This document shows, in pieces, positions 1 to 64,000 of a stretch of DNA of 64,000 nucleotides. Both the position numbers and the translations under genes were made by a program. The DNA is from an uncultured Alphaproteobacteria bacterium. GTDB lineage: Bacteria > Pseudomonadota > Alphaproteobacteria > Rs-D84. Under the pieces are notes generated by a model, which was given only the letters and a program-made list of their open reading frames with translations, was not told where the DNA came from and ran no database searches. How positions within the stretch are numbered: position 1 is the stretch's first letter; every line of letters begins with the position of its first letter. The DNA is taken from positions 31,708 through 95,707 of the forward strand of contig CAJOHU010000001.1 in the NCBI GenBank assembly GCA_905234465.1, in the 5' to 3' direction.

Positions 1-665
1 TGTCTGTGTTTACATTGTGGCTGTATCAGAAAAAGAATGGCGGAACTGTTCCATTCCTTAATGCGCCCGCCGATGGCATTATTGAAGAAGCAGAAACAAA
101 ACCTGTGGATACACCGATGGTTGATGATACAGATACTGCGCGTGATTTGCCTTTGCCGGAACCGATTGTGGAACCAGAGATTGAACCTGAAATTGAACCT
201 GAACCTGTTGTTGAACCGGAACCTGATGTGCCGGTTGTGATAGACAAACCGATTGAGGTCAGATACCCTAATGATAATATTTTGCAGGCGGCGGCACCGG
301 ACGCACGCGTGATAGAATCTGAAGAAGATGTCATTATGCGCAAGACGGCATATGATGTTGCGCGGGAAGATAAACCCATATATGCGCCGACACCACGTGT
401 GACGAATGTGATTGCCCCCGATGTTATTTTTGATGATGACATTATTTCTGTACCTGTTGCGCCGGTAAACTATACGGACGATGTTTATTACGAAGATGAA
501 GACGTGTATTATAATGGCGGATTCCAATATGAACAGAATGTAAATCAATCTGGTGGATTTGTGTCGGAACCGGTGTATCAGCAAACGGAACCCACGGTGC
601 AAAAACACCTTAGCATTCATGATGGTGGTCAATACAGTATTGGTTACACCGAAACAACATATTAA
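1..665 (+). CDS. hypothetical protein, C-terminal fragment (5' end outside the window). It contains a Pro/Glu-rich spacer (EPEIEPEIEPEP), like the linkers of TonB/TolA-type proteins.
   Basis: The ORF-track frame is open to the window edge (the GTG at 6 is probably internal). The repeat composition is visible in the translation. It is followed by a hairpin terminator. Confidence 0.5.
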   Translation, partial: SVFTLWLYQKKNGGTVPFLNAPADGIIEEAETKPVDTPMVDDTDTARDLPLPEPIVEPEIEPEIEPEPVVEPEPDVPVVIDKPIEVRYPNDNILQAAAPDARVIESEEDVIMRKTAYDVAREDKPIYAPTPRVTNVIAPDVIFDDDIISVPVAPVNYTDDVYYEDEDVYYNGGFQYEQNVNQSGGFVSEPVYQQTEPTVQKHLSIHDGGQYSIGYTETTY

Positions 666-692
666 AAAACGCACCGAACGGTGCGTTTCTTT
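666..692. terminator. bidirectional rho-independent terminator hairpin (aaaacgcaccg-aa-cggtgcgttt + T-run) between convergent genes
   Basis: Inverted repeat GCACCG/CGGTGC followed by TTTCTTTTT. It sits between the stops of two convergent ORFs. Confidence 0.5.
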
Positions 693-1070
693 TTATTCTT
701 TTTCAATGACAACCATTGCGGCGGAAAAATTTTCTTGATCTGTGATAGACAGGTGTACACGCGCGGTTATTCCTGCCAATTCTTTCAGTGCCGCCCGTGC
801 GCCACCGGCAATCAAGATTTCTGGGTGACCGGCATCGTCATGAATAACCGATATATCAGAAAATGCGATTTCTTCGCCAAACCCCGTTCCCATGGCTTTC
901 AGACATGCTTCGCGTGCCGCCCAAAAATTTGCCAGGTGTTTTTCGGCGTTTGCATTATCTGCGTCTGCGTATTCTAATTCTTTTTTTGTAAATATCCGTT
1001 GCTTTTTAAATGCGGACCAATCCAAGAAGCGTCCTGATTCAACCAAATCTATACCGATGCCAACAATCAT
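693..1070 (-). CDS. acpS: holo-[acyl-carrier-protein] synthase (4'-phosphopantetheinyl transferase)
   Basis: The translation from MIVGIGIDLVE...FTKKE...AAREACLKA...HLSITD matches the AcpS family signature. The size (~126 aa) fits once the internal Met start is used. Confidence 0.8.
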   Translation of the reverse strand: MIVGIGIDLVESGRFLDWSAFKKQRIFTKKELEYADADNANAEKHLANFWAAREACLKAMGTGFGEEIAFSDISVIHDDAGHPEILIAGGARAALKELAGITARVHLSITDQENFSAAMVVIEKE

Positions 1071-1237
1071 ATCTGTTTCCTCCCTTGGGTATAAATATAT
1101 TAATCTGATACGGGAATATAGAAACTTTTTTCCGATTCGTGCAAGCACAAAATTAGAAAAAATAAATTAAGATAAAAAAATTGTTGTATTTTATAATTAT
1201 TATATTATATAATGGTTTTGAATCAAAGGAGTAAAAC

Positions 1238-1510
1238 ATGAAAAAATCAAAACTTTTATTAACAGTGTGTGCGGTTGTGGCGTGTTTGGCGGCTGGTTCT
1301 GCGAATGCGGCACCGGGACATGGCGGGCATAATCATATGCCATCTGGTCATGTTGTGACGCATGTTCATAACGCACCGCGTCCGGGGCACCATACGCATC
1401 ATCATGGTGGACATCATCATAATAATCAGGTTGTACATCATTACCATCATAGTAATAACACAGGCAGTTTTATATTGGCGACAGCGATATTGATATCTGC
1501 ATTAATATAA
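1238..1510 (+). CDS. small exported His-rich (about 25 % His) protein with a C-terminal hydrophobic segment. Putative periplasmic metal-binding or storage protein.
   Basis: Signal peptide MKKSKLLLTVCAVVACLAAGSANA. His-rich runs follow: HGGHNHMPSGH...HHTHHHGGHHHNN...HHYHH. The C-terminal hydrophobic tail is SFILATAILISALI. Upstream is an AT-rich promoter-like region (tataat-like) and an RBS-like aaaggag. Confidence 0.6.
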   Translation: MKKSKLLLTVCAVVACLAAGSANAAPGHGGHNHMPSGHVVTHVHNAPRPGHHTHHHGGHHHNNQVVHHYHHSNNTGSFILATAILISALI

Positions 1511-1615
1511 AATGAATTTATTAATTAATTATAGAAAACCGCTGTTAGCGGTTTTTTTATGTATTAAAAAATATTTGAGTTTTTTGTAATATTAGTTTAG
1601 TATACTTTGCGTCGT

Positions 1616-1692
1616 CGGGGCGTAGCTCAGCCTGGTAGAGTACTTGCATGGGGTGCAAGGGGTCGCAGGTTCGAATCCTGTCGCCCCGACCA
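1616..1692 (+). tRNA. tRNA-Pro (anticodon GGG)
   Basis: Cloverleaf folded by hand. Acceptor stem CGGGGCG/CGCCCCG. U8. D-stem GCTC/GAGT. Anticodon stem CTTGC/GCAAG with loop AUGGGGU (anticodon GGG, G37). T-arm GCAGG-TTCGAAT-CCTGT. Discriminator A then CCA. Confidence 0.85.
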
Positions 1693-1700
1693 TAAAATTA

Positions 1701-1730
1701 AAAATGACCCCAAGGGGCATTTTTAATTTT
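1701..1730 (+). terminator. hairpin + T-run downstream of tRNA-Pro
   Basis: aaaatgaCCCCaaGGGGcattttt. A short GC stem flanked by an A-run and a T-run. Confidence 0.4.
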
Positions 1731-1833
1731 ATCGCCGCGTAGCGGTAGATGCGAACCGTAGGTGCGAAACCAAGTAGATTTCACAAACAAAGTGCGGTGA
1801 AATCGTCACGGGTTGCGCGAAGGCATTTATGCC

Positions 1834-1936
1834 GAGCGAATACGAAAATACACAATTAGAAAAATCAAAAAAATCGCAGGAACGAGATTTTTACAGATTT
1901 TTATTATTGTGTATTGAGGAAATGTCGCCCCGACCA
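1834..1936 (+). repeat. 103-bp direct repeat, copy 1. It ends in a 14-nt copy (tgtcgccccgacca, 1923-1936) of the tRNA-Pro 3' end (att-like).
   Basis: Identical to 3034-3136 except for about 8 mismatches. The 14-mer is identical to tRNA positions 1679-1692. Confidence 0.9.
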
Positions 1937-2106
1937 CGAAATTCAAACCCGCCACTAAGGGCGGTTTTTATTTTGTATTCCAATATCTTCGCTGAGTTCG
2001 AGAATTAAGTTTTTGGGAAGCGCTATTTTTGACCCGTTTTCGAACTTTTTAAGAAAAAAGCTTAGAAGCCTAACCTTTTTCATGAGTTCGAATTTATTGT
2101 ATTTTT

Positions 2107-2616
2107 TTATTCTGATACTTTAGAAACACGATTGTAAACTTCCATAAGTTTTTCTCTAGATATTAATGTTTCGTGTTCTTCTTGTGTCATAATAGCAGCA
2201 ATTTGATATTCTTTTTTGCCCTGATGTGTAGCATCTATTATTTCATTTAATTTGCAATCACCATCTATTTTTGCACGATTAAAATTATATGCACCATTTG
2301 CAGGGTCTAAAAGCTGTAATCCATTTGACATTTTTACAGCAATAATTTGATGTCCATTCATATGCTGTTTACCAATATCAGGAGTGTAAACGCTAACAAC
2401 AACATAAACATCTTTGATACCTGCTTCTTTTGCATACTTTGCAAATAAATTAGCACGACCAGAACATCCAACTACATAAGATGGTATTTTATACTTATCT
2501 ATTTCATCAGCAGAAAAAGAAAACATATTTTGATTTGGTTTTATTTGATGTTTTGCATCTCGCAACCACAAATTACGGTAGAAAAATTCGTCATCGCTAT
2601 TTTCTTTTATTTTCAT
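2107..2616 (-). CDS. hypothetical protein with a conserved Cys...His...Asp pattern (possibly a papain-fold or transglutaminase-like peptidase). It appears to be separated from an upstream in-frame signal/TM segment (2677-2802) by a TAA.
   Basis: ORF of 169 aa. The in-frame upstream segment encodes MKKVIIIAIIVILGIVGYFL... (ATG at 2802) and is interrupted by the TAA at 2676-2674. Motifs: VVGCSGRANLF, HMNGHQIIAV, LLDPANG. Confidence 0.45.
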   Translation of the reverse strand: MKIKENSDDEFFYRNLWLRDAKHQIKPNQNMFSFSADEIDKYKIPSYVVGCSGRANLFAKYAKEAGIKDVYVVVSVYTPDIGKQHMNGHQIIAVKMSNGLQLLDPANGAYNFNRAKIDGDCKLNEIIDATHQGKKEYQIAAIMTQEEHETLISREKLMEVYNRVSKVSE

Positions 2617-3033
2617 TTGCTTGTAATTTTCTGGTATAACATCAGCAGAAATAAAGAAATCATCTACTCGTTTTTAAACAGTATCTAATCTTTCAACAAT
2701 TTGTTGGTCAGTTAAGTTTTGTTGGTGTCTGTTTGAAGATATAAGAAAATATCCAACTATTCCCAAAATTACAATTATTGCGATTATTATGACTTTTTTC
2801 ATTTTTTATCCTTGTTTCTTATGGATATATTTTATCACTTCTTCAACATCTTGTCCAATCTTGATAATATCGGCTCGAGAATTGCTAATTAAGCACGACC
2901 AGAATTAAATAAAAGACCACGTAAAGTGGTCTTTTATTTAATTCCAAGGGGCGACAGGATGCGCCAGAATGGCAACGGCACAATAAGTGCCGTTGGAAAA
3001 CGAAGTTTTCGTGGGCGGACCACAGACATGCAT

Positions 3034-3136
3034 GAGCGAATACGCAGATGAACAATTAGAAAAATCAAAAAAATCGCAGGAACGAGATTTTTGCAGATTT
3101 TTATTATTGTGTATTGAGGAAATGTCGCCCCGATCA
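3034..3136 (+). repeat. 103-bp direct repeat, copy 2 (exactly 1200 bp from copy 1). It ends in a variant 14-mer tgtcgccccgaTca (att-like).
   Basis: Direct sequence comparison with 1834-1936. Confidence 0.9.
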
Positions 3137-3167
3137 TTGACCCATTGGGTCATTTTAAATTTAACAC

Positions 3168-4847
3168 TTAATCTTTCTTAAAAGCGTTTTTAATTTTTTG
3201 TATTGCATCGGTGTTTATGGCGGTGTTACCAATTACGCCGACGGCGGTACCACCAATTGCGACACCTGTACCAATTTTTTTGTTTTGCTCAGATTCTTGT
3301 TTTTGTTCTGCCCATGCGATTGCGTCTTCGCTGGTGCTGTACATTAATGCACGTGATACAGATACATTATCGCTGCTTTGGCGTTCCGCAGGGTTATATG
3401 AATATAAATCATAATCGGCGCGGTCATAAATTGTTTCAGATTCAATGCCGGGTTTTAACCCCAATGCCGCTTTGGTTTTTTTCAATTCGCCCGCCATATT
3501 TTTATATTCTTTGGCATATTCTGATATTTCATCGCCACCCGGCAAATAAATGGTTTCGGTGCCAACATTAAATACTTGGCCGTCACCATATTCGCATTTC
3601 ATTGTGTCAATCCATTCCCGCATATCAGATTCAGCTTTGGCATCTGCCGACTGTTCTGCCATCGCGGTTGCGACCATTCGCGCACCATACCCCGTTGCCG
3701 CAGATGCCCCAGCATTAACCAAGCGATTACCCAAAGAATTTTGTTTTTCGCGCGCATCGGCAAGTTTCTGTTGCGCGTCGGTAAGTTTTTGTTGTGCCGC
3801 GTCGATATCTGCTGCTGTGGGTTGTGGTTGTACAACAGGTTCTGGGGTCGTTTCTTTTTGTGTCGCCTCTTCTCTTTCTTTCTGTGTGGCATTGCTGTCA
3901 CTGTGGATATATTCGGATTTTGATTCCTGGCTTGCTTTTTGACTGACCATTAAGATCTGACTTTCGTCTGTTTGTCCCCATACCGGCATGTTTTCTATGT
4001 TGTCGCATATATTCTGGTTCAAATAAATATAGGTCGTGTTTCCCACGGTTTCATTGTTGTGCGCGCAGGTTTGTACCTCTTCATAACAAAAACTTTCTAT
4101 CGCGTCGGAACCAATTGCCTTATTACGATATAAGAAACCCAGAATATGCGTTTTGTCTGTGTTCATAATTTGTTTAGTTTTTGATGCATCGTTGAATGGA
4201 CGGCTGTCCCCAGGAACACCCGTTAATGATCCGCGACACCATTCAATGTCACTTATATCAAGTGCGGTCCATGTGCCCTCTTTTGTGGTTTGATCAACCT
4301 GGCATCTGTAGAGTCTGTTATCAATACCCAATACATAGGTGCCAGTGCCACAATCTTTATCGCTGGAAAAACCGCCGCAATAAAGCCATTTATGATCCGG
4401 ATTTTCAAGTACACCGGTTTTTGAGGAATATGTATCTTGTGGTATGCAATTAAGATTATCTATCTCATAGGTAATGTTAACAGAAGTATCTTTGTCGCAC
4501 CAAGCAACCATGTGCGTTGGAAAATTGTCACTAAAATTAGTAAAAGGATAATGTATTGTCATATCACATGTGTCATCATTCTCCAATATTCCTATCTGTC
4601 TTTGCCGCTGTGCTTGGGTACATGTATCAAGCAAATTATGATCTATCAAATATACTTGACCCCTTGCGGGTCTTGCTACCTTGGTCAGTTGTGTACAGTT
4701 GGTTATTTTTTCTGATACATCATTGGTAAACCAGCAAAAAGGACTGTCTTTGCTTTCGCAATGCATTGAAAATTGCGACTGTACTGAGTCAGCAAAAACG
4801 GGCACCGACAATAATATTAAATAGGCGGCAAATAAAAACTTTCTCAT
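3168..4847 (-). CDS. secreted/tail-anchored hypothetical protein. It has a signal peptide, a Cys-rich N-terminal region, a central coiled-coil (QQKLTDAQQKLADAREKQ) and a C-terminal hydrophobic Gly-rich segment.
   Basis: 559-aa ORF. N-terminus MRKFLFAAYLILLSVPVFA. More than 14 Cys in the first 300 aa. C-terminus IGTGVAIGGTAVGVIGNTAI. No recognisable catalytic motif. Confidence 0.65.
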   Translation of the reverse strand: MRKFLFAAYLILLSVPVFADSVQSQFSMHCESKDSPFCWFTNDVSEKITNCTQLTKVARPARGQVYLIDHNLLDTCTQAQRQRQIGILENDDTCDMTIHYPFTNFSDNFPTHMVAWCDKDTSVNITYEIDNLNCIPQDTYSSKTGVLENPDHKWLYCGGFSSDKDCGTGTYVLGIDNRLYRCQVDQTTKEGTWTALDISDIEWCRGSLTGVPGDSRPFNDASKTKQIMNTDKTHILGFLYRNKAIGSDAIESFCYEEVQTCAHNNETVGNTTYIYLNQNICDNIENMPVWGQTDESQILMVSQKASQESKSEYIHSDSNATQKEREEATQKETTPEPVVQPQPTAADIDAAQQKLTDAQQKLADAREKQNSLGNRLVNAGASAATGYGARMVATAMAEQSADAKAESDMREWIDTMKCEYGDGQVFNVGTETIYLPGGDEISEYAKEYKNMAGELKKTKAALGLKPGIESETIYDRADYDLYSYNPAERQSSDNVSVSRALMYSTSEDAIAWAEQKQESEQNKKIGTGVAIGGTAVGVIGNTAINTDAIQKIKNAFKKD

Positions 4848-4938
4848 CTCTCTAATCTAAAACCCTTTGCCCTATTCTATCAAATTTCAATTTTTGATAC
4901 AAGAGAAAAATTGGGCGAGTGGTTATCCGCCTTCGCCG

Positions 4939-4958
4939 CTAACCACTATCACTAACAC
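4939..4958 (-). repeat. copy of the dispersed 'GTGTTAGTG(A/G)TAGTGGTTAG' repeat family (reverse orientation)
   Basis: ctaaccactatcactaacac is the reverse complement of the motif seen at 13437, 37060 and 39424. Confidence 0.7.
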
Positions 4959-4964
4959 CGATTC

Positions 4965-6674
4965 CTACATCTCGTTTGGGACCTTTAACCCCATTAAATC
5001 TAGTGTCTTGGTTAATACATCAACCGCAATCTTTACCAGCCCCAATCGCGCATTGCGAATTTCCGCCGGTACATCTTCGCGTAATATCGGACAATTATGA
5101 TAGAATGTGTTCACCATTTGGCATAAATCGTATGCATAGTTTGCAACCAAATCAGTCGCGCGTTCGTTAAATGCCGACTGAATCGTCCGGTCAAAATCTA
5201 ACAGTTCCATAATCAGATTACGTTCGTCTGAACACATTTCCGTGATAGCCGTCGCCGAAAAATCGCCCGCACGCCGCAAAACAGAATTTAATCGCACTGC
5301 TGTATATAATATATATGGACCGGTGCGACCTTCAAATGATGTGATTTGCGCCGGGTCAAATATATAATCCGATTTTACATCGTGCAACAAATCATTAAAC
5401 TTTACCGCCGCCAACGCAATCGTTTGTATTGTGTCATCGTCTAATTTTTTATCAAATTCTTGCACCCGCGCCCGCACAGCATCATTCGCAATGTCAAATA
5501 TGTCGTCCAATCCCGCCGCATTGCCATCACGCGTCTTAAACGGTTTGCCGTCCGCGCCATTTATCGTGCCGTACCCAATGTGTTCAAATTTATCATACGG
5601 GTATATGCCCGACATGTCCGCCACACGGAACAGTTGTTCAAAATGCAGGCTTTGACGCAAATCTGTGAAATAAATAATCTTGTCTGGGTTATCGGTTTTT
5701 TTGCGACAATAAACAGCCGCCAAATCAGTGGAATCATAAGTGTCCGCCCCGCGAGAATCGCGCCACATGTACGGTGGCATGGGCTTGTTATCTGTGTCGC
5801 GTTTAACATTGATTATCTCTGCCCCATCATTTTCATAAATCATATTCTTTTCACGTAAGATTTTTTCCACAGAACCAAGATATTTTGCCGCGTTCCTTTC
5901 GCCTAAATCATAGTCAAATGGTAATATGTTTAACCGGCTTACCGTTTTGTTCATGGTGCGTAAAGATATTGCCAAAAACTTTTCATACAGTGCGAAATAC
6001 CCCGGGTGACCCGATTGAAACTTTGCCTTGATTTCTTGGGCGTGTGATTGGAATTCTGGGTTTTCTTTGGCAAACGCAGATGCCGCCGGATAATAAGTAT
6101 TTAATTCTTGTTCGTCTATTTCAAAATCAACAGGTGTATTCGGATTAAAATCATCCCGAAAATACGGTAATTCTGGGTGCAGGCGTTCAATCCACGCAAT
6201 AACCAATCCCATGGGCTTTCCCCAATCGCCAATATGGTTCCACGAAAATGTCTTGTGCCCCAAAGATTTCGCAATACGATTAAAAGTATCCCCAACAATA
6301 GATGTTCGCAAATGACCGATGTGTAAAGATTTTGCAACATTGTATGCGCCATAGTCCATGTCAATGATTATCGGTTTTTCCGCCGGTGTAATTTGTGCGG
6401 CGGTTTGTGCCGCATGCCACAAAAAATCATCTTTGATTGTCAAATTAATAAACCCAGGTCCCGCAACAGATGCAGATTTTACAAAATCCAGTTCATGAAT
6501 TTTTGGCAATATCTCGCCCGCCAATTCTCGTGGATTTTTGCCCGCAGATTTCGCCATCACCATCGCGGCATTCGTAGAAAAATCCCCGAATTCACGGTTG
6601 CGCGGTGTTTCCAATTTTGCGGCAAACCCAAGTTTTTCGTTTATTTTCTCAGACACATATTTGTATAGGTTCAT
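4965..6674 (-). CDS. argS: arginine--tRNA ligase
   Basis: 569 aa. Class I motifs: HIGH-like SLHIGHLRTS and KMSKS-like region. Full-length similarity to the ArgS architecture, including the N-terminal Arg_tRNA_synt_N and the C-terminal DALR anticodon-binding region. Confidence 0.9.
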   Translation of the reverse strand: MNLYKYVSEKINEKLGFAAKLETPRNREFGDFSTNAAMVMAKSAGKNPRELAGEILPKIHELDFVKSASVAGPGFINLTIKDDFLWHAAQTAAQITPAEKPIIIDMDYGAYNVAKSLHIGHLRTSIVGDTFNRIAKSLGHKTFSWNHIGDWGKPMGLVIAWIERLHPELPYFRDDFNPNTPVDFEIDEQELNTYYPAASAFAKENPEFQSHAQEIKAKFQSGHPGYFALYEKFLAISLRTMNKTVSRLNILPFDYDLGERNAAKYLGSVEKILREKNMIYENDGAEIINVKRDTDNKPMPPYMWRDSRGADTYDSTDLAAVYCRKKTDNPDKIIYFTDLRQSLHFEQLFRVADMSGIYPYDKFEHIGYGTINGADGKPFKTRDGNAAGLDDIFDIANDAVRARVQEFDKKLDDDTIQTIALAAVKFNDLLHDVKSDYIFDPAQITSFEGRTGPYILYTAVRLNSVLRRAGDFSATAITEMCSDERNLIMELLDFDRTIQSAFNERATDLVANYAYDLCQMVNTFYHNCPILREDVPAEIRNARLGLVKIAVDVLTKTLDLMGLKVPNEM

Positions 6675-6698
6675 CTTTGTCCCCGTAATTAAATGTTG

Positions 6699-7982
6699 TT
6701 ATATTGGTAATACCACGCGTACACGCAGACCGCCAAGTTCGCTGTCTTCCAAGAATATCTGACCACCGTGATTTTCAATCGCCGTCTTGGCAATAGATAG
6801 ACCCAACCCCGTTCCGCCTGTGTCCGCACCGCGCGCATCATCCAATCGTACAAATGGACGCATCGCATCCGCTTTTTTATTATCTGGGATACCGGGACCG
6901 TCATCTTCAATAATGACCGTCGTTTCGTTTTTGCCGTCAATTTCTGTAATCTTTATCGTTTTGTTCGCGTACCGCGCGGCATTTTCAATTATATTCCCAA
7001 ACGCACGTGCCAATGCCATCGGGCGCGCATAAAACTGAACCGGGGTATTTGGAAATTCGGTGATAATTTTTTTCTTTGGTGCCGCATCACGCGCAATGCG
7101 TATCAACATAGGTGGTAATTCCGTGGATTGTTCTATTTCCGGCATTTCGCCACGCGCAAATGCCAAATATCCGCTTATCATTGCACTCATCCGATCAATG
7201 TCGGCAAGCAGAGTTTCTTTGTCTGCCCCATCTGTTTCAATCGCCAAACGCATCCGCGCCAATGGCGATTTCAAATCGTGACTGACTGCGTTCAGCATAT
7301 CCGTGCGCGTGCGGTTATACCGGTCAAGTCTTTCTTTCATCGTTATCATCGCGGTTGCAGCCTCGCGGATTTCGCGCGAACCAGTTGGTTGAAACCCCGG
7401 CGCATCCAGCCCACGCCCGAAACGATTTGCCGCATGTGCAATACGACGAATACTGCGATTGTGCATAACCATAAATGGCGCAATTAAAATTGATACAATT
7501 AAAATCGCACCAATAAGCCATATTATAAATACCTCTGTACTGGTGGAATATATGCGATATAAACTTGTTCCAAAGGTCGCAATTTGTGTGCCGTCTTTGG
7601 TTGGAATGTCAACATATATCAGCCGTGGTGCGCGGTCTATATAAATCTTTGCTGGGCGTTCAACGCGCGCAGATAATTCTTTCGCCAACATGCCCGCTTC
7701 GCGCGATTTGTTATCGTTATGAGGCGGACGGTTCAATTTGTCGTGAATAGAAAAGTTTATGCCGATGTCCGTTGCTAATTTTTTGGCGATTTCTTCATTC
7801 CCAGAATCTATATTCCGCATCACTGTCGCAATTTCCCCAGCCAGTGTGCGCGCCAATGTCGCATGAACCCTCGCCCAGTGATTTCCAAAAAATACATTCG
7901 CAATAATAACCTGGGCCACAACCAGTGGAACCAGTATCAATAATATTGTGCGCCAGAAAAAACCGCGTGGAATTAATCTCAT
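6699..7982 (-). CDS. sensor histidine kinase (EnvZ/PhoR-like; 2 TM, HisKA + HATPase_c)
   Basis: H-box AVSHDLKSPLARM. N-box, G1 and G2 motifs (DDGPGIP, GGTGLGLSIAKT). Two hydrophobic segments. It overlaps the response regulator by ATGA. Confidence 0.8.
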   Translation of the reverse strand: MRLIPRGFFWRTILLILVPLVVAQVIIANVFFGNHWARVHATLARTLAGEIATVMRNIDSGNEEIAKKLATDIGINFSIHDKLNRPPHNDNKSREAGMLAKELSARVERPAKIYIDRAPRLIYVDIPTKDGTQIATFGTSLYRIYSTSTEVFIIWLIGAILIVSILIAPFMVMHNRSIRRIAHAANRFGRGLDAPGFQPTGSREIREAATAMITMKERLDRYNRTRTDMLNAVSHDLKSPLARMRLAIETDGADKETLLADIDRMSAMISGYLAFARGEMPEIEQSTELPPMLIRIARDAAPKKKIITEFPNTPVQFYARPMALARAFGNIIENAARYANKTIKITEIDGKNETTVIIEDDGPGIPDNKKADAMRPFVRLDDARGADTGGTGLGLSIAKTAIENHGGQIFLEDSELGGLRVRVVLPI

Positions 7983-8644
7983 GATATATCCGCCTTGGTG
8001 TTGCTGCAGTCTTGATTTGAACAGACTATTTTGTAGCCACGACTGCGTATGGTTACGATGTCTACATTTGATAATACACTATTTAATTTATTGCGCAAGC
8101 GTTTTACAACCATTGCCGGCGCAGATACGATATTTCCAACCGGACATGTCAAATTAGTTAATAATTTCTTTTCTTCGCCGGATAGCGCAAGAACATTAAT
8201 TTGACCATCATTGTCGCGCACAAAAAATTCTTGGTCAGATAAAATCAGCCCATCCGGCATTTTCGGCGTATTAATATCGGGTGCGTGCCGCATGATATTG
8301 TTAAGTCGCAATACCAATTCACGCAACTGAAAAGGCTTTGCAATATAATCATCTGCGCCGCCAACCAGACCGTCAATCGCGTTTTCTGCGCCACCCATCG
8401 CCGTCAGCATGATAACAGGTGTTTTATCACCCGCAGCGCGCAATTCTTTAAGAAACGTCAATCCGTCTGTCCCTGACATCATTCTGTCAAGAATTATGCC
8501 GTCCACAGATATGCGTTTTAATATTTCGCGCGCATCTTCGGCAGAACGCGCATTCAGAACATAAAAATTATTTGCACGCAACCCCCGCGCCAATGTCGTG
8601 CGCAATATATCATCATCATCAATAACAAGAACTGTCTTATTCAT
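7979..8644 (-). CDS. OmpR-family response regulator (REC + winged-helix)
   Basis: VLVIDDDD...D(52)...K motifs of the receiver domain. C-terminal winged helix (LTxxExxLL, RSRGYKI). Its 4-nt overlap with the kinase gene suggests an operon. Confidence 0.85.
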   Translation of the reverse strand: MNKTVLVIDDDDILRTTLARGLRANNFYVLNARSAEDAREILKRISVDGIILDRMMSGTDGLTFLKELRAAGDKTPVIMLTAMGGAENAIDGLVGGADDYIAKPFQLRELVLRLNNIMRHAPDINTPKMPDGLILSDQEFFVRDNDGQINVLALSGEEKKLLTNLTCPVGNIVSAPAMVVKRLRNKLNSVLSNVDIVTIRSRGYKIVCSNQDCSNTKADIS

Positions 8645-8718
8645 ATATGTGGGTCCTTGCGTTGTATTTTAAGGCATTTTTACCCCGATTTCAAGCCCCA
8701 CATGTGTAAAATGTGGAC

Positions 8719-9624
8719 TTAGCGCGTTAACGGTTCAACCGCGTATTCGCCGGGTTGAATCGTCTGAATCAAGTTATTGTTTTCATCAACCGCCGCACGA
8801 AACTGCATGCCGCCTGTTGTAAATTCTGTCTTAAACAAAGCATAACCCGTTCCGCCACCAGACGTCGGACCTTGGGTACCAAGTGAATAATAACCACCCA
8901 AAATACCATAGTCTAAATCAATATAGTCCAAATTTACCAATAAAGACACATTACTAAGCCCGTCACTGGTCATATTACATGTGAATTCGCGATTGGACAG
9001 TGTTGCCGAAGAATTATTCGGAATAACAATATCCATAACAGTTGGCTCGCAAACCCGACCTATTCCGTTGACCAACAATTCATATGTCATGTTCACGGTT
9101 GCACGCGAAAGCCCTGTTGAAACATTTACCTGGGAAATTGTGGCCTTTGGTATCTTGACCAATGCGTTCGCAATACCCGAACGAACCGGAAAAGATATCC
9201 CAGATTGCAAACAATCGCGCGAAAATGGGTCTGCTTCACAGATATAAAGCCGTGAATGCGCATTCATCATAAATATGTTAACAAGACTGTTAAACAGAAA
9301 TGTTCTTGTGATTTTGTCGTTTAACCGTGTGCATCCAAAATTACGACATACAATCATGGGACGTTCCGCAAACATTACACCCGGATGTGCCGCAGATTCT
9401 GCATTGCGTGCATCTATTATGTTTTGATCGTAATTCAGACTGTCTGCGCGTTGCATAAATTCACTTTCGGGGACAAAATTGGGGTCGTCTGGATACGCAT
9501 AATATGATTGAACAGGCGTTTCTGTGTATATTGTTTGAAAATTTTCTTGTATATATTCGGTTGCGCCAAACGCACCCGTCACAAAAAACATCCCAAAAAT
9601 CGCCGCGAAAGTAGAGTTTTTCAT
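8719..9624 (-). CDS. secreted hypothetical protein (signal peptide, no recognisable domain)
   Basis: 301 aa. N-terminus MKNSTFAAIFGMFFVTGAFGA. Several Cys. A Gly-rich C-terminal region. Confidence 0.55.
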   Translation of the reverse strand: MKNSTFAAIFGMFFVTGAFGATEYIQENFQTIYTETPVQSYYAYPDDPNFVPESEFMQRADSLNYDQNIIDARNAESAAHPGVMFAERPMIVCRNFGCTRLNDKITRTFLFNSLVNIFMMNAHSRLYICEADPFSRDCLQSGISFPVRSGIANALVKIPKATISQVNVSTGLSRATVNMTYELLVNGIGRVCEPTVMDIVIPNNSSATLSNREFTCNMTSDGLSNVSLLVNLDYIDLDYGILGGYYSLGTQGPTSGGGTGYALFKTEFTTGGMQFRAAVDENNNLIQTIQPGEYAVEPLTR

Positions 9625-9763
9625 TTTATTTGCCCTTCCCTTATATATTTATGATGCTATTTTATCTTATTATGCCCATTCGTGTCAAAGCAAAAATTTT
9701 TATTGAAAATCTATATTCGTTTGTACTATAAATTCTGTGTGCATATAAATAAACAATGGAAAG

Positions 9764-10432
9764 GTGTATTATATGGTTGATATTATTATATCTGGCGAAG
9801 TCGGAAAATTGCATGCGGTGTATCACAAATCTTTGACGCCTGCGGCGCCTTTGGCGGTGGTATTGTCGGGCAATCCGCGGCAAAAACATCATATGAACGA
9901 TAGGATATCTTATGCGATGTTCCGGGCGTTTATGGATATTGGATTTTCGGTGGTGCGTTTTGATTACCGTGGCGTTGGCGATTCCGAAGGCGGACTTGGA
10001 ACAACGGCAGATAATATGTTAGATATTGCCACAGTTATAGATTGGATACAAAATCATAATGAAGACAGTGATAAATTGTGGTTGGCAGGACATCAGTTGG
10101 GCGCATGGTATGTTTTACAAACATTGATGCGGCGTCCCGAGGTTTCGGGCTTTGCACTGGTTTCGCCCGATGCGTCCGTGTCGGACTTTGCATTTTTATC
10201 GCCACGACCAAATCGTGGACTGTTGCTTCAGGGTGCAGAAGAATCTGAAGATGCGCGGGCGTTTTCAACACATATTACCCAGGTGCTTAAGAAACAGGCA
10301 CAGATTGATTTGGAAACTATTCGCATCAAGGGTGCAAATGAAACCTATGGCGCGCCCGCAGATTTACGACAATTATATAATGACCTTAAGGCGTATGTTG
10401 GACGCGAAAACGCTGATACTAAATTACTGTAA
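9764..10432 (+). CDS. alpha/beta-hydrolase-fold protein (COG2945-like). The usual nucleophile motif reads GHQLG rather than GxSxG.
   Basis: The motif RFDYRGVGDSEG is typical of this small hydrolase family. LWLAGHQLGAW sits at the nucleophile-elbow position. Confidence 0.55.
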   Translation: MYYMVDIIISGEVGKLHAVYHKSLTPAAPLAVVLSGNPRQKHHMNDRISYAMFRAFMDIGFSVVRFDYRGVGDSEGGLGTTADNMLDIATVIDWIQNHNEDSDKLWLAGHQLGAWYVLQTLMRRPEVSGFALVSPDASVSDFAFLSPRPNRGLLLQGAEESEDARAFSTHITQVLKKQAQIDLETIRIKGANETYGAPADLRQLYNDLKAYVGRENADTKLL

Positions 10433-10445
10433 TATTGGATAATGC

Positions 10446-11435
10446 ATGGAAAGTACAAACAGATTTCTTGATCCGAATATCCCAGACGAAATGGCGGCAA
10501 CGATTCGCCCGAAAACTTTATCAGATTTTATCGGACATGATGGATTGAAACAGAATTTATCTGTGTTTATATCTGGGGCGCGGTCGCGTGGCGAACCGAT
10601 GGATCATGTTTTGCTGTATGGACCGCCGGGATTGGGCAAGACGACATTGGCGCACATTATTGCAAATGAATTGGGCGCAAATTTTCGGGCAACATCTGCG
10701 CCTATGTTGACCAAGCAAGGCGATTTGGCGGCGATATTGACTGCATTGGAACCGATGGATGTTCTGTTCATAGATGAAATTCATCGTTTGCCAACCGCCA
10801 TAGAAGAAGTGTTGTATTCTGCAATGGAAGATTTTAAGTTAGATATAATGTTGGGCGAAGGTCCGTCGGCAAAAAGTGTGCGAATTGATTTGCCGCCATT
10901 TACATTGGTTGGGGCGACTACTCGTACCGGTTTGTTGTCTAATCCTTTGCGGGACAGATTCGGAATTGATTTAAGGCTTAGTTTTTATCCACCCGAAGAT
11001 TTGGCAAAAATAATACGGCGCAGTGCGGGAATCATTGGTACGGAAATTGATGCGGGGGGCGCGGTGGCGTTGGCAAAAAGTTCGCGTGGAACCCCGCGTA
11101 TCGCGAATCGTTTGTTGAAGCGTGCGCGTGATTTTGCCGCGGCAATGGGTACCGGTATAATCACGCCTGATGTGATAAAGACCACATTGGCACAGTTGCA
11201 TATTGATGAATGTGGTCTTGACCAAATTGATCGCGAATATCTGAATGCGATAATCATGCATTATGCGGGTGGACCGGTTGGAATTGATAATTTGGCGGCG
11301 GCACTATCTGAACCGGCAGATACAATAGAAGATGTAATAGAACCGTATTTGATGCAACTGGGGCTTATTCAGCGAACCCCCCGTGGGCGAATTGTGACGG
11401 ATGCGGGGTATCGCCATGTGGGGTTGGAGAAGTAA
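10446..11435 (+). CDS. ruvB: Holliday junction branch migration ATPase RuvB
   Basis: Walker [14 protein letters not shown] (Walker B/sensor). C-terminal winged helix. Conserved throughout with the RuvB family. Confidence 0.95.
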
Positions 11436-11437
11436 TC

Positions 11438-11818
11438 ATGAAAAAACATACATTTAATTTTTCGGTTGCCTATGCCGACACCGATGCGGGTGGGATAATG
11501 TATCATGGGCGATATATTGAAATTGCAGAACGTGCGCGTATGAATTGGTTGGGGCATAATGCACGACCCGTCGCAGGTGATATCGGTTTGGTTATTCGCG
11601 ATTTAAGTATCCGCTATATAAAGCCTTTATTTTTGGCGGATGAATTCATTGTAGAAACGGTTGTGACGGCGGTTGGTGCGGCGTCTGTGTCGGTTGAACA
11701 AAAATTCGTGAAAAACGGTGAAATATGTGCTATACTTACCGGGACGGCGGCGTATTTGAATGCGACGGGACGTCCAACACGGATGCCAGATATTCTGGTT
11801 TCTGCGCTTAGGAATTAA
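11438..11818 (+). CDS. ybgC: Tol-Pal-associated acyl-CoA thioesterase (4HBT fold)
   Basis: The motif YADTDAGGIMYHGRYIEIAERAR is typical of YbgC. It lies immediately upstream of tolQRA. Confidence 0.8.
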   Translation: MKKHTFNFSVAYADTDAGGIMYHGRYIEIAERARMNWLGHNARPVAGDIGLVIRDLSIRYIKPLFLADEFIVETVVTAVGAASVSVEQKFVKNGEICAILTGTAAYLNATGRPTRMPDILVSALRN

Positions 11819-11836
11819 AGGAAAAAAGGAATAGAA

Positions 11837-12277
11837 ATGAATGCATTTTCGTTTTGGAAGTTGTTTACAGGCGATATTGTGACGGCGGTTGCGTCCATTG
11901 TCTTGGTGGTGTTCAGTGTGATGTCTTGGGCGGTGATTGTGGAAAAGATACGCCTGTTTCATGGAATTAAACATAAAAAACCAAGTGGAACCCCAGACGA
12001 AGCGATTCGACCATTTGATAAAAATTTGTGGTTTTTGGCGATGGTGGCGTATGTTTCGCCGTTTATTGGTCTGTTTGGTACGGTTTGGGGGGTGATGGAT
12101 TCTTTTGCGGCGATTGGTGCGAATCAATCGGTCAGCATTGGTGTTGTTGCACCCGGTTTGGCGATTGCGTTGGGAACGACGGCGTTGGGGTTAATAGTTG
12201 CGATACCTGCGGCGATTGCACACCAAGTGTTTTCTAAACGCACGGATGAATTATATGATAATCTTGGGGGAAAATAA
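11837..12277 (+). CDS. tolQ: MotA/TolQ/ExbB-family proton channel (short, 3 TM)
   Basis: Three hydrophobic helices. A conserved TM2/TM3 region (GLFGTVWGVM, PGLAIALGTTALGLIVAIP). Context is ybgC-tolQ-tolR-tolA. Confidence 0.75.
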   Translation: MNAFSFWKLFTGDIVTAVASIVLVVFSVMSWAVIVEKIRLFHGIKHKKPSGTPDEAIRPFDKNLWFLAMVAYVSPFIGLFGTVWGVMDSFAAIGANQSVSIGVVAPGLAIALGTTALGLIVAIPAAIAHQVFSKRTDELYDNLGGK

Positions 12278-12278
12278 C

Positions 12279-12680
12279 ATGACACGTGTGCGTCGCAGAA
12301 TTTCAGATGTGACATTATCATTGACGCCAATGATAGATGTTATGACGGTATTGTTGGCGGTGTTCATGGTGACTACGCCAATGATGACGAACGGCATAGA
12401 TTTAGACTTGCCGAATGCGGGCACTACTGTTTTGACGGGGACCGACCATGCCATGCAAATAAGTGTGGATTCGGCGGGGCGTTATTTTATTGGTACGGAT
12501 AATTTGCCGTTGGATGCGGTGATTAAGCGCGCGGTTGCGATGCGGGGCGAGAATTCTAAATTGGCGATTGTTATAAATGGTGACCGGCGTGCAGATTATG
12601 GTGCGGTTATGGCGGTTATGGGAAAATTAAAGTCTGCGGGTTTTGAACGCGTTGGGTTGCGGACGAAATTGGATAAATAA
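12279..12680 (+). CDS. tolR: TolR/ExbD biopolymer transport protein
   Basis: The motif LTPMIDVMTVLLAVFMV is the ExbD/TolR TM signature with its conserved Asp. The ATG at 12279 comes 1 nt after the tolQ stop. Confidence 0.75.
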   Translation: MTRVRRRISDVTLSLTPMIDVMTVLLAVFMVTTPMMTNGIDLDLPNAGTTVLTGTDHAMQISVDSAGRYFIGTDNLPLDAVIKRAVAMRGENSKLAIVINGDRRADYGAVMAVMGKLKSAGFERVGLRTKLDK

Positions 12681-12682
12681 GA

Positions 12683-13435
12683 ATGGCAAAGATAGACCAT
12701 TTCTTTTCAGAAAATATTGGAATTTCCGTTTTGGGACATTTGGTATTGTTGGCGGCGGTGGTGCTGTTGGCGGATGTCGTTTTTGTTGGGTTTAACCGGT
12801 TTGTCGCGCCCGACAGGATTCAGATTACAATGATAGATTTGGATAATGTGCGTGTGTCTGGGGATGAAACGGTGCTTTATAATACAAATACAGACAATAA
12901 CAAAAAAGACGATTTGAAAAAGCCGGATAACAAGAAAATACAGGAACAAAATGCCGCGCCGAAACAGAGTGAAGAAATGAAATCTACCACCCTTGTCCCG
13001 GATACAGAAAAAAAACAAGATAAAAATAAAAAGAGTGACAGTCCGGCACCCGATGAAACAGTTGCCCCGAAAACCAGTACGATTGTGCGGGTGAATCGGA
13101 ATGTTGTATCGTTGGACAGGACGCTTACTGTATCGGTGGTTGATGCGTTGCGTGTGGCGATGACGCGTTGTTGGACGATTGATACGGCGCATCCTGGAAT
13201 TGATGGAATTCGGGCGGTTGCGCATTTGACAATGCGGCAAAATGGAACGGTATCTGATGTTTGGTTTGAATCGGCGACGCGTGCGGAAACCGATGCGGCG
13301 TTTGCCTATGTTTTGGAAACGGTTCGTTCCGCGATAAATGTGTGCCAGCCTTTACGTATGTTGCCGATTGCGGAATATGACAAATGGAAAAAGATTCAGT
13401 TAACATTTTATCCCACCACCGGCGCAGTAATGTGA
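12683..13435 (+). CDS. tolA: TolA-like protein (N-terminal TM anchor, Lys/Glu/Asp-rich linker, C-terminal TolA/TonB-type domain)
   Basis: Anchor ISVLGHLVLLAAVVLLADVVFV. A charged linker of about 90 aa. The position after tolR is conserved. No tolB/pal follows, which is unusual. Confidence 0.55.
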   Translation: MAKIDHFFSENIGISVLGHLVLLAAVVLLADVVFVGFNRFVAPDRIQITMIDLDNVRVSGDETVLYNTNTDNNKKDDLKKPDNKKIQEQNAAPKQSEEMKSTTLVPDTEKKQDKNKKSDSPAPDETVAPKTSTIVRVNRNVVSLDRTLTVSVVDALRVAMTRCWTIDTAHPGIDGIRAVAHLTMRQNGTVSDVWFESATRAETDAAFAYVLETVRSAINVCQPLRMLPIAEYDKWKKIQLTFYPTTGAVM

Positions 13436-13436
13436 G

Positions 13437-13812
13437 AGAGTGGTTAGTGGATAGTGTTAGTGGTTAGTAAAACGGTGGCGTTCGCCACCGTTTTACGTCA
13501 CACCGCCTAAGGGCGGTGCCCAGTCTGAGCGTAGCGAAGACCTGCTCCGCAGGAGATTTTTCATCGCGGTGCGATGAAAATCTTTGGTGTCTGCGACGCA
13601 AGTTCACAGCGTTGCTGTGAACTGGGTCCCGGCCTTCGCCGGGATGACTGGTGTCTGGAATATTAGCCCCTAACCACTAACACTAGCCACTATCACAGCC
13701 CCTATCCCCCCGGCGGTTCCGCCGTACCCCTTCCCACAGGTAAGGGGAATTAAAAACGGTTGCCTTTTGCAACCGTTTACTAACCACTTACACTAACCAC
13801 TAATTACTAATT
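13437..13812. repeat. MITE-like composite element (about 375 bp). Its terminal inverted repeats are built from GTTAGTGG units (13437-13469 and 13780-13812), with an internal copy at 13667-13696. It encloses at least 6 stable hairpins.
   Basis: Left end: gtggttagtggatagtgttagtggttagtaaaac. Right end: the reverse complement ctaaccacttacactaaccactaattac. Internal hairpins include aaaacggtggcgttcgccaccgtttt, caccgcctaagggcggtg, gattttcatcgcggtgcgatgaaaatc, gttcacagcgttgctgtgaac, cccggccttcgccggg and aaacggttgccttttgcaaccgttt. Confidence 0.45.
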
Positions 13813-14294
13813 TTGCCGTGGCAGTTGGAATATAAGCCGGATTCTGTTCCGCCCAAATCCCGTGTCGTTCCGGCGCGTGCGACACCAAACATTGGGTGGC
13901 AAGCATAATTAATCTGCAAATGGCGTTGCCGCCAAGTGTCAAGCCCTTTACCCGTTTCCGATTCGGAACAAATCATTGGAAACCTATTTAAGGTTGCTGC
14001 GCACAGAGATTGCCCGTTTCACTCAAACACGCGTGGTGTTTGCTTCGTCACTGTTGCTCTAATCGTCAGATTGCTCTGCCCGGTAATTAGCCGGTGTGCT
14101 GTTCCGGTGCAGTCCGGACTTTCCTCCGCCATGGTGATGACGGCTATGCTTTTTCCAACTGCCGCGGGACAGGTTAGAATAAGGTGGCAATAAAATCAAC
14201 AAAATTTTTATATAAATTTTTTATATTTTTGTCTTGCACGGGTGTGGATAAATTGCTAACGTTTTTATCAAAGGGGAAGGAAGAAAACAGAAAA

Positions 14295-17200
14295 ATGTCC
14301 ATATTTCGCAGGTTTTTTGGCGTTTTAACAATCGCATTTTGTTGCGTGTTTGCCGTACATTCCGCATGGGCAAATTTTTACATCACCACAACAACCACAG
14401 GCTATTATCAACATGCTCCTACTGTATGCATAAAAGCCAAGGGTTCGTTTTTTGTTGATTGGGGTGACGGGGGAACTGATTCCTGTCATAATTCAATAGT
14501 AAAAAGTTGCTGTAAAACTCATACTTATTCAGATAATAGCATATCCCACACTGTAGAGATAAGTGGGCAACCAACAGAGTATGCTGACTATACCAATGCC
14601 ACTTTTGATGCTCAGCCAACAATAGCATTTTGCAATTGGGGCAATCCTTATCTTTTCCATTGTGCGGCGCCCTGGGTGGCGGGCATATCTGGGTCTATTG
14701 GTGAAATTTTTCCGACACTTGGTAATGGAAATAACCCAGGGCAACAACCATCGTTTAGCCATACATTTGGCAGTATGCCCAATTTAACCGGCACTATACC
14801 CGCTAATTTATTTAATGGGGTTCATGGAACGCCTGTGCGGTGGATGTTTAGCAATTTGTTTTTTGCCGATACGGGTTTGACCGGCAGTATACCGTCAAAT
14901 TTATTCAGTGGTATTACGGGTACGGCTGTCGGGGCATTTGCACATGCGTTTGGGAGAACCACCCATTTGAATTGCCATGTCCCGGCGGGTTTGTTTCATA
15001 ATATAGTGGGCAATGTTCCTCAGAGTATGTTTTATGAGACTTTTGCGGGTAGTCCGGAAAATGGACCGGATGATGGTTTTTGTACAGAAAGTGGCACATA
15101 TGGTTGGATAGCGCCCGATGCGTTTTCTATATCTCGCTTGTATGGCACGCCTTTTTCTAATTATCAAATGTATCGGATGTTTTATAAGTCTGGTCTGGCA
15201 CAAAGTTGTCCAAGTGGTTATACCCAATGGGTGACGGGGTTTGAAGACGATTGGGATGGTCGCAAGGCGTGTGTCCCGTCAAGTATGACACTTACGACCA
15301 ACTGCGGGGAAGGAACCGGTAACGGCACAAGTATGAATGTTTCATATAATGATAATGTAATTGTGGGATCCCCTTCGTCTTGGGGTTGTACTGCACCGGC
15401 GGGCGAAACATTCAGTCATTGGGCGGTGTCAAACAGTACAGACACATATAACGCAGGTCAGCAGTTTAATTGGCACTATGTACAAAACAAGGTGTTTACA
15501 GCCGTATGGGAAGGACATTATTATAATTTCGCGTTAAATCATAAAGACGGATCAAACAATGTGAATACGGTTTATGAAAAATACAATACCGGTTGGGCGA
15601 CCAGTGCAAATGCGTCTTCATGGAATTGGAATATGATTCTTCCACAAGATACTGTGCGCGATGGATACACTTTGCGTGGTTATTATGATTATGATTTTGG
15701 GGATGTAAGCAGCAATGATACTGTAAGTGAAACAGAAGCGTATTATCATATGAAAATTAAGTATGATAGTAGCAGCAGTGGGTGGAAACTGCCTGCGCCA
15801 ACTCAGGCGCCGGGTGCCACATGGTATGCGGCATGGGCGCGTAATTGTGCACCGGTTGCGCCCGCAACATGCAGTTTACAAATTGCTCCGCACACTGGTT
15901 CTGTGACGTACGTCACCACGTGTCCGGAAGGATATAATAAAGTCAATGGTACTTCATACAACCCGAGTTGTACGCCGGTGGGTGTGACAATTACTTTAAA
16001 TAATAATGATGCCACATCGGCGGGAACGACCAGTTTGACAACAGCGTACGGTGTCGGGGTTTATCTTGATGGTACTTTGATGACCACAAGTGGTCCTTCA
16101 ATTACCAAACCGCAAAAGCAATTTACCGTCACTTATTATGCCCAGGGCGGAACGATGACCGGTGGCAATTCAAGTATCACGCAAACCGCAACATCCACAT
16201 TTGATGGGTATTATTATGCCGAGAACAATAATGCACCTGTCCAGGTCATTGATGATGATGGATATATAACAACCAATGGTGATACGATTGGTAAAGAGTA
16301 TACCACCAATGCAACATGGACGGCGCAATGGTCGGGGGGGGCGGTCACTTTGCCGAATGCCCAACGTCCGGGGTGGACGCTGGTGGGGTGGAAAACATCG
16401 GGAAATTGTGGTGGGTCATTGGCAGGTACCCCGGGGCAGCACTATACCCCGGATGGAAATATAATGTTGTACGCATGTTGGACAAATGTGCCATATTATA
16501 TAATCACATTGGCCGATGGGTCTTATAATGATATTATACAAAACGGCATGATTACCGGGACAAATGGTGGCTGTACCAGGGCCGGGTTGCAATATGGTCA
16601 AGGTTGGCTGAATATATGCGATGCCCCATTGCGTGGTGCGCTGTCGCTAAGCCAGATTCCAAAACGACCAAACCATGTGTTTAATGGATACTGGGCGGAA
16701 TTGGCGGGTGGCGCGTCGGGCGTAGATAGCCAGGTCGTTACCAAAGACGGCGAATTTTGGGAAACAAGCGAGGTTTTAAATGGATTTGTGTCCGATTCAA
16801 CGATTACCGCATATTGGCAACCAAAATATCTTATAACGCTTAATCCCAATGGCGGCAGTGGTGGTGACACATCTATATATGAAGGATATGGGGTTGGTTG
16901 GTCAAAAACACAAAATGGTGATTATACTGATACTATAACAGTTACTAAACCACAAAGAACGGGCTATACATTTAGTGGATATTATGATGATCCGAATTTT
17001 GGTATAAAATACATTCCTCGCAGTGGTGTGGTATCATTAAGTCCTGCAACATTTTCAACACCAAAGACACTGTATGCACATTGGTCCCCGCGGAGATATA
17101 CCATCACATTAAATGATAATGGTGGCAGTGGCGGTCAGGTCGGTGACGCGTCGTCACACTGTACCACAGCCGACTTGGTGTACGGTACCCGTTGGGAAAA

Positions 17201-20200
17201 TGGATGCGATTCGGGCGGTGCTGTATATGACCGCGGTGCCAGTGGCAGTGGCGAGGGTGACAAAACAGAAACGGGCGAATCGGGTGAAGGCGGGTCTGGC
17301 GAAAAAGCCGCATCAAGTTCTTCAAATACCGGGTCCAGCAGTTTAAGTTTGTATCCTCCTCTGCCTACAAGAGATGGTTATATTTTCAATGGGTATTGGA
17401 ATACGTCCGCATCTTCTGGTGGAACCATGATTGTTACTCCACAGGGGGCTTTCCGCGAGGTAGATGCTGCCTTGACCTTTACATCCCAGGATGCGACTAT
17501 ATATGCGCGTTGGGAATCGGGAACACCAAGTAATACGATATATACGATAACATTAGACCCCAATAACAATGGGGCGGATGGAAATCGTCCACCAAAGATA
17601 TACCAAAAGGGAACTTCTTTCTGGGCGGATTCAAGCGCAACTGACTACCCGATTACTGGTTCTGTATTTGACCCGATTGCCGACGGTGGTGCGGGTATAA
17701 CTCGCCCAACCCCACCAAGCGGTAAAGCGTTCAGTGGATACTGGGATGACAGAATGACGGAACGGTTTACCGATGCAGATGGAAATATAGTGGCAACTGC
17801 TTATTTCACAGGCGCTGCAACGGTTAATGCCCACTGGGGGGATGCCGCCACGACAACGGTTACATTGGATGCGAATAATGGTACCCCATGTGCAACAAGA
17901 ACGGTGACCGCCACCCAGGGGCACGATATGCCGACATTGACGTGTGGTCCAACACCGCCCCCCGGGTATGACTTTACCGGGTATTATAAGACAGAATATG
18001 GGGGGTGGCAGTATTATGATGAACAACCGGCGTCGGTGCATGTTTGGGATCAAACAACATCAACCGCAACAATTTATGCAGGATATGAGCCGGCGGTTCG
18101 TGATGTGTCGTATCTGTGCAACAGCGGTGGGATTGGTTCGGCTAATATGGTGGATCAGGCGACGTATGGTTCCGAATATACTATCAAAGATTTTAGTACT
18201 GTTGGGTGCAACGCAATCATCGGTAAAAAGTTCATAGGGTGGACTATATCAGGATCCAATACTTTCGTGGAACCGGGCAAATCATACCAAAATTGGCCAT
18301 ACTATACCGATTTAACTCTGGTCGCCAAATATTTGGACATATACACTGTGACTTTGCGGCACCCCGATGCGACAAATAGCCCTATGCCGCGTGTCGCATA
18401 TGTTATACCATACACATCTGATTCAGCTGGGTATGAAGGTTGGTATTCAGAGTCAACCGCCGATACACCTCTTGTGGCCATGATTACGGCACCGCAACGT
18501 CCGCTGTATGATTTTACCGGGTATTTCTATTTGCCAGATGGTGATACACAATCCGACGAGATACAGATTGTGCGCGAAAACGGGTATTTTTTTGATAATC
18601 AAGAAACATTAGAGTTAATTACATCAGATGGAGTTGCAGACGCAGCTTGGAAGCCTGTATCGCCAGAATTGACTATCACGACTACATCGTTACCGGCAAA
18701 TACAACATTCAGATTCTATATCGGTGCCACGGGTGAATTTGTTATAACGTGGGGCGATGGACAGACACAAACCGTTTCTTCACCGGGTATCGTTTCGCAC
18801 ACCTATTCCAGTGCAGGTGCGCGTACCATCGATATTGTCGGAGATGCTACAAGTTATACAGATGCGTACACAACAGGAACTATATATAATACCGGCCGAG
18901 TGGCAGAATCTAGCCAGTGGTCAAACAATGCTGTGCGCCCGATCCAAATTAATTTCCCGGCGGCGATACGGTTTGGATGTGAAGCCGAGGATACATCGTG
19001 TGCCCTAACCCCACAATTAATTAGTGCTGTGCATGGATCTTTGGGTGATGTGTTTCCGACGCTTGGTACCGGAAACACGCAACAGCCGCGGTTTAGTCGG
19101 ACGTTCGCAGGCTGTACTAACTTGACCAATGTTCCTGAAGATTTGTTTGGAGGTGTGTATGGTGCGGCAATACCCGGAATGTTCTATGGTACATTTGAAG
19201 ATTCTGGGTTGGTATCTGTTGGACAGAATTTGTTCAGCGGTATAACATCGTTCGCACCGCACGCATTCCAAAGAACATTTATGGGATCTGATTTGTCTAC
19301 TGTGCCGGCGGGGTTGTTTAGTCATATTTCTGGCGCCCCAGCCGAGGCCATGTTTGCGTATACTTTTGCGAACACACCGTTGCGCAGCATACCAAGTGGT
19401 ATATTTAGTGGTGTCGTTGGTGCACCGGCGGTCGATATGTTCTGGGGAACATTTAGTGGGGTTCCTTTTGTATATGGAAATACTTTGCCGGCGTTGTTTA
19501 GTGGTATATCAGGTGCGCCCGCCAAAGGTATGTTTGATTCAACGTTTTATAATAGTTATAACCTAACTGGCACGATACCGGCTAATTTATTCGGCGGCAC
19601 CAATTTGTCGGGTGTGCCGGCAGAACGCATGTTCGCAAGTACATTCTATGGTTGTTATAATTTAAGTGGTTCTATCCCGGCAAATCTGTTCGGTGGCATG
19701 GGATTAACCGGTGCATCGGCGGTTGGAATGTTTGATACAACATTCTTTGCGTGTATCGGTCTAAGTGGTTATGTTCCAATGACACTGTTTGGTGGAATAT
19801 CTACATCTAATCCAGCAGCTGATATGATGAATCATGTGTTTCAGCATTCTGGGTTATTGCCAGTTTGTCCATGCGGAACACATGATTATACCACCGGTTT
19901 TGAATCTTATTGGGATGGCAAGGTTTCTTGCGAAGTCGGGTTAAAACCAAACGAACATTGGTACGGCGATATATGTGTAGAAGATTGTGCGGCGGGTATA
20001 ACGCAAATAAGAACAAGTACAGGGCTGTCTTTCCAAATATTAAAGACAAAACCAACAGAACATGCAATTCATATTAGTGCCCCTAGTGATGGTACGGTTT
20101 GCTATGTGCCATTGGAATCTGGGCTTGGAGGCACGGACAGTATGAATGTTGCATATAGTGGTACAACATATCATCTTGGAATTGTTTCTGATACTGCGCC

Positions 20201-20231
20201 TGCTAACTGGGATCCGTTGGCGTCATCATAA
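14295..20231 (+). CDS. giant secreted repeat protein (1979 aa). It has a signal peptide and N- and C-terminal blocks of about 30-aa LRR-like (BspA/DUF285-type) tandem repeats. Between them are at least 8 Listeria-Bacteroides-type repeat domains. There is also a Gly/Ser/Glu-rich acidic linker.
   Basis: The ORF-track frame begins at 14184, but the probable start is the ATG at 14295 (MSIFRRFFGVLTIAFCCVFAVHSAWA, with a GGAAGGAAG RBS). The LRR-like repeat consensus is MFxxTFxGCxNLTGSIPANLFGGxxGxPA, with about 4 copies N-terminal and about 9 C-terminal. The Listeria-Bacteroides repeats read YxITLNPNGGSGG...RTGYTFSGYYDD...TLYAHW. The duplicated module is FYITTTTTGYY..FFVDWGDGGTD / FRFYIGATGEFVITWGDGQTQ. 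Confidence 0.85.
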   Translation: MSIFRRFFGVLTIAFCCVFAVHSAWANFYITTTTTGYYQHAPTVCIKAKGSFFVDWGDGGTDSCHNSIVKSCCKTHTYSDNSISHTVEISGQPTEYADYTNATFDAQPTIAFCNWGNPYLFHCAAPWVAGISGSIGEIFPTLGNGNNPGQQPSFSHTFGSMPNLTGTIPANLFNGVHGTPVRWMFSNLFFADTGLTGSIPSNLFSGITGTAVGAFAHAFGRTTHLNCHVPAGLFHNIVGNVPQSMFYETFAGSPENGPDDGFCTESGTYGWIAPDAFSISRLYGTPFSNYQMYRMFYKSGLAQSCPSGYTQWVTGFEDDWDGRKACVPSSMTLTTNCGEGTGNGTSMNVSYNDNVIVGSPSSWGCTAPAGETFSHWAVSNSTDTYNAGQQFNWHYVQNKVFTAVWEGHYYNFALNHKDGSNNVNTVYEKYNTGWATSANASSWNWNMILPQDTVRDGYTLRGYYDYDFGDVSSNDTVSETEAYYHMKIKYDSSSSGWKLPAPTQAPGATWYAAWARNCAPVAPATCSLQIAPHTGSVTYVTTCPEGYNKVNGTSYNPSCTPVGVTITLNNNDATSAGTTSLTTAYGVGVYLDGTLMTTSGPSITKPQKQFTVTYYAQGGTMTGGNSSITQTATSTFDGYYYAENNNAPVQVIDDDGYITTNGDTIGKEYTTNATWTAQWSGGAVTLPNAQRPGWTLVGWKTSGNCGGSLAGTPGQHYTPDGNIMLYACWTNVPYYIITLADGSYNDIIQNGMITGTNGGCTRAGLQYGQGWLNICDAPLRGALSLSQIPKRPNHVFNGYWAELAGGASGVDSQVVTKDGEFWETSEVLNGFVSDSTITAYWQPKYLITLNPNGGSGGDTSIYEGYGVGWSKTQNGDYTDTITVTKPQRTGYTFSGYYDDPNFGIKYIPRSGVVSLSPATFSTPKTLYAHWSPRRYTITLNDNGGSGGQVGDASSHCTTADLVYGTRWENGCDSGGAVYDRGASGSGEGDKTETGESGEGGSGEKAASSSSNTGSSSLSLYPPLPTRDGYIFNGYWNTSASSGGTMIVTPQGAFREVDAALTFTSQDATIYARWESGTPSNTIYTITLDPNNNGADGNRPPKIYQKGTSFWADSSATDYPITGSVFDPIADGGAGITRPTPPSGKAFSGYWDDRMTERFTDADGNIVATAYFTGAATVNAHWGDAATTTVTLDANNGTPCATRTVTATQGHDMPTLTCGPTPPPGYDFTGYYKTEYGGWQYYDEQPASVHVWDQTTSTATIYAGYEPAVRDVSYLCNSGGIGSANMVDQATYGSEYTIKDFSTVGCNAIIGKKFIGWTISGSNTFVEPGKSYQNWPYYTDLTLVAKYLDIYTVTLRHPDATNSPMPRVAYVIPYTSDSAGYEGWYSESTADTPLVAMITAPQRPLYDFTGYFYLPDGDTQSDEIQIVRENGYFFDNQETLELITSDGVADAAWKPVSPELTITTTSLPANTTFRFYIGATGEFVITWGDGQTQTVSSPGIVSHTYSSAGARTIDIVGDATSYTDAYTTGTIYNTGRVAESSQWSNNAVRPIQINFPAAIRFGCEAEDTSCALTPQLISAVHGSLGDVFPTLGTGNTQQPRFSRTFAGCTNLTNVPEDLFGGVYGAAIPGMFYGTFEDSGLVSVGQNLFSGITSFAPHAFQRTFMGSDLSTVPAGLFSHISGAPAEAMFAYTFANTPLRSIPSGIFSGVVGAPAVDMFWGTFSGVPFVYGNTLPALFSGISGAPAKGMFDSTFYNSYNLTGTIPANLFGGTNLSGVPAERMFASTFYGCYNLSGSIPANLFGGMGLTGASAVGMFDTTFFACIGLSGYVPMTLFGGISTSNPAADMMNHVFQHSGLLPVCPCGTHDYTTGFESYWDGKVSCEVGLKPNEHWYGDICVEDCAAGITQIRTSTGLSFQILKTKPTEHAIHISAPSDGTVCYVPLESGLGGTDSMNVAYSGTTYHLGIVSDTAPANWDPLASS

Positions 20232-20311
20232 TTTGAGAGTAAACCACATAAAAAATGGCGTGTTAACGGCGTGCCATTTTTTAATAAAACCACATCATAT
20301 CAATCGGTTGG

Positions 20312-20527
20312 TTAGTGTTGTTCACCCATTTTTTTGGCGGCGTGTAATGCGGTGCGTAATGATTCATTTGCAATGTCATAAATACGTCCGGAAAAGGTTC
20401 GCATATTCATTGTATCGGCAAAATTTTTGCTGAAAACACCGGCGATGTATTCCAATTGGGCGGGCGATATAATAAAAACCTCGCTTGTAATATTGTTTTT
20501 TTCCAACTGTTTGATTTGTTCTTTCAT
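20312..20527 (-). CDS. small hypothetical protein (71 aa)
   Basis: The ORF lies between the giant gene and secA. The start MKEQIKQLEK was chosen inside the 82-aa ORF. No domain recognised. Confidence 0.3.
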   Translation of the reverse strand: MKEQIKQLEKNNITSEVFIISPAQLEYIAGVFSKNFADTMNMRTFSGRIYDIANESLRTALHAAKKMGEQH

Positions 20528-20682
20528 TATTATCCCCCTGCTGACATAAATATACACCAATTTTGAATAAATTTCAACCGTTATGACTTGTTTATTTTTC
20601 TGATTGTATTATATACATAAAGTATCTTGACCACAAGGCATAAAGTTGCTATACCAAGATTTGATAAAGATAAGGAAAAATT

Positions 20683-23292
20683 ATGGCGATAAATATTATT
20701 CAGAAAATACTGGGGTCGGCAAATGACCGATTGGTGAAATCTTATGATAAAACAGTATCGTTGATAAACGATTTAGAACCAAAATATCATGCAATGTCTG
20801 ATGCGGAATTACGCGCACAAACTGATGTTTTACGTAAACGTATTGCAGACGGAGAAAAAGAAAAGAATGTGTTGCCTGATGCGTTCGCTTTGGTACGCGA
20901 AGCGTCTGTGCGAACAATTGGTTTGCGCCACTTTAATGTCCAAATGATTGGCGGCATGGTTCTGAATAATGGTCAAATTGCTGAAATGAAGACCGGTGAA
21001 GGGAAAACCTTGGTTGCAACATTGGCGCTTTATCTTAAGGCGTTGTATGGCAGGGGCGCACACCTGATTACTGTGAACGATTATTTGGCATCGCGCGATG
21101 CAAAATGGATGGGTCAGGTTTATGAATTTTTGGGTTTGTCAGTCGGTATTATTCAGCATGATATGACCGATGACGAACGTCGTGCAGCATACGCGTGCGA
21201 TATTACATACGTGACAAATTCAGAACTGGGGTTTGATTATCTGCGTGATAATATGAAGTTTTCAAAATCGCAACAGGTCTTGCGCCCGTTGTTCTTTGGT
21301 ATTGTTGATGAGGTGGACAGTATTTTAATTGATGAAGCGCGTACACCGCTTATTATATCTGGACCATCCGAAGATATAAGCGAATTGTATGCCAAGGTTG
21401 ACGCAGTTGTTGCCAAATTAGCGCCTGATGATTATAAAAAAGACGAAAAAGACCGGCACGTCACACTGACCGAAGTTGGGGTTGATTCTGTGATGCGATT
21501 GTTGGCGGACGCAGGGTTGCTGGTTGGTGATAATTTATATGCGCCGGAAAATGCCGCATTGGTTATGCATATTCAACAGTCTTTGTTGGCACATCATTTG
21601 TTCCAAAAGAATGTAAATTATGTTGTCCGCAATGGCGAAGTTTTAATTGTTGATGAATTTACAGGGCGTGTTATGCCTGGACGCCGCTTTGGACGCGGTC
21701 TGCATCAGGCAATAGAAGCCAAAGAACATGTTCGTGTTCAACCAGAGAATCAGACGGTTTCCAGTATTTCTTATCAGAACTTGTTCCGATTGTATGAAAC
21801 ATTGGCGGGTATGACCGGAACGGCGATGACCGAAGCCGCTGAATTTGAAGAAATCTATAAATTGCGCGTTGTGTCTATTCCGACTAATCGCCCGGTGGCG
21901 CGTGTTGATCATCATGATGAAATTTATTTGAACAAAGATGAAAAATATTCGGCTATTATTAATCAGATAGATGAATGTCTTAAACGAAAGCAGCCGGTTC
22001 TTGTGGGCACTGTTTCAATTGAAAAATCTGAAGAGTTGGCGGACATAGTTCGTAAAAGATTGGGTATAAATCCGGCGGTGTTAAACGCAAAACATCATCA
22101 ATCAGAGGCAAAAATTGTTGCCCAGGCGGGTGCGCCGGGTGCGGTGACAATTGCAACAAATATGGCGGGGCGTGGAACAGATATTAAGTTGGGGGGTAAT
22201 GCAGAAGATTTAATTGCTGACTTGGATAAAGATGCGCCAGATTACGAACAGAAAAAGAAAGAAATTTATGATACGATTGAAAAAAATAAAAAAATTGTGT
22301 TGGATGCAGGTGGATTGTATGTAATTGGTACGGAACGCCACGAATCACGCCGCATTGATAATCAGTTGCGTGGGCGCAGTGGGCGTCAGGGTGATCCAGG
22401 CGATTCTAAATTCTTTTTGGCGTTGGATGATGATTTGATGCGTATATTTGGTGCCGCGCGGTTAAGCGGAATGTTAACAACGTTAGGGTTGAAACCGGGT
22501 GAGGCAATTACGCACCCGTGGATAACCAAGGCATTAGAAAAAGCGCAAAAACGTGTGGAAACGCGGTATTTTGAAGCGCGTAAGGAATTATTAAAGTACG
22601 ATGATGTGATGAACGAACAACGCGGGGTTATTTATAAGCAGCGTGATGATTTAATGACGGCGAAAGATTTGGCGCCTTTGACTAAAGAAATGATAGGGGA
22701 TGTTGTTGAAATTATATGTGAAAACAATATTCCGGAAAAAGCGCAGCCCGCAGATTGGAATATCAGGGGTATACATGATGCAATGGTGCGAATATTTGCG
22801 TTGGATATTACAGATATTGAAAATTGGAAAAATGACGAAGGTTTGACCGAGCGCAAAGCGTATGAATCTTTGTTGAATTTAGCGATGCAGCGATACGAAC
22901 ATCAATTCCAAAAGTATGGCGCAGATATGATGTCCGTTGCTTCGCGTCAAATGATGTTAGGGGCGTTGGATTCTGTGTGGAAACAACATTTGCAGCAAAT
23001 GGATTACTTGCAGACCGGCATCGGATTGCGTGGGTATGCCCAGAAGAATCCATTATATGAATACAAACGCGAAGCGTTGGGGTTGTTCAAAAGCACGATA
23101 AACAATTTTAAGATAATGTCGGTTGCATATATATCGCGTATGGATTTAACGCGCGCAGATGTTGATGAAACAGAAAAGAAACGCAATGAACATGACCAAT
23201 CGTTGAATTCTGCGGGCGAAGCACGCCGTAATGCGCCCTGCCCGTGTGGTTCTGGATTAAAGTACAAGCATTGTTGTGGAAAATTAAAATAA
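20683..23292 (+). CDS. secA: preprotein translocase ATPase SecA
   Basis: 869 aa. DEAD-motor motifs (MKTGEGKTL, DEVDSILIDEARTPLIISG). C-terminal zinc finger CPCGSGLKYKHCCG. Confidence 0.95.
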   Translation: MAINIIQKILGSANDRLVKSYDKTVSLINDLEPKYHAMSDAELRAQTDVLRKRIADGEKEKNVLPDAFALVREASVRTIGLRHFNVQMIGGMVLNNGQIAEMKTGEGKTLVATLALYLKALYGRGAHLITVNDYLASRDAKWMGQVYEFLGLSVGIIQHDMTDDERRAAYACDITYVTNSELGFDYLRDNMKFSKSQQVLRPLFFGIVDEVDSILIDEARTPLIISGPSEDISELYAKVDAVVAKLAPDDYKKDEKDRHVTLTEVGVDSVMRLLADAGLLVGDNLYAPENAALVMHIQQSLLAHHLFQKNVNYVVRNGEVLIVDEFTGRVMPGRRFGRGLHQAIEAKEHVRVQPENQTVSSISYQNLFRLYETLAGMTGTAMTEAAEFEEIYKLRVVSIPTNRPVARVDHHDEIYLNKDEKYSAIINQIDECLKRKQPVLVGTVSIEKSEELADIVRKRLGINPAVLNAKHHQSEAKIVAQAGAPGAVTIATNMAGRGTDIKLGGNAEDLIADLDKDAPDYEQKKKEIYDTIEKNKKIVLDAGGLYVIGTERHESRRIDNQLRGRSGRQGDPGDSKFFLALDDDLMRIFGAARLSGMLTTLGLKPGEAITHPWITKALEKAQKRVETRYFEARKELLKYDDVMNEQRGVIYKQRDDLMTAKDLAPLTKEMIGDVVEIICENNIPEKAQPADWNIRGIHDAMVRIFALDITDIENWKNDEGLTERKAYESLLNLAMQRYEHQFQKYGADMMSVASRQMMLGALDSVWKQHLQQMDYLQTGIGLRGYAQKNPLYEYKREALGLFKSTINNFKIMSVAYISRMDLTRADVDETEKKRNEHDQSLNSAGEARRNAPCPCGSGLKYKHCCGKLK

Positions 23293-23301
23293 AAAGAACA
23301 A

Positions 23302-23330
23302 AGCCCGAATTTGTTCGGGCTTTTTTTTGT
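23302..23330 (+). terminator. rho-independent terminator after secA
   Basis: agcccgaa-tttg-ttcgggct followed by T8. Confidence 0.6.
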
Positions 23331-23409
23331 TGGCGCGGTTTGGGAATAATATCTTGATTTTTATGTTCAAAAGGAATAATATCAAACGCAGTTAACCAGG
23401 GGCAGAAAA

Positions 23410-24135
23410 ATGAGCAGAATACCATTTTATATAGGAAATTTTTTGGCGATATTTGTGCCAGGTGGCGCACGACGCGCGCGTGTTCGTGGTAATGTTAATG
23501 TGACACTGTACGCGCCACGTATTAAAAGGTTTATTAAAAGAATATATAATGAACCGGTTAAAAGCATAAAGTTCGTTCGCCAAATAAATCTGAATCGTGT
23601 TTGCTGTGTCGTAAATGGTAAATATTATGTAAAATTGTTTCGTAATATTACGGCACAACGCGTCAAGAATTACCAGGAATTAATGGAATTTGTTCAACCA
23701 CGCATAAGTGTTTGTATGCCCAAGATATATGCAGATGACCATATGGCAATGTATGTTAGCGAAAAGATTCCAGGACATGGAATTAAAGATTTTGATGCCA
23801 AGACGATATTGAAAAATGAAGATAAAATCAAAGACCAAGTGACCAAAATTATTTCAGAAATTCAGGCGATAAAAATTAAATCTATTCCCGGGTATCAGCG
23901 TTTTTCACACAGTCTGCAACCGGAACGCGCCACAGAACCGGCAACAGATAAACCGAAACCGGTGTTGGCACATTTTGATTTGAATGAAACCAATCTGCTG
24001 TTTGATGATGATATGAATATTTGTGGTATTATTGATTGGGATATGTGTTCTATTGCCAAAAACCCGAATACAGATATATTTGTGTTTAACCGTTTTTGGA
24101 ATCGCTTTAAAAAAACATTGATGCGTAATGCATAA
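23410..24135 (+). CDS. phosphotransferase-family (APH/Kdo-kinase-like) small kinase
   Basis: The catalytic-loop motif HFDLNETNLLF (HxDxxxxN) and IDWD (the DFG equivalent). The N-lobe Lys is in YYVKLF. No substrate can be inferred. Confidence 0.55.
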   Translation: MSRIPFYIGNFLAIFVPGGARRARVRGNVNVTLYAPRIKRFIKRIYNEPVKSIKFVRQINLNRVCCVVNGKYYVKLFRNITAQRVKNYQELMEFVQPRISVCMPKIYADDHMAMYVSEKIPGHGIKDFDAKTILKNEDKIKDQVTKIISEIQAIKIKSIPGYQRFSHSLQPERATEPATDKPKPVLAHFDLNETNLLFDDDMNICGIIDWDMCSIAKNPNTDIFVFNRFWNRFKKTLMRNA

Positions 24136-24191
24136 AATGTATTTTTTATGAAATATTTGCTTTACACATAATTGGTGTTTTTGCTAATCTG

Positions 24192-27100
24192 GTGTCAATG
24201 GAAAATCAGTTCATTCATCTTCATATGCACAGTCGTCTGTCCATTGGGATTGGTACGATAGAAGTAAAGAAAATTCCGAAACTTTGTGCGGAAAACGGGA
24301 TGTTTGCATGCGCACTGACTGATACGAATATGATGTCGGGTTGCGCAGAATTTTCGGATGTTATGCCATCTGCGGGAATTCAACCTATTATCGGTGTGGA
24401 AATAACTTTGAATCATCATACGGCGGACCCTAAGATGCTGCGGGCGTCTTCTTTGTCGCGGGTCGTACTGTTGGCACAAAGTCATGATGGATATCTGAAT
24501 CTGTGCGAACTTAGTCGTATTATGTACATGCGTGATGAAAACCATCATTTGGGGCCGTATATAACATTTGATGAATTGGCAAGCCATAGTGACGGCGTGA
24601 TATGTTTGTCGGGTGCGCATATGGGACCAATAGGTATGGCGGTTTTGAATAATCAAGATGGTTTGGCGCGAACATATGCGGAACATCTGGTTCAGATTTT
24701 TGGTAATCGGTTTTATATTGAAATTCAACGTCATGGTTTAGAAGATGAAATTAAAACTGAACCGGTGTTTTTAGATATTGCAAAATCTTTAAACATTCCT
24801 ATTGTTGCGACAAACGATGTTTGCTTTGCGGGGGCGTCTGATTACGAGGCGGCAGATGCGTTGGGTTGCGTTCTGAATCAGACCAAAGTGATAGATCCAG
24901 ACAGACCCAGAAAATCATCGGAGCAATACTTTAAAACATCGGCACAAATGATTGATATGTTTTCAGATTTGCCAGAGGCGATAGAGAATACTGTTAACAT
25001 AGCAAAGCGTTGTGCTTTTTTTGTAAATGTTCATGAAAAGCCTTTGTTGCCACGTTTCGGAAATGATTTTGAAACAGAATGTCAGATGTTGCGTGATAAT
25101 ACCATGAACGGTCTGACCGAACGCCTGCGGCAAAACGACATTAAAGATACGGCGCCCTATTTTGAACAGGCGAATTACGAATTAGATGTTATTATTGGTA
25201 TGGGGTTTCCAGGGTATTTCTTGATTGTTGCGGACTATATTGAATGGTGCCGTAAACACGATATTTTAACCGGTCCGGGGCGCGGTTCGGGTGCCGGGTC
25301 TATTGTGGCATGGGCGTTGGGTATCACGCATGTTAATCCATTAAAATATGGGTTGTTGTTTGAACGTTTTTTGAATCCCGATCGTATATCTATGCCTGAT
25401 TTTGATGTGGACTTTGAACCAAGTGGAATTGAACAGGTGTTGGCATATATTTGCGATAAGTACGGGCATGATTCTGTTTGTCGTATAATTACATTTGGCA
25501 GTCTTCAGGCACGCGGCGCAATTCGTGATGTTGGTCGTGTTTATGGTATACCGTATTCAAAATCTGACCGATTGTCCAAGATGATACCGCCCGATGCCAA
25601 GAAATTAAAAGATGCCATTGATACATCACAAGAAATTCAAAATGTTCTAAATACCGATGCCGATATGGCCAAGGTGGTTTCTATTGCCGAAGAATTAGAA
25701 GGTTCATTTAGAAATTTGGGGCAACACGCATGTGGGGTTGTTATTGGTGATCGCCCAACAACCAAGATTGCACCGGTTTATCGTGACCCCGCCAACCCGT
25801 TGCCATCGTGCCAGTTTGATGGACATTATTTGGAATCTGCGGGGTTGATTAAGTTTGACTTTTTGGGTTTGGAAACATTGGTCGTATTAAAGTACGCAAC
25901 AAAACTTATTCAAAAGACCCGGCGTATTAATGTGAACTTGGATGAAATACCAACCGATGATGACAAGACTTTGGCGTTGTGGCAATCAGGTATGACCGAA
26001 GGCATATTCCAATTTGATGCGCCGTTTGTTCAACAGACTTTGCGTAAGATGCGACCAACCAGTTTCTTGGAAATTTCTGCATTAAATGCGTTAAATCGTC
26101 CGGGTCCCATTGCGTTTATTCCGCAATTTATCGCCCGTATGCATGGCGAAGAAAAAATAGAATATGTGCACCCACGTGCAGAACCAATTTTGAAAGAAAC
26201 ATACGGAATTATTGTTTATCAAGAACAGGTTATGCAACTGACGCGTGCATTGGCGGGATTTACGCGTGGGGAATCTGATACCGTGCGTAAAGCGATGGGT
26301 AAAAAGAAATTGGATTTATTGGCAAAATTGGAAGTTAAATTCTTGGACGGTTGTAAAAAAGAAGGAACCCTGGATGAGGCGGCTGCAAAAGATTTGTGGG
26401 AAAAGTTCAAAGAATTTGCTAAATATGCATTTAATAAATCACATGCTATCGCCTATTCTATTGTTGCAAATCAATGTGCATATCTTAAGGCGCACTTTAC
26501 GCCGGAATTTCTTGCGGCGTCTATGTCCAGTAATATGGGTGACACAGACCAGTTGGCTTTATTTGTTGATGATGCAAAATCTAATTTTGGAATCCAGATT
26601 GTTCCGCCTGATATAAACAAAAGCGAATCGTTGTTTACGGTTGATAAAGGAAAGATTATATACGCGTTGGCGGCGATTAAGGGTGTCGGTGTTGCGGCAA
26701 CAGATGCGATTATCGCGGAACGCGCCAAAGGCGCATTCAAGAATATAACCGATTTTGCAAAACGTTGCGCGCCAATAATAAACAAGCGCGTATTAGAAGC
26801 CTTTGCCAAGGTCGGGGTACTTGATTCCATTAACCCGAATCGTGCCGAGATATTTATGAACGCGGATATGATTTTGTCATATGCGGCAAAATCAAAAGAA
26901 AGCGCGAATATGTTATCGTTGTTCGCAAATACAGTGGAAGATGATGTGGCAGAAGACAGATTAGCCAAAAATTTGGTAAAAACTGCGCCGTGGACGTTTG
27001 GTCAAAAATTAGAAAATGAATTGTCAGCATTGGGCTTTTATATTTCTGCGCACCCGTTGGATCAATATAAACACCTGATTTTGGGCGCGCATTTGGCGAA

Positions 27101-27605
27101 CAGCGCAAAATTGGCGGAAATGCCGGACCGGGCAAATATTCGTATTGCGGCAAATGTAAATTCTTATTCACATCGTCGCACAAAAACTGGCAAAGAAATG
27201 ATAACAATAAATGCATCTGATGGTTTTGGTAATATTGATGCGGTGGCGTTCGGTGATGCGGTTGCAAATCTGATGGGGGTTTTGGCGTCTGAAACCGAGG
27301 TTGTTATGTCTGGGCGTCTGTCTAATCGTGACGATAGGGTTTCTGTATTTGTAGATTCCATAATACCCTTGGCACAGTGGGTTGCCGGAATCGCAAAAAA
27401 AATAACATTGGATATACGCAATCAATCTGTGTTGCAGGATGTTAAAAAGGCGTTAAGCACTTTGCCGACGGGTGGGACGCGTGTTGCATTGAATCTGTAT
27501 TCTGGGGGTAAAAAGACGACAATGGAATTAAAAGGCGGTGTGGAACTGGGGAAAAACACTATCGCAGATTTCACAGGATTGGGGATAAAGGTGGCAATAG
27601 AATGA
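24192..27605 (+). CDS. dnaE: DNA polymerase III alpha subunit
   Basis: 1137 aa. PHP domain (HLHMHS). Polymerase core motifs (GFPGYFLIVADYI, PDFDVDF). OB-fold tail. Full-length DnaE architecture. Confidence 0.95.
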   Translation: MSMENQFIHLHMHSRLSIGIGTIEVKKIPKLCAENGMFACALTDTNMMSGCAEFSDVMPSAGIQPIIGVEITLNHHTADPKMLRASSLSRVVLLAQSHDGYLNLCELSRIMYMRDENHHLGPYITFDELASHSDGVICLSGAHMGPIGMAVLNNQDGLARTYAEHLVQIFGNRFYIEIQRHGLEDEIKTEPVFLDIAKSLNIPIVATNDVCFAGASDYEAADALGCVLNQTKVIDPDRPRKSSEQYFKTSAQMIDMFSDLPEAIENTVNIAKRCAFFVNVHEKPLLPRFGNDFETECQMLRDNTMNGLTERLRQNDIKDTAPYFEQANYELDVIIGMGFPGYFLIVADYIEWCRKHDILTGPGRGSGAGSIVAWALGITHVNPLKYGLLFERFLNPDRISMPDFDVDFEPSGIEQVLAYICDKYGHDSVCRIITFGSLQARGAIRDVGRVYGIPYSKSDRLSKMIPPDAKKLKDAIDTSQEIQNVLNTDADMAKVVSIAEELEGSFRNLGQHACGVVIGDRPTTKIAPVYRDPANPLPSCQFDGHYLESAGLIKFDFLGLETLVVLKYATKLIQKTRRINVNLDEIPTDDDKTLALWQSGMTEGIFQFDAPFVQQTLRKMRPTSFLEISALNALNRPGPIAFIPQFIARMHGEEKIEYVHPRAEPILKETYGIIVYQEQVMQLTRALAGFTRGESDTVRKAMGKKKLDLLAKLEVKFLDGCKKEGTLDEAAAKDLWEKFKEFAKYAFNKSHAIAYSIVANQCAYLKAHFTPEFLAASMSSNMGDTDQLALFVDDAKSNFGIQIVPPDINKSESLFTVDKGKIIYALAAIKGVGVAATDAIIAERAKGAFKNITDFAKRCAPIINKRVLEAFAKVGVLDSINPNRAEIFMNADMILSYAAKSKESANMLSLFANTVEDDVAEDRLAKNLVKTAPWTFGQKLENELSALGFYISAHPLDQYKHLILGAHLANSAKLAEMPDRANIRIAANVNSYSHRRTKTGKEMITINASDGFGNIDAVAFGDAVANLMGVLASETEVVMSGRLSNRDDRVSVFVDSIIPLAQWVAGIAKKITLDIRNQSVLQDVKKALSTLPTGGTRVALNLYSGGKKTTMELKGGVELGKNTIADFTGLGIKVAIE

Positions 27606-28453
27606 TGAAACATGTGCCTGTCTTATTAGATTGTGTAATGAATGCGTTGGGCGATATCCGTGGTGCGCATATCATTGATGCGACATTTGGTGCCGGTGGG
27701 TATACACGCGCTTTTTTGAATGCGGGGGCAAATGTTGTTGCATTTGATAGAGACCCGAATGTGCGAATGGATGCAGAAAGTATCGCAAATGAATTTAAAT
27801 CAAGATTTGAATTTATACCAAAACCTTTTTCTGAAATGGCGAATTTGGACGATAAGTTTGATGCAATTGTGTTTGATTTGGGAATTTCATCTATGCAGAT
27901 AGATAACCCAGAACGCGGTTTTTCTTTTCGGGCGGATGCGCCGCTTGATATGCGAATGTCGGATGATGGCGCAACGGTTTGTGATATGTTTGATACATTA
28001 TCTGTTGACGAGTTGGCGCAAATTCTGCGGGAATATGGTGATGTGGGACCGGCGGTTGCAATCGCGAACGCAATTAAACAGAACATGCCAAAAACAACAT
28101 TTGAATTGCGCGATTTAATACATAGACCACGTGATATTGCGCCAACATTTCAGGCATTGCGTATTGCGGTAAACGATGAAATGGGTGAATTGCGGCGCGC
28201 CTTGGATGCGGTACCGAACTTGCTGAACGTGGGGGGGCGTTGTATATGTGTCACATTTCATTCGGTTGAAGACAGAATTGTTAAGAACGTGTTCAAAGAT
28301 TGGACAAGTGTTCGGGGTGACCCACGTTTGCCGGTGACTGGCAGACCACCGCAATTTGAAATGTTAAAAGTACAAACCCCAACAAGCCAGGAAACAAATG
28401 CAAATCCGCGGGCGCGCAGTGCACATATGCGCGGTGTTGTAAAATCATATTGA
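27602..28453 (+). CDS. rsmH: 16S rRNA (cytosine1402-N4)-methyltransferase
   Basis: VPVLLDCV...IDATFGAGGYTRAFL...FDRDP is the SAM-MTase signature of RsmH/MraW. The start overlaps the dnaE stop (ATGA). Confidence 0.85.
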   Translation: MMKHVPVLLDCVMNALGDIRGAHIIDATFGAGGYTRAFLNAGANVVAFDRDPNVRMDAESIANEFKSRFEFIPKPFSEMANLDDKFDAIVFDLGISSMQIDNPERGFSFRADAPLDMRMSDDGATVCDMFDTLSVDELAQILREYGDVGPAVAIANAIKQNMPKTTFELRDLIHRPRDIAPTFQALRIAVNDEMGELRRALDAVPNLLNVGGRCICVTFHSVEDRIVKNVFKDWTSVRGDPRLPVTGRPPQFEMLKVQTPTSQETNANPRARSAHMRGVVKSY

Positions 28454-28505
28454 CCGGGTGGCGGTGATTTGTGTAGAATGGCGAAAACAAAAAAGGAAGG
28501 AATAT

Positions 28506-29000
28506 ATGAAAAAGTTTATTATGGCAATTATTTGTGCGTTTGTTGCGTCTCATGCGTTTGCGGTTTGTCCGGTGTGCACGGTGGCGGTTGGTGCAGGACT
28601 GGAAGGGGCGCGTTTGTTGGGCGTTGATGATGTAATAACCGGAATTTGGGCGGGTGGACTTACATTGTCGCTGTTTTTCTGGACGGCGGGATGGTTGCGT
28701 AAACATGGGGTAAAAAGTGTGTTTTGGCAATTGATTGTGCCGTTTGTGTTTTACTATGCATTGCTGGGTATGGTTTATTTGTTGCCTGATGTGTATTTCG
28801 GTGTCAACACTATATGGGGAATTGATAAGTTTTTATTGGGAATTATTGTCGGTTCGGTCTGTTTTTGGCTTGGGGCACGGTGGTATGTGTCCATTAAGCG
28901 CAGAAATGGCGGACATGCCCAATTTGCGTTTCAAAAAGTTGTTGTTCCAATTAGTTTTTTGTTAATCGCAACATTGGTATTCTGGTTGATTACTAAATAA
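28506..29000 (+). CDS. hypothetical integral membrane protein (signal peptide + CPVC motif + 4 TM)
   Basis: The ATG at 28506 has RBS aaggaagg. MKKFIMAIICAFVASHAFAVCPVC. Four hydrophobic helices. Confidence 0.55.
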   Translation: MKKFIMAIICAFVASHAFAVCPVCTVAVGAGLEGARLLGVDDVITGIWAGGLTLSLFFWTAGWLRKHGVKSVFWQLIVPFVFYYALLGMVYLLPDVYFGVNTIWGIDKFLLGIIVGSVCFWLGARWYVSIKRRNGGHAQFAFQKVVVPISFLLIATLVFWLITK

Positions 29001-29031
29001 ACATGGTTTTAGCACGCAAAGGAGAAAAGTT

Positions 29032-29607
29032 ATGAAAAAAATGTCGTTGGAAGAAATGGTGCAAAAGGTTGATGAATCTAAAAAGGTAAATCCGTTGGAT
29101 TTGTCGTCTGACCAAGATTTGTCTATTGCGCTGATGAATTTGGTGTCGTTGGAAGAACATTTCTTTTTCAGTGGCGCAAAAACGAAAAAACCTGGATTCT
29201 ATGATTTGATAAATGTTGTTCGCAATATGCGTAAAGAATTGATGGAACGAATTGTTGACAAGAATGCAGCCCAAGGTGCCGAAGTTTGGTGTATATCTAA
29301 GCATTTATTGGCGGCATCTATGCGCCTGTACGAGGTTGGAACCAAGGCATTAGGGGGCGGAAATAAAAAAGACGCGTATAAAATGTTTGAACGCGCATAT
29401 GAATTGTATTCTTTGTTTTGGGGATTGAATATGAAAATGATAGACCTAAGTGGTGTGCAACAGATGGAACCTGATTTTTACAAATGCGTGTTGGACAAAG
29501 GCGCAAAAAAAGAAAAAGATGTCAAAAAACAAATGGTTGAGTCTAAATCTGTTGTGCATAAATTGGGTGATTGGGTTAAAAATGCGGTAAATTGCTGCAT
29601 AGAATAA
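29032..29607 (+). CDS. hypothetical cytoplasmic protein (191 aa, Lys/Glu-rich)
   Basis: ORF with RBS aaaggagaaaag. No recognisable motif. Confidence 0.5.
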   Translation: MKKMSLEEMVQKVDESKKVNPLDLSSDQDLSIALMNLVSLEEHFFFSGAKTKKPGFYDLINVVRNMRKELMERIVDKNAAQGAEVWCISKHLLAASMRLYEVGTKALGGGNKKDAYKMFERAYELYSLFWGLNMKMIDLSGVQQMEPDFYKCVLDKGAKKEKDVKKQMVESKSVVHKLGDWVKNAVNCCIE

Positions 29608-29677
29608 GTGTTGTTTAATTTTATGGTTGATTCAAGTTGTGTGTTTCTACTATAATAAACAACAGAAGGGAGTAGAA

Positions 29678-32059
29678 TTGGTCAAAGGAAGGGTGTTTTT
29701 TGCCATTGCTTTTGCGTTTATTGTTGCGCCGTTGATTGGTGGCGGGGCGTTTTGTGCGACCCAACCGAATCCCCGCACAACCGATTCGAATGCTGTGCCT
29801 CGTCGGTCTGTTGGTGCGGTACAATCACGCAGTGTCACAACATTACCAACGCGAATTCGTGCCGTTACGCAACCTGGGGCGGGTCGCAGCGCAAAAACCA
29901 TAACAGCGGTGCGTACAGCAACCGTGACAGGTCCGCGTTCAGGAAGTACGCGCAGTGCAGTACCGTCTATGCGTGCGCGCAGTGCCAAGACGGGCGCAAC
30001 AAATGCCCGAACGGGTAAAAACATACTGGCGGGATTGTCGGGTGGCGCACGCAGCGCAATGGCGCGCGCAACCGCGGTGTTCAGTGATGTATCAAAAATT
30101 GGTTCGGGATATGCGGCGTGTCGGGAATCATATGCGACTTGTATGGATCAGATTTGTGCAAGTGCTAACGATTCATATCGCAGATGTGTTTGCAGTGACC
30201 GTTATACAAAATTCCGCAACATAGAAGATGCCTTAGATCAGGCGATGATTATGTTGGCGCAATTTCAGGATAATAATTTGAATGCTGTTGATAAAACCGC
30301 CGCCGAAGTTGATGCGATGTATTCCGCCACGGTTGGTGAAATGGCGATTAAAAGTGATACCAGTGCTGCCGCCAAAATGCTGGACGAAATCAGTAATTTG
30401 TTGTCCGGAAAATCAACATCATCGCCCTATTCTGGTTCTGCCAATTCTTTGGGAATTTTGGATTTAGATTTCTCTACCGATTTGGGCGACATATGGTCAA
30501 ATGATGTATCGTCTATATTTTCGTCTTCGGGGCAGGATATGTCTACACTGGAAGGTGTGGCGTTGTTTAATGCGGCACAGAATCAATGTGTGAAACTTAG
30601 CCAGGACGCATGTGAAAATGATGCGGCGTTTTCAATGTCACGCAGTTCTTATAATATTCTGATTAATCAAGATTGCAATCTGTATGAAACGAAATTGAAT
30701 ACAAACAGGGAAAAAGTGGCAAAGGCGATTCGTTTGGCGGAACAATACCTGCGTGAGGCGCGTTTGGAAGAATACCGTTCACATAATTCTGCAGATGTGA
30801 ATGAATGTATTGCCAAGGTTCGTGATGCGATTCTAAAAGATACCGCGTGCGGCGAAAATTATAAACGTTGTTTGGATCCAACAGGTGCATATATCAATGG
30901 CGTGACCGGTGCGGCAATTTACAGTCCACGTCTGTTCCAATTAGAAAAAACGATTTCATTGGAAGGGGTCACAACATCTGGGAATGTGAATACTGATATT
31001 TTGGGACAAAACAAGACATATGATAAGTTTTTAGAAAATTATCGCCAATATGTGGTTCGGGAATTAGATACGTGTCGGGATATTGCAGATTTTGTGTGGA
31101 GCGAATTCAAACGCAATGCGATTATTGAAATTGCCCAAGCACAAAGCGAGAAATTAGAAGAAGTAAAATCTTCGTGCGTTAATACCATAGCAGAATGTTA
31201 TGACACCCAAACAAACGCATTAAAAAATGTTGATAAAAATACGGCAACCACCGCAGGGGCATTGGGGCGGTATACTGCGCGTGACATGTGTGCGGAACAG
31301 GTGTCAGCATGTGCTACATTATATGGCAGTACCAAGAATAATGAATCGTGCAAATTTGATTCGCGTGGTCATTTGACATCTGATACCGATAAAGATTCGT
31401 GCGGATTAACATCGTTGTTGAACTATGTCAAGGCGGTTGATGATTTAAGTGTCGCACAAAAGTGTGAAGAGGCGATTGAAGAATATGTGACAAACCTGTG
31501 CACACCTGACAATTCTACGTATTCTTATCCATATAATTGCCGCAAATTAAGCAGGGATAATATACGTGATTCAATACAAAAGTTTGCAATAGATAATTGT
31601 TATGATCCCGGGACGGATACGGTTGCCGAGTACAGTGATTTGCCGGATAGGGTTCAAACGCGCATTACACTTTTATTAAATGATATTGATGAATCCATGA
31701 ATGCGACGTTGGCGGATGAATGCAGCGAATCGGGTGGTATGTGGTCAGAAAAAAGAGATTCTGATAATCAGGATAATTATTGGTTAGGTTTCTATAATAC
31801 GGTTTATGGCGGATACACCCCAGATAATGCCGATAGTGACAAAAAGTATGGAACCGAATGGGGATATTGTTACGCGAACAGTCCGCGGTTGGCATGTTTG
31901 GCATATGCCGACATGTGGGATGAAGACGAAGATGTCGCGGAATGGGATATGGCGACCCAGACATGTGTTTTATACGATGCTTGGTACAGACATAAATGTC
32001 AAGAACTGGGGTCGGGATATTATTTGGATGGTGTGTGTTATATATCATCTGATAATTAA
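29678..32059 (+). CDS. large secreted hypothetical protein. It has a signal peptide, an Arg/Thr/Ser-rich low-complexity region (RSxxT repeats), then a Cys-rich region of about 600 aa.
   Basis: Probable TTG start at 29678 (RBS gaagggag). The ORF-track frame opens at 29627. Signal peptide VFFAIAFAFIVAPLIGGGAFCA. About 35 Cys. No catalytic motif recognised. Confidence 0.65.
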   Translation: MVKGRVFFAIAFAFIVAPLIGGGAFCATQPNPRTTDSNAVPRRSVGAVQSRSVTTLPTRIRAVTQPGAGRSAKTITAVRTATVTGPRSGSTRSAVPSMRARSAKTGATNARTGKNILAGLSGGARSAMARATAVFSDVSKIGSGYAACRESYATCMDQICASANDSYRRCVCSDRYTKFRNIEDALDQAMIMLAQFQDNNLNAVDKTAAEVDAMYSATVGEMAIKSDTSAAAKMLDEISNLLSGKSTSSPYSGSANSLGILDLDFSTDLGDIWSNDVSSIFSSSGQDMSTLEGVALFNAAQNQCVKLSQDACENDAAFSMSRSSYNILINQDCNLYETKLNTNREKVAKAIRLAEQYLREARLEEYRSHNSADVNECIAKVRDAILKDTACGENYKRCLDPTGAYINGVTGAAIYSPRLFQLEKTISLEGVTTSGNVNTDILGQNKTYDKFLENYRQYVVRELDTCRDIADFVWSEFKRNAIIEIAQAQSEKLEEVKSSCVNTIAECYDTQTNALKNVDKNTATTAGALGRYTARDMCAEQVSACATLYGSTKNNESCKFDSRGHLTSDTDKDSCGLTSLLNYVKAVDDLSVAQKCEEAIEEYVTNLCTPDNSTYSYPYNCRKLSRDNIRDSIQKFAIDNCYDPGTDTVAEYSDLPDRVQTRITLLLNDIDESMNATLADECSESGGMWSEKRDSDNQDNYWLGFYNTVYGGYTPDNADSDKKYGTEWGYCYANSPRLACLAYADMWDEDEDVAEWDMATQTCVLYDAWYRHKCQELGSGYYLDGVCYISSDN

Positions 32060-32091
32060 TTAAAAGAAAAACAAAAGGAAAGGAAAAAGTT

Positions 32092-32901
32092 ATGTTCAAA
32101 CAAATATTGGTATGTATAGTTGCTTTATCAGCAGGAATGACGGGGTCGTTTGGCGCGGCAAGTGTTCGTTCAATCGGAATACTTCCACATTCAGGTAGTG
32201 TTGGGGCGGTGACGCGCGCGGGAACTTTGCGGATGCAACCAACAACGGCTGTTGGTAAAAAATCTGTATCAACTGGTGCTACGCTTTCAGAAAACATATC
32301 TGGGGATAATACCACGCGTATGTCAAGTATTTCTGGAATCCCGGGTGTTGGGTCAAAACCGAAACTTTCTTCTTCTACATCGGCGGCTACACTTGCGGAT
32401 TTGAAAAAACAAGTTGCAGATTTGGCGAACGTGGTTTCTGATATGTTAAGTGCGGGCGTTGATGAAGAGGCGGTTCGTGAGATCATAGATTCTGAATTGG
32501 CGGCGAAAAATTTTGCAACCAATGAAGAACTTAACCAAAAAGCCGACAAAGAAGATGTAATATCCAGTGATGTCACGTTCACCGAAGAAAATGGGTATAT
32601 AGTTTTGACCAGTGGAAAGACCAAAGCGAATGTGGTCGCACTTTCAGACATTCAAGGGGGGCAAGGCACGCCGGGTGCGAATGCGTGTGAACCCAAATAT
32701 TCTTCTAAAACAAATGCTGATGGTGATACTGAGGTCACAATAACATGTGCTGACAATGAATCACAAGTTTTGGGGCAATATACTGTTGCCAAGGGCGCAG
32801 ATGGCGTGAATCCATGTCCGAAAGGCTTGGAATTGGTTGAGGACACAGAATACGAAGATTCGGTCAATTCAAAAAAATATGACTTGGTCTGCAATGAATA
32901 A
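32092..32901 (+). CDS. secreted paralog B (269 aa). It has a signal peptide and a middle module DLKKQVADLANVVSDML shared with paralog D. Its C-terminal module PCPKGLELVEDTEYEDSVNSKKYDLVCNE is shared with paralog C.
   Basis: Signal peptide MFKQILVCIVALSAGMTGSFGAA. Modules aligned by eye. Confidence 0.7.
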   Translation: MFKQILVCIVALSAGMTGSFGAASVRSIGILPHSGSVGAVTRAGTLRMQPTTAVGKKSVSTGATLSENISGDNTTRMSSISGIPGVGSKPKLSSSTSAATLADLKKQVADLANVVSDMLSAGVDEEAVREIIDSELAAKNFATNEELNQKADKEDVISSDVTFTEENGYIVLTSGKTKANVVALSDIQGGQGTPGANACEPKYSSKTNADGDTEVTITCADNESQVLGQYTVAKGADGVNPCPKGLELVEDTEYEDSVNSKKYDLVCNE

Positions 32902-32932
32902 AAAATAAACTTATAAAACATGGGGGAAAATA

Positions 32933-33979
32933 ATGAAAGAAAAAATGTTATATATGGGTATGTTCGCGGCGGTTGTGGCGTTGTTTGGTGCAAACGCATA
33001 TTCTAAAACACTGGGCAGTATAATTGTGCCCGCGCCAACAAATGGAAACGATGGTTTATCGGCATATCAAATATGGCTTAATAATGGAAACACGGGAACT
33101 GAGGCAGATTTTTTGGCTTCGTTAAAGGGTGAAGCTGGTACCAGTGTAAAGATAAAGGGTACCGTTTCAACCTGTGCCGCGTTAAACAGTCTTACTAATG
33201 TAAGTGCGGGGGATATTTATTTGGTTACGGGTGATAATAATATGGGTTATATTTATGACGGCACCTCGTTTCCAAATTGCCCGGGTAATGGTATTCAAAT
33301 TCAAGGACCGCAGGGACAGGCGTGTCTGACGACACTTACGACACAGGCGTGTGGTCCGGATCTTACTAAAAAATGTCCTGTGGCGACAAGGTCTGGCACA
33401 GTCTATACCAAAACAGATTGTAATGGCACGAATCCAACCGATGATGTCGTTTATAATGGTGATGATGGCGATGATATTTGTGATAATGTGGAAAATCCGG
33501 CGACATCGGTTAAAACATATACAAAGACATATACTGCACATACCGCCAGTTTGCCGGGATATGTGACGTTGACACAGACAATGTGCAACAACACTACAAA
33601 TACTACCAATTATCAAGATTCTTGTGTGCCGATTATTCCGCGCACAAATCAAAATATTTGCAGCGCCGGGACATATATGGAATGCACCGCCCAAAATGAT
33701 GGCACCGTGTATAATGTATGCAAACCCAAAGATACTGACGATGCCGACACAGTTTTCACGGCATTAAAAGATAAATTGTCAAAAAATGTGACATTTGCGA
33801 CAGAAACAGTGGACAATGTTGAATCTTTCGTATTAAAGGAAGGCAGTAATACGGTTGCGGTATTGGCGGCAAAGTCTGAATTAAAGGGTGAAACCCCTTG
33901 TCAGCAAGGGTTGAATTTAGTGGAAGATGATAATTATACAGGCAGTGGAAAGAAATATAATTTGGTATGTGATGATTAA
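32933..33979 (+). CDS. secreted paralog C (348 aa). Its N-terminal module (LGSIIVPAPTNGNDGLSAYQIWLNNGNTGTEADFLASLKGEAGT, plus a Cys-rich body) is shared with paralog D. Its C-terminal module is shared with B. It carries a short collagen-like GPQGQ.
   Basis: Signal peptide MKEKMLYMGMFAAVVALFGANAYS. The motif SAYQIWLxNGxxGTEADFLAxLKG. Confidence 0.7.
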   Translation: MKEKMLYMGMFAAVVALFGANAYSKTLGSIIVPAPTNGNDGLSAYQIWLNNGNTGTEADFLASLKGEAGTSVKIKGTVSTCAALNSLTNVSAGDIYLVTGDNNMGYIYDGTSFPNCPGNGIQIQGPQGQACLTTLTTQACGPDLTKKCPVATRSGTVYTKTDCNGTNPTDDVVYNGDDGDDICDNVENPATSVKTYTKTYTAHTASLPGYVTLTQTMCNNTTNTTNYQDSCVPIIPRTNQNICSAGTYMECTAQNDGTVYNVCKPKDTDDADTVFTALKDKLSKNVTFATETVDNVESFVLKEGSNTVAVLAAKSELKGETPCQQGLNLVEDDNYTGSGKKYNLVCDD

Positions 33980-33995
33980 AAAAAAGGTGGATGAA

Positions 33996-35003
33996 ATGAG
34001 TGGAAAAATCGTTTTTTTAGGGGCGTGTTCGGTGGCGGCTGTATGCACAGTTGTCGCGGGCGAATGTTTCGCCAGCAGAAATTTGGGCAGTATTATCATA
34101 CCCCCGGTGACAGACGGAACCGATGGTCAGGATGGTGCGTCGGCATATCAAATATGGCTTGCCAATGGGCACGAAGGAACCGAGGCGGACTTTTTGGCAT
34201 GGTTAAAAGGTGCTCCGGGCACACCGGCGTGTAATACAACTTTGACCAAAAGTGTGATAACCAATCCAGTGACCAGTAAAAAATCTGTGACTGTCACGGC
34301 AACAGATTGTAATAGTAACACATTGTGGACAGAAACGGTTGAAGACGGTGTAGATGGCAGCAATGGTGCGGCGGGTGTTGGGGTTTGTGATAATGTTGCA
34401 GATACAGCAACCGCCAACAAGAATACCGTTAGCATTTATACTGCGGGGACGGCAACCACCATTGGTTATATGACGCATACATATACCAAATGTAATGGAA
34501 ATACAGAAACAAGCATCGTGGAAGATTCTTGTGCCCAGGTCTTTGATAAACGCACCAGTGGCGCATGTAGTGGCGCATATATGGTTTGCAAAAATCAGCA
34601 GGCGGGTACGGAATACAATGTTTGCAAGCCGATAAGCGGGCAAGACATTAGTCCTTTTGGCAAAGCAATAAGCGATTTGGCAGACAGGGTCGCCGATAAA
34701 GCAGATACTTCTGTGTTGTCGGGTTATGTAAAGACAGATGGTACAAATTTACCAAACGGTATTATTACAACTAGCAATCTTGCCCAAAATAATATAGTGA
34801 CGACAAGCGCATTGAATTCTGCTGTAAATACTGCGGTCGGCGCCAAGGCTGTGTCGTTCGGTGGTCAAACGATGACAATGGACGATGTCGTTGAATTGTT
34901 AAGCAGCGCGGTTACATGTACAGAAAGCGATGTGGATTCTGTTAATACAATATCATGCAGTGGCAACGGTCTGAATTTATCACGATCAAAGGCTAGTAAT
35001 TAA
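33996..35003 (+). CDS. secreted paralog D (335 aa). Its N-terminal module is shared with C. It has a distinct C-terminus with the module ISDLADRVADKADTSVLSGYVKTDGTN.
   Basis: Probable ATG at 33996 (RBS aaaaggtgga). The ORF-track frame opens at 33927. Signal-like MSGKIVFLGACSVAAVCTVVAGECFA. Confidence 0.65.
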   Translation: MSGKIVFLGACSVAAVCTVVAGECFASRNLGSIIIPPVTDGTDGQDGASAYQIWLANGHEGTEADFLAWLKGAPGTPACNTTLTKSVITNPVTSKKSVTVTATDCNSNTLWTETVEDGVDGSNGAAGVGVCDNVADTATANKNTVSIYTAGTATTIGYMTHTYTKCNGNTETSIVEDSCAQVFDKRTSGACSGAYMVCKNQQAGTEYNVCKPISGQDISPFGKAISDLADRVADKADTSVLSGYVKTDGTNLPNGIITTSNLAQNNIVTTSALNSAVNTAVGAKAVSFGGQTMTMDDVVELLSSAVTCTESDVDSVNTISCSGNGLNLSRSKASN

Positions 35004-35015
35004 TTTATAAAAAAT

Positions 35016-35040
35016 GCCGCCCGGTTGGGCGGTTTTTTTT
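35016..35040. terminator. bidirectional terminator
   Basis: CCGCCCggttGGGCGG followed by T8. It lies between convergent genes. Confidence 0.6.
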
Positions 35041-35052
35041 ATGAAGTTTATA

Positions 35053-35472
35053 TTATTCTGCGGTTCCAACCATGCTTTTCAACATGTTCAAAAACGCGGC
35101 GCGTTGGGCATCTGTTTCTAATTTCCAATACAAACGGATTAACTGCAGACTCTCTGTACGCAACAATGGGTCGTCAGCGTCAGGCTGATGTACACGCATA
35201 GAACGAGTTGTTCGCGTTTCGTCCGGCATATTTCCCGGCAAACCACTAAAGAAAAAAGATACGGGTGTTTGCATTGCGGTACCGATTTCAAACAATCGGG
35301 ATGCGGATATACGGTTGTCCGCGGTTTCGTACTTCTGGATTTGTTGAAATGTGACACCGCATATGTTTGCCAAATCTTTTAACGATAGTCCCAACATCGT
35401 GCGACGCAGTTGCATGCGTTTGCCAATATGTTGATCTATGATAGTTGGTGTATAGGTTTTGCCTGCCATAAT
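35053..35472 (-). CDS. XRE-family (HTH_3) transcriptional regulator with a C-terminal extension
   Basis: The motif IGKRMQLRRTMLGLSLKDLANICGVTFQQIQKYETADNRISASRLFEIGTAM is a classic lambda-repressor-like HTH. The start MAGKTY was chosen. Confidence 0.7.
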   Translation of the reverse strand: MMAGKTYTPTIIDQHIGKRMQLRRTMLGLSLKDLANICGVTFQQIQKYETADNRISASRLFEIGTAMQTPVSFFFSGLPGNMPDETRTTRSMRVHQPDADDPLLRTESLQLIRLYWKLETDAQRAAFLNMLKSMVGTAE

Positions 35473-35595
35473 ATTTCCCCTTGGTAAAAGGATGTAGTTC
35501 CTAGTGTTTGTTATACAATCTTTCTTTTTGTTTTGCAATCAAAAAAGCGTTATGATATGCTTAATAGCAATAAAAATACTCAAAGGGGAAAAGAT

Positions 35596-37068
35596 ATGAA
35601 AAAGCCTGTGGTTTTGTGTGTGCTGGATGGTGTAGGTGTTAACGAGGCGCGTTCGCATAATGCGGTTGCGTTGGCAAAAATGCCGTTCTTTCGCGGTTTG
35701 ATTAAGAAATATCCAAATTCTTTGTTGCGGGCATCGGGAACTGCGGTTGGGTTGCCTGGGAATTTGATGGGAAATTCAGAAGTTGGGCATATTTGTATTG
35801 GTGCCGGTCGGGTCGTTATGCAATATTTGTTGCGATTTGCACGCGAAAATTGGGCGAAGAATAAGCCGTTAAACAAATTCATTTCCGATGTACGACATGA
35901 TGGCGGAATCGTGCATTTTGCAGGGTTGATGTCCGATGGGCGTGTTCATTCTGATGTGCGCGACGAAATGAAAATTGTTAAATATATATTAGATTCTGGA
36001 TTACAGGTTTGTATCCATTTTATCGCCGATGGTCGTGACACACCGCCACGTTCCGCTTTAAAATATGTTCGTATGATAAAACGGATATTGGCACCATATT
36101 TTGCCGATGGGCGCGTGTTTTTTGGAACTCTTTCGGGGCGGTATTATACTATGGACAGAAACAAGAATATGGACAGAACAAAAATGGCGTTTGATGCGAT
36201 TGCCCAGGCAGAATCTAAGTTTTCTGCGCCAAACATTGAAGATGCAATCAAAGAATCTTATGCAAATGATATAACAGATGAATTCTTTAAGCCCACAATT
36301 ATAAATGCCACACCAATTACAAAGCACGATGGTTTTATGTTCGGAAATTATCGCAGTGACCGCGCCCGTCAAATTGTTCGTGAAATGTTAAAGACTGGTG
36401 CCCATATTTTGTGCTTTTCGCAATATGGTGAAGGCTTGAATGAAAAGTGTCCTGCACTGCTGAATGATATTCCGGTGGAAAACACATTGGGCGATGTTGT
36501 GGAGGCGGCGGGGCTGCGTCAGTTACGTATCGCTGAAACAGAAAAGTATAATCATGTGACATACTTTATGGATGCGGAACGCACCATAGATTTTAACGAG
36601 GAAGAAAAAGTGCTGATAGATTCGCCGGATGTTGCAACATTTGACATGAAGCCAGAAATGTCTGCGCCCGAAATCACACGGGCATTATTGCCGCGATTAG
36701 GGAAATTTGATGTGGTAATGATGAATTTTGCAAATGGCGATATGGTTGGACACACCGGAAATGAAGCCGCGACAATTCGTGCAATGGAGTGTTTGGACAA
36801 TCAATTAAAACAAATTGTGCCAGCGGTTTTACAACTTGGTGGTAAAATGCTGATTATTGCCGACCATGGCAATGCAGAAAAAATGTGGGACGATAAAGCG
36901 AACGCCCCATGGACCGCACATACTAATAATAAAGTCCGGGCGATTTTAGTGTCTGAACCAAAGTACCCAAAAATTAAAAACGGTGGATTGGCAGACGTAG
37001 CACCAACGATTTTGAAATTACTTGGCGTGCCACATCCAAAAGAAATGACAGGAAAGTCATTAGTGTAA
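35596..37068 (+). CDS. gpmI: 2,3-bisphosphoglycerate-independent phosphoglycerate mutase
   Basis: The ATG at 35596 has RBS aaagggga. The iPGM motifs are present: VLCVLDGVG, GNSEVGH, DGRD and, at the C-terminus, ADHGNAE. Confidence 0.9.
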   Translation: MKKPVVLCVLDGVGVNEARSHNAVALAKMPFFRGLIKKYPNSLLRASGTAVGLPGNLMGNSEVGHICIGAGRVVMQYLLRFARENWAKNKPLNKFISDVRHDGGIVHFAGLMSDGRVHSDVRDEMKIVKYILDSGLQVCIHFIADGRDTPPRSALKYVRMIKRILAPYFADGRVFFGTLSGRYYTMDRNKNMDRTKMAFDAIAQAESKFSAPNIEDAIKESYANDITDEFFKPTIINATPITKHDGFMFGNYRSDRARQIVREMLKTGAHILCFSQYGEGLNEKCPALLNDIPVENTLGDVVEAAGLRQLRIAETEKYNHVTYFMDAERTIDFNEEEKVLIDSPDVATFDMKPEMSAPEITRALLPRLGKFDVVMMNFANGDMVGHTGNEAATIRAMECLDNQLKQIVPAVLQLGGKMLIIADHGNAEKMWDDKANAPWTAHTNNKVRAILVSEPKYPKIKNGGLADVAPTILKLLGVPHPKEMTGKSLV

Positions 37069-37098
37069 GTGTTAGTGGTTAGTGTTAGTGGTTAGTAA
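37060..37098 (+). repeat. tandem copy of the GTTAGTGG repeat family. It overlaps the gpmI stop.
   Basis: ttagtgtaagtgttagtggttagtgttagtggttagtaaaaa. Confidence 0.7.
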
Positions 37099-37130
37099 AA
37101 ATCCCGCGACATGCGGGATTTTTGCTTTTA
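37097..37130. terminator. bidirectional terminator hairpin
   Basis: aaaaatcccgc-gacat-gcgggattttt. Confidence 0.6.
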
Positions 37131-37640
37131 TCGCTGATTTTCAAAGAATTCTGTTATCATTTTTTCGGTTGTAAAATTACGCAATATTTTATACTTGTTG
37201 TTTGAATCATTTTCTGGCTGCACCAATACAATATCGCCACGTTTAGTATCAAAAAACTTTGTTTCCCATAATGGTAAAGATAGTCTTGATAAACTTATTG
37301 GTACAGCCCCGAATTTCTTGCCCATCAATTTCAATTTTCGTATTTCGTCTGATATATCGTATGCGCCGGTGACCAACATAACATCGCATTTGCGCAAAAC
37401 ATATTGAACGGGTCTGATTGTTCCTTTTTTTGTTAATGTGACCAATCCCCCACGATAAAATGCTTCTTCGCGTTTGAATTTATCTAGATATGAATAATGT
37501 ATAGAAACTTTTTTTGGTAATTTACCGCCATCAATATAGGTCGGAATAAGTGTAAAATCTATCATTCCATTATTGTGCATTTTTCTGTCTGCGATTACAT
37601 ATTCGTTAAATATACGGTTTTTATCGGATAGGTTTTCCAT
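37128..37640 (-). CDS. hypothetical protein (170 aa)
   Basis: ORF with no recognised motif. It is convergent with gpmI. Confidence 0.45.
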   Translation of the reverse strand: MENLSDKNRIFNEYVIADRKMHNNGMIDFTLIPTYIDGGKLPKKVSIHYSYLDKFKREEAFYRGGLVTLTKKGTIRPVQYVLRKCDVMLVTGAYDISDEIRKLKLMGKKFGAVPISLSRLSLPLWETKFFDTKRGDIVLVQPENDSNNKYKILRNFTTEKMITEFFENQR

Positions 37641-37660
37641 TTTATATATTCCCCTTTTGT

Positions 37661-38128
37661 TTAATCTTTTTTTCGGCGTTCGGCAAAGAATTTGCGTAGT
37701 AATTCGGCTGATTCGTCAGCATATTCCGACATTTGGACTATATTTGGGTGCCACAGGTGTTTGTCGTTTTCAAATATGCGCGCATTTGATGTTATGCCCC
37801 CGCCCTTTTCATCTGTGGCGGCAAAGTATATGTTCTTTATCCGGGCAAAAGAAATTGCCGTTGCGCACATCGCGCATGGTTCCAATGACACATAGATATC
37901 GCAGCCATCCAAAAATTTTGTGCCAAGTTTTTTGCATGCACGATTTATTGCAACAATTTCTGCGTGCAGTGTTGGATTTTGTTTCCGCTGAACCAAATTT
38001 TCACCACGAGAAAGAATTTCGCCATTGTGGACAACCACTGCACCAATCGGTACATCACCCGCCTCACCTGCCCGGCGCGCCAAATTTAAAACTTGCTTCA
38101 TTATGTTCATGATTGTAGAATTTATCAC
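37661..38128 (-). CDS. tadA: tRNA-specific adenosine deaminase
   Basis: HAEIVAI...SLEPCAMCA is the CDA-fold zinc-binding signature typical of TadA. Confidence 0.8.
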   Translation of the reverse strand: MINSTIMNIMKQVLNLARRAGEAGDVPIGAVVVHNGEILSRGENLVQRKQNPTLHAEIVAINRACKKLGTKFLDGCDIYVSLEPCAMCATAISFARIKNIYFAATDEKGGGITSNARIFENDKHLWHPNIVQMSEYADESAELLRKFFAERRKKD

Positions 38129-38692
38129 ATGGATTCAAAATTGCAAATTATTTCTGGAACATATCGTGGGCGAAAACTTGTATTGCCCGATGGCGCGCGT
38201 CCGACCCAAAACATGGCGCGTGCGGCGGTATTTAATATGCTTGCGGAAATTTTTCAACAAAGCACAAATATATCGGCATGGGATGCTTTTGCGGGGGCCG
38301 GCGCAATGGGAATAGAAGTCCTGTCACGTTATCCAAGTGCAAAAGTGTTTTTTACTGATATTTCCGATGAATCAATAAAAGCAATAAAGAAAAATACCAC
38401 TGGAATTGCGGCAAATCGTATCTGTATTACAAAGATTAGTGCGATAAAAGCAATCAAAGTTTATGCACAAAACGCAAATTTGATTTTTGTTGATCCACCA
38501 TATGCAGATGCCGGAATTGGTATAGAATTTGTTGCAGAAATGGCAAAGATTGTGCGCGGTGGCACTGTCGTTGTCCAAGAAATTGAAAAAATTGTACCCT
38601 ATTCGCCCGATGAAACGAGATGGGAAGTATTGCGCGATAAAACCTATGGGCGGGCGCGATTTCTGATTTTGCGCAGAAATAATAACAAATAA
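38129..38692 (+). CDS. rsmD: 16S rRNA (guanine966-N2)-methyltransferase
   Basis: IISGTYRGRKL...DAFAGAGAMGIE...FVDPPY are the RsmD family motifs. The internal Met start was chosen (the ORF-track frame opens at 38093). It is divergent and abutting tadA. Confidence 0.75.
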   Translation: MDSKLQIISGTYRGRKLVLPDGARPTQNMARAAVFNMLAEIFQQSTNISAWDAFAGAGAMGIEVLSRYPSAKVFFTDISDESIKAIKKNTTGIAANRICITKISAIKAIKVYAQNANLIFVDPPYADAGIGIEFVAEMAKIVRGGTVVVQEIEKIVPYSPDETRWEVLRDKTYGRARFLILRRNNNK

Positions 38693-38785
38693 CTTGATTT
38701 TTAGGTAAATTTATTACATAATATGCCGCGCACAACACCCTTGGAGGTTGTGCAAACAGTAAAACAAAATAAAAAGGAATTTAAA

Positions 38786-39406
38786 ATGGCAATAGAATTA
38801 AATGCAGAAATACGCAATGTTGCTGGCAAGGGGGCCGCGCGTGCAATTCGTAAAAACAAGAATATTCCCGCTGTGATTTATGGTGAAAAGAAAGAACCCG
38901 TCGCGATTGAAATTGCAGGTCGTGATTTTGATGCGTTGGTTCAAACACCGTCATTACGCACAAAATTGTTCCATATCGCAACCAAGGCGGGCAAAGAAGA
39001 TGCGATGTTGATGGATATTCAATATCATCCCGTGACAGACCGGGTTATTCATGCTGATTTTAAGCGTATTGATGTCAAAAAACCTGTTTGTGTGTCCGTT
39101 CCGGTGGAAGTTGTTAATGCCGATATTTCCAAAGGATTAAAATTGGGGGGCGTTTTGAACTTTGCGGTACGTAAGGTTTTGGTTGTCGCATTGGTTGATA
39201 AATTGCCGGAAAAAATAACGATTGATTTGACCGATTTGACGATTGGTGATTCAGTTCACGGTTCTGATTTGGTCTTGCCAGAAGGCGTTTCATTGGGACT
39301 GCACCAGGCAGAATTGGCATTTGCCACAATCGGCGGTAAGATGCCAGAAGAAGCAGATGCAAAACCGGCACCTGCGGCGGCAGCAGCCCCAGCAGACAAG
39401 AAGTAA
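38786..39406 (+). CDS. rplY: 50S ribosomal protein L25 (general stress protein Ctc form, with C-terminal extension)
   Basis: MAIELNAEIR..GKGAARAIRK..IPAVIYG is the L25 N-terminal signature. The ATG at 38786 has RBS aaaggaa. Confidence 0.85.
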   Translation: MAIELNAEIRNVAGKGAARAIRKNKNIPAVIYGEKKEPVAIEIAGRDFDALVQTPSLRTKLFHIATKAGKEDAMLMDIQYHPVTDRVIHADFKRIDVKKPVCVSVPVEVVNADISKGLKLGGVLNFAVRKVLVVALVDKLPEKITIDLTDLTIGDSVHGSDLVLPEGVSLGLHQAELAFATIGGKMPEEADAKPAPAAAAAPADKK

Positions 39407-39423
39407 TTCTTGGGCATACAGTA

Positions 39424-39458
39424 TGTTAGTAAAACGGTGGCGGTTGCGCCGCCGTTTC
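39424..39458 (+). repeat. partial GTTAGT repeat fused to a member of the AACGGTGGCG...CGCCGCCGTT terminator-palindrome family
   Basis: gttagtaaaacggtggcggttgcgccgccgttt. Compare 13466-13496 and 46718-46747. Confidence 0.55.
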
Positions 39459-39557
39459 TTTTTAATTGGTATTATTTTTATTCCTATGGTCTTGAAATCG
39501 GTTTTGGGATAACTATATCTGTGTCATACAAGATTGATATACTAAGGAGTAATAAAA

Positions 39558-41459
39558 ATGGGAAAAGTTTTAGGTATTGATTTAGGTACTACTAATTCTG
39601 CCATGGCATTTATGGATGGAAATGATCCAAAAATTATTGAAAATGCCGAAGGTGGTCGTACAACACCGTCTGTGGTGGCGATGACATCAGGTGGTGAACA
39701 GTTGGTCGGTATTACCGCAAAAAACCAAGCGGTCACAAATCCTGAAAACACTATATACGAAATTAAGCGTCTTATGGGATTGCGTTTTGACAGTCCCGCG
39801 GTACGTGAAATCATGGCACGTGTACCATATAAAATTGTTGCGGGCGATAATGGTGATGCATGGGTTGAAATGGATGGTAAAAAATATGCTCCGTCCCAGA
39901 TTTCTGCAATGATTTTGGCTAAATTGAAAAAAGACGCAGAAAGTTATCTTGGTGAAACAGTGACGGATGCTGTTATTACTGTGCCGGCATATTTTAATGA
40001 TTCACAACGCCAGGCAACAAAAGACGCTGGGCGTATTGCCGGATTGAATGTTTTGCGTATCGTTAATGAACCAACCGCGGCGGCGTTAGCGTATGGTTTA
40101 GACAAAGATAAAAACGGAACTATCGTTGTGTATGACCTTGGTGGTGGTACATTTGATGTGTCTGTGTTGGAAATCGTTGACGGTGTATTTGAAGTTAAAT
40201 CTACCAACGGTGATACTGCATTGGGTGGATCTGATTTTGATGCACGCGTGTTGAAATACCTTATTGAAGAATTCAAATCACAAACAGGTATTGATTTATC
40301 GGGCGATAAATTGGCGTTGCAACGTTTGAAAGAAGCGGCGGAAAAAGCCAAGATTGAATTGTCGTCTAAGACATCAACCGATATTAACCTGCCCTTTTTA
40401 ACCGCGGATGCGTCGGGTCCAAAGCACTTTAATATCACTTTGACACGTGCAAAGTTGGAATCTTTGGTTTCTGATTTGATTGAACGCACTATTGAACCTT
40501 GCCGCAAAGCGTTAAAAGATGCGGGTATTGAAAAATCTCAAATTAATGAAGTCATATTGGTCGGTGGTCAAACCCGTATGCCAAAAGTTGTTGAAACAGT
40601 AAAAGAATTCTTTGGGCGCGAACCACACAAAGGCGTTAACCCGGACGAAGTTGTCGCAATGGGTGCCGCAATTCAGGGTGGTGTGTTAAAAGGCGATGTC
40701 AAAGATGTTTTGTTGTTGGATGTCACACCGTTGTCTTTGGGTATTGAAACACTGGGTGGTGTGTTTACGCGTCTTATTGACCGCAACACAACAATTCCAA
40801 CCAAGAAATCCCAAGTGTTCTCAACCGCAGAAGACAACCAATCGGCGGTGACAATCCGTGTGTTCCAAGGCGAACGCGATATGGCGGCAGATAACAAACT
40901 GTTGGGGCAATTCAACCTTGAAGGTATTGCACCTGCGCCGCGCGGAATGCCACAAATTGAAGTATCTTTTGATATTGACGCGAATGGCATTGTCCATGTG
41001 TCTGCAAAAGATAAAGGCACCGGTAAAGAACAGGCGATTTCTATTAAGTCTGATGGTGGTCTGTCCGAAGAAGAAATTAAACGCATGGTTGATGAAGCCG
41101 CGGCAAATGCAGAATCTGATAAAAAGAAGAAAGAATTAGCGGAAGCTAAAAATAATGCGGAAACTGCTATCTTTACAATAGAAAAGTCTTTGAAAGAATA
41201 TGGCGATAAAATATCAGCCGATGAAAAGAATGCCATTGAGGCCGCCAAGAAAGAATTGTCTGACGAATTGGCGAAATCTGATGCGAACACCGAAAGTCTT
41301 AAATCCAAGACCGAAGTGTTAACAGAAAAAGCCATGAAGTTGGGTGAAGCGGTGTACAAAGCGCAACAGGAAGCCCAGCAGAGTGCCGGTGACGCAAACG
41401 CGGCGTCAGATGATTCTAAATCTGATGGTGCACGTGACGCAGATTTTTCTGAGAAATAA
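39558..41459 (+). CDS. dnaK: molecular chaperone DnaK (Hsp70)
   Basis: [16 protein letters not shown] and [11 protein letters not shown] are Hsp70 signatures. 633 aa. Confidence 0.97.
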
Positions 41460-41475
41460 TTATAGTTCTGAGACT

Positions 41476-41504
41476 AAAAAATGTGGGGCATTTGCCCCAC
41501 ATTT
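41476..41504. terminator. bidirectional terminator
   Basis: aaaaatgtggggca-tt-tgccccacattt. Confidence 0.6.
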
Positions 41505-42584
41505 CTATTTTGTTTGACCAATATATATGTTCATACTGGTCGCCACACCCAAAAGCGGGTCATCCGGTTCAACATATGCGTTTGATGTGCACAAATCTGG
41601 AATATTCGGATCGCGTGAAATGTCGCCAGATTCATAGAATTCTGATAATGGCACAGTCACACATTTGCCCCCACGCAGCGCCGTCATAACATTTGTTTCG
41701 CGATTTTCAATCGCATTCAGCGCACATGTCACCATTTTTGCCGCAATTATACGATCGTTTGCAATGGTATCCCCGGTGCGTTGAATATAATCAGGAAATG
41801 CCGTACGATTTGGAATTTCTGCCGCAGTTAGTTTGCGTGAAATCATATCCGCCGGTCTTCCAGAATGCCCCCGCAAAGTTATTCCTTCGGATACCATAAT
41901 AATACCATAATCGCGACCAACATTCCGAATGTGTTTAATTAAATCATCAACATTAAATTTGATTTCAGGAATAATAATCGCATCCGCACCAAACGCGACA
42001 CCGGCGTTCAACGCCAATCGCCCACATTCGCGCCCCATTGTTTGAACAACAAACCAACGATGATGACTGCGCGATGTTAGTATTAATTGGTCACAATATT
42101 TAACCAGTTCATTAACCGCGGTATCAAATCCAATTGTTCTTTCTGTGATTGGTATATCAAAATCTATGGTTTTTGGAATACATACCAAGGACAGATTTGA
42201 ATAAATATCATTATTCTTGTATGCCAAAGACAAACTGCCGTTGCCACCAACCAAAATCAATGCATCCAAATTTAATGTTGTTAAAGACTTTTTCAATGTC
42301 TTGTTAAACAGACCAAGACGACCTGATTTCGCCGCGGTTTCAAAATTCATAACGCCAATGTTGCCGTTGTGTAAAAAACTGCCCGCAAGGCGCGCGTTCT
42401 CTATTGGCACTGTGTCGGGTGTTAATTCAACAGCATTCGCAGGAATACAACAAAGCCCGTCTGTGCCATCTATGATTCCGTATGTACGCCATCCACGTGC
42501 ATGCGCCCCACAAACAATCCGATTTATAACCGTATTTAAACCACTGCAGTCACCACCCGTGGTCATAATTCCAATCTTTTTCAT
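41505..42584 (-). CDS. pfp: phosphofructokinase, probably pyrophosphate-dependent (PFK-A family)
   Basis: The motifs GIMTTGGDCSGLN and ILVGGNGS. 359 aa. Confidence 0.7.
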   Translation of the reverse strand: MKKIGIMTTGGDCSGLNTVINRIVCGAHARGWRTYGIIDGTDGLCCIPANAVELTPDTVPIENARLAGSFLHNGNIGVMNFETAAKSGRLGLFNKTLKKSLTTLNLDALILVGGNGSLSLAYKNNDIYSNLSLVCIPKTIDFDIPITERTIGFDTAVNELVKYCDQLILTSRSHHRWFVVQTMGRECGRLALNAGVAFGADAIIIPEIKFNVDDLIKHIRNVGRDYGIIMVSEGITLRGHSGRPADMISRKLTAAEIPNRTAFPDYIQRTGDTIANDRIIAAKMVTCALNAIENRETNVMTALRGGKCVTVPLSEFYESGDISRDPNIPDLCTSNAYVEPDDPLLGVATSMNIYIGQTK

Positions 42585-42687
42585 TTTTCCCCCGTTTATT
42601 GGGAAATTATATCACAAATAAGTTGACAAAGAAAGTTTTTTTATGCTATTTTGTCCAATAGTAAAAGCATCCTTAGGAGATATTGCT

Positions 42688-43848
42688 ATGGCAACAAATA
42701 ATACCGCTGTTATGGGCAAGACGAAACGTTCAACAGATAATATGATTGACGATGCGATTGCACGACAGAATGATTGGTTGGCTAATCGGCGAATTTTTAC
42801 ACGCAGATTCTTAAAAACTTTGAATGTGTATCCCGATGAAGAACAAAAAAAACAGCCCGTGGCCGTCAAACAAGAACGTGAATCAAAAGACAATAAATCT
42901 GTGCTGCGGGAATATTGGTTCCCTATTCTGTGTGCGCTGATTGTGTTGTTGGTTGCAATATGGGTCGTTTTTATCAGAATTGGCACACCCCAGAAAGTTA
43001 TTGTGTTGAATACAGAAACATCACAAACAGAAAAAGTTGAACACAATACAATAAAAAATGTTCCGGAACTGGTGGACATTCCAACATTTGATATTGTGCG
43101 AATCAAAGAAAATGGTATCGTTGTCGCGGGACGGTGGTTGCCGAATAAAACAATTTCTGTATTAATGAACAATAAACTAGTCGCAACCGAACAGACCGAT
43201 GCAAATGGCGAATTTGTTTATGCACCGACAAACGGTTTGAAACCCGGCAATTATACATTGTCGTTGATTGGGGTTGAACCAAAAACAAAGTCTGTGGACA
43301 AGGTTTTTTTATATATATCCGAGGCAGATTTCAGAAATTCTGTTTCATTGCTTATGACACCCAACGGCAGTCGTGTTTTACAGTCTCCATCTATTTTAAC
43401 TGATGGTGATTTGGTTGTGTCCAAGATAGACTATTTGGACACAGGACGCATAATCGTCACAGGGGATGCGTTGCCGCGGTTGCGTGTATCTCTATCATTA
43501 AATGACAAATATATTGGTCTTGCGCGTGTGTCAGATTATAAACACTTTGGTGTTGGTGCAGATGTTGGCAAATTAGAACCTGGAAATCGTTACGATTTAA
43601 CTGTACGATTGCATGACGGCGATGGGCAAACAATCGCAACAGTTAATCACAGTTTTATTATGCCGGAAATGACCGGCGATAACGACACATTTTATACTGT
43701 GCGGCGTGGTGATTGTTTGTGGGTGATTGCACGCAATTTCTTGCGTCGCGGTGTGTTGTTCAGCATAATTGCCGAACGCAACAGTATTGAAAACCCAGAT
43801 TTAATTTTCACAAATCAATTACTACAAATTCCAACAAAAAATAATTAA
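42688..43848 (+). CDS. LysM-domain protein (N-terminal TM anchor + C-terminal LysM)
   Basis: The C-terminal YTVRRGDCLWVIARNF...IFTNQLLQIP is a LysM motif. The hydrophobic anchor is ILCALIVLLVAIWVVFI. The ATG at 42688 has RBS aggaga. Confidence 0.7.
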   Translation: MATNNTAVMGKTKRSTDNMIDDAIARQNDWLANRRIFTRRFLKTLNVYPDEEQKKQPVAVKQERESKDNKSVLREYWFPILCALIVLLVAIWVVFIRIGTPQKVIVLNTETSQTEKVEHNTIKNVPELVDIPTFDIVRIKENGIVVAGRWLPNKTISVLMNNKLVATEQTDANGEFVYAPTNGLKPGNYTLSLIGVEPKTKSVDKVFLYISEADFRNSVSLLMTPNGSRVLQSPSILTDGDLVVSKIDYLDTGRIIVTGDALPRLRVSLSLNDKYIGLARVSDYKHFGVGADVGKLEPGNRYDLTVRLHDGDGQTIATVNHSFIMPEMTGDNDTFYTVRRGDCLWVIARNFLRRGVLFSIIAERNSIENPDLIFTNQLLQIPTKNN

Positions 43849-43862
43849 GGTGGTGCAAAGAA

Positions 43863-44324
43863 ATGACAGAAGAAGAAGTAAGTATTATTCTTGCCGGCAT
43901 ATTAAAACATTGGAAAACATTAAGTCCCGCTGAACTTAAAAGTCTGTTAAAGATTCTTATTGTTCGTGGTGATTTGCCGATATGTCCGGCGTGCAAGCAA
44001 CCCATATTAACCATTCAAGACAATTCTTTTGATCATGTTATTCCTGAATCTAAGGGTGGACCAACCGAAGCCGGGAATCTGCAACCTATGCATAAATGGT
44101 GCAATGTGGAAAAAGATGATGAAATATACGAACAATATTTTTGCCATGTTGATCCGGAACTGTTGGCACAGATGATTAAACAAGGCAAAGCCAAAGGTTC
44201 ACATGTGGCACGCAAATCTAAACAAAGATATGATAATGAACCCAAGGGACGTCGCAATCATGTTCGTATAAAGGGCGGTTGCGATATGACATCTTTTAAC
44301 AACAGCAATGGTCGTCACAGATAA
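43863..44324 (+). CDS. free-standing HNH endonuclease-domain protein
   Basis: CPACKQ...FDHVIPESKGGPTEAGNLQPMHKWCN has a C-x2-C, then H, N and H in HNH spacing. 153 aa. It lies 60 bp upstream of tRNA-Gly. Confidence 0.7.
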   Translation: MTEEEVSIILAGILKHWKTLSPAELKSLLKILIVRGDLPICPACKQPILTIQDNSFDHVIPESKGGPTEAGNLQPMHKWCNVEKDDEIYEQYFCHVDPELLAQMIKQGKAKGSHVARKSKQRYDNEPKGRRNHVRIKGGCDMTSFNNSNGRHR

Positions 44325-44384
44325 GGTTCAAAATTTTTATTCTGGACAATTATGGGGTTGTGATATAAAATAACATCCTATATT

Positions 44385-44458
44385 GCGGGCGTGGTATAAT
44401 GGCAGCACGAAAGCTTCCCAAGCTTTAGACGAGGGTTCGATTCCCTTCGCCCGCACCA
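44385..44458 (+). tRNA. tRNA-Gly (anticodon CCC)
   Basis: GCGGGCG...anticodon loop TTCCCAA...GAGGG-TTCGATT-CCCTT-CGCCCGC-A-CCA. Near-identical in acceptor, anticodon and T arms to the canonical bacterial tRNA-Gly(CCC). Confidence 0.85.
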
Positions 44459-44555
44459 AAGTTCAATCTATTGATGCGGTTAGTCGGGTAACCTTGTAAT
44501 GCGCGCATCAACTCGTTGCTAATAACGCAACTCGTTGTGTGTTTGTATACTCGGT

Positions 44556-44573
44556 TTCCCTTCGCCCGCACCA
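44556..44573 (+). repeat. 18-nt exact direct repeat of the tRNA-Gly 3' end (ttcccttcgcccgcacca), 98 bp downstream of the tRNA. Att-like remnant.
   Basis: Direct comparison with 44441-44458. Confidence 0.85.
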
Positions 44574-44682
44574 TCCGCCTTCGCTTAGCGCTGCGGCAGC
44601 GATTTTGTGCCACACCCCGCCGGTTTCGCTGATATGGCAGATTTTATAAAAAGACATTGTCGATAAACAAAAGGTAAATAAA

Positions 44683-45258
44683 ATGACAAATAATGATAAT
44701 TATGCAAAAAAAGAAATACAATCTGATGACCCAATAATTCAAAAATGTTTGGATATTATTCGTAATCCAAAAGCCTGGGTATCAGATTTAGCCGATGCCG
44801 GCTATTACACTGTACATATTGGTAATAAAGAATATTTTACGTTTAATAAAATATGTGCTTTTGGGCTAGGCACAAAATACAAAATTACAGTGAATGTGCA
44901 AGATTATAATTTTAGTGGCGAAAGACCGGATTTGGAAGATTTGCATAGATTATGTGTTGCCAAATATAAAGAACAATCACAAGAAAGGGAAAAGAATACA
45001 CTGGATTTTTTGAATGATGTCGACAAAGCCCAAAAGGCGAATAAAAATAATGGTACCGCGACGTTTGTTTTGTTGATGGGATTGGCGATAGCGGGTATTA
45101 TCAGTCCTGCTGTGATACGTGGCATACAAGAGAAAAAAGCGCAACGCGTGAATAAACAGGTCGAAGCATTTGAAAAAACTTTGCCGGCAGAGTACTTGGA
45201 ACAAAAACATGCGGTTGAGCATTATCGTGATAGTTTAATGCATGTCAAAGGACGGTAA
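44683..45258 (+). CDS. hypothetical protein (191 aa, one TM near the C-terminus)
   Basis: ORF with AT-rich upstream region. Hydrophobic segment ATFVLLMGLAIAGIISPAVI. Confidence 0.5.
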   Translation: MTNNDNYAKKEIQSDDPIIQKCLDIIRNPKAWVSDLADAGYYTVHIGNKEYFTFNKICAFGLGTKYKITVNVQDYNFSGERPDLEDLHRLCVAKYKEQSQEREKNTLDFLNDVDKAQKANKNNGTATFVLLMGLAIAGIISPAVIRGIQEKKAQRVNKQVEAFEKTLPAEYLEQKHAVEHYRDSLMHVKGR

Positions 45259-45322
45259 TAAAAACCTATCATTTACACCAATTTTATGATATAATTCCCC
45301 TGTTGTCACAGGGGGATTTTTT

Positions 45323-45616
45323 ATGAAAGAAATAATTGCTTATGCTTTTTTATCTGTTTATACCGTTTTGGAATTCGTTGCCTATATACCGCAAATAGTT
45401 AAGATATTAAAGACCCGGCATGCTGATGATTTAAGTTTAACATCTTGGTTTGTATGGATTACAACCGATTTGTCTTATTTGGGATATGTTCTGTTGGAAA
45501 CGCCGCAATTTGGTGTGATATTTATCGCTACACTAGATTTGGTATTTATTGTGACCGTATTTTTGTTAACCGCATATTATCAAAAACACAACAAACGCAG
45601 AAAAAATTGCAGTTAG
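45323..45616 (+). CDS. PQ-loop / SemiSWEET-like small membrane protein (3 TM)
   Basis: 97 aa. A conserved PQ motif (AYIPQIVKILKT) at the end of TM1. Three hydrophobic helices. Confidence 0.55.
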   Translation: MKEIIAYAFLSVYTVLEFVAYIPQIVKILKTRHADDLSLTSWFVWITTDLSYLGYVLLETPQFGVIFIATLDLVFIVTVFLLTAYYQKHNKRRKNCS

Positions 45617-45732
45617 TTGTTTTAATAAATAAACACATCCACTTTATCTGTTTTCATATTTTATCATTGCTTTTTACTTTACATCGCGGTATACATGTAT
45701 TCGTATAGAGAATTAAAAAGAAAGGAGAATTC

Positions 45733-46713
45733 ATGAAACCATATATATTTATTGCGTTGCTTGTGGGACTGACCGCGTGTAATAATGGTGATACGGTGCA
45801 CCAACATGACCCCATTGACAAAAAAATTTCGGACAGCAATCGTATTGTGACACATATGGCAACAAAAGTTATGGTCTCGCAAGAAAATCGTTCGGATGAC
45901 CGCGAGTATGTTAAATACAAACTGGACAATGTGAACCTTAGCAGTCTTATAACACCGGGCGAAACCAGTAATCTGAAATTCACAGTATCCCCAGATGGAG
46001 AAATTATTGGTATCCAGTTTGAAACAGATTCTAACAGTATCCCAGAAGCATGGAAAAGCGAGATGACACGCCAAACCGGAACAAACAGATTTGTTAGTGA
46101 ATCTGATGAAAATTTGGGCGCCGCAACGGTGACATATAACAGTTATGCAAAACATCTGAATTTGCATTATGCAGATTTTGGTGTCGCAGAATTCAAATTT
46201 ACCGAGGATGGCGTGGAAAAAACTGCAAATGCGCCGTTTGCTGGCGGATACGCGGTCAAGAAAATAGAACAACAAAGTATGTCAAATGAACCGATTGTGT
46301 TTAATGGAACGGCGCGTGGCAATGTAGAATATGCCAATAGCACAGAACACGCGTTCTTGCCGGTACAGGACCGAAGTGCACAAATGACATTTGATAATGG
46401 AATTGAAACATTAAGTGCTAATTTTAAAAATTGGCATAAAATGGACATAGAAAAAGATGGCGATACAATCAATGTTTCTTTTGCCAGCCCAATAAACCCA
46501 GATGATGATATAGATACGCGTTTCCAAATGAATGGTACAAATGACACAGTACGGTTTATGGAAACGGGATATTATGGTTCGGACAATCGTCCATCTGAAG
46601 CGGTCGCACTGTTTGAATACCAGGAAAAAATAGACCCGTCACAAGACGCGCGCGACAACAACCGAACGGTTTATGTCGGGTTTGGGGGTAAAGATGCAGG
46701 TATTTCTGAATAA
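45733..46713 (+). CDS. lipoprotein (lipobox LVGLTAC) of unknown function
   Basis: MKPYIFIALLVGLTAC. 326 aa. A beta-rich composition suggests a surface-lipoprotein fold. Confidence 0.6.
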   Translation: MKPYIFIALLVGLTACNNGDTVHQHDPIDKKISDSNRIVTHMATKVMVSQENRSDDREYVKYKLDNVNLSSLITPGETSNLKFTVSPDGEIIGIQFETDSNSIPEAWKSEMTRQTGTNRFVSESDENLGAATVTYNSYAKHLNLHYADFGVAEFKFTEDGVEKTANAPFAGGYAVKKIEQQSMSNEPIVFNGTARGNVEYANSTEHAFLPVQDRSAQMTFDNGIETLSANFKNWHKMDIEKDGDTINVSFASPINPDDDIDTRFQMNGTNDTVRFMETGYYGSDNRPSEAVALFEYQEKIDPSQDARDNNRTVYVGFGGKDAGISE

Positions 46714-46717
46714 TAAG

Positions 46718-46747
46718 AAACGGTGGTGATTAATCGCCACCGTTTTT
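46718..46747 (+). terminator. terminator hairpin of the AACGGTGG...CCACCGTT family
   Basis: aaacggtggtgattaatcgccaccgttttt. Confidence 0.55.
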
Positions 46748-46933
46748 ACATATCGTTAACAAACTTGACTTTTTAATATTTTTATTTCATAATACACACG
46801 CAAATCCCACAAGATTGCCATTTTAATCGTTCCTGTATGCGGTATGCATAAGGCACATCATCCGATGAGTTTCATCCTTGATGGCGGTTTTTGTGTGGAC
46901 AAAAACAGTTTTAACCTAAAAAGGAGTAAAAAT

Positions 46934-47410
46934 ATGGCAACTGTTATTCGTTTGGCGCGCTATGGCGCAAAGAAACGTCCGTACTATCATATCGTCGTCG
47001 TGGATTCTCGCGTCGCCCGTAATTCTGGTAATGTATTGGAAGTTGTTGGTAAATATGACCCAATGTTGGCACGCGACAATGAAAAACGCGTAGTGTTAAA
47101 AATTGATGAAATCAAGGCATGGATGTCCAAGGGCGCAAAACCGTCTGACCGCGTATATCGTTTCTTGGCAAATGCGGGTTTGGTCGCAAAACGCGAAATT
47201 CCAAATCAGACCAAGAAAAACCTGCAAAGCGAAAAGACCATGCAGAAAATTAAAGATAAAGCTGATAAATTGGCAAAGATAGCCGAAGAAAAAGCCAAGG
47301 CAGAGGCAGAAGCCAAAGCCGCCGCCGAAGCACCAGCAGAAACCCCGGCACAAGAAACAGTATCTGAACCGGCACCATCAGAAACAACAATGGAAACCCA
47401 AGCAGAGTAA
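46934..47410 (+). CDS. rpsP: 30S ribosomal protein S16 with a long Lys/Ala/Glu-rich C-terminal extension
   Basis: MATVIRLARYGAKKRPYYHIVVVDSR is the S16 signature. The ATG at 46934 has RBS aaaggag. Confidence 0.9.
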   Translation: MATVIRLARYGAKKRPYYHIVVVDSRVARNSGNVLEVVGKYDPMLARDNEKRVVLKIDEIKAWMSKGAKPSDRVYRFLANAGLVAKREIPNQTKKNLQSEKTMQKIKDKADKLAKIAEEKAKAEAEAKAAAEAPAETPAQETVSEPAPSETTMETQAE

Positions 47411-47419
47411 ACACCAACA

Positions 47420-47728
47420 ATGTCAAAATGGCGATTGAAAAAAGACATAATTAAAAATCCATGTCAGAAATATTCTTATACAGAATATATGAAGGCTTTG
47501 GACAATGTGTTTTATTCTGTCTTTTTCCAAGATGTTGAATTGCGCAAAATTCTGTGGGATTCGTACAGAATGGCTTTGTGGAATATCGCGTTGTATGCAA
47601 TAGAACATCATATTGATGAAATTCAACACATACAAAGCATTCAAAACATACTGTTGACAATTCCAGGATGTAAGATGCGGAGATTGCGTTATAAAAAACA
47701 ATTGGGATACAATGAAAGGCACCGATAA
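47420..47728 (+). CDS. doubtful ORF in an AT-rich 300-bp spacer between rpsP and rimM
   Basis: The ORF is present in the track, but the region is about 33 % GC with open frames on both strands and no RBS. It is listed for completeness. Confidence 0.15.
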   Translation: MSKWRLKKDIIKNPCQKYSYTEYMKALDNVFYSVFFQDVELRKILWDSYRMALWNIALYAIEHHIDEIQHIQSIQNILLTIPGCKMRRLRYKKQLGYNERHR

Positions 47729-48176
47729 TATATTTGTTGGAAAAATAGTTGCACCCCAGGGCATTCGGGGCGAGGTTCGTGTGCAGACTTTTACCGAACA
47801 TCCGTCAGATTTTAAAAATTTGGCGGTGTTCGGGGATGAAATTGCCAATGGTGCCATGCACTTTGTGCGCGTGGTCCCAAATACAAATGTAATTATCGCG
47901 CAAATTGACGGTGTTAATACCAGAAATGATGCAGAAAATCTGCGTGGGACAGAATTGTTTATTAAGCGCGAAAATCTGCCACCAATTAAATCAGGGGAAT
48001 ATTACCAGGCAGATTTAATCGGCATGACAGTCGTGCGTAATGGAACTGAAATTGGGCGTGTTGTTTGCTTTCAGAACTTTGGTGCCGGCGACATCATGGA
48101 ATTGGATAACGGCGAAATGGTTGCCTTTCGTGGCGCAAAGGTAGATTTTAATACAAATACGATTTATGCGGAGTGA
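47712..48176 (+). CDS. rimM: ribosome maturation factor RimM
   Basis: VGKIVAPQGIRGEVRV is the RimM N-terminal signature. Operon position is rpsP-rimM-trmD-rplS. Confidence 0.85.
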   Translation: MKGTDNIFVGKIVAPQGIRGEVRVQTFTEHPSDFKNLAVFGDEIANGAMHFVRVVPNTNVIIAQIDGVNTRNDAENLRGTELFIKRENLPPIKSGEYYQADLIGMTVVRNGTEIGRVVCFQNFGAGDIMELDNGEMVAFRGAKVDFNTNTIYAE

Positions 48177-48868
48177 TAATGCACTTTAATATACTGACCG
48201 TTTTCCCAGAAATGTTTCCCGGAACCCTTGGTGGCGGGGTGGTTGGTCGCGCACTGGAAAAAGGCATTTGGTCATACAATGTGATAAATATTCGTGATTT
48301 TGCCATAAACGAATACGGCAGTGTTGATGACGCGCAATTTGGTGGTGGTGCCGGAATGGTTATGCGCCCTGATGTTTTGGGGGCGGCATTGGATTCTATT
48401 GAAAATCCGGGGCAAATTATCTATTTTTCACCCCGCGGACCGCGTCTGGAACAGAAAATGGTGCGAGAATTCGCATCCACACCAGATAACAAGGTATTTA
48501 CCCTGCTCTGCGGTCGTTACGAAGGAATTGACCAACGGGTTATTGATGAATATAATATAATGGAATTATCTATTGGCGATTATATTCTGTCCGGTGGTGA
48601 GATTGCCGCGCAAGTTTTTGTTGACAGCGCCGTTCGCTTGATAGATAATGTTGTTGGCGGTGGCGAAGACGCAACTGCAAACGAGAGTTTTGAAATCGGG
48701 GGGTTGGAATGGCCGTTATACACCCGCCCGTCAGTATGGCGTGGACAAAGTGTCCCAGAAGTCCTGCTGTCTGGTCACCACGGCAATATAGAACGGTGGC
48801 GGAAACAACAATCGGACAACCTTACAAAAACAAGACGTCCGGACTTAATAAAGGAAAACCAAAAATGA
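48173..48868 (+). CDS. trmD: tRNA (guanine37-N1)-methyltransferase
   Basis: ILTVFPEMF...GGGAGMVM...[11 protein letters not shown] are TrmD motifs. ATGA overlaps on both sides. Confidence 0.9.
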
Positions 48869-49254
48869 ATATTGTTAAAAAAATAGAACAAAAAAATGTT
48901 GAAAAATTAAAGGCTGGGAAAAATATTCCGAACTTTAAAGCGGGTGATACACTGCGCGTTCATGTAAAAATCAAAGATGGCGACAAATTCCGTATTCAAT
49001 TATTTGAAGGCGTTGTTATCGCACGCGATGGCGGCATGGGGAATACCGCATCATTTACGGTTCGTCGTGAATCTTATGGTGTGGGCGTAGAACGCAAGTT
49101 CCCGTTGTACAGCCCGGCGATTGAAAAAATAGAAAAGGTTCGTATTGGTCGCGTTCGCCGTGCTAAATTGTTCTTCTTGCGTAAACTGTCTGGGAAAAAG
49201 GCGCGCATTGTTGAAGATTTGTCTGCAACGGCGGGCGAAAAGAACGCAAAATAA
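48865..49254 (+). CDS. rplS: 50S ribosomal protein L19
   Basis: MNIVKKIEQ...[13 protein letters not shown]...[14 protein letters not shown] is the L19 signature. The internal Met is the real start (the ORF-track frame opens at 48709). Confidence 0.9.
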
Positions 49255-49286
49255 CATCAAAATATTAAACGGGGGGCAGAAAAAAA

Positions 49287-49649
49287 ATGAAAATGTTAAA
49301 CATCGTCAGATTTTTCTGGTTCCCCGTTTTTTGTGCTTTGGTGACACCGGTTGCAAATGCGTATATAAATCGCCCTGTTGCGGTGATTCAGGTTCTGAAC
49401 AAGGCGGCTGGCAAAACACAAACCCTGCGAATTCCGGTGGGTGAAACAGCACAATTTGAAAAACTAAATATCACTGTGCAATCGTGCATGCAATCTGACC
49501 CATTTGATGCAGAAAATTTTTACGCATTTGTGGAAATAGCGCAATCTGGGAACACTAAATTTTTTGGTAATTGGATGGACAGAAATAATCCCGGCAAAAA
49601 CCCAGTACAAAATCCGGACTATGATGCATGGTTGGTAAAATGTGATTAA
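49287..49649 (+). CDS. small secreted hypothetical protein (120 aa)
   Basis: Signal peptide MKMLNIVRFFWFPVFCALVTPVANA. Confidence 0.5.
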   Translation: MKMLNIVRFFWFPVFCALVTPVANAYINRPVAVIQVLNKAAGKTQTLRIPVGETAQFEKLNITVQSCMQSDPFDAENFYAFVEIAQSGNTKFFGNWMDRNNPGKNPVQNPDYDAWLVKCD

Positions 49650-49661
49650 GGGGGACAGAAA

Positions 49662-49970
49662 ATGGTAAAATTCTTGAAAAAATATCTGAAATTTTTAATC
49701 GGTGTCGGTGTTTTGTTGGTTGTGGTGTTGGTTTTTGTCCAAACCCAGGGCGCAACATCTTTGGAATCAGGGCTGTTAAAAGACTGGCGCGGGGCGGCGG
49801 TAGAACGCAAAACAGATGCAATTAAGATTTTAACGGCTTCGGATGCCGATGCAGATTTATTGGTAAAATGTGTTGATAAAATGGCGACTTTGCCAGATTC
49901 ATCGGATATGCCCGTGCGTGATGCGGTACAATTATGCTTAATGGGCATACGGCTTAAAAGTAATATTTAA
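49662..49970 (+). CDS. small membrane-anchored hypothetical protein (102 aa)
   Basis: The N-terminal hydrophobic helix LIGVGVLLVVVLVFV. Confidence 0.45.
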   Translation: MVKFLKKYLKFLIGVGVLLVVVLVFVQTQGATSLESGLLKDWRGAAVERKTDAIKILTASDADADLLVKCVDKMATLPDSSDMPVRDAVQLCLMGIRLKSNI

Positions 49971-49975
49971 CAAAA

Positions 49976-51091
49976 ATGTCAGAAGATAAAATAATTCATA
50001 TGGATATGGGCGCGTCTGTATCATCCAGCGGGGGTGCAACAGTATGCTTGGGCATAGAATCTTCGTGTGATGAAACCAGTGCAGCAATAGTAGATTCAAA
50101 TAAAAATATTCTTGCTCATATAATTTATTCACAAATACCCGAACATCAAAAATACGGCGGGGTTGTGCCTGAATTGGCGGCGCGTGCGCATATTTTGGCC
50201 ATAGATGAAGTAATTCGTCAGACTTTGGCGCGTGCGAATATGAATATCAACGATATAGATGTTATTGCCGCAACTGCGGGTCCGGGATTGATTGGTGGCG
50301 TGCTAATTGGGTGGATGAGTGCCACGGGAATCGCACAAAGCACCGGCAAACCATTGGTCGCAGTGAATCATTTGGAAGGTCACGCGTTGGTACCGCGTCT
50401 TGCCGCGGCAACTGCAGACAATACTTGTTCTGCGGTGTCGGTTGAATTTCCATACTTGTTGATGTTGGCATCGGGGGGGCATTGCCAGATTCTGTTGGTG
50501 CGCGGTGTCGGTAAATATGATTTAATCGGACAAACACTGGATGACAGCGCGGGCGAAGCGTTTGATAAAGTTTCAAAAATGTTGGGACTGGGGTATCCGG
50601 GCGGTCCGATTGTAGATAAACGTGCCGCATTGGGAAACCCACGCGCATTTGATTTTCCAAGACCATTGACAGACAAACCGGGGTGTGATTTCTCGTTCAG
50701 TGGCATAAAAACCGCCGCACGAACATTTTTATCAAAACACGCCGAACCATATAACGATGAATTTATAAATGATTTCTGTGCATCTTTTCAATCTGCCGTG
50801 GTGGATTGCATAATAAATCGTTTGAGCCATGCAATGCGATCAAATCAGGTTATATCGGCAAATCCAAAAACACTGGTCGTGGCGGGCGGTGTCGCGAAAA
50901 ACAGTGCTATACGCAGTGCAATGGAAAAATTGGCACGTGAACACAACATGGTTTTTGCTGCCCCACCAATGAGTTTGTGTACAGACAACGGTGCAATGAT
51001 TGCGTGGGCGGGTTTAGAAAATTATCAAATCGGCAATATTGTGCGCGAACCCGTTGCGCCCCGCCCTCGTTGGCCACTTACGGAATTATAG
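49976..51091 (+). CDS. tsaD: tRNA N6-adenosine threonylcarbamoyltransferase
   Basis: LGIESSCDETSAAIVD, GHCQIL and GGVAKNS are Kae1/TsaD motifs. The true start may be the Met at about 50000. Confidence 0.85.
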   Translation: MSEDKIIHMDMGASVSSSGGATVCLGIESSCDETSAAIVDSNKNILAHIIYSQIPEHQKYGGVVPELAARAHILAIDEVIRQTLARANMNINDIDVIAATAGPGLIGGVLIGWMSATGIAQSTGKPLVAVNHLEGHALVPRLAAATADNTCSAVSVEFPYLLMLASGGHCQILLVRGVGKYDLIGQTLDDSAGEAFDKVSKMLGLGYPGGPIVDKRAALGNPRAFDFPRPLTDKPGCDFSFSGIKTAARTFLSKHAEPYNDEFINDFCASFQSAVVDCIINRLSHAMRSNQVISANPKTLVVAGGVAKNSAIRSAMEKLAREHNMVFAAPPMSLCTDNGAMIAWAGLENYQIGNIVREPVAPRPRWPLTEL

Positions 51092-51100
51092 GATAACAAG

Positions 51101-52273
51101 ATGCAGAAACCGGAACCATTTGTTAAGCCTGATATGATTTTTTCTGTATCCGATGCATCGGCACTGTTGAAAAATGTGGTTGAAACGGCGTTTCCTGTTA
51201 TCAAAATTCGTGGCGAATTATCCCAAATTACACGCGCAACATCGGGTCATATGTATATGACAATCAAAGACGCCGGCGCGGCAATGTCCGTTATAATATG
51301 GCGCGGAACACCAATAAATTTTGCATTAAGCGATGGCTTAGAGGTTATTATTACCGGACGACTTACAACATATCCTGCGCGCAGCAATTATCAAATTGTC
51401 GCCACCAGCATAGAAATGGCGGGTGTGGGCGCGATTCTTAAGATGTTAGAAGAACGCAAACAAAAATTGGCGGCCGAGGGTTTATTTGATGCGGCGCGCA
51501 AAAAGCCATTACCTAAATTACCAACGACAATAGGTGTCGTCACAAGCCCAACCGGCGCGGCATTTCAAGATATTCAAAATCGTTTGCGCGAACGGTTTCC
51601 TGTACATGTCATTTTGTACCCTGCAACCGTCCAAGGGCAAACCGCCGCTGCCGAAGTTGCCGCCGGTGTCAGATATTTTAATCGCGCCCGGAATGTTGAT
51701 GTTATTATCGTTGCGCGTGGTGGCGGCGCATTGGAAGATTTGCTGCCTTTTTCCGAAGAAATTGTTGTGCGTGCAGTTGCAGAAAGTGAAATCCCCGTTA
51801 TAACCGGTGTTGGTCATGAGCCTGATTGGATGTTGGTAGATTTTGCCGCAGATTATCGCGCACCCACACCAACCGGCGCCGCCGAAGCGGTTGTACCAAC
51901 AAAAATATCGTTAATTCAAGAATTGGATAATCTGTGGCATCGTTTGACATCAAACCTTATAACAAGAATTGCTAATGCAAAAAATCGTATAGAAAACACA
52001 ACTATCAAAAGCCCGCGGCAAATGGTTATGGAACGCACACAAAGACTGGACGATATTACCCGGACTTTGGGAATAATTATAAACGCCAAGATGATGGAAG
52101 CAAAACGCAACATAGAACACAGTGGTCAAATGTTGAATTCTTTGGGATATAAGAATGTTTTGTCGCGTGGGTACGCGATTGTGCGCGATGAAAATAATGT
52201 AATAATTGCGTCCGCCAACGTCCAAAATAAAATTGCCAGTATAGAATTTGCAGATGGAATTAAACGCATATAA
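51101..52273 (+). CDS. xseA: exodeoxyribonuclease VII large subunit
   Basis: An OB-fold N-terminus (VIKIRGELSQITRATSGHMYMTIKD). The central motifs GVVTSPTGAAFQDI and IIVARGGG. Confidence 0.85.
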   Translation: MQKPEPFVKPDMIFSVSDASALLKNVVETAFPVIKIRGELSQITRATSGHMYMTIKDAGAAMSVIIWRGTPINFALSDGLEVIITGRLTTYPARSNYQIVATSIEMAGVGAILKMLEERKQKLAAEGLFDAARKKPLPKLPTTIGVVTSPTGAAFQDIQNRLRERFPVHVILYPATVQGQTAAAEVAAGVRYFNRARNVDVIIVARGGGALEDLLPFSEEIVVRAVAESEIPVITGVGHEPDWMLVDFAADYRAPTPTGAAEAVVPTKISLIQELDNLWHRLTSNLITRIANAKNRIENTTIKSPRQMVMERTQRLDDITRTLGIIINAKMMEAKRNIEHSGQMLNSLGYKNVLSRGYAIVRDENNVIIASANVQNKIASIEFADGIKRI

Positions 52274-52293
52274 TTTAAATAAAAGGAACAAGA

Positions 52294-52641
52294 ATGTTTA
52301 GAATGGATAAAAATATAAAGGCGGATATGTTGAATTTGTTAACAAGACCCGATATCACAGTTGAAAAATTAGATTGCAGCGAATATTGCAACCGACCCAC
52401 AACATATTACAAGATTTCAAATACTTTTTCTGAACAAATGGCATTTTCTGTGTCGCCAATTTCTTTACGCATGAACAATATCGCCCGTTGCGAGATAATA
52501 TCACCAAACAACAAAAAAATTGCACGTTTGGTACGAATGAATGCGATATTCCGCAGACCTATGGCGGGCGATATTATGGATATTTATAATTGGATAAAAT
52601 TGCGTTATTTATTGCAAGAATCTAAAAATAACCAAAAATAA
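52294..52641 (+). CDS. hypothetical protein (115 aa)
   Basis: ORF only. No motif recognised. It lies between the convergent xseA and recN. Confidence 0.3.
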   Translation: MFRMDKNIKADMLNLLTRPDITVEKLDCSEYCNRPTTYYKISNTFSEQMAFSVSPISLRMNNIARCEIISPNNKKIARLVRMNAIFRRPMAGDIMDIYNWIKLRYLLQESKNNQK

Positions 52642-52643
52642 TA

Positions 52644-54302
52644 TTATTGTTTTATAAGTGTTCGTGCGGTTGCCAAAGATTCCGGGGTTATTTCTGCCCC
52701 ACTGATTATACGAGCAATTTCATTTAATCTTTCATCACCAGTGATTTCATGAACATTGGTTGTTGTGGTTTCATTATTAGATGTCTTTTCTATCTTAAAA
52801 TGTTTGTCGGCAAAGCCTGCGACCTGGGCAGAATGGGTTATCACCAATGCCTGGGATTTTGCTGCAAGCCGGTTTAGCCTGTCGCCAACCGCGGATGCCG
52901 TCGCGCCACTGATTCCTGTATCTATTTCATCAAAAACGAATGTGTGCGCGTCTGTCGCACCAGACAAAACGACACGCAGTGCCAACATAAAACGCGCCAA
53001 TTCGCCCCCAGATGCAGATTTATGTAATGGTGCAAACGGCATACCCGGGTTTGTTTTTATCATAAATGTTATATCATCACAACCATACGATGTTGCGTCC
53101 ATCGGCATAATTTCAACCATAAAGTCCGCATTGTTCAATTTCAAATCTGGCAATTCTGATAAAATTTTGGTACGCAATTCATTCGCCGCCGTATGCCGCG
53201 CATCGGTAAGCTGATTCGCAAAATCTTCATATTTTTGTTTTGCCACCGCAACAGATGTACGCAATTTTTTTAATTCTGCATCAGAATTTGTAATCGTATT
53301 TAGCGCCGATTCCATTTCCGCCAATTTATTGGGCAAATCATCCGCACTAACATGATGTTTGCGCGCGGCGGCACGTATCGCGAACAAACGTTCTTCAACA
53401 GAATCCACTGTTTCGGTATCTATATCGCCGGGCGTTATTGCGCCAGCAACATTTGCAACCATTTCCGCAGCATTATACAGCGCATCTATTTGTTCACTGT
53501 ACGGATTTGGTTCTGTTTTTATTCGTTCCAAAATATGCGCAACCGTAAATATTTGTGAATCAATACTGTTTCCGCCCGCCATCATCGCATTTGTCGCATC
53601 TGTTAAAATCGCCGTATTTTTTTCGGCATTTATCATATCTGCGCGACGCACCGCCAATTCGTCTTCTTCACCGGGCGTCACATTTAATGCGCGCAATTCA
53701 GCAATATTATGTTCCAAATATTCTTGTTCTGCGGCATTACGCGCGATAAAATCTTCGGTTTCGTGTAATTTTTTGCTTAATGTATTATATTCATCATACG
53801 AAACATGAACATCGGACAATAACTTATTAAAACCTGTGATGTTTTTGCAAGCGAATTCATCCAGTGTTTTGCGATGAGTTGACTGATTCAGCAACGCATG
53901 GTTTGCAAATTGACCATGAACTTCCACCAATTCGTCGCCAATAGATTTCAATGTTTTGATGGAAACAGGGGTATCATTTACCCACGCACGACTTTTGCCA
54001 TCTGTGCCCAATGTGCGGCGTAATATCAAATTATCACAACGGTCAATGCCCGCCCCGTCCAGTATTTCATTTATCGTATCATTCACGCCATCAAATTCTG
54101 CGACAACAGATGCCCCAGATGTGCCGTGCCTGATTAAGCCAATATCTGAACGTGCGCCCAATACCAATGCCAATGCGTCCATTAATATACTTTTGCCCGC
54201 ACCCGTTTCCCCGGTCAAAACATTTAATCCAGAACCGAATTCAAGATTCAGTTTATCTATTAAAACAATATTTGAAATACTAATCTGTGTTAACATAGCC
54301 AA
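52644..54302 (-). CDS. recN: DNA repair protein RecN
   Basis: An SMC-like ATPase. N-terminal Walker A GETGAGKSIL. C-terminal signature/Walker B (LSGGE...VFDEIDTGISG). A central coiled-coil. Confidence 0.9.
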   Translation of the reverse strand: MAMLTQISISNIVLIDKLNLEFGSGLNVLTGETGAGKSILMDALALVLGARSDIGLIRHGTSGASVVAEFDGVNDTINEILDGAGIDRCDNLILRRTLGTDGKSRAWVNDTPVSIKTLKSIGDELVEVHGQFANHALLNQSTHRKTLDEFACKNITGFNKLLSDVHVSYDEYNTLSKKLHETEDFIARNAAEQEYLEHNIAELRALNVTPGEEDELAVRRADMINAEKNTAILTDATNAMMAGGNSIDSQIFTVAHILERIKTEPNPYSEQIDALYNAAEMVANVAGAITPGDIDTETVDSVEERLFAIRAAARKHHVSADDLPNKLAEMESALNTITNSDAELKKLRTSVAVAKQKYEDFANQLTDARHTAANELRTKILSELPDLKLNNADFMVEIMPMDATSYGCDDITFMIKTNPGMPFAPLHKSASGGELARFMLALRVVLSGATDAHTFVFDEIDTGISGATASAVGDRLNRLAAKSQALVITHSAQVAGFADKHFKIEKTSNNETTTTNVHEITGDERLNEIARIISGAEITPESLATARTLIKQ

Positions 54303-54315
54303 ATTATAACCATAT

Positions 54316-54762
54316 TTATATTATGTTTTCCAGTGTAAAATCATTCATCCACAGTATTTTACATTCTACCCTATAATGCCGGTATATTTGTTTTAACAAT
54401 GCACAATATTCTGTTAATTGTTCAGTATATTTTTTATAAAACAGTTTTTTATCTATATCTGTTTTATAATCTAAAACCACTATACTTTTTGTGTCGTGGT
54501 TTATATACAACCTATCAATACGACGACTTATGAATTTTCCGTTTATATAACCCGCGATTGGAACCTCGGTACGCGAAAGAGGCCCAAATAATTCACACAT
54601 ATCTGAAACATCAGATAATTTCTTGATAATATCTTTATCACCCACCCAACCGTTCTGTGCATAAAAAACATGTGACATTTTTGCGTGCACAGCCCGTCCT
54701 GTGGCGGTTGCGTGTTCTTGATGTGTTTTTGTACTTAATATTTGTTCCAATTTATTTGTCAT
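54316..54762 (-). CDS. PD-(D/E)xK (RecB-family) nuclease domain, apparently a separate or frameshifted C-terminal part of the upstream helicase
   Basis: The motif VVLDYKTD is the canonical RecB nuclease motif III, preceded by an acidic residue and by Cys/His residues. Its start overlaps the helicase stop by 11 nt in a different frame. Confidence 0.6.
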   Translation of the reverse strand: MTNKLEQILSTKTHQEHATATGRAVHAKMSHVFYAQNGWVGDKDIIKKLSDVSDMCELFGPLSRTEVPIAGYINGKFISRRIDRLYINHDTKSIVVLDYKTDIDKKLFYKKYTEQLTEYCALLKQIYRHYRVECKILWMNDFTLENII

Positions 54763-57367
54763 AGTTTGAAATCCTTATCATATCATCATCAACACTCAAA
54801 TTGCGGGACAGCGTATTCCACAACATATTATGCCAAGACATTTCAGGCGCATTTTTGTTTGGTGAAAATCCATAAATATACAATTCATCACGGGCGCGTG
54901 TCATGGCAACATACAGCAATCTATAACTTTCTTCTATATCTTTGGACAACTGTTTGGCACGCAATTCTTCAAATTCCGGAGAAAAACCATCAGGGGCATG
55001 CGGAGTCCAAACCCATACAGGCATATCCGTATCTGGCAAATCGTAAACTTCGTGAGATTTTGGCATAGATGTTGTATCTATTAAAAACACTGCGCGCGAT
55101 TGCAACCCCTTGCTGCCATGTATGGTGACAATACGCACCCCAGAACCCGAATCCATGTCGCGTTTAATTTCGCTGTTGCCGGTAATGAACCATTTGATAA
55201 ATTGGCGCAATGCACCCGGACACGTGCGTTCATACGCAAGACATATAGTAATAAACTCTTCCAACGGGTCTATGATTTGTTCGCCAAGTGCCGCAATAAA
55301 TTTCTGGCGCACATCATTAGTATTCAGGACATATGTAAAGAAACTGTACGGCCCCAGATGGCGAGATTTTTCCATCAAGTCAACCAAAACAGAATATATA
55401 TCTGGATGCAGTTTATTAACAAAATCTAAAACCGTTGCTTTTGGGGCATCGGACGATTCTTTGACGCGGCGGATGTTTTCTTCGTTACGCGCAGCACAGA
55501 TTTTATATACCACCGCATCATTTAATCTGAACACAGGACTTTTTAACACGCACGCCAAAGAATAATCATCAGACGGATTTATACAGAACCGCAACAGATT
55601 CATAAGATCGCGCACAACCGGGAAATTAGGTAATATTATGCGGTCACTGCCGGCAACATCAATTCCGCGACGTTTTAATTCATTTGCCATTGGTACCGCC
55701 AAAGGATGTCTGTTTTGAACCAGAATCATGATATCATGTGGTTTGTATTTTTTACCAGACAACAAAGATTCTATTTTATCTGCAATGTCACGAATATATT
55801 CTTTGCGCGCGATATCAGTATCTTGGTCTTTTGGGGTATGTAACGCATGAATTTCCACCGCACCGGTTTCACCGACACGAAAACATTTATGCGGATTGTT
55901 TATAAAACCTGTGCGCGCCATAACATTTGTATCACCAAAAAACATATCCACCGTTTTTAATATCGGTTCAACAGAACGGAAACTTTGTGTCAATGGAACC
56001 TCACGAATTTGTCGTGCGTTATTCTTGATTTGTTGGGCGATATGTTCGCGACTTTCTGCGAACGCGTTTGGATCCGCACCTTGAAAACCATAGATAGACT
56101 GTTTGGTGTCACCCACGACAAACAATGACCGTGGTGTGCCAGTTTTGTCACCATCCACAAAGAAATCACCCGCCAACATTTGCAATAATTCCCACTGCAA
56201 CGGGCCGGTATCTTGGGCTTCATCAACCAATATGTGCGACAATGATAAATCCATTTGCGACAAAACCCAACCCATGGTTTCAGGATTTGAAAATAAACGA
56301 TGTGTATATAAAATCAAATCTTCAAAATCCAAAACATTGTGAATCTTTTTTAATTCCATATATTTTTTTGCAAATGCCGCAGATAAATCAAACAATGCTA
56401 TGCTGGCATCGTAAATATCCCGATTTATACGAAATACATTTTCGTTAAAAACACGCTCTTTTTCATCAGCCAAATAATCATAATTTAATCCGCGTTGAAT
56501 TATTGTTCCGGCACTTATTAAATACGCAGACTTGTATTCTTGAAAATCTATTGTGTTTTTAATGTACTGTTCTGTTAAACAAATAAGTTTCTGTAATGTT
56601 TTGCCGGGCTTTTTTTCGTTGCGCGCGCATTCCAGGATAAATTCCAGTTTTTTTATGTCTTTTTTTGCATGATTTTGATTTTTGATATTTAATTTTTTTT
56701 CAATCGTATCAATAAAATAATTTCTATACTTATCAAAACTCTTTACCATAAAAAAGTGTTTATATTGTTGTCCGATATTTTGCAATAAATCGTCTAATTT
56801 ATACTCTGATATCCGTCCCACGATGTAATCAAAGGCGTTGACTGTTCGGGCGTCATTTGATGAAGATGTAATAAGATGGTTTAATGCGTCATTTAATAAT
56901 ACCCGCTGTGGTGCGTCAGATATCAAAGACCAAGATGGTGATATACCTGCCTCGGTTGGAAAACGGTGTAAGATTTCTTCACAAAAACTGTGTATTGTTT
57001 TTATTTTTAATATTTCAGGATTATCAATATATCTGAAAAATATATCACGGGCATGCCCAATATCCGCAACGGTTGGATTTTGATTTTTAGAAATCCCAAT
57101 CAACAATTCTGCCAATTCTTCATCCGAAGACATTGCCCATTCCCGCAGCGCCGCCAATATACGATTGCGCATTTCGCCCGCCGCCGCATTTGTATAGGTC
57201 AGACACAATATTCCCCCCATATCAACATCACCGCGAAACAATATTCTTAACAAACGCGCGATTAAAACACTGGTCTTGCCGGTGCCGGCGTTCGCCTGGA
57301 CCCATGCGTTAATTGTTGGTTCTGCGGCAATTTCTTGTTCGGCGGAAAGAATATCTTTTTTTATCAT
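54752..57367 (-). CDS. UvrD/PcrA/AddA-family SF1 helicase (871 aa)
   Basis: Motif I AGTGKTSVL. Motif II DEAQDT. Motifs III to VI are recognisable (VGDTKQSIYGFQGAD, RSVEPI, VTIHGSKGLQ, YVAMTRAR). Confidence 0.8.
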   Translation of the reverse strand: MIKKDILSAEQEIAAEPTINAWVQANAGTGKTSVLIARLLRILFRGDVDMGGILCLTYTNAAAGEMRNRILAALREWAMSSDEELAELLIGISKNQNPTVADIGHARDIFFRYIDNPEILKIKTIHSFCEEILHRFPTEAGISPSWSLISDAPQRVLLNDALNHLITSSSNDARTVNAFDYIVGRISEYKLDDLLQNIGQQYKHFFMVKSFDKYRNYFIDTIEKKLNIKNQNHAKKDIKKLEFILECARNEKKPGKTLQKLICLTEQYIKNTIDFQEYKSAYLISAGTIIQRGLNYDYLADEKERVFNENVFRINRDIYDASIALFDLSAAFAKKYMELKKIHNVLDFEDLILYTHRLFSNPETMGWVLSQMDLSLSHILVDEAQDTGPLQWELLQMLAGDFFVDGDKTGTPRSLFVVGDTKQSIYGFQGADPNAFAESREHIAQQIKNNARQIREVPLTQSFRSVEPILKTVDMFFGDTNVMARTGFINNPHKCFRVGETGAVEIHALHTPKDQDTDIARKEYIRDIADKIESLLSGKKYKPHDIMILVQNRHPLAVPMANELKRRGIDVAGSDRIILPNFPVVRDLMNLLRFCINPSDDYSLACVLKSPVFRLNDAVVYKICAARNEENIRRVKESSDAPKATVLDFVNKLHPDIYSVLVDLMEKSRHLGPYSFFTYVLNTNDVRQKFIAALGEQIIDPLEEFITICLAYERTCPGALRQFIKWFITGNSEIKRDMDSGSGVRIVTIHGSKGLQSRAVFLIDTTSMPKSHEVYDLPDTDMPVWVWTPHAPDGFSPEFEELRAKQLSKDIEESYRLLYVAMTRARDELYIYGFSPNKNAPEMSWHNMLWNTLSRNLSVDDDMIRISNYDK

Positions 57368-57456
57368 TTATGTCCTTGCTTTGTTAATGAAAGTTTAGTA
57401 TAAAGTCTTGGAAACTGCAAGGACATATCTGGTCAATTTGTTGGGGGGCAAGGAAA

Positions 57457-59379
57457 ATGAATCTTAGTAATATTTTTGTTATTATTGGTCTTTCTGTTAT
57501 GGGGTTGTTGGTTGTCGCGCTGATTGCACTGTTTTTCATATCCCGAAAATCACAGAAAGTTATGGAATCTGTGGTTTCTATTATGACCGCCCCAGACCGC
57601 GCAAAAATTACAGATGCTTCACGGGTATTGCAAATGATAATGGCAGATGAAATTAAGCGCATTATCGCATGTTTTCAAAATATGCAATCTGCATTAAACG
57701 CACAAATTGAATCAGCGCAAAAATTGCACCAAGAATTGTCCGCGCGCAATGAAGAATTGGTTAATGTCGCAGATAGTGCCATTCAACGCGTTGTTCAAAT
57801 GACGGGACGCATGGATAATACTGTATCTGGGCTGGGGCAAATTGTGACATCTGAATCGTGGAACAATGTGGTTGCGGCAACAGATAGATTCGCGCAAACG
57901 GTCACGAATACATTAAACCAAATACACGATACTACAAATGAATCTGCTGAAAAAATATCGGTAATTGATACTAAAATTGCCCAATGGACAGATACCAGCA
58001 AAAAACTTAGCACGGAATTACAAAACGCTATTGAGAACAATACAGAACAATTCCAAAAAATGACAGAAAATGCGAATACTGTCCAAGGTCAATTATCTGA
58101 ATTGGCACAGAAAAGCGTTGAAGGATTCAATGAAATCAAAGAATCCGCCACAGATTATGAGAATGTGTTGACTGAAAACAACAAAATATTAAATACATAC
58201 CTTACAAAACTGGATACTTTCGGAAAACAAAGCAAAAAACAATTAACCGCCCAAGTAAACACACTGACTAATACCGCAAATGTTGTAGGAGCCCAGGTGT
58301 TATTGACCGAATCGTCGGTTGAAAAGCAAATCAAGAAATTAACTGATGCAGTAGAAGCATTGATGACCAGTGCAACCGAAACAGAAAGTTCTGTACGCGG
58401 CATATCCACAGAACTGTCCGGGCTAACCAATCATTTTGAAAGCGAAATTAAAGATTTTGCCGGCGATGTCGTTGATGAATTAAAAACTGTATCTGGGGTT
58501 GCAAACAATACATTAAAAGACACAAAAACCGCCGCAAATGCGTTTTCAGAATCGGTAAAGTCTATGGCAACAGGCGTGCGCGAAACATTGATAGAAATGA
58601 ATGCGGCACACACACAACTGACCGGACAATCCGAAGGTCTAATCAAAATGTCTGTTGATACGACTGCACAGTTGAAACCACTTTCTGATTTGATTAAAAA
58701 GTACTATGATGCCCTGCCCGAATTGGCGCGACAATCTGGGGATGCGGGAATTGGACTTGGCAAGATTGTATCAGAACTGGACGAAAAAATCGCCAACGTC
58801 CGCGATACAGTTGAAAAATCAACCGTCGCGATATCTGATTCCGCAATAAAGTTGGAAAACCTTGCGGGGGCATCACGGCAACAAATGATTGATTTGATGT
58901 CAGATTATGCCAAGGCAGTTGATACCATGCAAACATTGAACAAGCAAATGATGGTCGCACGCGCGGCGGCACCAATGGATGCGATGAAATCAACAGTTTC
59001 TGATGTACCAATGCCACGCGTTAGTGGACGCGATTTCTTGTCTGAAAGTGCGCGCGATTTTGATAAGTTGTATGAACAAACCATAGATTTAACACGCGCA
59101 ATGGGGGGCGAAATTCCCGATGTTGTTTGGAAAAAATATCATGATGGCGATAAAACTATATTCGCCAAATGGATGGCAAAAATCATTCGTGCGGCAAACA
59201 AAAAGCAAATTCGGGATTTGTTAAAATCTGATTCTGTATTCAAATCCCAGGCAAACCAATTCGTACGCAGTTTTGAAAAGATTCTTGTTGGTGCCAAACA
59301 AACGGATACAGCAGACAAGATTGTCGCAAATTTAATTAAAACAGATTTAGGAATAATATATTCCGCATTGGCACAGTAA
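57457..59379 (+). CDS. membrane-anchored coiled-coil protein (640 aa)
   Basis: An N-terminal TM (IFVIIGLSVMGLLVVALIALFFI). About 450 aa of heptad-rich Q/E/K/T sequence. A C-terminal globular region. Confidence 0.6.
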   Translation: MNLSNIFVIIGLSVMGLLVVALIALFFISRKSQKVMESVVSIMTAPDRAKITDASRVLQMIMADEIKRIIACFQNMQSALNAQIESAQKLHQELSARNEELVNVADSAIQRVVQMTGRMDNTVSGLGQIVTSESWNNVVAATDRFAQTVTNTLNQIHDTTNESAEKISVIDTKIAQWTDTSKKLSTELQNAIENNTEQFQKMTENANTVQGQLSELAQKSVEGFNEIKESATDYENVLTENNKILNTYLTKLDTFGKQSKKQLTAQVNTLTNTANVVGAQVLLTESSVEKQIKKLTDAVEALMTSATETESSVRGISTELSGLTNHFESEIKDFAGDVVDELKTVSGVANNTLKDTKTAANAFSESVKSMATGVRETLIEMNAAHTQLTGQSEGLIKMSVDTTAQLKPLSDLIKKYYDALPELARQSGDAGIGLGKIVSELDEKIANVRDTVEKSTVAISDSAIKLENLAGASRQQMIDLMSDYAKAVDTMQTLNKQMMVARAAAPMDAMKSTVSDVPMPRVSGRDFLSESARDFDKLYEQTIDLTRAMGGEIPDVVWKKYHDGDKTIFAKWMAKIIRAANKKQIRDLLKSDSVFKSQANQFVRSFEKILVGAKQTDTADKIVANLIKTDLGIIYSALAQ

Positions 59380-59391
59380 TAATAAAAAAAG

Positions 59392-59410
59392 AACCGCCAA
59401 TGTGGCGGTT
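59392..59410. terminator. hairpin between convergent genes
   Basis: aaccgcca-atg-tggcggtt. Confidence 0.4.
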
Positions 59411-59415
59411 TATCT

Positions 59416-60051
59416 TTATTTAGAAATCACTGATTCATATCCCTTGGATTGCCGCCACAGCATTTCATCGTACAGCATGCCGATATATTGCATTAATCGC
59501 GAATCCATTTGATTCTTGATGGGACATAAAATGTAATCGGGCCAAATACCAACATCAAGAAAATCGTTGGCATCACAAGTATTCTTTTGGCGTACATCTA
59601 AATCATTTGGCATATTCGCACGTGCAGATAAAATATCCATATTATTCTTGGCCGGTAAAAACCACGCGACCTTGAACGAATATATTGTTTCTAGGCCGTG
59701 CATACGAAACCAATTTATCATCTGACGTATATATTTTGGCTCTATGACATCATATATAAAATTCTTGCCTAAGTTTTGAATTATTTCTGTTTCAGGCACG
59801 CCGTATAACCATTTCTTCTGACCAGGTTGCCAAAAATCACGATTCACCCATAATTTGGTTGCCAATGGTGTTGTTAAAAAATATTCTTCATCGCGAAAAT
59901 AATACTGGTTGCCATCTGATTCGCCTGGTCGCATATCACGTGTTGTCGCAGATTTTAAATTGTAAAACAGCCCATCTGGCAATGTATTCTTGATAAAATA
60001 TGACTTGCCACTGCCCGATGGACCCGTGCAGAATAAAAGCGTGTTTTGCAT
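59416..60051 (-). CDS. divergent guanylate-kinase-like P-loop kinase
   Basis: GPSGSGKS (Walker A). LKSATTRDMRPGESDGNQYYF matches the GMP-binding signature SxTTRxxRxGExxGxxYxF. The C-terminal half is highly diverged from housekeeping Gmk. Confidence 0.6.
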   Translation of the reverse strand: MQNTLLFCTGPSGSGKSYFIKNTLPDGLFYNLKSATTRDMRPGESDGNQYYFRDEEYFLTTPLATKLWVNRDFWQPGQKKWLYGVPETEIIQNLGKNFIYDVIEPKYIRQMINWFRMHGLETIYSFKVAWFLPAKNNMDILSARANMPNDLDVRQKNTCDANDFLDVGIWPDYILCPIKNQMDSRLMQYIGMLYDEMLWRQSKGYESVISK

Positions 60052-60108
60052 ATTTGCCCCCTTTTGTTCTAAAATCAGGGGGCGTCAAAAGACGCCCCCC
60101 CCATTTGA

Positions 60109-62208
60109 TTAATCTTCCAAGAAACTGCGTAACTTGCGCGCCCGCGTCGGGTGTTTAAGTTTATTCAGTGCCTTTTGTTCAATCTGACGAATACGTTCAC
60201 GGGTCACACCAATGTATTCACCAACTTCTTCCAATGTACTGGTCTTATTTGTACTCATCCCAAAGCGTTGACGCAGAACAGTTTCTTCTTTTGGATCCAA
60301 TTCAGACAGAATCTGAGTGACAATTTTACGCAGATTCTTTTGTGCCGCCGACGTAAACGGATTTTTTGCTGTTTCATCCGCAATGATTTCCATACGCGAA
60401 CTGTCGTCTTCGGTACCAACAGGCGCTTCAAGCGAAATTGGTTTAAGATTTACCTTCATTGCCTTGTGAATCTTTTCCACCGGCAGATATACAATCTTGG
60501 ATAATTCTTCGGCGGTTGGTTGACGGCCATATTTGTGCATAAACTGACGTGATGCACGTTGAATCTTGTGTATATTATCAATCATATGCACCGGTATACG
60601 AATGGTGCGCGCCTGGTCTGCAATACTGCGCAAGATGGCCTGCTGTATCCAATTTGTGGCATATGTAGAAAACTTGTTTCCCAAACGATAGTCAAATTTA
60701 TCAACCGCCTTCATTAGACCAATATTACCATCTTGAACTAAATCAGAAAAATCCAGTCCCAGACCGCGATTGCTGCTTTTTTTGGCAAACTTAATCACCA
60801 AACGCAGGTTGGCTTCTATCATTTCGCGTTTTGCACGGGCCGCCTCGCTTTGCCCACGACGAACCAGTTCAACAACCTTTTTATATTCCGATGTAGGCTG
60901 ACCTGTCTCGTTCGCAATCGCCGTGATATCTTCTTGGATTTTTGCAATATCGGCGCCATGCTTTTTGGCAAAGTTCACCCACACAGGATTTTTATGTTTC
61001 AGCAATTTCTTGACCCAATTACGATTTATTTCGTTTCCAGTATATTCTGCCAAGAAATCTTCACGTTTAATCTTGTTTGCCATGGCAAGACGCAACAATT
61101 TGCCTTCAAGTCCCATAAGCAACTGGTCACGTTGGGTCAATTTCTCCATAATTTCTGCGATACGATCGTCATTCATACGAATCTTGCTAACATGCTCAAA
61201 CAAAGTTAGGCGCATTTTATTGTACTTTACTTCCAATGCTTCGTCACGCTTTGACGATGTTAACAAATTCTCTAAACGCATAGCCTGAAGTTTCTGCATG
61301 CTATTAAAAGTGCGTTTAATTTTTGCAAATAAATCTGAAACCGTCGGCATAAGTGCTTCTTCCATAACCGGAATCGGCACACCCGAAGTTCCACGTGGCG
61401 TATCTTCTTTTTTGTTGCCGTCTTCATCCAATATATCGTCATCTTCATCGTCGTCATCTTCATCGTCGGAAACAGGTTCTTCTAAATCGTCCAAATCGTC
61501 ATCGTCCAAATCATCAACTTGATCTACACCTTTGGATCTAAGTGTTTCGGAAATCGCCGCCACAGATTTCTGTTCGGCATCAGATGAATACATTGCTTCC
61601 AAATTGATAATATAACGCAAACGAATGTCTTCATTTAACAGTTGCTGATACCAATCCAACATCGCTTGAATCGTCATAGGACTTTCACACAGACCGTAAA
61701 CCATTAAACGGGACGCGGCTTCTATACGTTGGGCGATTGCGACTTCACCTGCGGCGGTTAATAACTGAACCATACCAATTTGTTTTAAATACGATTGAAC
61801 AGAATCTTGAACGCCCAAAACCAATGTGCCGGTTTGACTGCGTTCCAATTGTTTCGCATAGTGTTCATAATCTTCTTCGTTAACATCAACCTGTTCGGCA
61901 TCGTTATTCAAAAGATTACGATATTTTTCAACGTTTTCATCAGAATCTTCATCGTAATATTTTTCTAAATCTTTGGAAAAACCTTCGTTTTCAATAAATT
62001 CCAGTCCCAAATCTTGCCGAAAGAAATCTTGAACTTCATCCTGTTCATCGTCAGGAATTTCATCAGCGCCAACCGCAGCGTTGAAATCCATTTGAGACAA
62101 ATAACCATTTTCCAATGATGAAACCGCCAGTTTTTGAAGATTTTCTGGCAAAGAATCTACCAATAATTTGGTTGCGCTATCAAGTTTTTTGGACATCAAA
62201 AACCCCAT
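60109..62208 (-). CDS. rpoD: RNA polymerase sigma-70 factor RpoD (with a long acidic insertion [14 protein letters not shown]...DDDDEDDD)
   Basis: Region 2 ([18 protein letters not shown]), region 3, and the region 4.2 HTH ([20 protein letters not shown]). 699 aa. Confidence 0.95.
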
Positions 62209-62226
62209 GCTTTATGGTTTGATAAA

Positions 62227-62772
62227 TTATTTCTTTTTTGCCGACTTTTCCGCATTGCGATTCGCCTTGGCCACCGCGTCGTGCAACGCAGATTCAGACA
62301 ACAAACCCAAAACTATCGGACTTTGAATCTGAATTTCCGAATAATTCTTGTGCGTTTTATTACGAACAGACGCAACTGTCGGATTTGTGCTGCGCATAAG
62401 GCGCGCAATCTGACCATCGGATAATTCCGGACAATTCTTTAAAACCCATAAAATACCACCCAAACGGTTTTGACGATGTAATTTCGGCGTATAGCCCACA
62501 CCTTTTTTATTCTGGGCGTTTTGAGCACGCACAATATTTTCACGCAACGTCAATCGCGCATTTGGATCAGATTCACAGTTTTTAATATCTTCACGGGTAA
62601 GTTGACCATTCAAGATTGGGTCAAGTCCTTGAATTTTTTGGACTTCGGCATCTGCGATATTCTTAACCTCTAATTCATGAAGTCCGCAGAATTCAGCAAT
62701 TTGTTCAAATGTCAATGCAGTGTTTTCAATTAACCACAAAGCAGTGGATTTAGGCATATATGGGTAATTCAT
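62227..62772 (-). CDS. conserved hypothetical protein with two internal repeats of about 45 aa (HTH-like)
   Basis: Repeats: TALWLIENTALTFEQIAEFCGLHELEVKNIAD and GGILWVLKNCPELSDGQIARLMRSTNPTVASVRN. Confidence 0.5.
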   Translation of the reverse strand: MNYPYMPKSTALWLIENTALTFEQIAEFCGLHELEVKNIADAEVQKIQGLDPILNGQLTREDIKNCESDPNARLTLRENIVRAQNAQNKKGVGYTPKLHRQNRLGGILWVLKNCPELSDGQIARLMRSTNPTVASVRNKTHKNYSEIQIQSPIVLGLLSESALHDAVAKANRNAEKSAKKK

Positions 62773-62847
62773 AAAAAATCCTCTTGTTCGCTGTCGCTAA
62801 ATATAGCACAAAAACTATTATATTCAAGGGGTTTTTTATAAAATATT

Positions 62848-64000
62848 TTACTGTTTTTTCACCAGTTTAAAACCACCCGGAATATCGGTCACTGTCCAAC
62901 CCGCAGAATCTATTTTCGCACGCAATTCATCCGCCAATGCAAAATCACGATTCTTCTTGGCATCTGCACGTTTCGCGGCCAATTCTTGAATTTCCGCCGG
63001 TGCAGTTTCGGATTCCGCCGCCAACAGTTTTTTTGCCCTGTCCGCCAATTGCAACCCAAGCAATTCATCAACAAAATCTAACAGTGCCAATTTTGTTGGG
63101 GTATTTATCGTCTGATTTTTCAACATATCTTGAACAACGACCAATGTTTCCGCGGTTTTCAGGTTGTCGGAAATCGGCGTCAAAATCTTGTCATGCCATT
63201 CGTTATACAAATCTTGGTTGACCGGTTCCGTATCGCCCGCGGCCATTAAATCGGCAATTTTACGAACCATGTTTTTATAGCCCGCCGCCGCCGCATCCAA
63301 AGATTCAAATGCAAAATCCATAGGTTGACGATAGTGCCCCTGAAGCAACAAATAACGAAATGCCATTGGGTCATAGCCGCGCTCTATCAATCCGCGCACA
63401 GTATAGGATGTGCCCGAAGATTTTGACATTTTACCGTCTTTCAACATTAACCATGCCCAATGAACCCAATAATGAACCCATGGCGCACCAACGATTGGTT
63501 CAGATTGTGCAATTTCGTTGGTATGATGAACCTTGATATGTTCTTGACCACCGGTGTGAATATCAAAATGATTGCCCAGGTATTTCATACTCATTGCGCT
63601 ACATTCCAAGTGCCACCCGGGGAAACCGACACCCCATGGACTATCCCATTCCATTTGGCGTTTTACATCGGTCGGCGAAAATTTCCACAACGCAAAATCT
63701 GTAATATTGCGTTTATTGTTGTTTTCAATACGGGCACCACCACGCAATTCGGACAAATTCTGACCACCCAATTTGCCATAATCATGTAACTTTGATGTAT
63801 CATAATAAATTCCGTCACCGGGTATTTCATAGGTAAAACCAAGTTTTTCCAGTTTCTGAATCAATTCAATTTGTTCTTTGATATGATCGGTCGCACGCGG
63901 TGTATGTGTTGGGCGCATGATGTTTAATAAATCCATATCAGAAAAGCAACTGTTCATGTATTTATTCGCAACATCCCAAACAGAAAGATTTTCACGTGCG
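62848..64000 (-). CDS. cysS: cysteine--tRNA ligase (C-terminal about 380 aa; the N-terminus lies beyond the window end)
   Basis: KMSKSSGTS (KMSKS). An anticodon-binding DALR-like C-terminus. The conserved core WHLECSAM. The frame continues open to position 64000. Confidence 0.9.
   Translation of the reverse strand, partial: ARENLSVWDVANKYMNSCFSDMDLLNIMRPTHTPRATDHIKEQIELIQKLEKLGFTYEIPGDGIYYDTSKLHDYGKLGGQNLSELRGGARIENNNKRNITDFALWKFSPTDVKRQMEWDSPWGVGFPGWHLECSAMSMKYLGNHFDIHTGGQEHIKVHHTNEIAQSEPIVGAPWVHYWVHWAWLMLKDGKMSKSSGTSYTVRGLIERGYDPMAFRYLLLQGHYRQPMDFAFESLDAAAAGYKNMVRKIADLMAAGDTEPVNQDLYNEWHDKILTPISDNLKTAETLVVVQDMLKNQTINTPTKLALLDFVDELLGLQLADRAKKLLAAESETAPAEIQELAAKRADAKKNRDFALADELRAKIDSAGWTVTDIPGGFKLVKKQ

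Follow-up and report, generated by a model that had tools for sequence, protein, structure and literature searches.

tRNA genes are well-known insertion hot spots, usually attributed to kilobase-scale elements that carry their own integrase. Integration into a tRNA gene restores the target and leaves a displaced 3′ fragment (PMC4383910). The tDNA islands collected by Islander possess a regenerated tRNA gene and a displaced direct 3′ fragment at the island ends, each is required to carry an integrase, and arrays of at least three were found just 4 times in 3919 islands (PMC4383910). Integrase-less elements bounded by att sites can accrete in tandem; such cis-mobilizable elements (CIMEs), known from ICESt1-type elements and streptococcal IMEs, have decayed from ICEs or IMEs, span kilobases and have recognisable parents; they are bounded by direct repeats of the target 3′ end, stacked, and presumably moved by the integrase of another element (PMC5704250). 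The tycheposons of Prochlorococcus are variable islands adjacent to tRNA genes (including tRNA-Pro) that are kilobases long and encode a tyrosine recombinase and replication genes (primase/helicase); they are subdivided by partial tRNA copies that successive integrations left behind, and their small cargo sets vary between co-occurring cells (bioRxiv 10.1101/2020.12.28.424599). Integrons and CALINs consist mostly of single-gene cassettes, together with non-coding ones, and have long imperfect palindromes whose structure is conserved and whose centres vary; their integrase may not adjoin the cassettes (PMC8876359, PMC3053210). In the minimal mobile elements of Neisseria, whole-gene cassettes without mobility genes vary between conserved flanks, with no specific junction and by homologous recombination alone (PMC3082526).

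The locus described here, a tRNA-Pro(GGG) gene and the array behind it in a 64,000-nucleotide stretch of alphaproteobacterial DNA (hereafter the window), shares traits with each of these systems. Similar to Islander islands, it has a restored tRNA gene and displaced direct 3′ fragments, but its modules would be filtered out there by their size and their lack of an integrase. As in CIMEs, direct repeats of the tRNA 3′ end accompany an intact tRNA gene, a syntenic empty site exists, and the array has no integration or transfer genes of its own; in contrast to CIMEs, its units measure only 235 to 965 bp and have no known parent or integrase, no full-length ICE, IME or prophage that has a cognate integrase was recognised as their source, and the ORF-less units are conserved and structured, one family serving at least five tRNA genes. 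Compared to tycheposons, which it resembles in position, subdivision and variable cargo, no array contains a tyrosine recombinase or replication genes, and each module has one gene or none. Integron attC sites are built from R″-L″...L′-R′ cores (RYYYAAC / GTTRRRY), whereas a comparison with this description revealed that the module ends are copies of the tRNA 3′ end (...CGACCA). IntI, attI, Pc and the R″/R′ cores are all lacking; the anchor is the end of a tRNA gene, promoter-like sites lie within the cargo cassettes, most of which face the anchor, and the palindrome is not in every cassette. The CCA junctions and target-matched ends also differ from the Neisseria elements. We found no described equivalent in the literature, and this family of tiny integrase-less cassettes is previously undescribed.

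The intact tRNA-Pro(GGG) gene occupies positions 1616 to 1692 on the plus strand, as identified by ARAGORN, Rfam (RF00005, 60.5 bits) and a core search. Its terminal 14 nt, TGTCGCCCCGACCA (core copy 1, 1679–1692), recur exactly at 1923–1936 and, with one mismatch (C to T at 3134), at 3123–3136, and all three copies are in direct orientation. The search, allowing up to two mismatches, gave 5 matches against 0.22 expected, a number reached in 0 of 100 shuffles. An earlier sequence-only reading had reported these recurrences and a separate hairpin after each downstream copy, and both observations hold. The two hairpins (1949–1964 and 3138–3152) are terminator-like in a terminator scan, and a third follows the tRNA gene itself (1693–1731). 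The downstream copies close a direct repeat of 103 nt (1834–1936 and 3034–3136), with a start-to-start distance of 1200; the positions and spacing agree with that reading, and its identity of about 92% is corrected to 97/103 (94%). As the spacing is simply the sum of modules M2 (965 bp) and M3 (235 bp), “exactly 1200” is meaningless by itself. Each repeat is an R element, in which GAGCGAATACG is followed by a long imperfect palindrome and then by a copy of the tRNA 3′ end; the first repeat (R element copy a, plus strand) scores 113.7 bits with the covariance model. This palindrome had been overlooked, as had a fourth junction, AAGCACGACCA at 2891–2901, next to a perfect 19-bp hairpin (2902–2944), and an inverted 13-nt copy of the tRNA 3′ region, GGGGCGACAGGAT, at 2948–2960.

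Three modules, not two, lie between the tRNA and the downstream gene for a 559-aa protein, all of them described along the plus strand. M1 (1693–1936, 244 bp) is a type-1 ORF-less unit that consists of hairpin T1 (1693–1731), a structured segment X1 (1732–1833) and an R element (1834–1936), ending in core copy 2 (1923–1936). It is defined by homologous units, alignment A4 and a fold z-score of −4.2; the homologous units follow tRNA-Pro(UGG) in the related loci L015, L033 and L038, and are also present in L023. M2 (1937–2901, 965 bp, GC 0.308) is a one-gene cargo cassette, the ends of which are conserved around different cargo. Its left end (1937–2106), recognised by the terminator scan and a motif table, is 80–91% identical to those in L001, L025 and L065, and comprises a bidirectional terminator T2 (1949–1964), the motif GAGTTCGAG (1994–2002), the inverted motif (2037–2046) and the motif GAGTTCGAA (2084–2092), in addition to an A-run/hairpin/T-run at 2054–2080, spotted by eye, that is a putative terminator of the cargo gene. 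The right end (2803–2901) is 86% identical to L025 7934–7999, and L065 ends alike; it carries the motif GGCTCGAGAATTGC and closes with the junction AAGCACGACCA (2891–2901), whose final 6 nt are common to the tRNA. A promoter-like site for the cargo gene runs on the minus strand from 2857 to 2829 (TGGACA-17-TAAAAT, 10/12 with TG).

M3 (2902–3136, 235 bp) is a type-3 ORF-less unit, defined by alignment A3 and an 87% identical unit in L001. The perfect 19-bp hairpin T3 opens it, followed by the inverted tRNA 3′-end copy, three small hairpins (to 3033) and R element copy a′ (3034–3136), which ends in core copy 3 (3123–3136); compared to L001 and L010, a 4-nt deletion has shortened one hairpin. Hairpin T4 with its T-run (3138–3152, plus strand), identical in L068, separates the last core from the stop codon of the 559-aa gene, and belongs to the flank. 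The count of three modules follows because the 2902–3136 piece lies directly after the tRNA in L001 and the 2891–2901 junction recurs between cassettes in L025 and L065. The view of the interval as a degraded islet, formed by one or two tandem or nested insertions, is thus only partly right: the insertions at the tRNA 3′ end stand, and the number of modules changes. The distal modules of the window are decaying, as seen in the stop codon of the cargo gene, the 4-nt deletion in the M3 hairpin and the C-to-T change in the last core.

The cargo of M2 is a pseudogene on the minus strand (2107–2802) for a membrane-anchored protein, the ORF translation of which is interrupted by an in-frame TAA at codon 43 (2674–2676). 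Its homologs (P0001–P0019) are intact, with 228–233 aa and 79–96% identity. The protein matched nothing in Pfam, NCBIfam, PADLOC or the PDB, and the searches of the latter three assigned no informative function to the cargo proteins. M2 is foreign in composition; the GC content of the pseudogene is 0.296, against 0.423 for the window. In other genomes, the gene is found behind tRNA-Pro(UGG), tRNA-Glu and tRNA-His, with a nucleotide identity of 85–94%; since the tRNA-His copy is without the conserved left end, the gene can move separately from the cassette frame. Among the ORFs of 1693–3136, only the pseudogene exceeds 71 aa, and no integration or transfer genes and no recombinase domain were found there. 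The earlier description of the cargo as a single disrupted gene agrees with the in-frame TAA and the foreign GC, but the accompanying ORF-less DNA is not decayed filler, consisting of conserved units with compensatory changes.

The 559-aa secreted protein gene (3168–4847, minus strand) belongs to the ancestral flank and, against the earlier suggestion, did not come with the islet: only 120 nt part its ortholog from the tRNA at an unoccupied site, its GC of 0.419 is native, and the core search found no core copy past it. The neighbours of the array are acpS, a His-rich ORF, the 559-aa gene and argS. The empty site, which the sequence-only reading had proposed to seek in relatives, was found in the sister lineage L069 with the same flanks: acpS, the His-rich ORF, tRNA-Pro(GGG), a 120-nt spacer, the 559-aa ortholog and argS. 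Compared to the window, the flanks are 87–88% and the tRNA 97% identical, and the L069 site has no sequence of M1, M2 or M3 and no core repeat; relative to this site, the array is an insertion. The strain L001 belongs to the species of the window, with flanks 98.5% and 96% identical, and its modules and their order differ: a type-3 unit, an ADP-ribosylglycohydrolase cassette and another R unit. The array is modular and reshuffled between strains, with junctions exactly at CCA, as T3/X3 is preceded by AAGCACGACCA in the window and by the tRNA’s GTCGCCCCGACCA in L001. In L068, the 700 nt beside the array are 96–100% identical to the window and argS only 78%, so the L003 and L068 contigs need not share one genome; a “one-module strain” composed of the L003 left junction and the L068 right junction was dropped on this ground.

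The same module families also reside behind tRNA-Pro(UGG), tRNA-Glu (UUC and CUC) and tRNA-His in other species, with ends that match the resident tRNA. The family ranges over a clade of rumen and gut Alphaproteobacteria and at least five tRNA genes. The cassette ends are conserved around unlike cargo, namely a HAD hydrolase (L025), an ADP-ribosylglycohydrolase (L001) and the cargo of L065, where cargo cassettes stand in tandem with AAGCACGACCA between them; L025 also has an ORF-less unit without R (6599–6796). In the tRNA-Glu arrays L064 and L067, the cassettes terminate on the right in GGCCCTGCCA or GGCCCTGCTA, and 20 nt of tRNA-Glu close the R-bearing unit, a layout matched by the tRNA-His array. 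A short repeated motif of the cassette ends switches from TTCGA (19/20 occurrences, Pro-type cassettes) to TTCGT (24/27, Glu-type cassettes). The matched ends and this change with target class suggest that cognate, DNA-binding recombinases are encoded at other places in the genome. The inverted tRNA copy tracks the cognate tRNA base for base in three versions, GGGGCGACAGGAT, GGGCGAAAGGAT and CGGGTTTGAACCGGGAT.

Further analysis of the ORF-less units, whose families are conserved across at least four lineages, revealed a conserved structure. In alignment A3 (type-3 units), 13 of 64 pairs are compensatory, compared to 5.3 ± 1.6 in shuffles (0/500 shuffles reach 13), and alignment A4 (type-1 units) has 14 of 67; these structure alignments hold only 4–9 sequences, with structures predicted on the plus strand. 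The R element has 20 consensus pairs, four of them compensatory. Its palindrome, flanked by GAGCGAATACG and GAGGAAA, is of the integron type in being conserved in structure rather than sequence: the inner palindrome has been exchanged between two unrelated sequences, and the outer stems are kept. The predicted consensus folds are more stable on the plus than on the minus strand (−41.6 vs −23.9 and −15.2 vs −9.9 kcal/mol), and G.T wobbles outnumber A.C wobbles by 21:3 and 10:3. The unpaired stretches AGGTTCGAAACCAAGTAGATT and GAGCGAATACG are highly conserved, and the acceptor-stem-like closing helix with a 3′ ACCA tail has 6–9 bp and is weak in the Glu version. M1 and M3 belong to families that keep their hairpins through compensatory change, and are not decayed filler.

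Across the window and ~200 kb of related loci (264 kb), the R covariance model placed copies only at tRNA-end junctions. The 103-nt repeat is therefore absent from the non-tRNA loci searched, and a generic dispersed repeat (REP/BIME-like), which would have many copies at unrelated intergenic sites, does not fit. R occurs twice in the 64-kb window, and in a set of 185,579 species representatives each related genome gave a single strict match; the strict pattern retrieved 3 + 2 true relatives from the GTDB representatives and JGI metagenomes, the remaining matches being chance hits in high-GC DNA. Pfam searches found no integrase or recombinase in the interval, among the 35 window ORFs tested or among the cassette genes, consistent with the earlier statement that no integrase remains. 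A tyrosine-recombinase catalytic-motif regex matched nothing in the window and 13 loci, and no recombinase lies beside any of ~10 arrays, which come from partial genomes only. Against 72,556 plasmids and 50,697 phages, blastn of 1616–3170 returned the tRNA only; pattern scans of IMG/VR with the R element and the Pro-type and Glu-type cassette ends gave no match, and no integrase-bearing parent ICE, IME or prophage was found in phage, plasmid or viral collections or beside related arrays. Rfam 15 (E up to 1, positions 1–6000) likewise yielded the tRNA only, other hits being far under the gathering scores, and a scan detected no promoter-like site on the plus strand of the ORF-less units.

Several other element types were also rejected. 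A MITE or IS-derived origin does not fit, as the module termini are not mutual inverted repeats and the identity in their flanks comes from direct copies of the tRNA end that vary in length (6–20 nt); IS200/605-type elements, Tn7-like ends, XerCD/dif sites and tRNA pseudogenes are likewise at odds with the termini and these direct copies. A permuted tmRNA also misfits the termini, and ARAGORN calls no tmRNA. An RNA-templated origin of the CCA junctions, by tRNA-primed reverse transcription, found no support, and no reverse transcriptase was seen.

We favour, at a probability of about 0.5, serial site-specific insertion of integrase-less mini-modules at the 3′ end of tRNA-Pro(GGG), mobilised in trans. 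Modules would enter one by one at the very 3′ end of the gene by site-specific recombination, each starting with an A-run/hairpin/T-run terminator straight after ...CCA and ending with a repeat of the final 6 nt of the tRNA (CGACCA) or more, so that the tRNA gene would be rebuilt and terminated upon each insertion. M1 and M3 would be att-site-only units of ~240 bp, as long as a complete lambda-type attP, with conserved folded segments, and M2, which has its own promoter-like site and terminators, would be a one-gene cassette ready for expression. The recombinases would be cognate to the target class and act from elsewhere in the genome; we infer a tyrosine-recombinase mechanism with the crossover in the last 6–7 nt and mobilisation in trans. 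Against serial insertion, the cargo cassettes have just 6 nt in common with the tRNA, a short stretch by the standard of conventional att cores, and the structure conservation is strand-asymmetric, which a double-stranded att site would not need. Moreover, no recombinase lies near the arrays, no integrase-bearing parent element is known, and the tRNA-His cargo copy is without the conserved left end.

The strand asymmetry has a natural place in an integron- or CTX-like scheme, which we nevertheless regard as unlikely. The ORF-less units would be folded single-strand recombination sites on the tRNA-sense strand, with cassettes inserted after CCA; the inverted and direct tRNA copies of type-3 units would pair into a duplex mimic of the tRNA-gene target, and the long R hairpin, its shape kept and its centre variable, would take the role of the attC stem for a structure-specific recombinase encoded elsewhere. 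The far more stable plus-strand folds, the G.T excess, the compensatory changes above controls, the swapped R centre between kept outer stems, the three cognate versions of the inverted copy and the presence of the cassette family at five tRNAs all argue for it. However, R is missing from the cargo cassettes and from the ORF-less unit at L025 6599–6796, the closing helix of just 6–9 bp is weak in the Glu version, no IntI-like gene, GTTRRRY core or attI/Pc arrangement was found, and the alignments of 4–9 sequences, with structures predicted on the plus strand, show an asymmetry that equally fits RNA. A tRNA-end gene-capture system of integron-like kind is a tentative, rather doubtful proposal, in which a trans-acting recombinase would read folded single-stranded sites (R hairpin plus tRNA-copy helix) and the target would be set by the tRNA-matched terminus and the arm motif (TTCGA for Pro, TTCGT for Glu). 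Taken as RNA, M1 and M3 would be structured non-coding RNA genes or 3′ trailers tied to the tRNA, with the tRNA-end copy as a processing or stability signal and growth by local duplication. The conserved tRNA-sense structure, the conserved unpaired AGGTTCGAAACCAAGTAGATT and GAGCGAATACG, and the acceptor-stem-like closing helix with its 3′ ACCA tail are consistent with this, but a strong terminator opens each unit, the plus strand shows no promoter-like site, Rfam returned nothing beyond the tRNA at E up to 1, the units vary in presence, order and number between strains and are absent from L069, and the cargo cassettes with the same junction logic are left unaccounted for; we consider it the least probable of the readings weighed here.

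Two explanations dispense with present-day site-specific movement. The array might be what is left, inert and decayed, of one or two conventional integrase-bearing islands, with fossil attL, internal att and attR and the rest drifting junk; the cargo pseudogene, the mismatch in the last core, the 4-nt M3 deletion relative to L001 and L010 and the loss of any integrase would fit, and such remnants are common in tRNA-linked islands (bioRxiv 10.1101/2020.12.28.424599; PMC5704250). This is quite unlikely, given that the units are kept in at least four lineages with compensatory changes, that module order and combination differ in one species and the ends are conserved around unrelated cargo in several, and that not even an integrase fragment is present in any array. 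Alternatively, homologous recombination alone, in the style of the Neisseria minimal mobile elements, would swap cargo in a RecA-dependent manner after transformation or gene-transfer-agent delivery, with the tRNA, the R elements and the conserved cassette ends as homology arms and the tRNA-end repeats as relics. Variable cargo inside conserved ends and the lack of a recombinase agree with the definition of those elements (PMC3082526), and the 96–100% identity of L068 over 700 nt by the array, despite 78% in argS, points to local exchange between lineages. However, homologous recombination cannot put one cassette family behind five tRNA genes with matched termini, and leaves unexplained why all module boundaries fall exactly after CCA, which makes it a very unlikely sole cause.

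Compared to the elements usually held responsible for tRNA-gene hot spots, the exchange units here are far smaller, with one gene or none, no mobility gene and conserved folded ends. Current finders of islands, integrons and mobile genetic elements would miss such arrays since each depends on an integrase or attC, and short-read assemblies break at the arrays, so that the variation is systematically under-sampled. If moved in trans, the modules would give small-genome Alphaproteobacteria a compact platform for gene shuffling. Defined and testable DNA sites for finding the recombinase are at hand in the R hairpin, the TTCGA/TTCGT motif and the tRNA-matched termini, and the GAGTTCGA(R)AA motif is a putative recombinase-binding sequence.

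The tRNA-Pro(GGG) gene of the window (1616-1692) was identified by ARAGORN and scored 60.5 bits with the Rfam tRNA model, and its final 14 nt, TGTCGCCCCGACCA, recur downstream as an exact copy (1923-1936) and a copy with one mismatch (3123-3136), as the sequence-only reading had described. At up to two mismatches, this 14-mer has five matches in the window, compared to 0.22 expected. Each downstream copy (termed the core) closes a 103-nt direct repeat (termed R; 1834-1936 and 3034-3136) that contains a long imperfect palindrome, and each is followed by a hairpin, as also noted earlier. The two repeats are spaced by 1200 nt start to start, as reported, and share 97 of 103 positions rather than the ~92% first given. 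A fourth junction, AAGCACGACCA at 2891-2901, has its final 6 bases in common with tRNA-Pro and leads directly into a perfect 19-bp hairpin (T3, 2902-2944), just past which GGGGCGACAGGAT (2948-2960) forms an inverted copy of ATCCTGTCGCCCC of tRNA-Pro. Based on this junction, the inverted tRNA copy and the palindromes, the interval splits into three modules: the ORF-less units M1 (1693-1936, type 1) and M3 (2902-3136, type 3), and the one-gene cargo cassette M2 (1937-2901). The 1200-bp spacing is merely the combined length of M2 and M3. The observation is confirmed, and its interpretation as an integration islet is partly supported: insertion at the tRNA end stands, but with three modules rather than the two insertions considered possible. 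The interval is a tRNA-end insertion array, and its modules belong to a family of miniature cassettes without integrase that is structured, varies between strains and occurs at several tRNA genes.

Strain variants of the array were obtained via contigs encoding exactly the same flanking proteins. In L001, a strain of the same species, the flanks are 98.5% and 96% identical to those of the window; the array differs. Its first module, directly after the tRNA, is a unit 87% identical to M3; the second is a cassette with a left end 91% identical to that of M2 and a gene for an ADP-ribosylglycohydrolase; the third is a unit with a different palindrome version. The opening sequence of the type-3 unit (T3/X3) is preceded by AAGCACGACCA in the window and by the tRNA's own GTCGCCCCGACCA in L001, and the boundary therefore lies exactly after ...CGACCA. 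In the buffalo-rumen Alphaproteobacteria MAG L025, tRNA-Pro(UGG) is followed by a 198-bp unit, a type-3 unit and a cassette whose M2-like ends enclose a HAD hydrolase gene and whose terminus is AAGCACGACCA. At the related locus L065, two cargo cassettes with AAGCACGACCA between them follow tRNA-Pro(UGG), the second carrying an intact copy of the cargo gene of the window (94% identical), and a single M1-type unit follows tRNA-Pro(UGG) at three further loci (L015, L033 and L038). The modules are real units. At this locus, independent short-read assemblies (L002-L005, L010 and L068) all break off within the tRNA or within the R palindrome, so that metagenome assemblies systematically miss array variation.

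An empty site, which the sequence-only reading had suggested seeking in relatives, is present in the sister lineage L069, where the order is acpS, a His-rich ORF, tRNA-Pro(GGG), a 620-aa ortholog of the 559-aa secreted protein encoded at 3168-4847(-), and argS. The tRNA and the ortholog are only 120 nt apart, and no core repeat or match to M1, M2 or M3 was found at this site. Since the flanks are 87-88% and the tRNA 97% identical to those of the window, this unoccupied site demonstrates insertion. The secreted-protein gene had been suspected of arriving with the islet; it is instead ancestral flank, because its ortholog lies 120 nt from the tRNA without modules in between. Its GC content (0.419) is native, and a core search of the window found no copy beyond it. 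The gene itself is mosaic, with variants of 620 and 921 aa bearing CarboxypepD_reg domains (L069 6001-7863; L068 6001-8766). Between acpS and tRNA-Pro, a 90-aa secreted His-rich ORF (1238-1510; runs of H, HxH) is conserved in all strains and L069, and has no family match.

The cargo ORF of M2 (2107-2802, minus strand) has an in-frame TAA at codon 43, and its intact homologs comprise 228-233 aa (identity up to 96%), consistent with its earlier description as a disrupted gene. The GC content is 0.296 in the cargo interval and 0.423 across the window. The conserved right end of M2 holds, a short way upstream of the start of the cargo gene, the region's best promoter-like site (TGGACA-17-TAAAAT with TG, minus strand, 2857-2829), and its left end holds terminator-like hairpins; by these motifs, M2 looks expression-ready. 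The distal modules show decay: the cargo gene has its stop codon, the last core has changed from C to T at one position, and one hairpin of M3 has lost 4 nt that L001 and L010 retain.

The family extends to other tRNA genes. Cargo-gene homologs lie just downstream of tRNA-His(GUG) in L055-L063, loci with a ~230-bp ORF-less unit terminating in a tRNA-His 3'-end copy, and also downstream of tRNA-Glu(UUC) in L066 and tRNA-Glu(CUC) in L067. In L064, at least six modules stand behind tRNA-Glu(UUC); four cassette right ends are homologous to that of M2 but terminate in GGCCCTGCCA, and an R-bearing type-3 unit has the tRNA-Glu T-arm as an inverted copy at its start and 20 nt of tRNA-Glu at its end. 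The module termini match the resident tRNA over the final 6 nt (Pro, CGACCA; Glu, CTGCCA), or over 13-20 nt in R-bearing units. A short motif, present in three or four copies in the cassette ends, is TTCGA in Pro-type (19/20 occurrences) and TTCGT in Glu-type cassettes (24/27). In L064, a housekeeping tyrS with its leader (8117-9855) lies between the left end of a cassette type that follows tRNA-Glu and a cassette-type right end terminating in GGCCCTGCCA, as if it were a gene inside a cassette.

R was rejected as a generic dispersed repeat. Its central 24-mer occurs only twice in the window. Among 185,579 species representatives, the strict R pattern was matched at a single place in each of three related ones, and it also matched two contigs of the JGI metagenomes; all other matches were due to chance in high-GC DNA. 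With a covariance model, R copies were found solely at mapped tRNA-end junctions in 264 kb (the window and related loci), rather than at many non-tRNA loci.

The consensus structure of the type-3 units (n=4; three Pro type and one Glu type) has 13 of 64 pairs changed on both sides, compared to 5.3 ± 1.6 in column shuffles, none of which (0/500) reached 13, and to 1-5 in a control with slid partners. The corresponding counts are 14/67 for type-1 units and 4/20 for R alone. At the centre of the R palindrome, two unrelated palindromic sequences are interchanged, with the outer stems kept. The consensus folding energy is -41.6 kcal/mol on the tRNA-sense strand versus -23.9 on the other, and that of R -15.2 versus -9.9 kcal/mol; G.T wobbles outnumber A.C pairs by 21:3 and 10:3, a count biased by the prediction of structures on the plus strand. 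Base for base, the inverted copy tracks its own tRNA (CCTTTCGCCC in the tRNA and GGGCGAAAGG in the unit of L025; CCTGTCGCCCC and GGGGCGACAGG in the window). The two-sided changes in all three alignments argue against the ORF-less units being junk, or the plain non-coding DNA of the earlier description, and, given how few sequences were aligned, are indicative without being conclusive.

Serial site-specific insertion at the tRNA 3' end is the most economical reading; each insertion would place a terminator at the proximal and a tRNA-end copy at the distal end of the module. The target of tDNA islands is regenerated by the same logic (PMC4383910). Tandem accretion is known for att-bounded elements that lack an integrase (PMC5704250), and Prochlorococcus has tRNA-linked islands that partial tRNAs subdivide (bioRxiv 10.1101/2020.12.28.424599). 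The 6-nt identity at cargo-cassette ends would be consistent with the overlap region of a tyrosine recombinase, and the target-class-specific motif with arm-type binding sites co-evolving with cognate enzymes. The islet had been described as lacking an integrase, and indeed no recombinase was found in the interval, among 35 window ORFs, beside any related array, or in collections of viruses, phages or plasmids that carry these sequences, which is the main weakness of the insertion reading. In L055, a gene for a P4-type integrase (14421-14690; Arm-DNA-bind_3 and Phage_integrase, 402 aa, truncated at the end of the locus) is located ~6.4 kb away from the tRNA-His array, facing away from it, behind a release-factor gene (PCRF/RF-1 domain); the locus shows no tRNA adjacent to this integrase gene.

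A double-stranded att site needs neither strand-specific structure nor paired inverted and direct tRNA copies, and the units might therefore act as folded single-stranded substrates, by analogy with integron attC or CTX phage, or have an RNA role. Homologous exchange does operate around the array: in L068, the 3' 700 nt of the 559-aa gene (array side) and the hairpin beyond the last core (T4, 3138-3152) are 96-100% identical to the window, compared to only 78% for argS, and lineages appear to have exchanged this flank next to the array. However, such exchange cannot place one cassette family at five different tRNA genes, each time with termini that match the tRNA. The array is best filed as a variant of tandem accretion at tRNA genes, and a distinct integron-like capture system retains a modest probability; no description of such a miniature integrase-less cassette family was found in the literature.

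The same phenomenon is present at a second tRNA gene of this genome, tRNA-Gly(CCC) (44385-44458), whose final 16 nt, CCCTTCGCCCGCACCA, recur at 44558-44573 beyond a 99-nt ORF-less insert. Immediately upstream lies an HNH endonuclease ORF (43863-44324; Pfam HNH, E = 3.7e-9). Just downstream of the repeat, the gene at 44683-45258 has a C-terminal domain in common with an 89-aa gene from a cassette behind tRNA-Pro(UGG) (L065 1797-2066; 43% over 67 aa, E = 5e-11), and by this similarity may be cargo of a tRNA-Gly islet. At the unoccupied tRNA-Pro site, the 120-nt trailer (L069 7864-7983) opens with TCCGTCTTCGCTTCGC...GCGATTTT, closely resembling window 44574-44610 after the second tRNA-Gly core, and the two may represent another recurrent tRNA-trailing element.

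Follow-up and report, generated by a model that had tools for sequence, protein, structure and literature searches.

What occupies the 376 nt that separate the end of a tol operon from the RNase P RNA gene in this uncultured alphaproteobacterium? Within the window (the whole stretch of DNA that was analysed, 64,000 nt), region 13437-13812 is the spacer between two convergent transcription units, running from the tol operon stop codon to the 3' end of rnpB. The operon has the order ruvB, thioesterase, tolQ/exbB, tolR/exbD and, last, an ORF in the tolA position, and this synteny is kept in relatives. The last ORF encodes 250 aa (12683-13435, + strand, from the ORF list; stop codon TGA at 13433-13435) and has no Pfam match, and the two ORFs preceding it match MotA_ExbB and ExbD. 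An exact-protein look-up of the tolA-position ORF returned no record, and homologues were taken instead. On the other side lies rnpB, of bacterial class A (13817-14162, - strand), matched over its full length by Rfam RF00010 at 188 bits; beyond it is a 2015-aa ORF whose versions in relatives reach 2760-6333 aa. A scan for tRNA and tmRNA genes found none within 13437-13812, and Rfam searches of the window, at gathering thresholds and by E-value, returned only rnpB and two tRNAs, none of them in the element. The preliminary description of this DNA had overlooked the adjoining rnpB, the NTS/SRM-type hairpins inside the spacer and the link to GIY-YIG cassettes.

Arrays, hairpins and putative terminators of the spacer

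Three tandem arrays of (G)TTAGTG, mutually inverted, delimit and divide the region. The left array (GAGAGTG GTTAGTG GATAGTG TTAGTG GTTAGTA; 13436-13469, + strand) starts 1 nt past the stop codon, and it places stops in all six frames. The internal array reads GTGATAGTG GCTAGTG TTAGTG GTTAGG on the - strand (13665-13696), and the right array, also on the - strand (AATTAGT AATTAGTG GTTAGTG TAAGTG GTTAGTA; 13779-13812), starts 5 nt past the 3' end of rnpB. Across the clade, variants of the unit sequence include GTTAGTG, CAGAGTG and AGTGATAG. With their adjoining hairpins included, the outer arrays make up two arms of 56 nt (13439-13494 and 13753-13808) with 75% complementarity; between the internal copy (13669-13694) and the left array (13445-13467) it reaches 96%. 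The inverted arrays enclose units of 259 nt and 376 nt, and the inverted motif ends and internal copy that had been described from the letters are confirmed. At up to two mismatches, GTTAGTGGTTAGT has 10 matches in the window against 0.78 expected, a count reached in 0 of 100 shuffles; arrays of at least three units number 4, against 0.085 in shuffles. The 376-nt composite as a whole has no second copy in the window or in ~0.9 Mb of DNA from relatives, and its modules alone recur.

The spacer is also packed with palindromes. The 64-kb window has ~14 stem-loops with a perfect stem of 8 bp or longer, and four of them fall within these 376 nt. In the minimum free energy fold of the element, at -182.5 kcal/mol, the outer arrays pair with each other and close off about nine hairpins, where at least six stem-loops had been claimed. 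The first hairpin, H1 (GTAAAACGGTGGCG-TT-CGCCACCGTTTTAC; 13467-13496), combines a perfect 14-bp stem with one A-tract and one T-tract and is a putative bidirectional intrinsic terminator of the tol operon. The end of the left array and the left arm of H1 (GTTAGTAAAACGGTGGCG) constitute 18 identical bases shared between 13462-13479 and 39425-39442. The last hairpin, H9 (AAACGGTTGC-CTTTT-GCAACCGTTT; 13753-13778, - strand), is followed by TTTTT on the - strand and probably serves as the rnpB terminator; its stem (AACGGTTGC/GCAACCGTT) comes after arrays in six of the loci retrieved for comparison, mostly from relatives and designated here by L-numbers (L018, L019, L021, L057, L069 and L080). Both H1 and H9 lie at gene ends, flanked by runs of A and T. 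A simple consensus terminator scan called neither of the two, because part of the T-run is paired.

The further occurrences of the motif that had been reported at 4938-4958, 37060-37098 and 39424-39435 all exist, the last as a single unit. At 37058-37123 (+ strand), a six-unit array supplies the TAA stop of gpmI (ORF 35533-37068, confirmed as iPGM/gpmI) and is followed by the putative terminator AAAAATCCCGC-GACAT-GCGGGATTTTT. A short array at 4936-4960 (- strand) comes right after the argS stop and leads into a remnant hairpin, and the single unit, at 39424-39466 (+ strand), precedes a candidate terminator, AAAACGGTGGCGG...CCGCCGTTT, 3' of the L25 gene. The proposal that the motif is often fused to terminators is supported, with terminator function itself predicted from hairpin and tract sequence.

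Dispersal, position rules and variation at orthologous sites

An 18-mer from the array has more than 104 matches; among the 80 listed, 61 lie in 24 Alphaproteobacteria MAG species. The hosts of the arrays, which are Alphaproteobacteria from gut and rumen (Ca. Enterousia of the order Rs-D84, with its relatives), thus number at least 24 MAG species, and the suggestion of a species-specific family does not hold. One genome, RUG14636, accounts for at least 15 array loci among these 80 matches. The other 19 of the 80 are single matches in unrelated phyla, and the 12 tallied had no array or a short three-unit match. A scan of viral contigs with the same 18-mer gave five single matches, which we take as chance since none has an array, and the family was not found on known phage contigs. 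A literature search for the motif string returned unrelated primer sequences only.

The arrays follow rules of construction and position. They contain 3-8 units, with 6- and 7-nt spacing alternating in 266 of 343 transitions and an AGTA end in 99 of 150. That the family is dispersed and intergenic, as first proposed, is supported: of 158 arrays, no more than 5 reach further than 12 nt into an ORF. A co-directional ORF lies just upstream of 110 of 150 arrays (median gap 4 nt), and in 37 of 158 the gene takes its stop codon from the first TAG of the array. AAAA or AAAC follows 46 of 150 arrays, an A-tract that, in the contexts inspected, runs into a terminator hairpin. Neighbouring arrays lie within 400 nt of each other in 53 of 58 cases when they face each other and in 0 of 32 when they point apart, and ~27 copies take a short palindromic form in which an array and an inverted array bracket a 34-nt core. 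A reading of the arrays as DNA-uptake sequences was set aside, as they are kept out of genes and occur at about 1 per 10 kb.

Comparison of orthologous sites revealed presence/absence polymorphism, as the preliminary description had anticipated, at tolA-rnpB, at argS and at another orthologous site. The tolA-rnpB spacer occurs in five states across the window and its relatives. In L003 it holds one terminator only (28 nt) and no array; in L110, a single locus from a metagenome scan with a tolA 3'-end pattern, whose flank is 97% identical to that of L003, it has two inserted modules; in L002, L039 and L112 it holds the short palindromic form; in L111, 93% identical to the window, it carries an array and a different module; and in the window it is the composite. 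The argS spacer in L001, a same-species contig 97.9% identical to the window, has half an M2-type module (a 160-nt hairpin unit described below) in place of the short array, and a further orthologous site shows four states among genomes 89-96% identical. Positional conservation is nonetheless found at gpmI, where L060 and L070 have an orthologous array and terminator, with fewer units. The stability of gpmI-type arrays across species implies that mobility is not the whole story and that a conserved function fits too.

Could the arrays and hairpins then be mainly a conserved gene-end signal, either a spacer or all-frame stop block or a site for a 3'-end factor, with variation arising through slippage and intergenic drift? 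The near-constant placement directly 3' of genes, the 37 arrays that provide the stop codon, the closing of all six frames, the A-tracts after 46 of 150 arrays and the gpmI site, where unit number alone varies, would all be expected of such a signal, as would the array that follows the non-coding rnpB. Against it, entire modules are present or absent between strains 97-98% identical, and L003 has no array at a site where others do. Moreover, inverted array pairs surround the 34-nt core, which is not a terminator; arrays also occur in 5' regions (L055, L056 and L101); and they frame a GIY-YIG gene cassette in unrelated contexts. We therefore think it improbable that a gene-end signal is the main explanation.

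Another alternative is a classical non-autonomous transposon, either a MITE moved by an IS630/Tc1-type DDE transposase with TA duplication, or a REPIN moved by a RAYT (Y1) enzyme, with the arrays as the terminal inverted repeats that the enzyme would recognise. Inward-facing inverted arrays do enclose units of 100-400 nt, copies are many per genome, and in many of the short copies GTAG stands directly 5' of the core palindrome. GTAG next to a palindrome is also a feature of REP sequences. Filled and empty sites could be aligned in five comparisons; in four the filled site reads TA...TA and the empty site has a single TA, and in one (L110) the filled site reads TG...TA. No clear target-site duplication emerged, and the TA flanks do not discriminate one, because TA belongs to the repeat unit itself (TTAGTG/CACTAA). 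In ~0.9 Mb of clade DNA, no array pair encloses an ORF of transposase size; two convergent pairs lie more than 800 nt apart, one of which, in L075, encloses ordinary genes. A six-frame scan for the Y1 motif was negative in the clade loci and the window, its one match lying on an unrelated Bacilli contig. The genomes of this clade are, in addition, usually smaller than 1 Mb (PMC12306168), which does not favour such an element, and a classical transposon of either kind appears unlikely. Of the original idea of a miniature mobile element, the inverted ends and the dispersal stand; the single MITE does not, since the spacer pieces together four or more modules and two putative terminators.

Interior modules and GIY-YIG cassettes in relatives

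The modules of the interior are repeats that also occur elsewhere, at least four of them independent within the 376 nt, in addition to the two putative terminators. One of them, M2, is a 160-nt unit between two inverted hairpins of the NTS/SRM type, a published class of repeat that Ssn GIY-YIG single-strand nucleases recognise as their target. Its left bracket (CGTCAC-ACCGCC-TAAG-GGCGGT-GCCCAG; 13496-13523, + strand) has an architecture like that of the published NTS CGTCATTCCCGCGMAVGCGGGAATCYRG, with C directly 3' of the palindrome (compared with PMC11893778), and in our reading of the pattern is one position short of a strict SRM. The right bracket (AGTCATCCCGGCGAAGGCCGGGACCCAG; 13622-13649, - strand), inverted relative to the left, fits the published SRM search pattern, HGTCWYN(0-2)YYVSBRHN(0-5)WNVSBRGN(0-2)RNCYNB; it is the one hit of this pattern in 64 kb, where 0.09 would be expected. 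Both hairpins are oriented GTCAY-palindrome-C, and the 5' GTCA(Y) flank and the C after the palindrome are positions reported to matter for binding and cleavage (PMC11893778). Between the brackets, the M2 interior (13524-13621, + strand) has hairpins at 13541-13553, 13558-13580 and 13601-13623. M2 is 83% identical to L042:6994-7160 and L024:7785-7945. Next to it lies half of the 34-nt core hairpin (CTGGAAT...ATTCCAG), TCTGGAATA (13654-13662); elsewhere this core is found between the arrays of short palindromic family members and beside SRM hairpins. Module M3 (13705-13752, + strand), with the GC-rich hairpins CCGGCGG-TTC-CGCCG and CCCCTT...AAGGGG, is 91% identical to L053:4215-4260 and has seven copies at E<0.01 in the window and the retrieved loci of relatives. 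Across 865 kb of clade loci, strict SRM matches number 17, against 0-2 in dinucleotide shuffles, and GTCAY-plus-hairpin sites 34, against 3-10. The strict count is low compared with the more than 200 SRM per genome of strongly Ssn-associated genomes (PMC11893778).

The stability of these hairpins had also suggested a structured ncRNA, which could be an sRNA or a cis-acting 3'-UTR element. The predicted fold is indeed very stable (z = -12.9 on the + strand), and in a three-copy alignment of M2, 12 of 56 pairs stay paired through double-sided changes, compensatory changes that keep the hairpins among copies. But the - strand gives an equally good fold (z = -10.6), and the pairs are nearly all Watson-Crick, as DNA palindromes would give. 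Rfam 15 has no match up to E 10, with the best sub-threshold score at ~21 bits against cut-offs of 39-61, and promoter-like sites in the region do not exceed chance. Finally, relatives lack the element in their orthologous spacer, and its modules recombine in varied orders, making a structured ncRNA very unlikely. Although the left array is where the same-species contig L001 ends, which indicates that assemblers struggle at such repeats, a chance resemblance or assembly artefact is scarcely credible, given enrichment well above shuffles, modules shared by independent assemblies of many studies and repeats shorter than sequencing reads.

The same modules frame genes in relatives, in the order array, core, SRM hairpin, GIY-YIG gene, SRM hairpin, (core), array/terminator. 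The genes are single-domain GIY-YIG ORFs (Pfam PF01541 at 1e-14), and in L066, L118, L119, L120 and L124-127 both SRM-like hairpins and arrays of the AGTG type flank them; the gene in L116 has SRM-like hairpins, and no adjacent array was seen there. The cassettes of L124 and L127 are 89% identical over 585 nt, beginning exactly with the array, and their flanks are unrelated. At one site, upstream of rplU, L124-126 carry the gene cassette, L042 a gene-less M2, and L053 an array and terminator only. The 64-kb window contains no GIY-YIG gene.

By our own count, Tyr10, Tyr21 and Glu68 of the L066 protein have the same spacing as SsnA Y6, Y17 and E64, residues that were mutated in PMC11893778. From their size, domain, residue spacing and flanking hairpins, the clade GIY-YIG proteins look like members of the Ssn family (cd10448) of single-strand DNA nucleases; searches of these proteins against NCBIfam and PDB sequences were uninformative. 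The role described for SsnA is that of a transformation-modulating nuclease rather than of a transposase (PMC11893778). It cleaves single-stranded DNA in a strand-specific manner, a few nt to the 5' side of its hairpin. Hairpins at the retrieved GIY-YIG genes end in ATAGGG or ACAGGG, and those of the window, like the canonical SRM, in CCCAG. The window hairpins and those at the GIY-YIG genes may belong to different nuclease-hairpin pairs.

Taken together, the spacer is best read as a mosaic of dispersed hairpin modules. Since the same module order frames a GIY-YIG gene in relatives, 13436-13694 is probably a gene-less, MITE-like derivative of the array-SRM-GIY-YIG cassette, adjoining the 'array + terminator' units that end both convergent genes. 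As to how such a mosaic might arise, the palindromes would fold in single-stranded DNA; a nuclease whose gene lies in another part of the genome would bind and nick beside the SRM hairpins; and repair, together with recombination between the ubiquitous arrays, would insert, swap or delete modules. Exchange of this kind would account for the differences that orthologous spacers show among near-identical strains. Because the arrays carry stops in six frames and travel with putative terminators, insertions at a stop codon would be tolerated and could act as gene-end punctuation.

It is possible, and we suggest it only tentatively, that the array-core-SRM-GIY-YIG-SRM-array unit is an unrecognised autonomous mobile element driven by a single-strand-specific nuclease of the Ssn type, with the window element and the ~110-nt palindromes as gene-less, MITE-like derivatives that would spread in very small symbiont genomes by inserting precisely at stop codons and would supply six-frame stops and terminators of their own. 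Small genomes (below 1 Mb) normally purge repeats.

Relation to known hairpin mosaics

Hairpin mosaics such as NIME/dRS3 of Neisseria have been known for more than 20 years; their partner enzyme, Ssn, was first described in 2025. The clade described here combines gene-carrying and gene-less versions, indels between near-identical strains and a rule of position at stop codons and terminators, making it testable whether Ssn/SRM units are mobile and what effect they have on neighbouring genes. There is a practical side as well: arrays break metagenome assemblies and alter the predicted C-termini of proteins, which matters for the annotation of MAGs.

The MITE-like Correia elements (CREE) of Neisseria and the RUP and BOX families of pneumococci resemble this one in being palindromic units of ~100-150 bp with long inverted ends, present in many copies near genes, with effects on transcripts and with TA at their junctions. 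Correia and RUP elements duplicate TA on insertion. They differ in that tandem arrays with a varying number of units form the ends here, abutting stop codons rather than lying in promoters.

REP sequences, with their BIME and REPIN assemblies, likewise consist of extragenic palindromes at gene 3' ends that form mosaics and inverted doublets, yielding long hairpins, and are associated with RAYT. For these, one enzyme acting in trans on hairpins in single-stranded DNA has been proposed (discussion in PMC11893778). Here, by contrast, the motif scan of the sampled DNA detected no Y1 transposase, the ends are tandem heptamers, and the candidate enzyme is of the GIY-YIG type.

The NIMEs of Neisseria are RS units flanked by inverted dRS3 repeats, ATTCCCN8GGGAAT (PMC1797815). 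They share with the present family the intergenic mosaics, the variable units of 50-150 bp bracketed by an inverted short hairpin repeat, the many unit families in strain-variable arrays and the proximity to variable surface-protein genes, the 2015-aa ORF being the counterpart here. The phylum and the sequences are different, however; heptamer arrays and putative terminators are added, and the window hairpins lack ATTCCC...GGGAAT. Because NIMEs are stated to be absent outside Neisseria, the element is an analogue of them, not a member.

The NTS/SRM-Ssn system (PMC11893778) differs in several respects. The outer inverted AGTG-type arrays, the 34-nt core and the portable terminators seen here are terms absent from the text of that paper; strict SRMs are few in this clade, and the hairpins at its GIY-YIG genes carry the ATAGGG tail. 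The bacterium here is an uncultured symbiont of the gut, and its genome is small; the function in Neisseria belongs to a setting of natural transformation. The likeness lies in the hairpins themselves, which in both systems are oriented as GTCAY, a GC palindrome and C, and are extragenic and clustered, and in the GIY-YIG genes of relatives with inverted hairpins on both sides. This is the 'NTS-ssnA-NTS' layout, which has been likened to an insertion sequence (PMC11893778).

Anatomy of the element and grammar of its arrays

The preliminary description gave 13437-13812 inverted ends, an internal copy of the terminal motif and a series of hairpins, and all of these are present. The left end (13436-13469) is an array of five tandem units (GAGAGTG GTTAGTG GATAGTG TTAGTG GTTAGTA), and repeat searches placed inverted copies of it at the right end (13779-13812) and inside the element (13669-13694). 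The outer ends form 56-nt arms with 75% complementarity, and the left and internal copies 23-nt arms with 96%. The 13-mer GTTAGTGGTTAGT occurs ten times in the window at two or fewer mismatches (0.78 expected), and arrays of at least three units occur four times (0.085 expected). The further motif sites that had been named all exist, including the reported overlap with the gpmI stop: the array at 37058-37098 supplies the TAA stop codon of gpmI.

The element constitutes the whole spacer between two convergent genes. To its left, a 250-aa ORF in tolA position (12683-13435, TGA stop at 13433-13435) is preceded by ruvB, a thioesterase gene, tolQ/exbB and tolR/exbD; to its right, on the minus strand, lies a full-length RNase P RNA gene, rnpB (13817-14162; Rfam, 188 bits). 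The left array begins 1 nt past the stop codon and the right array 5 nt past the rnpB 3' end, and both lead into perfect hairpins (H1, 13467-13496; H9, 13754-13778), each having an A-tract and a T-tract. H1 and H9 are putative terminators of the two transcription units; a simple terminator scan called neither, because the T-run is partly paired. The tolA-position ORF has no Pfam match at E <= 0.001 and 841 homologues, almost all from uncultured gut Alphaproteobacteria. The closest named genome by this protein is a Candidatus Enterousia MAG (77% identity); Enterousia is placed in the uncultured order Rs-D84, in which most genomes are smaller than 1 Mb (PMC12306168).

We scanned the array 18-mer GTGWWAGTGGTTAGTARA against one genome per species and obtained more than 104 matching stretches. 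Alphaproteobacteria from human gut, rumen and rabbit account for 61 of the 80 matches listed, spread over 24 MAG species; RUG14636 alone has at least 15 loci. The array family is thus clade-wide and not, as first proposed, species-specific. The other 19 matches listed are single and in unrelated phyla; the 12 that were tallied either lack an array or are a short three-unit match.

Across 150 distinct arrays, each holds three to eight AGTG cores (mode 5) whose spacing alternates between 6 and 7 nt in 266 of 343 transitions, yielding a 13-nt super-period. Because the period is 13, an array of at least three to four units carries TAG in all frames of one strand and TAA in all frames of the other. 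AGTA is the last unit in 99 of the 150, and AAAA or AAAC and a hairpin usually come next. Overlap with an ORF exceeds 12 nt in just 5 of 158 arrays; a co-directional ORF lies immediately upstream of 110 of 150 (median gap 4 nt), and in 37 the first TAG is the gene's own stop codon. Neighbouring arrays that point toward each other are at most 400 nt apart in 53 of 58 cases, and those pointing apart are less than 400 nt apart in none of 32. Three contexts recur: stop codon, array and terminator (A); a palindromic element of ~110 nt in which a 34-nt core hairpin (CTGGAAT...ATTCCAG) separates an array from its inverted copy (B, ~27 distinct copies); and two arrays around a GC hairpin beginning CCGTCAC (C). 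Composites of 200-400 nt resembling the window's were found in several genomes.

Variation at orthologous sites

Presence/absence polymorphism, which the preliminary description had suggested looking for, is seen at tolA-rnpB and two further sites. The tolA-rnpB spacer of one relative (L003) is 28 nt long and consists of a single bidirectional terminator and nothing else, whereas L110 has a type C and a type B module there although the flanking 2.5 kb are 97% identical to L003. Three other loci (L002, L039, L112) carry a type B module, and L111, 93% identical to the window, has an array followed by a module unlike the window's. In L001, a contig of the same species (97.9% identical over 8.5 kb), the assembly breaks inside the tolA-rnpB array. 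The site after a gene ending ...IEW-stop shows four states among genomes 89-96% identical, all with one right boundary, between CAC and TAAAAAC. Even within the species the argS 3' spacer differs: the window (4850-4965) has a short array and a remnant hairpin, and L001 (2090-2282) has half an M2-type unit with an SRM (Ssn-related motif) hairpin directly after the argS stop. Conservation at orthologous positions, which across genera had been put forward as the mark of a regulatory motif, is seen for the gpmI array and terminator, kept in place in L060 and L070 with unit number alone differing; the three sites above are hypervariable.

Reading the array/hairpin system as purely a functional gene-end signal accords with the rules of array position and with conservation of the gpmI copy, but strain-level gain and loss are at odds with it, as are the GIY-YIG gene cassettes described below. 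A classical transposase-driven MITE or REPIN would account for the inverted ends and for the TA flanks: in four of five comparisons, a filled TA-insert-TA corresponds to a single TA in the empty site. Since TA belongs to the repeat unit itself, these flanks are no proof of target-site duplication, and such an element would be without an enzyme, as no transposase was found in the ~0.9 Mb of clade DNA sampled. The preliminary description had also raised the possibility of a structured ncRNA. Of the ~14 perfect stem-loops in the 64 kb with stems of 8 bp or more, four fall within the 376-nt element, whose minimum free energy fold (-182.5 kcal/mol, z = -12.9) comprises about nine hairpins closed by array-array pairing. 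An ncRNA gene is nevertheless unlikely, since the opposite strand folds comparably (z = -10.6), the element has no Rfam match, and it is missing in relatives. Chance or an assembly artefact is ruled out by the enrichment statistics and the independent assemblies.

Clade metagenome contigs often end in arrays or beside GIY-YIG cassettes (L001 at 10754-10794, L111, L114 and many others), and in practice these repeats seem to be one reason why assemblies of these MAGs break. Elsewhere in the window, a ~1-kb AT-rich insertion (1947-2900) beside tRNA-Pro (1616-1692) is flanked by a ~45-nt direct repeat (gatttttattattgtgtattgaggaaatgtcgccccga...; copies at 1895-1935 and 3088-3135), with a 19-bp perfect hairpin (2902-2944) at its edge. 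L001 lacks the insertion, the stretch between its repeat copies being much shorter; the insertion resembles a small integrated islet or strain-specific gene cassette.

GIY-YIG cassettes and SRM-type hairpins

Small single-domain GIY-YIG genes (ssn) flanked by SRM hairpins encode site-specific single-strand DNA nucleases, and their hairpin-gene-hairpin layout has been noted as insertion-sequence-like (PMC11893778). Single-domain GIY-YIG genes are present in the clade (Pfam GIY-YIG match, 1e-14); none lies within the 64-kb window. Tyr10, Tyr21 and Glu68 of the L066 protein are, by our count, spaced as Y6, Y17 and E64 of SsnA, and the clade proteins may, on indirect grounds, be Ssn-like. There are 2081 homologues at E <= 1e-5, many from very short contigs. 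The Ca. Enterousia MAG from which L002 also came has a second, different GIY-YIG ORF of 81 aa (L023 3906-4172, minus strand; Pfam 1.3e-14) next to a tRNA gene; with a Tyr-Tyr spacing of 12 rather than 11 and no SRM hairpin seen alongside, this ORF probably represents a different GIY-YIG subfamily.

The surroundings of the clade genes repeat the order of the window element. In L124-127 and L066, a GTTAGTG array is followed by TCTGGAAT...ATTCCAGA, a hairpin (GTCATTCCTGCGCAGGCAGGAAT), the gene, the inverted hairpin, a half core and a terminator. Cassettes from other genera of the clade have the same layout with CAGAGTG heptamer arrays (L118, 1090-1165 and 1540-1640) or AGTGATAG octamer arrays (L119, 1030-1150 and 1590-1690); array units differ, but both sides of a given cassette share one unit type, a pattern suggestive of co-evolution between array sequence and cassette. 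Comparison of the L124 and L127 cassettes gives 89% identity along a 585-nt stretch that starts exactly at the array, and the sequences flanking the two are unrelated. Upstream of rplU, the same site holds the gene cassette in L124-126, a gene-less M2 in L042, and an array and terminator alone in L053. In L116 (67% TolA identity), a GIY-YIG gene and two hairpins lie on the 5' side of rnpB.

Repeats make up the interior of the window element as well. Module M2 (13496-13655) has copies of 83% identity in other genomic contexts, at L042:6994-7160 and L024:7785-7945; when the three are aligned, changes on both sides preserve pairing at 12 of 56 predicted pairs, and the stem of one hairpin differs entirely from copy to copy. 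A further module, M3 (13705-13752), has seven copies in the sequences sampled. Two inverted hairpins flank M2, CGTCAC-ACCGCC-TAAG-GGCGGT-GCCCAG on the plus strand and AGTCAT-CCCGGC-GAAG-GCCGGG-ACCCAG on the minus strand (13622-13649), of the same build as the Neisseria Transformation Sequence (NTS, CGTCATTCCCGCGMAVGCGGGAATCYRG) and the wider SRM (PMC11893778). The published degenerate SRM pattern matches the window once (0.09 expected), inside the element at 13622-13649(-). In the clade loci it has 17 matches, compared with 0-2 in shuffled sequence, and a more relaxed search (GTCAY plus a hairpin) found 34 sites where shuffles gave 3-10. These 34 sites typically have TTCCAGA-N5 on their 5' side, TTCCAGA being the heptamer with which the 34-nt core closes. 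The hairpins adjoining the GIY-YIG genes that were examined have ATAGGG as their end, those of the window CCCAG. At L127 510-570, an SRM hairpin is apparently split by a second copy with an extra GAGCGTAGC-containing stem (gtcattcctgcgcatGTCATTCCTGGCGAGAGCGTAGCCCGAGGG...), which looks like hairpin modules nested in each other.

A probable gene-less relative of the cassettes and its place among known systems

The stretch 13436-13694 is most economically read as a gene-less, MITE-like relative of the GIY-YIG cassettes: an array, a putative terminator, a hairpin, three small hairpins, an inverted hairpin, a half core and an inverted array follow in order, and downstream come M3 and then the putative terminator and array unit that end rnpB. 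By analogy with SsnA and RAYT/REP systems, the hairpins would fold in single-stranded DNA, a trans-encoded Ssn-type nuclease might nick beside them, and repair and array-array recombination could then shuffle modules, with selection sparing only insertions harmless to genes. A position abutting the stop codon would be tolerated because arrays bring all-frame stops and putative terminators, and is probably useful.

Just beyond rnpB lies a giant ORF (14184-20231, plus strand, 2015 aa) with counterparts of 2760 aa (L002) and 6333 aa (L003), and contig-cut ones of 2396-2874 aa (L004, L005); the group carries Flg_new repeats (weak Pfam match), and in L116 a GIY-YIG cassette occupies the locus. The layout resembles that in Neisseria, where intergenic mosaic element arrays flank variable surface proteins.

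The array motif string is absent from the literature searched, and the terms MITE, heptamer, tandem and direct repeat do not occur in the text of the Ssn paper (PMC11893778). Among known systems, SRM/NTS-Ssn pairs come closest, together with the neisserial intergenic mosaic elements, whose variable units are bracketed by inverted dRS3 hairpins and which were stated in 2007 to be absent outside Neisseria; REP/BIME-RAYT, REPINs and Correia elements are more distantly related. Relative to these, what appears to be new is that AGTG-type tandem arrays form the outer inverted boundaries, that they abut stop codons exactly and come with portable putative terminators, and that gene-carrying and gene-less forms occur together in genomes usually below 1 Mb.

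Follow-up and report, generated by a model that had tools for sequence, protein, structure and literature searches.

The window, a 64-kb stretch of DNA (64,000 nucleotides) from an uncultured gut or rumen alphaproteobacterium, carries a giant gene whose product is, in our judgment, probably a Sec-exported, adhesin-like protein of the cell surface, encoded at a hotspot of allelic replacement. Its parts, LRR heads and a Listeria-Bacteroides stalk, are of known adhesin type; what is new is a syntenic site at which a divergent giant gene sits between near-identical flanks. The domains follow one another in the order signal peptide, PKD-LRR cassette, Flg_new stalk, second PKD-LRR cassette and a 93-aa Cys/His C-terminal domain.

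The giant gene and its export signal

The gene occupies one intact frame (ORF 14184-20231, + strand). Translation starts at an ATG at 14295 with a purine-rich RBS upstream, and the complete coding sequence (14295..20231, + strand), defined by ORF call and translation, specifies 1978 aa and a stop; an identical protein, P0001, is found on independent contigs. The opening residues, MSIFRRFFGVLTIAFCCVFAVHSAWA, read as a Sec-type signal peptide (residues 1-26; 14295..14372, + strand) with an RR n-region, a hydrophobic core and an AWA cleavage motif, the mature protein beginning at the N that follows. This signal is kept in the alleles, and the giant secreted protein of about 2000 aa described in the earlier note is borne out by a length of 1978 aa and a cleavable signal peptide.

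A highly repetitive protein of metagenomic source invites the suspicion of a mis-assembly or of fragments fused into a decaying pseudogene. We give this virtually no credence and regard it as already refuted. No DNA-level repeats were found within the gene, and NCBI and ENA together record P0001 on 3 contigs. One of these, an independent ENA assembly, translates exactly to the window protein; the assembly collapse that had been raised as a concern is excluded. In addition, there are three full-length alleles, ORFs are intact in four collinear alleles, dN/dS values of 0.14-0.5 point to purifying selection, and both cassettes gave confident AF2 models.

Since TolQ and TolR are encoded upstream, we assume a diderm host. 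No beta-barrel, RTX or lipobox was detected in the giant protein by Pfam or in its sequence, and no secretion gene was found neighbouring the giant gene. Nor is there a sign of an autotransporter (type V) C-terminal beta-barrel translocator, as no barrel family was detected and the terminal domain has just 93 aa. The giant Gram-negative adhesins SiiE, LapA and MpIBP present terminal binding modules on a long stalk of small beta domains, a mode that the window protein would share; however, they are type I secretion substrates, whereas the window protein has a Sec signal peptide. Type I secretion adhesins have no signal peptide at the N terminus, their export relying instead on RTX and C-terminal secretion signals; the giant protein has no RTX Pfam match.

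Cassettes, stalk and C-terminal domain

The N-terminal cassette (residues 28-330; 14376..15284, + strand) comprises a PKD-like beta-sandwich (FFVDWGDGGT...HTY), an N-cap (GSIGEIFPTLG), four LRR-like repeats and a Cys cap (CPSGYTQWVTGFEDDWDGRKAC). The C-terminal cassette (residues 1456-1885; 18660..19949, + strand) has the same plan, with a PKD-like sandwich (FVITWGDGQT...HTY), an N-cap (GSLGDVFPTLG), nine LRR-like repeats and a Cys cap (CPCGTHDYTTGFESYWDGKVSC). Both were delimited by block alignment, a repeat HMM and AF2. Counted with a 31-aa repeat HMM built from the homolog P0024, the N block holds four repeats, three of them clear (residues 154-239) and the fourth (245-252) a weak fragment (E 0.16), and the C block shows nine repeat starts at residues 1600-1837, its repeats covering residues 1600-1843 (19092-19823, + strand); these counts agree with the approximate four and nine proposed previously. 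The period is 28-33 aa in the window protein (31 in P0024), with the consensus MFxxTFxGCxxLTGSIPxxLF.

Whole-protein self-BLAST with default filters gave no off-diagonal match, and the homology of the two blocks emerged from block-against-block BLAST (37% identity over 265 aa, E 7e-34). The alignment spans the module F.V.WGDG.T...HTY and the cap SGL..CP.G...TGFE..WDG+..C; the WGDG-type module noticed ahead of each repeat block is common to both. In the AF2 models (N cassette: pLDDT 84.1, pTM 0.86; C cassette: pLDDT 87.5, pTM 0.82) the PKD-like domain forms a six-strand sandwich. Against the PKD HMM (PF00801 / PF18911) the C cassette reaches 15.1 bits (cut-off 23.5), while PKD_4 matches the corresponding P0014 domain with 44.6 bits; the cassette profile matches the PKD structure 4xed (E 4e-3), and Foldseek comparison of the PKD-like domain gave an rmsd of 3.1 Å over 50 columns (E 1.6). 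A match to the CPR pilus protein PamR (NF058578; 11.6 bits against an equivalog cut-off of 300) was confined to the PKD-like region and was set aside as domain-level likeness.

The earlier note had read the two blocks as an ancient internal tandem duplication. Each block is nearer to the cassettes of other proteins (149 and 262 bits) than to its partner block (117 bits), and the N block is swapped between alleles, for which reasons we reject an in-gene duplication; judged by these comparisons, the cassettes are best described as modules that undergo shuffling and belong to a family numbering thousands. The cassette profile retrieved 10,792 cluster representatives at E<=1e-3 and 1,978 at E<=1e-30. 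All named relatives in the initial homolog searches were MAGs of gut or rumen Alphaproteobacteria, to which later matches added one Clostridia and one Lachnospiraceae MAG. Far from being unusual for an alphaproteobacterium, as first supposed, the protein is typical of gut and rumen Alphaproteobacteria MAGs, and its cassette has thousands of relatives. Among the cassette-bearing genomes is Ca. Enterousia of the order Rs-D84, an order for which a partner-dependent lifestyle has been proposed; genomes smaller than 1 Mb occur in related lineages, which are suspected of depending on partner cells (PMC12306168).

The BspA/DUF285 reading of the terminal blocks is supported indirectly, through homologs and predicted-structure matches, the window protein itself failing the HMMs. 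DUF285 (PF03382) gave no match even at E<=10 with the whole protein or either cassette, TIGR02167 (PARCEL, Liste_lipo_26) none at E<=10 with the window protein or either cassette, and LRR_5 (PF13306) none on the window protein. The repeat tract of the homolog P0034, which the window C block matches directly, scores 80 bits on DUF285; the tract of P0025 scores 33 bits on LRR_5 (cut-off 27.7), and P0025 also reaches 37 bits on TIGR02167 (cut-off 30). TIGR02167 matches 10 of the 17 homologous cassettes at E<=0.01 (best 2.3e-15), and three of the 17 pass LRR_5. The NCBI names of relatives include 'BspA family leucine-rich repeat surface protein' and 'InlB B-repeat-containing protein', and the AF2 model matched, in BFVD, predicted phage proteins labelled 'LRR', '26-residue repeat', 'LRR_5' or 'BspA family' (E 4.5e-9 to 1.4e-4). 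Foldseek against the PDB returned no significant match for either cassette model and recovered neither 4fs7 nor solved LRRs; 4fs7 appeared as a weak profile match (E 7e-3). The domain and structure searches did not assign the blocks to an unrelated beta-helix class.

PARCEL proteins are variable surface proteins that tell close relatives apart (PMC2996958), and DUF285/BspA proteins bind host components (PMC8707762). The PARCEL/DUF285 group (Mycoplasma LppQ-type lipoproteins, M. bovis MbovP0145; Roske et al. 2010, PMC2996958) resembles the window protein in its tandem amphipathic repeats with an MF..C..L core, in membrane or secretion targeting (by a signal peptide in the window protein) and in variation between close relatives; the spread of PARCEL repeats by HGT, phages included, was counted as a further likeness. 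The window protein differs in its period (28-33 aa vs 25-26 aa), in its diderm alphaproteobacterial host and in having its repeats within a capped cassette with a PKD-like domain and Cys caps. Whereas PARCEL repeat DNA has dyad symmetry, the coding DNA here shows no excess of it, exact inverted k-mers (k = 7-10, within 150 nt) in both repeat tracts being no commoner than in 300 codon shuffles. With BspA-type LRRs (Tannerella forsythia BspA; JCSG structure 4fs7) the window protein shares the F..C..L...IP repeat logic, and we count as a likeness their surface-adhesin role, which for the giant protein we infer; its repeats, however, are longer and fall below LRR_5. The plant 'LTGSIP' resemblance remarked upon earlier is real at the sequence level (FLS2, E 1.3e-3; GSO1, E 1.2e-14 for P0034), and plant LRR ectodomains (FLS2, GSO1, SERK) share the motif L(T/S)G.IP..L, but they have a 24-aa period, another register and no structural match. 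We treated the matches to plant LRR receptor kinases as motif-level similarity, and the likeness is probably of that kind and not orthology.

The giant protein passes Pfam Flg_new (PF09479; 28 bits, cut-off 27) and TIGR02543 (24.4 bits, cut-off 20.95). When units were scanned singly, one exceeded the Pfam cut-off (residues 842-930, 29.7 bits) and two were sub-threshold; beyond that unit, eight type A and two type B units were seen by iterated profiles only. The full set comprises nine type A units (residues 409-1452, one half-length) and two type B units (328-405 and 1265-1346). All on the + strand, the stalk begins with a type B unit (residues 328-405; 15276..15509; iterated profile, 66-74 bits) and a type A unit (409-514; 15519..15836; iterated profiles), followed by a small four-Cys linker domain (515-562; 15837..15980) that was recognized by sequence inspection, has no Pfam match and also occurs in homologs, e.g. 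P0023 and P0035. Seven type A units, one of them half-length, come next (565-1264; 15987..18086; Pfam, TIGR02543 and iterated profiles) and include residues 842-930; a type B unit (1265-1346; 18087..18332) and a type A unit (1348-1452; 18336..18650), each from iterated profiles, complete the array. The Listeria-Bacteroides repeats announced for the center of the protein are present, with 11 units found, but their length is 75-143 aa and not uniformly about 75 aa, and the YxITLNxNGG start occurs in some units and not in all. The Gly/Ser/Glu-rich acidic linker also exists, as an insertion (residues 980-1017; 17232..17345, + strand) seen in the sequence within the Flg_new unit 934-1073. An alignment of two Flg_new units was poor.

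Flg_new proteins are seen as adhesin-like adaptations of gut microbes (PMC9723798). The Flg_new/InlB B-repeat adhesin-like proteins of gut Firmicutes, Bacteroidota and methanogenic archaea likewise use unit arrays as a stalk in large surface proteins; in contrast to them, most window units are too divergent for the Pfam model and fall into two subtypes, and the window protein adds PKD-LRR cassettes and a new C-terminal domain.

The Cys-containing C-terminal domain is real. It covers residues 1886-1978 (19950..20228, + strand; about 90 aa, 93 aa here), was delimited by alignment, is predicted to be beta-rich and carries the motifs C-x3-C, CYVPL and YH. In a distribution measured on 199 proteins, it was present once per protein and always last in 47 proteins of 71-7432 aa, lying no more than 16 aa from the protein end in 39 of the 47 and at most 100 aa from it. 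It has no Pfam or PDB match; similarities to SH3_16 (Pfam, E 0.02) and to cupins (Foldseek, E >= 0.17) were judged to be chance. From its position and conservation, we infer that the domain may anchor the protein on the cell envelope or direct its sorting. A soluble binding protein or effector, released and not retained on the cell, would agree with a signal peptide unaccompanied by a recognizable membrane anchor, barrel or lipobox, and one Mycoplasma bovis DUF285 protein is secreted (PMC8707762). Release nevertheless appears quite unlikely to us, because the conserved C-terminal domain keeps a fixed position in proteins from 71 to 7432 aa long, which gives it the look of a module for sorting or anchoring, and no enzymatic or toxin domain was detected with Pfam and NCBIfam-type HMMs.

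Allelic divergence at the rnpB-secA locus

The syntenic site has the order tolQR, tolA-like gene, rnpB, giant gene, secA. The RNase P RNA gene rnpB (13817..14162, - strand; Rfam RF00010, 188 bits) lies outside the protein and forms the upstream boundary of the variable locus. The same flanks surround a giant gene of 1978, 1981, 2013, 2188, 3265, 6622 or 7432 aa, the protein reaching 3265-7432 aa in relatives at this site. The position directly downstream of tolQ, tolR and the tolA-like gene, together with an unusually divergent TolA-like protein, might suggest a periplasmic structural protein, internal to the envelope and tied to the adjacent Tol system. We consider this very improbable: rnpB, on the opposite strand, parts the giant gene from the tol genes, a protein of fixed periplasmic span would hardly vary between 1978 and 7432 aa or swap modules, and the domains are typical of extracellular proteins.

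Of the seven flanking proteins, six share 96-100% identity with their counterparts beside the allele L024 and the seventh, the TolA-like protein, shares 90%. The giant protein reaches 58% against L024, with 28% in the N head, 60% in the stalk, 86.5% in the C head and 78% in the C-terminal domain; between alleles its identity ranges from 58 to 78%. The N cassette is the most variable part (28-31% identity to L024 and L026, 88% to L025), and the C cassette is 86% identical among alleles. DNA homology to L024 and L026 ends at 14354-14373, the boundary between signal peptide and mature protein. Values of dS were 0.58-1.24 for the stalk and C-terminal domain and 1.8 for the N head vs L024 and L026, compared with 0.24-0.36 for secA; the exception, itself mosaic, is the N head vs L025 (dS 0.18, below secA). 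The dN/dS of the mature protein is 0.14-0.52 and that of secA 0.01-0.03; being averaged and below 1, the former does not demonstrate positive selection, and relaxed constraint with recombination would also fit the divergence. The absence of DNA repeats from the gene makes slipped-strand variation or a diversity-generating retroelement unlikely. These comparisons identify the giant gene, at its fixed chromosomal site, as a hotspot at which alleles are replaced and modules shuffled, in keeping with a protein that is exposed and under diversifying pressure.

Such extreme variation of allele and size, while the locus stays fixed, could also mark a protective or decoy surface coat, a shield or phage receptor whose turnover is driven by phage predation and whose purpose is not to bind a host or partner. 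The predicted PKD-plus-solenoid fold also occurs in phage proteins, which suggests exchange with phages. We find this account unlikely, although it overlaps an adhesin and does not exclude one. The gene is single copy in the 64 kb, and the head-on-stalk layout is unlike that of S-layer proteins, which form lattices. Moreover, all characterised relatives use LRR, PKD and Flg_new domains for binding (PMC8707762, PMC9723798). We regard an adhesin-like protein of the surface, subject to diversifying pressure, as most likely.

A possible attachment molecule and its significance

As an adhesin, the protein would be exported by Sec with cleavage of its signal peptide. The N-terminal cassette, a PKD-like sandwich with a capped four-repeat solenoid related to BspA/DUF285 (PARCEL), would serve as a distal ligand-binding head, projected from the cell by the stalk of about 1100 aa and 11 Flg_new units. 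The second head, of nine repeats, precedes the conserved 93-aa C-terminal domain that may hold the protein on the envelope or direct its sorting. The LRR heads might find their binding partner on host material, on another cell or on a surface, and phage, host immunity and partner specificity are candidate sources of the diversifying pressure.

A further proposal, possible but doubtful, is that the C-terminal domain is an undescribed sorting or anchoring module of hypervariable giant proteins, that the PKD-LRR heads set the partner, and that the rnpB-secA locus determines the specificity of a life as episymbiont or parasite. If so, the domain (C-x3-C, CYVPL, YH) would mark a giant surface-protein family in small-genome gut Alphaproteobacteria, and swappable PKD-LRR heads would decide which partner cell or host surface is attached to.

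Gut and rumen Alphaproteobacteria with such a giant gene are uncultured and almost unstudied, and a 6-22 kb gene that is kept at one chromosomal site and entirely replaced from one near-identical genome to another makes a strong candidate for an attachment molecule or a phage or immunity target. The PKD-LRR cassette is abundant in metagenomes, the Pfam and NCBIfam models miss the window protein's copies, and solved structures are lacking for both the cassette and the C-terminal domain. Defining the two would improve the annotation of thousands of 'hypothetical' giant proteins and would supply strain-typing markers.

Integrity and anatomy of the giant gene

The region holds a single long ORF on the + strand (14184-20231). 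Within it, the ATG at 14295 is preceded by a purine-rich ribosome-binding site and begins a signal peptide of the usual Sec kind (MSIFRRFFGVLTIAFCCVFAVHSAWA|N), so the gene call of the earlier note, 14295-20231 for a protein of 1978 aa, is right. The opposite-strand rnpB gene (RNase P RNA, class A; Rfam, 188 bits) occupies 13817-14162 on the - strand, directly upstream of the giant gene, and abuts the upstream portion of the ORF. Its position argues against a start at GTG 14184, the gene-caller choice for the homologs P0002-P0004, and the 85-aa ORF at 13936-14193 is spurious since rnpB lies there. On the far side of rnpB, between it and the tolA-like gene, we observed an element of ~370 bp (13439-13808), bounded by imperfect terminal inverted repeats of 56 nt and containing several hairpins, which is missing from the otherwise ~96% identical locus L024 of a relative. 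The window has 7 copies of its motif TTAGTGGTTAGT, where 0.18 would be expected, and two of them form a tandem pair at 37072-37096. The element looks like a MITE or REP-type insertion.

An artefact, with several genes collapsed into one by the assembly, was considered as a rival explanation. No direct or tandem repeats were found at the DNA level in the giant gene, the identical protein is recorded on three contigs (from NCBI and ENA), one of which, an independent ENA metagenome assembly that we re-read, translates exactly to it, and three full-length alleles (P0002-P0004) are collinear with it; these observations rule out a collapsed assembly.

Residues ~46-326 and ~1475-1880 of the protein are homologous (37% identity, E 7e-34 in a block-against-block BLAST) and form the N and C cassettes. 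Each comprises a small beta-sandwich with 'F.V.WGDG.T...HTY', an N-cap 'GS(I/L)G..FPTLG', tandem repeats 'MFxxTFxGCxxLTGSIPxxLFxGxxGxPAxx' and a cap 'SGL..CP.G...TGFE..WDG+..C'. Using an HMM built from the regular 31-aa array of the homolog P0024, we found four repeat units in the N cassette, three of them clear (residues 154-239) and the fourth a weak fragment, and nine repeat starts in the C cassette (residues 1600-1837); the period is 28-33 aa. Between the cassettes, the cut-offs of Pfam Flg_new and TIGR02543 were passed on a whole-protein scan; when Flg_new units were scanned singly, only 842-930 lay above the cut-off and two further units were sub-threshold. Iterated profiles seeded with the window's own Flg_new units resolved this stalk into nine 'type A' units (409-514, 565-679, a half unit at 686-729, 735-841, 842-930, 934-1073, 1081-1181, 1188-1264 and 1348-1452) and two 'type B' units (328-405 and 1265-1346). 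An acidic G/S/E stretch (980-1017) is an insertion within the unit 934-1073, and a four-Cys mini-domain occupies 515-562. The last 93 residues make up a separate C-terminal domain with an invariant C-x3-C, a C (in CYVPL) and YH. The anatomy first proposed holds overall, except that the stalk units, described as ~75 aa long, measure 75-143 aa, and that the start and end motifs given for them apply to some Flg_new units only.

Affinities of the terminal repeats

The terminal repeats had been read as BspA/DUF285-like. With the threshold relaxed to E<=10, the window protein and its cassettes still matched no LRR model of Pfam or NCBIfam, and the bridge to known families runs through homologs. The full window protein matched the homolog P0034 (E 1.2e-60 in a search of 5.8 billion proteins), whose repeat tract is matched directly by the window C cassette and scores 80 bits with DUF285. 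In P0025, a cassette-bearing homolog, the repeat tract scores 33 bits with LRR_5 (BspA type) and 37 bits with TIGR02167 ('PARCEL repeat'). TIGR02167 was matched at E<=0.01 by 10 of the 17 aligned cassettes and LRR_5 by three. Members of related clusters carry the NCBI names 'BspA family leucine-rich repeat surface protein' and 'InlB B-repeat-containing protein'. The cassette profile gave weak sequence matches to solved LRRs (FLS2, E 1.3e-3; BspA-like 4fs7, E 7e-3) and matched the PKD domain 4xed at E 4e-3. The likeness to plant 'LTGSIP' units is real at the motif level, the P0034 tract matching plant LRR kinases (GSO1, E 1.2e-14).

Confident AlphaFold2 models of the C cassette with the C-terminal domain (pLDDT 87.5, pTM 0.82) and of the N cassette (pLDDT 84.1, pTM 0.86) both display a six-strand sandwich, a short N-cap helix, a long solenoid in which DSSP assigns few strands, and a cap. 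At E<=1e-3, Foldseek matched neither model to a solved structure. Among predicted viral structures, the C model matched a 'Leucine-rich repeat protein' (E 4.5e-9, TM 0.43 over 469 columns), a 'Bacterial surface protein 26-residue repeat' (E 3.8e-7), a 'Leucine rich repeat 5' (E 4.5e-7) and a 'BspA family LRR surface protein' (rmsd 4.4 A over 252 columns). The first of these, from BFVD, belongs to Myoviridae sp. ctNQV2. A further BFVD match, to a 'PKD domain-containing protein' of Synechococcus phage S-SKS1 (target-normalised TM 0.56, 389 columns), is of a length that suggests the whole PKD-plus-solenoid cassette, a module which, on this comparison of predictions, appears to circulate in phages.

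Because of the homolog HMM bridges, the NCBI names and the profile and predicted viral structure matches, we provisionally assign the terminal repeats to the BspA/DUF285 (PARCEL) branch of LRR-like solenoids, within which they would be a long-period variant missed by curated models. The earlier assignment finds indirect support via homologs, and neither domain nor structure searches placed the repeats in an unrelated beta-helix class. The branch itself seems to be without experimental structure. The cassette sandwich is PKD-like, being sub-threshold in the window (15 bits) and a clear PKD or PKD_4 in homologs. The WGDG region (window 18660-18930, residues 1484-1545; also P0010 and P0025) weakly matches NCBIfam NF058578 ('CPR pilus system RbmA-like protein PamR'). 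Eight of the 17 cassettes matched this model (best E 3e-6), far under its 300-bit cut-off, and the likeness to PamR, which in episymbiotic Patescibacteria is associated with pili, is at the domain level. As for the PARCEL definition (PMC2996958), the window repeats depart from its 25-residue period and their coding DNA shows no excess of exact inverted k-mers where the definition calls for dyad symmetry, whereas the protein shares its membrane or secretion targeting and its variation among close relatives.

A mobile cassette at a syntenic, hypervariable locus

The earlier note took the protein for an ancient internal tandem duplication. This view does not hold, as the N cassette scores higher against cassettes from elsewhere (149 bits) than against the C cassette of the same protein (117 bits); the best non-allelic match of the C cassette reaches 262 bits. 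The cassette is a mobile module. The first 42 homologs yielded 55 cassettes that could be delimited, with lengths of 223-666 aa. Of 1.84 billion cluster representatives, the cassette profile retrieved 10,792 at E<=1e-3 and, at E<=1e-30, 1,978; the longest protein retrieved measures 7626 aa, and a single protein can have as many as 24 matched stretches. Nor is the protein unusual for an alphaproteobacterium: all named relatives in the homolog searches are MAGs labelled Alphaproteobacteria, a genome scan for the cassette returned Ca. Enterousia and rumen/gut Alphaproteobacteria plus one Lachnospiraceae MAG, and many MAG proteins labelled 'Alphaproteobacteria bacterium' share 86-93% identity with the flanking SecA. 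It is therefore characteristic of a gut Alphaproteobacteria clade; one related cluster includes a Clostridia member. Three cassette loci each were seen in the GTDB genomes Mgla_MAG_35 and UBA1185, and a relative's locus (L020) has a further 1841-aa ORF at 20557-22604, downstream of secA and dnaE and separated from them by a few genes. In these genomes, giant genes may occupy more than one site.

All the related contigs that we examined share one gene order: response regulator, 301-aa ORF, hydrolase, ruvB, ybgC, tolQ, tolR, tolA-like gene, (rnpB), giant gene, 71-aa ORF (-), secA and dnaE. The window protein encoded at this site measures 1978 aa and the three alleles 2013, 1981 and 2188 aa, while genomes with a 90-92% identical SecA have giant proteins of 3265, 6622 and 7432 aa; the C-terminal domain is common to the end of all of them. 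Relative to L024, six of seven flanking proteins are 96-100% identical (SecA 99.4%, RuvB 99.4%, TolR 100%) and the TolA-like protein 90%, but the giant protein only 58%, with 28% in the N cassette, 60% in the stalk, 86.5% in the C cassette and 78% in the C-terminal domain. Relative to the locus L025, by contrast, identity reaches 88% in the N cassette and 74% in the stalk, and the allele pattern is consequently mosaic. The flanks are 92-99% identical in DNA. Homology to L024 and L026 ends at 14354-14373, the boundary between signal peptide and mature protein, and restarts ~1.2 kb on at 56-76%; with L023 there was no DNA alignment anywhere between rnpB and secA.

By Nei-Gojobori estimates, secA has a dS of 0.24-0.36 and a dN/dS of 0.01-0.03, the stalk a dS of 0.58-1.24 and a dN/dS of 0.27-0.33. 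Swapped N cassettes are saturated (dS ~1.8); versus L025 the N cassette has a dS of 0.18, below secA. With an averaged dN/dS below 1, the giant gene gives no demonstration of positive selection. Since synonymous divergence exceeds the genomic background over most of the gene, the alleles predate the strains. This sequence pattern points to recombinational replacement or long-term allele maintenance, beyond mere relaxed constraint. The hypervariable syntenic locus is a new observation.

Several neighbouring genes were also inspected. The TolA-like protein (12683-13435, +) has an N-terminal TM helix, a K/D/E-rich linker and a C-terminal domain; it is 54% identical to that of L023, versus 92% for SecA, and this envelope protein may also fall within the divergence hotspot. 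The 71-aa ORF (20312-20527, -) between the giant gene and secA is called at every syntenic locus examined and is without family assignment. Two ORFs are without Pfam match, 3168-4847 (-, 559 aa) and 29627-32059 (+, 810 aa). The latter lies downstream of rsmH and two small ORFs, at the expected place of ftsI, where relatives have Pfam-less genes of 765-785 aa.

Proposed function

The signal peptide, the domain order, the homology of the heads to binding-type solenoids, the conserved terminal domain and the evolutionary pattern are the observed elements of the mechanism that we propose. The protein would be exported via the Sec pathway and sorted or retained at the envelope by its C-terminal domain. 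The Flg_new array would serve as a stalk, and ligands would be bound by the distal, most variable N head and the proximal, conserved C head. Exposure to phage, host immunity or partner specificity could drive the variation. Rival explanations of the protein are a protective coat or phage decoy, a released binding protein and a periplasmic structural protein. The proposed mechanism fits reports that treat Flg_new proteins as adhesin-like gut adaptations (PMC9723798), that BspA and DUF285 proteins bind host molecules (PMC8707762) and that PARCEL proteins are variable surface proteins which tell close relatives apart (PMC2996958). TolQ and TolR indicate that the organism is diderm. As to how the giant protein would cross the outer membrane, no barrel, RTX or lipobox was found in it, and the 64-kb window, housekeeping in its other contents, has no secretion gene.

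The finding is real and was for the most part read correctly from the start. Since its components are of known kinds, the protein does not represent a new class. What is new is the long-period BspA/PARCEL-type LRR in a PKD-capped cassette, the uncharacterised terminal domain, and, for uncultured gut Alphaproteobacteria, a giant gene that is a hotspot of allelic replacement. The finding would carry more weight if the C-terminal domain were a new sorting signal, or if the heads set partner specificity.
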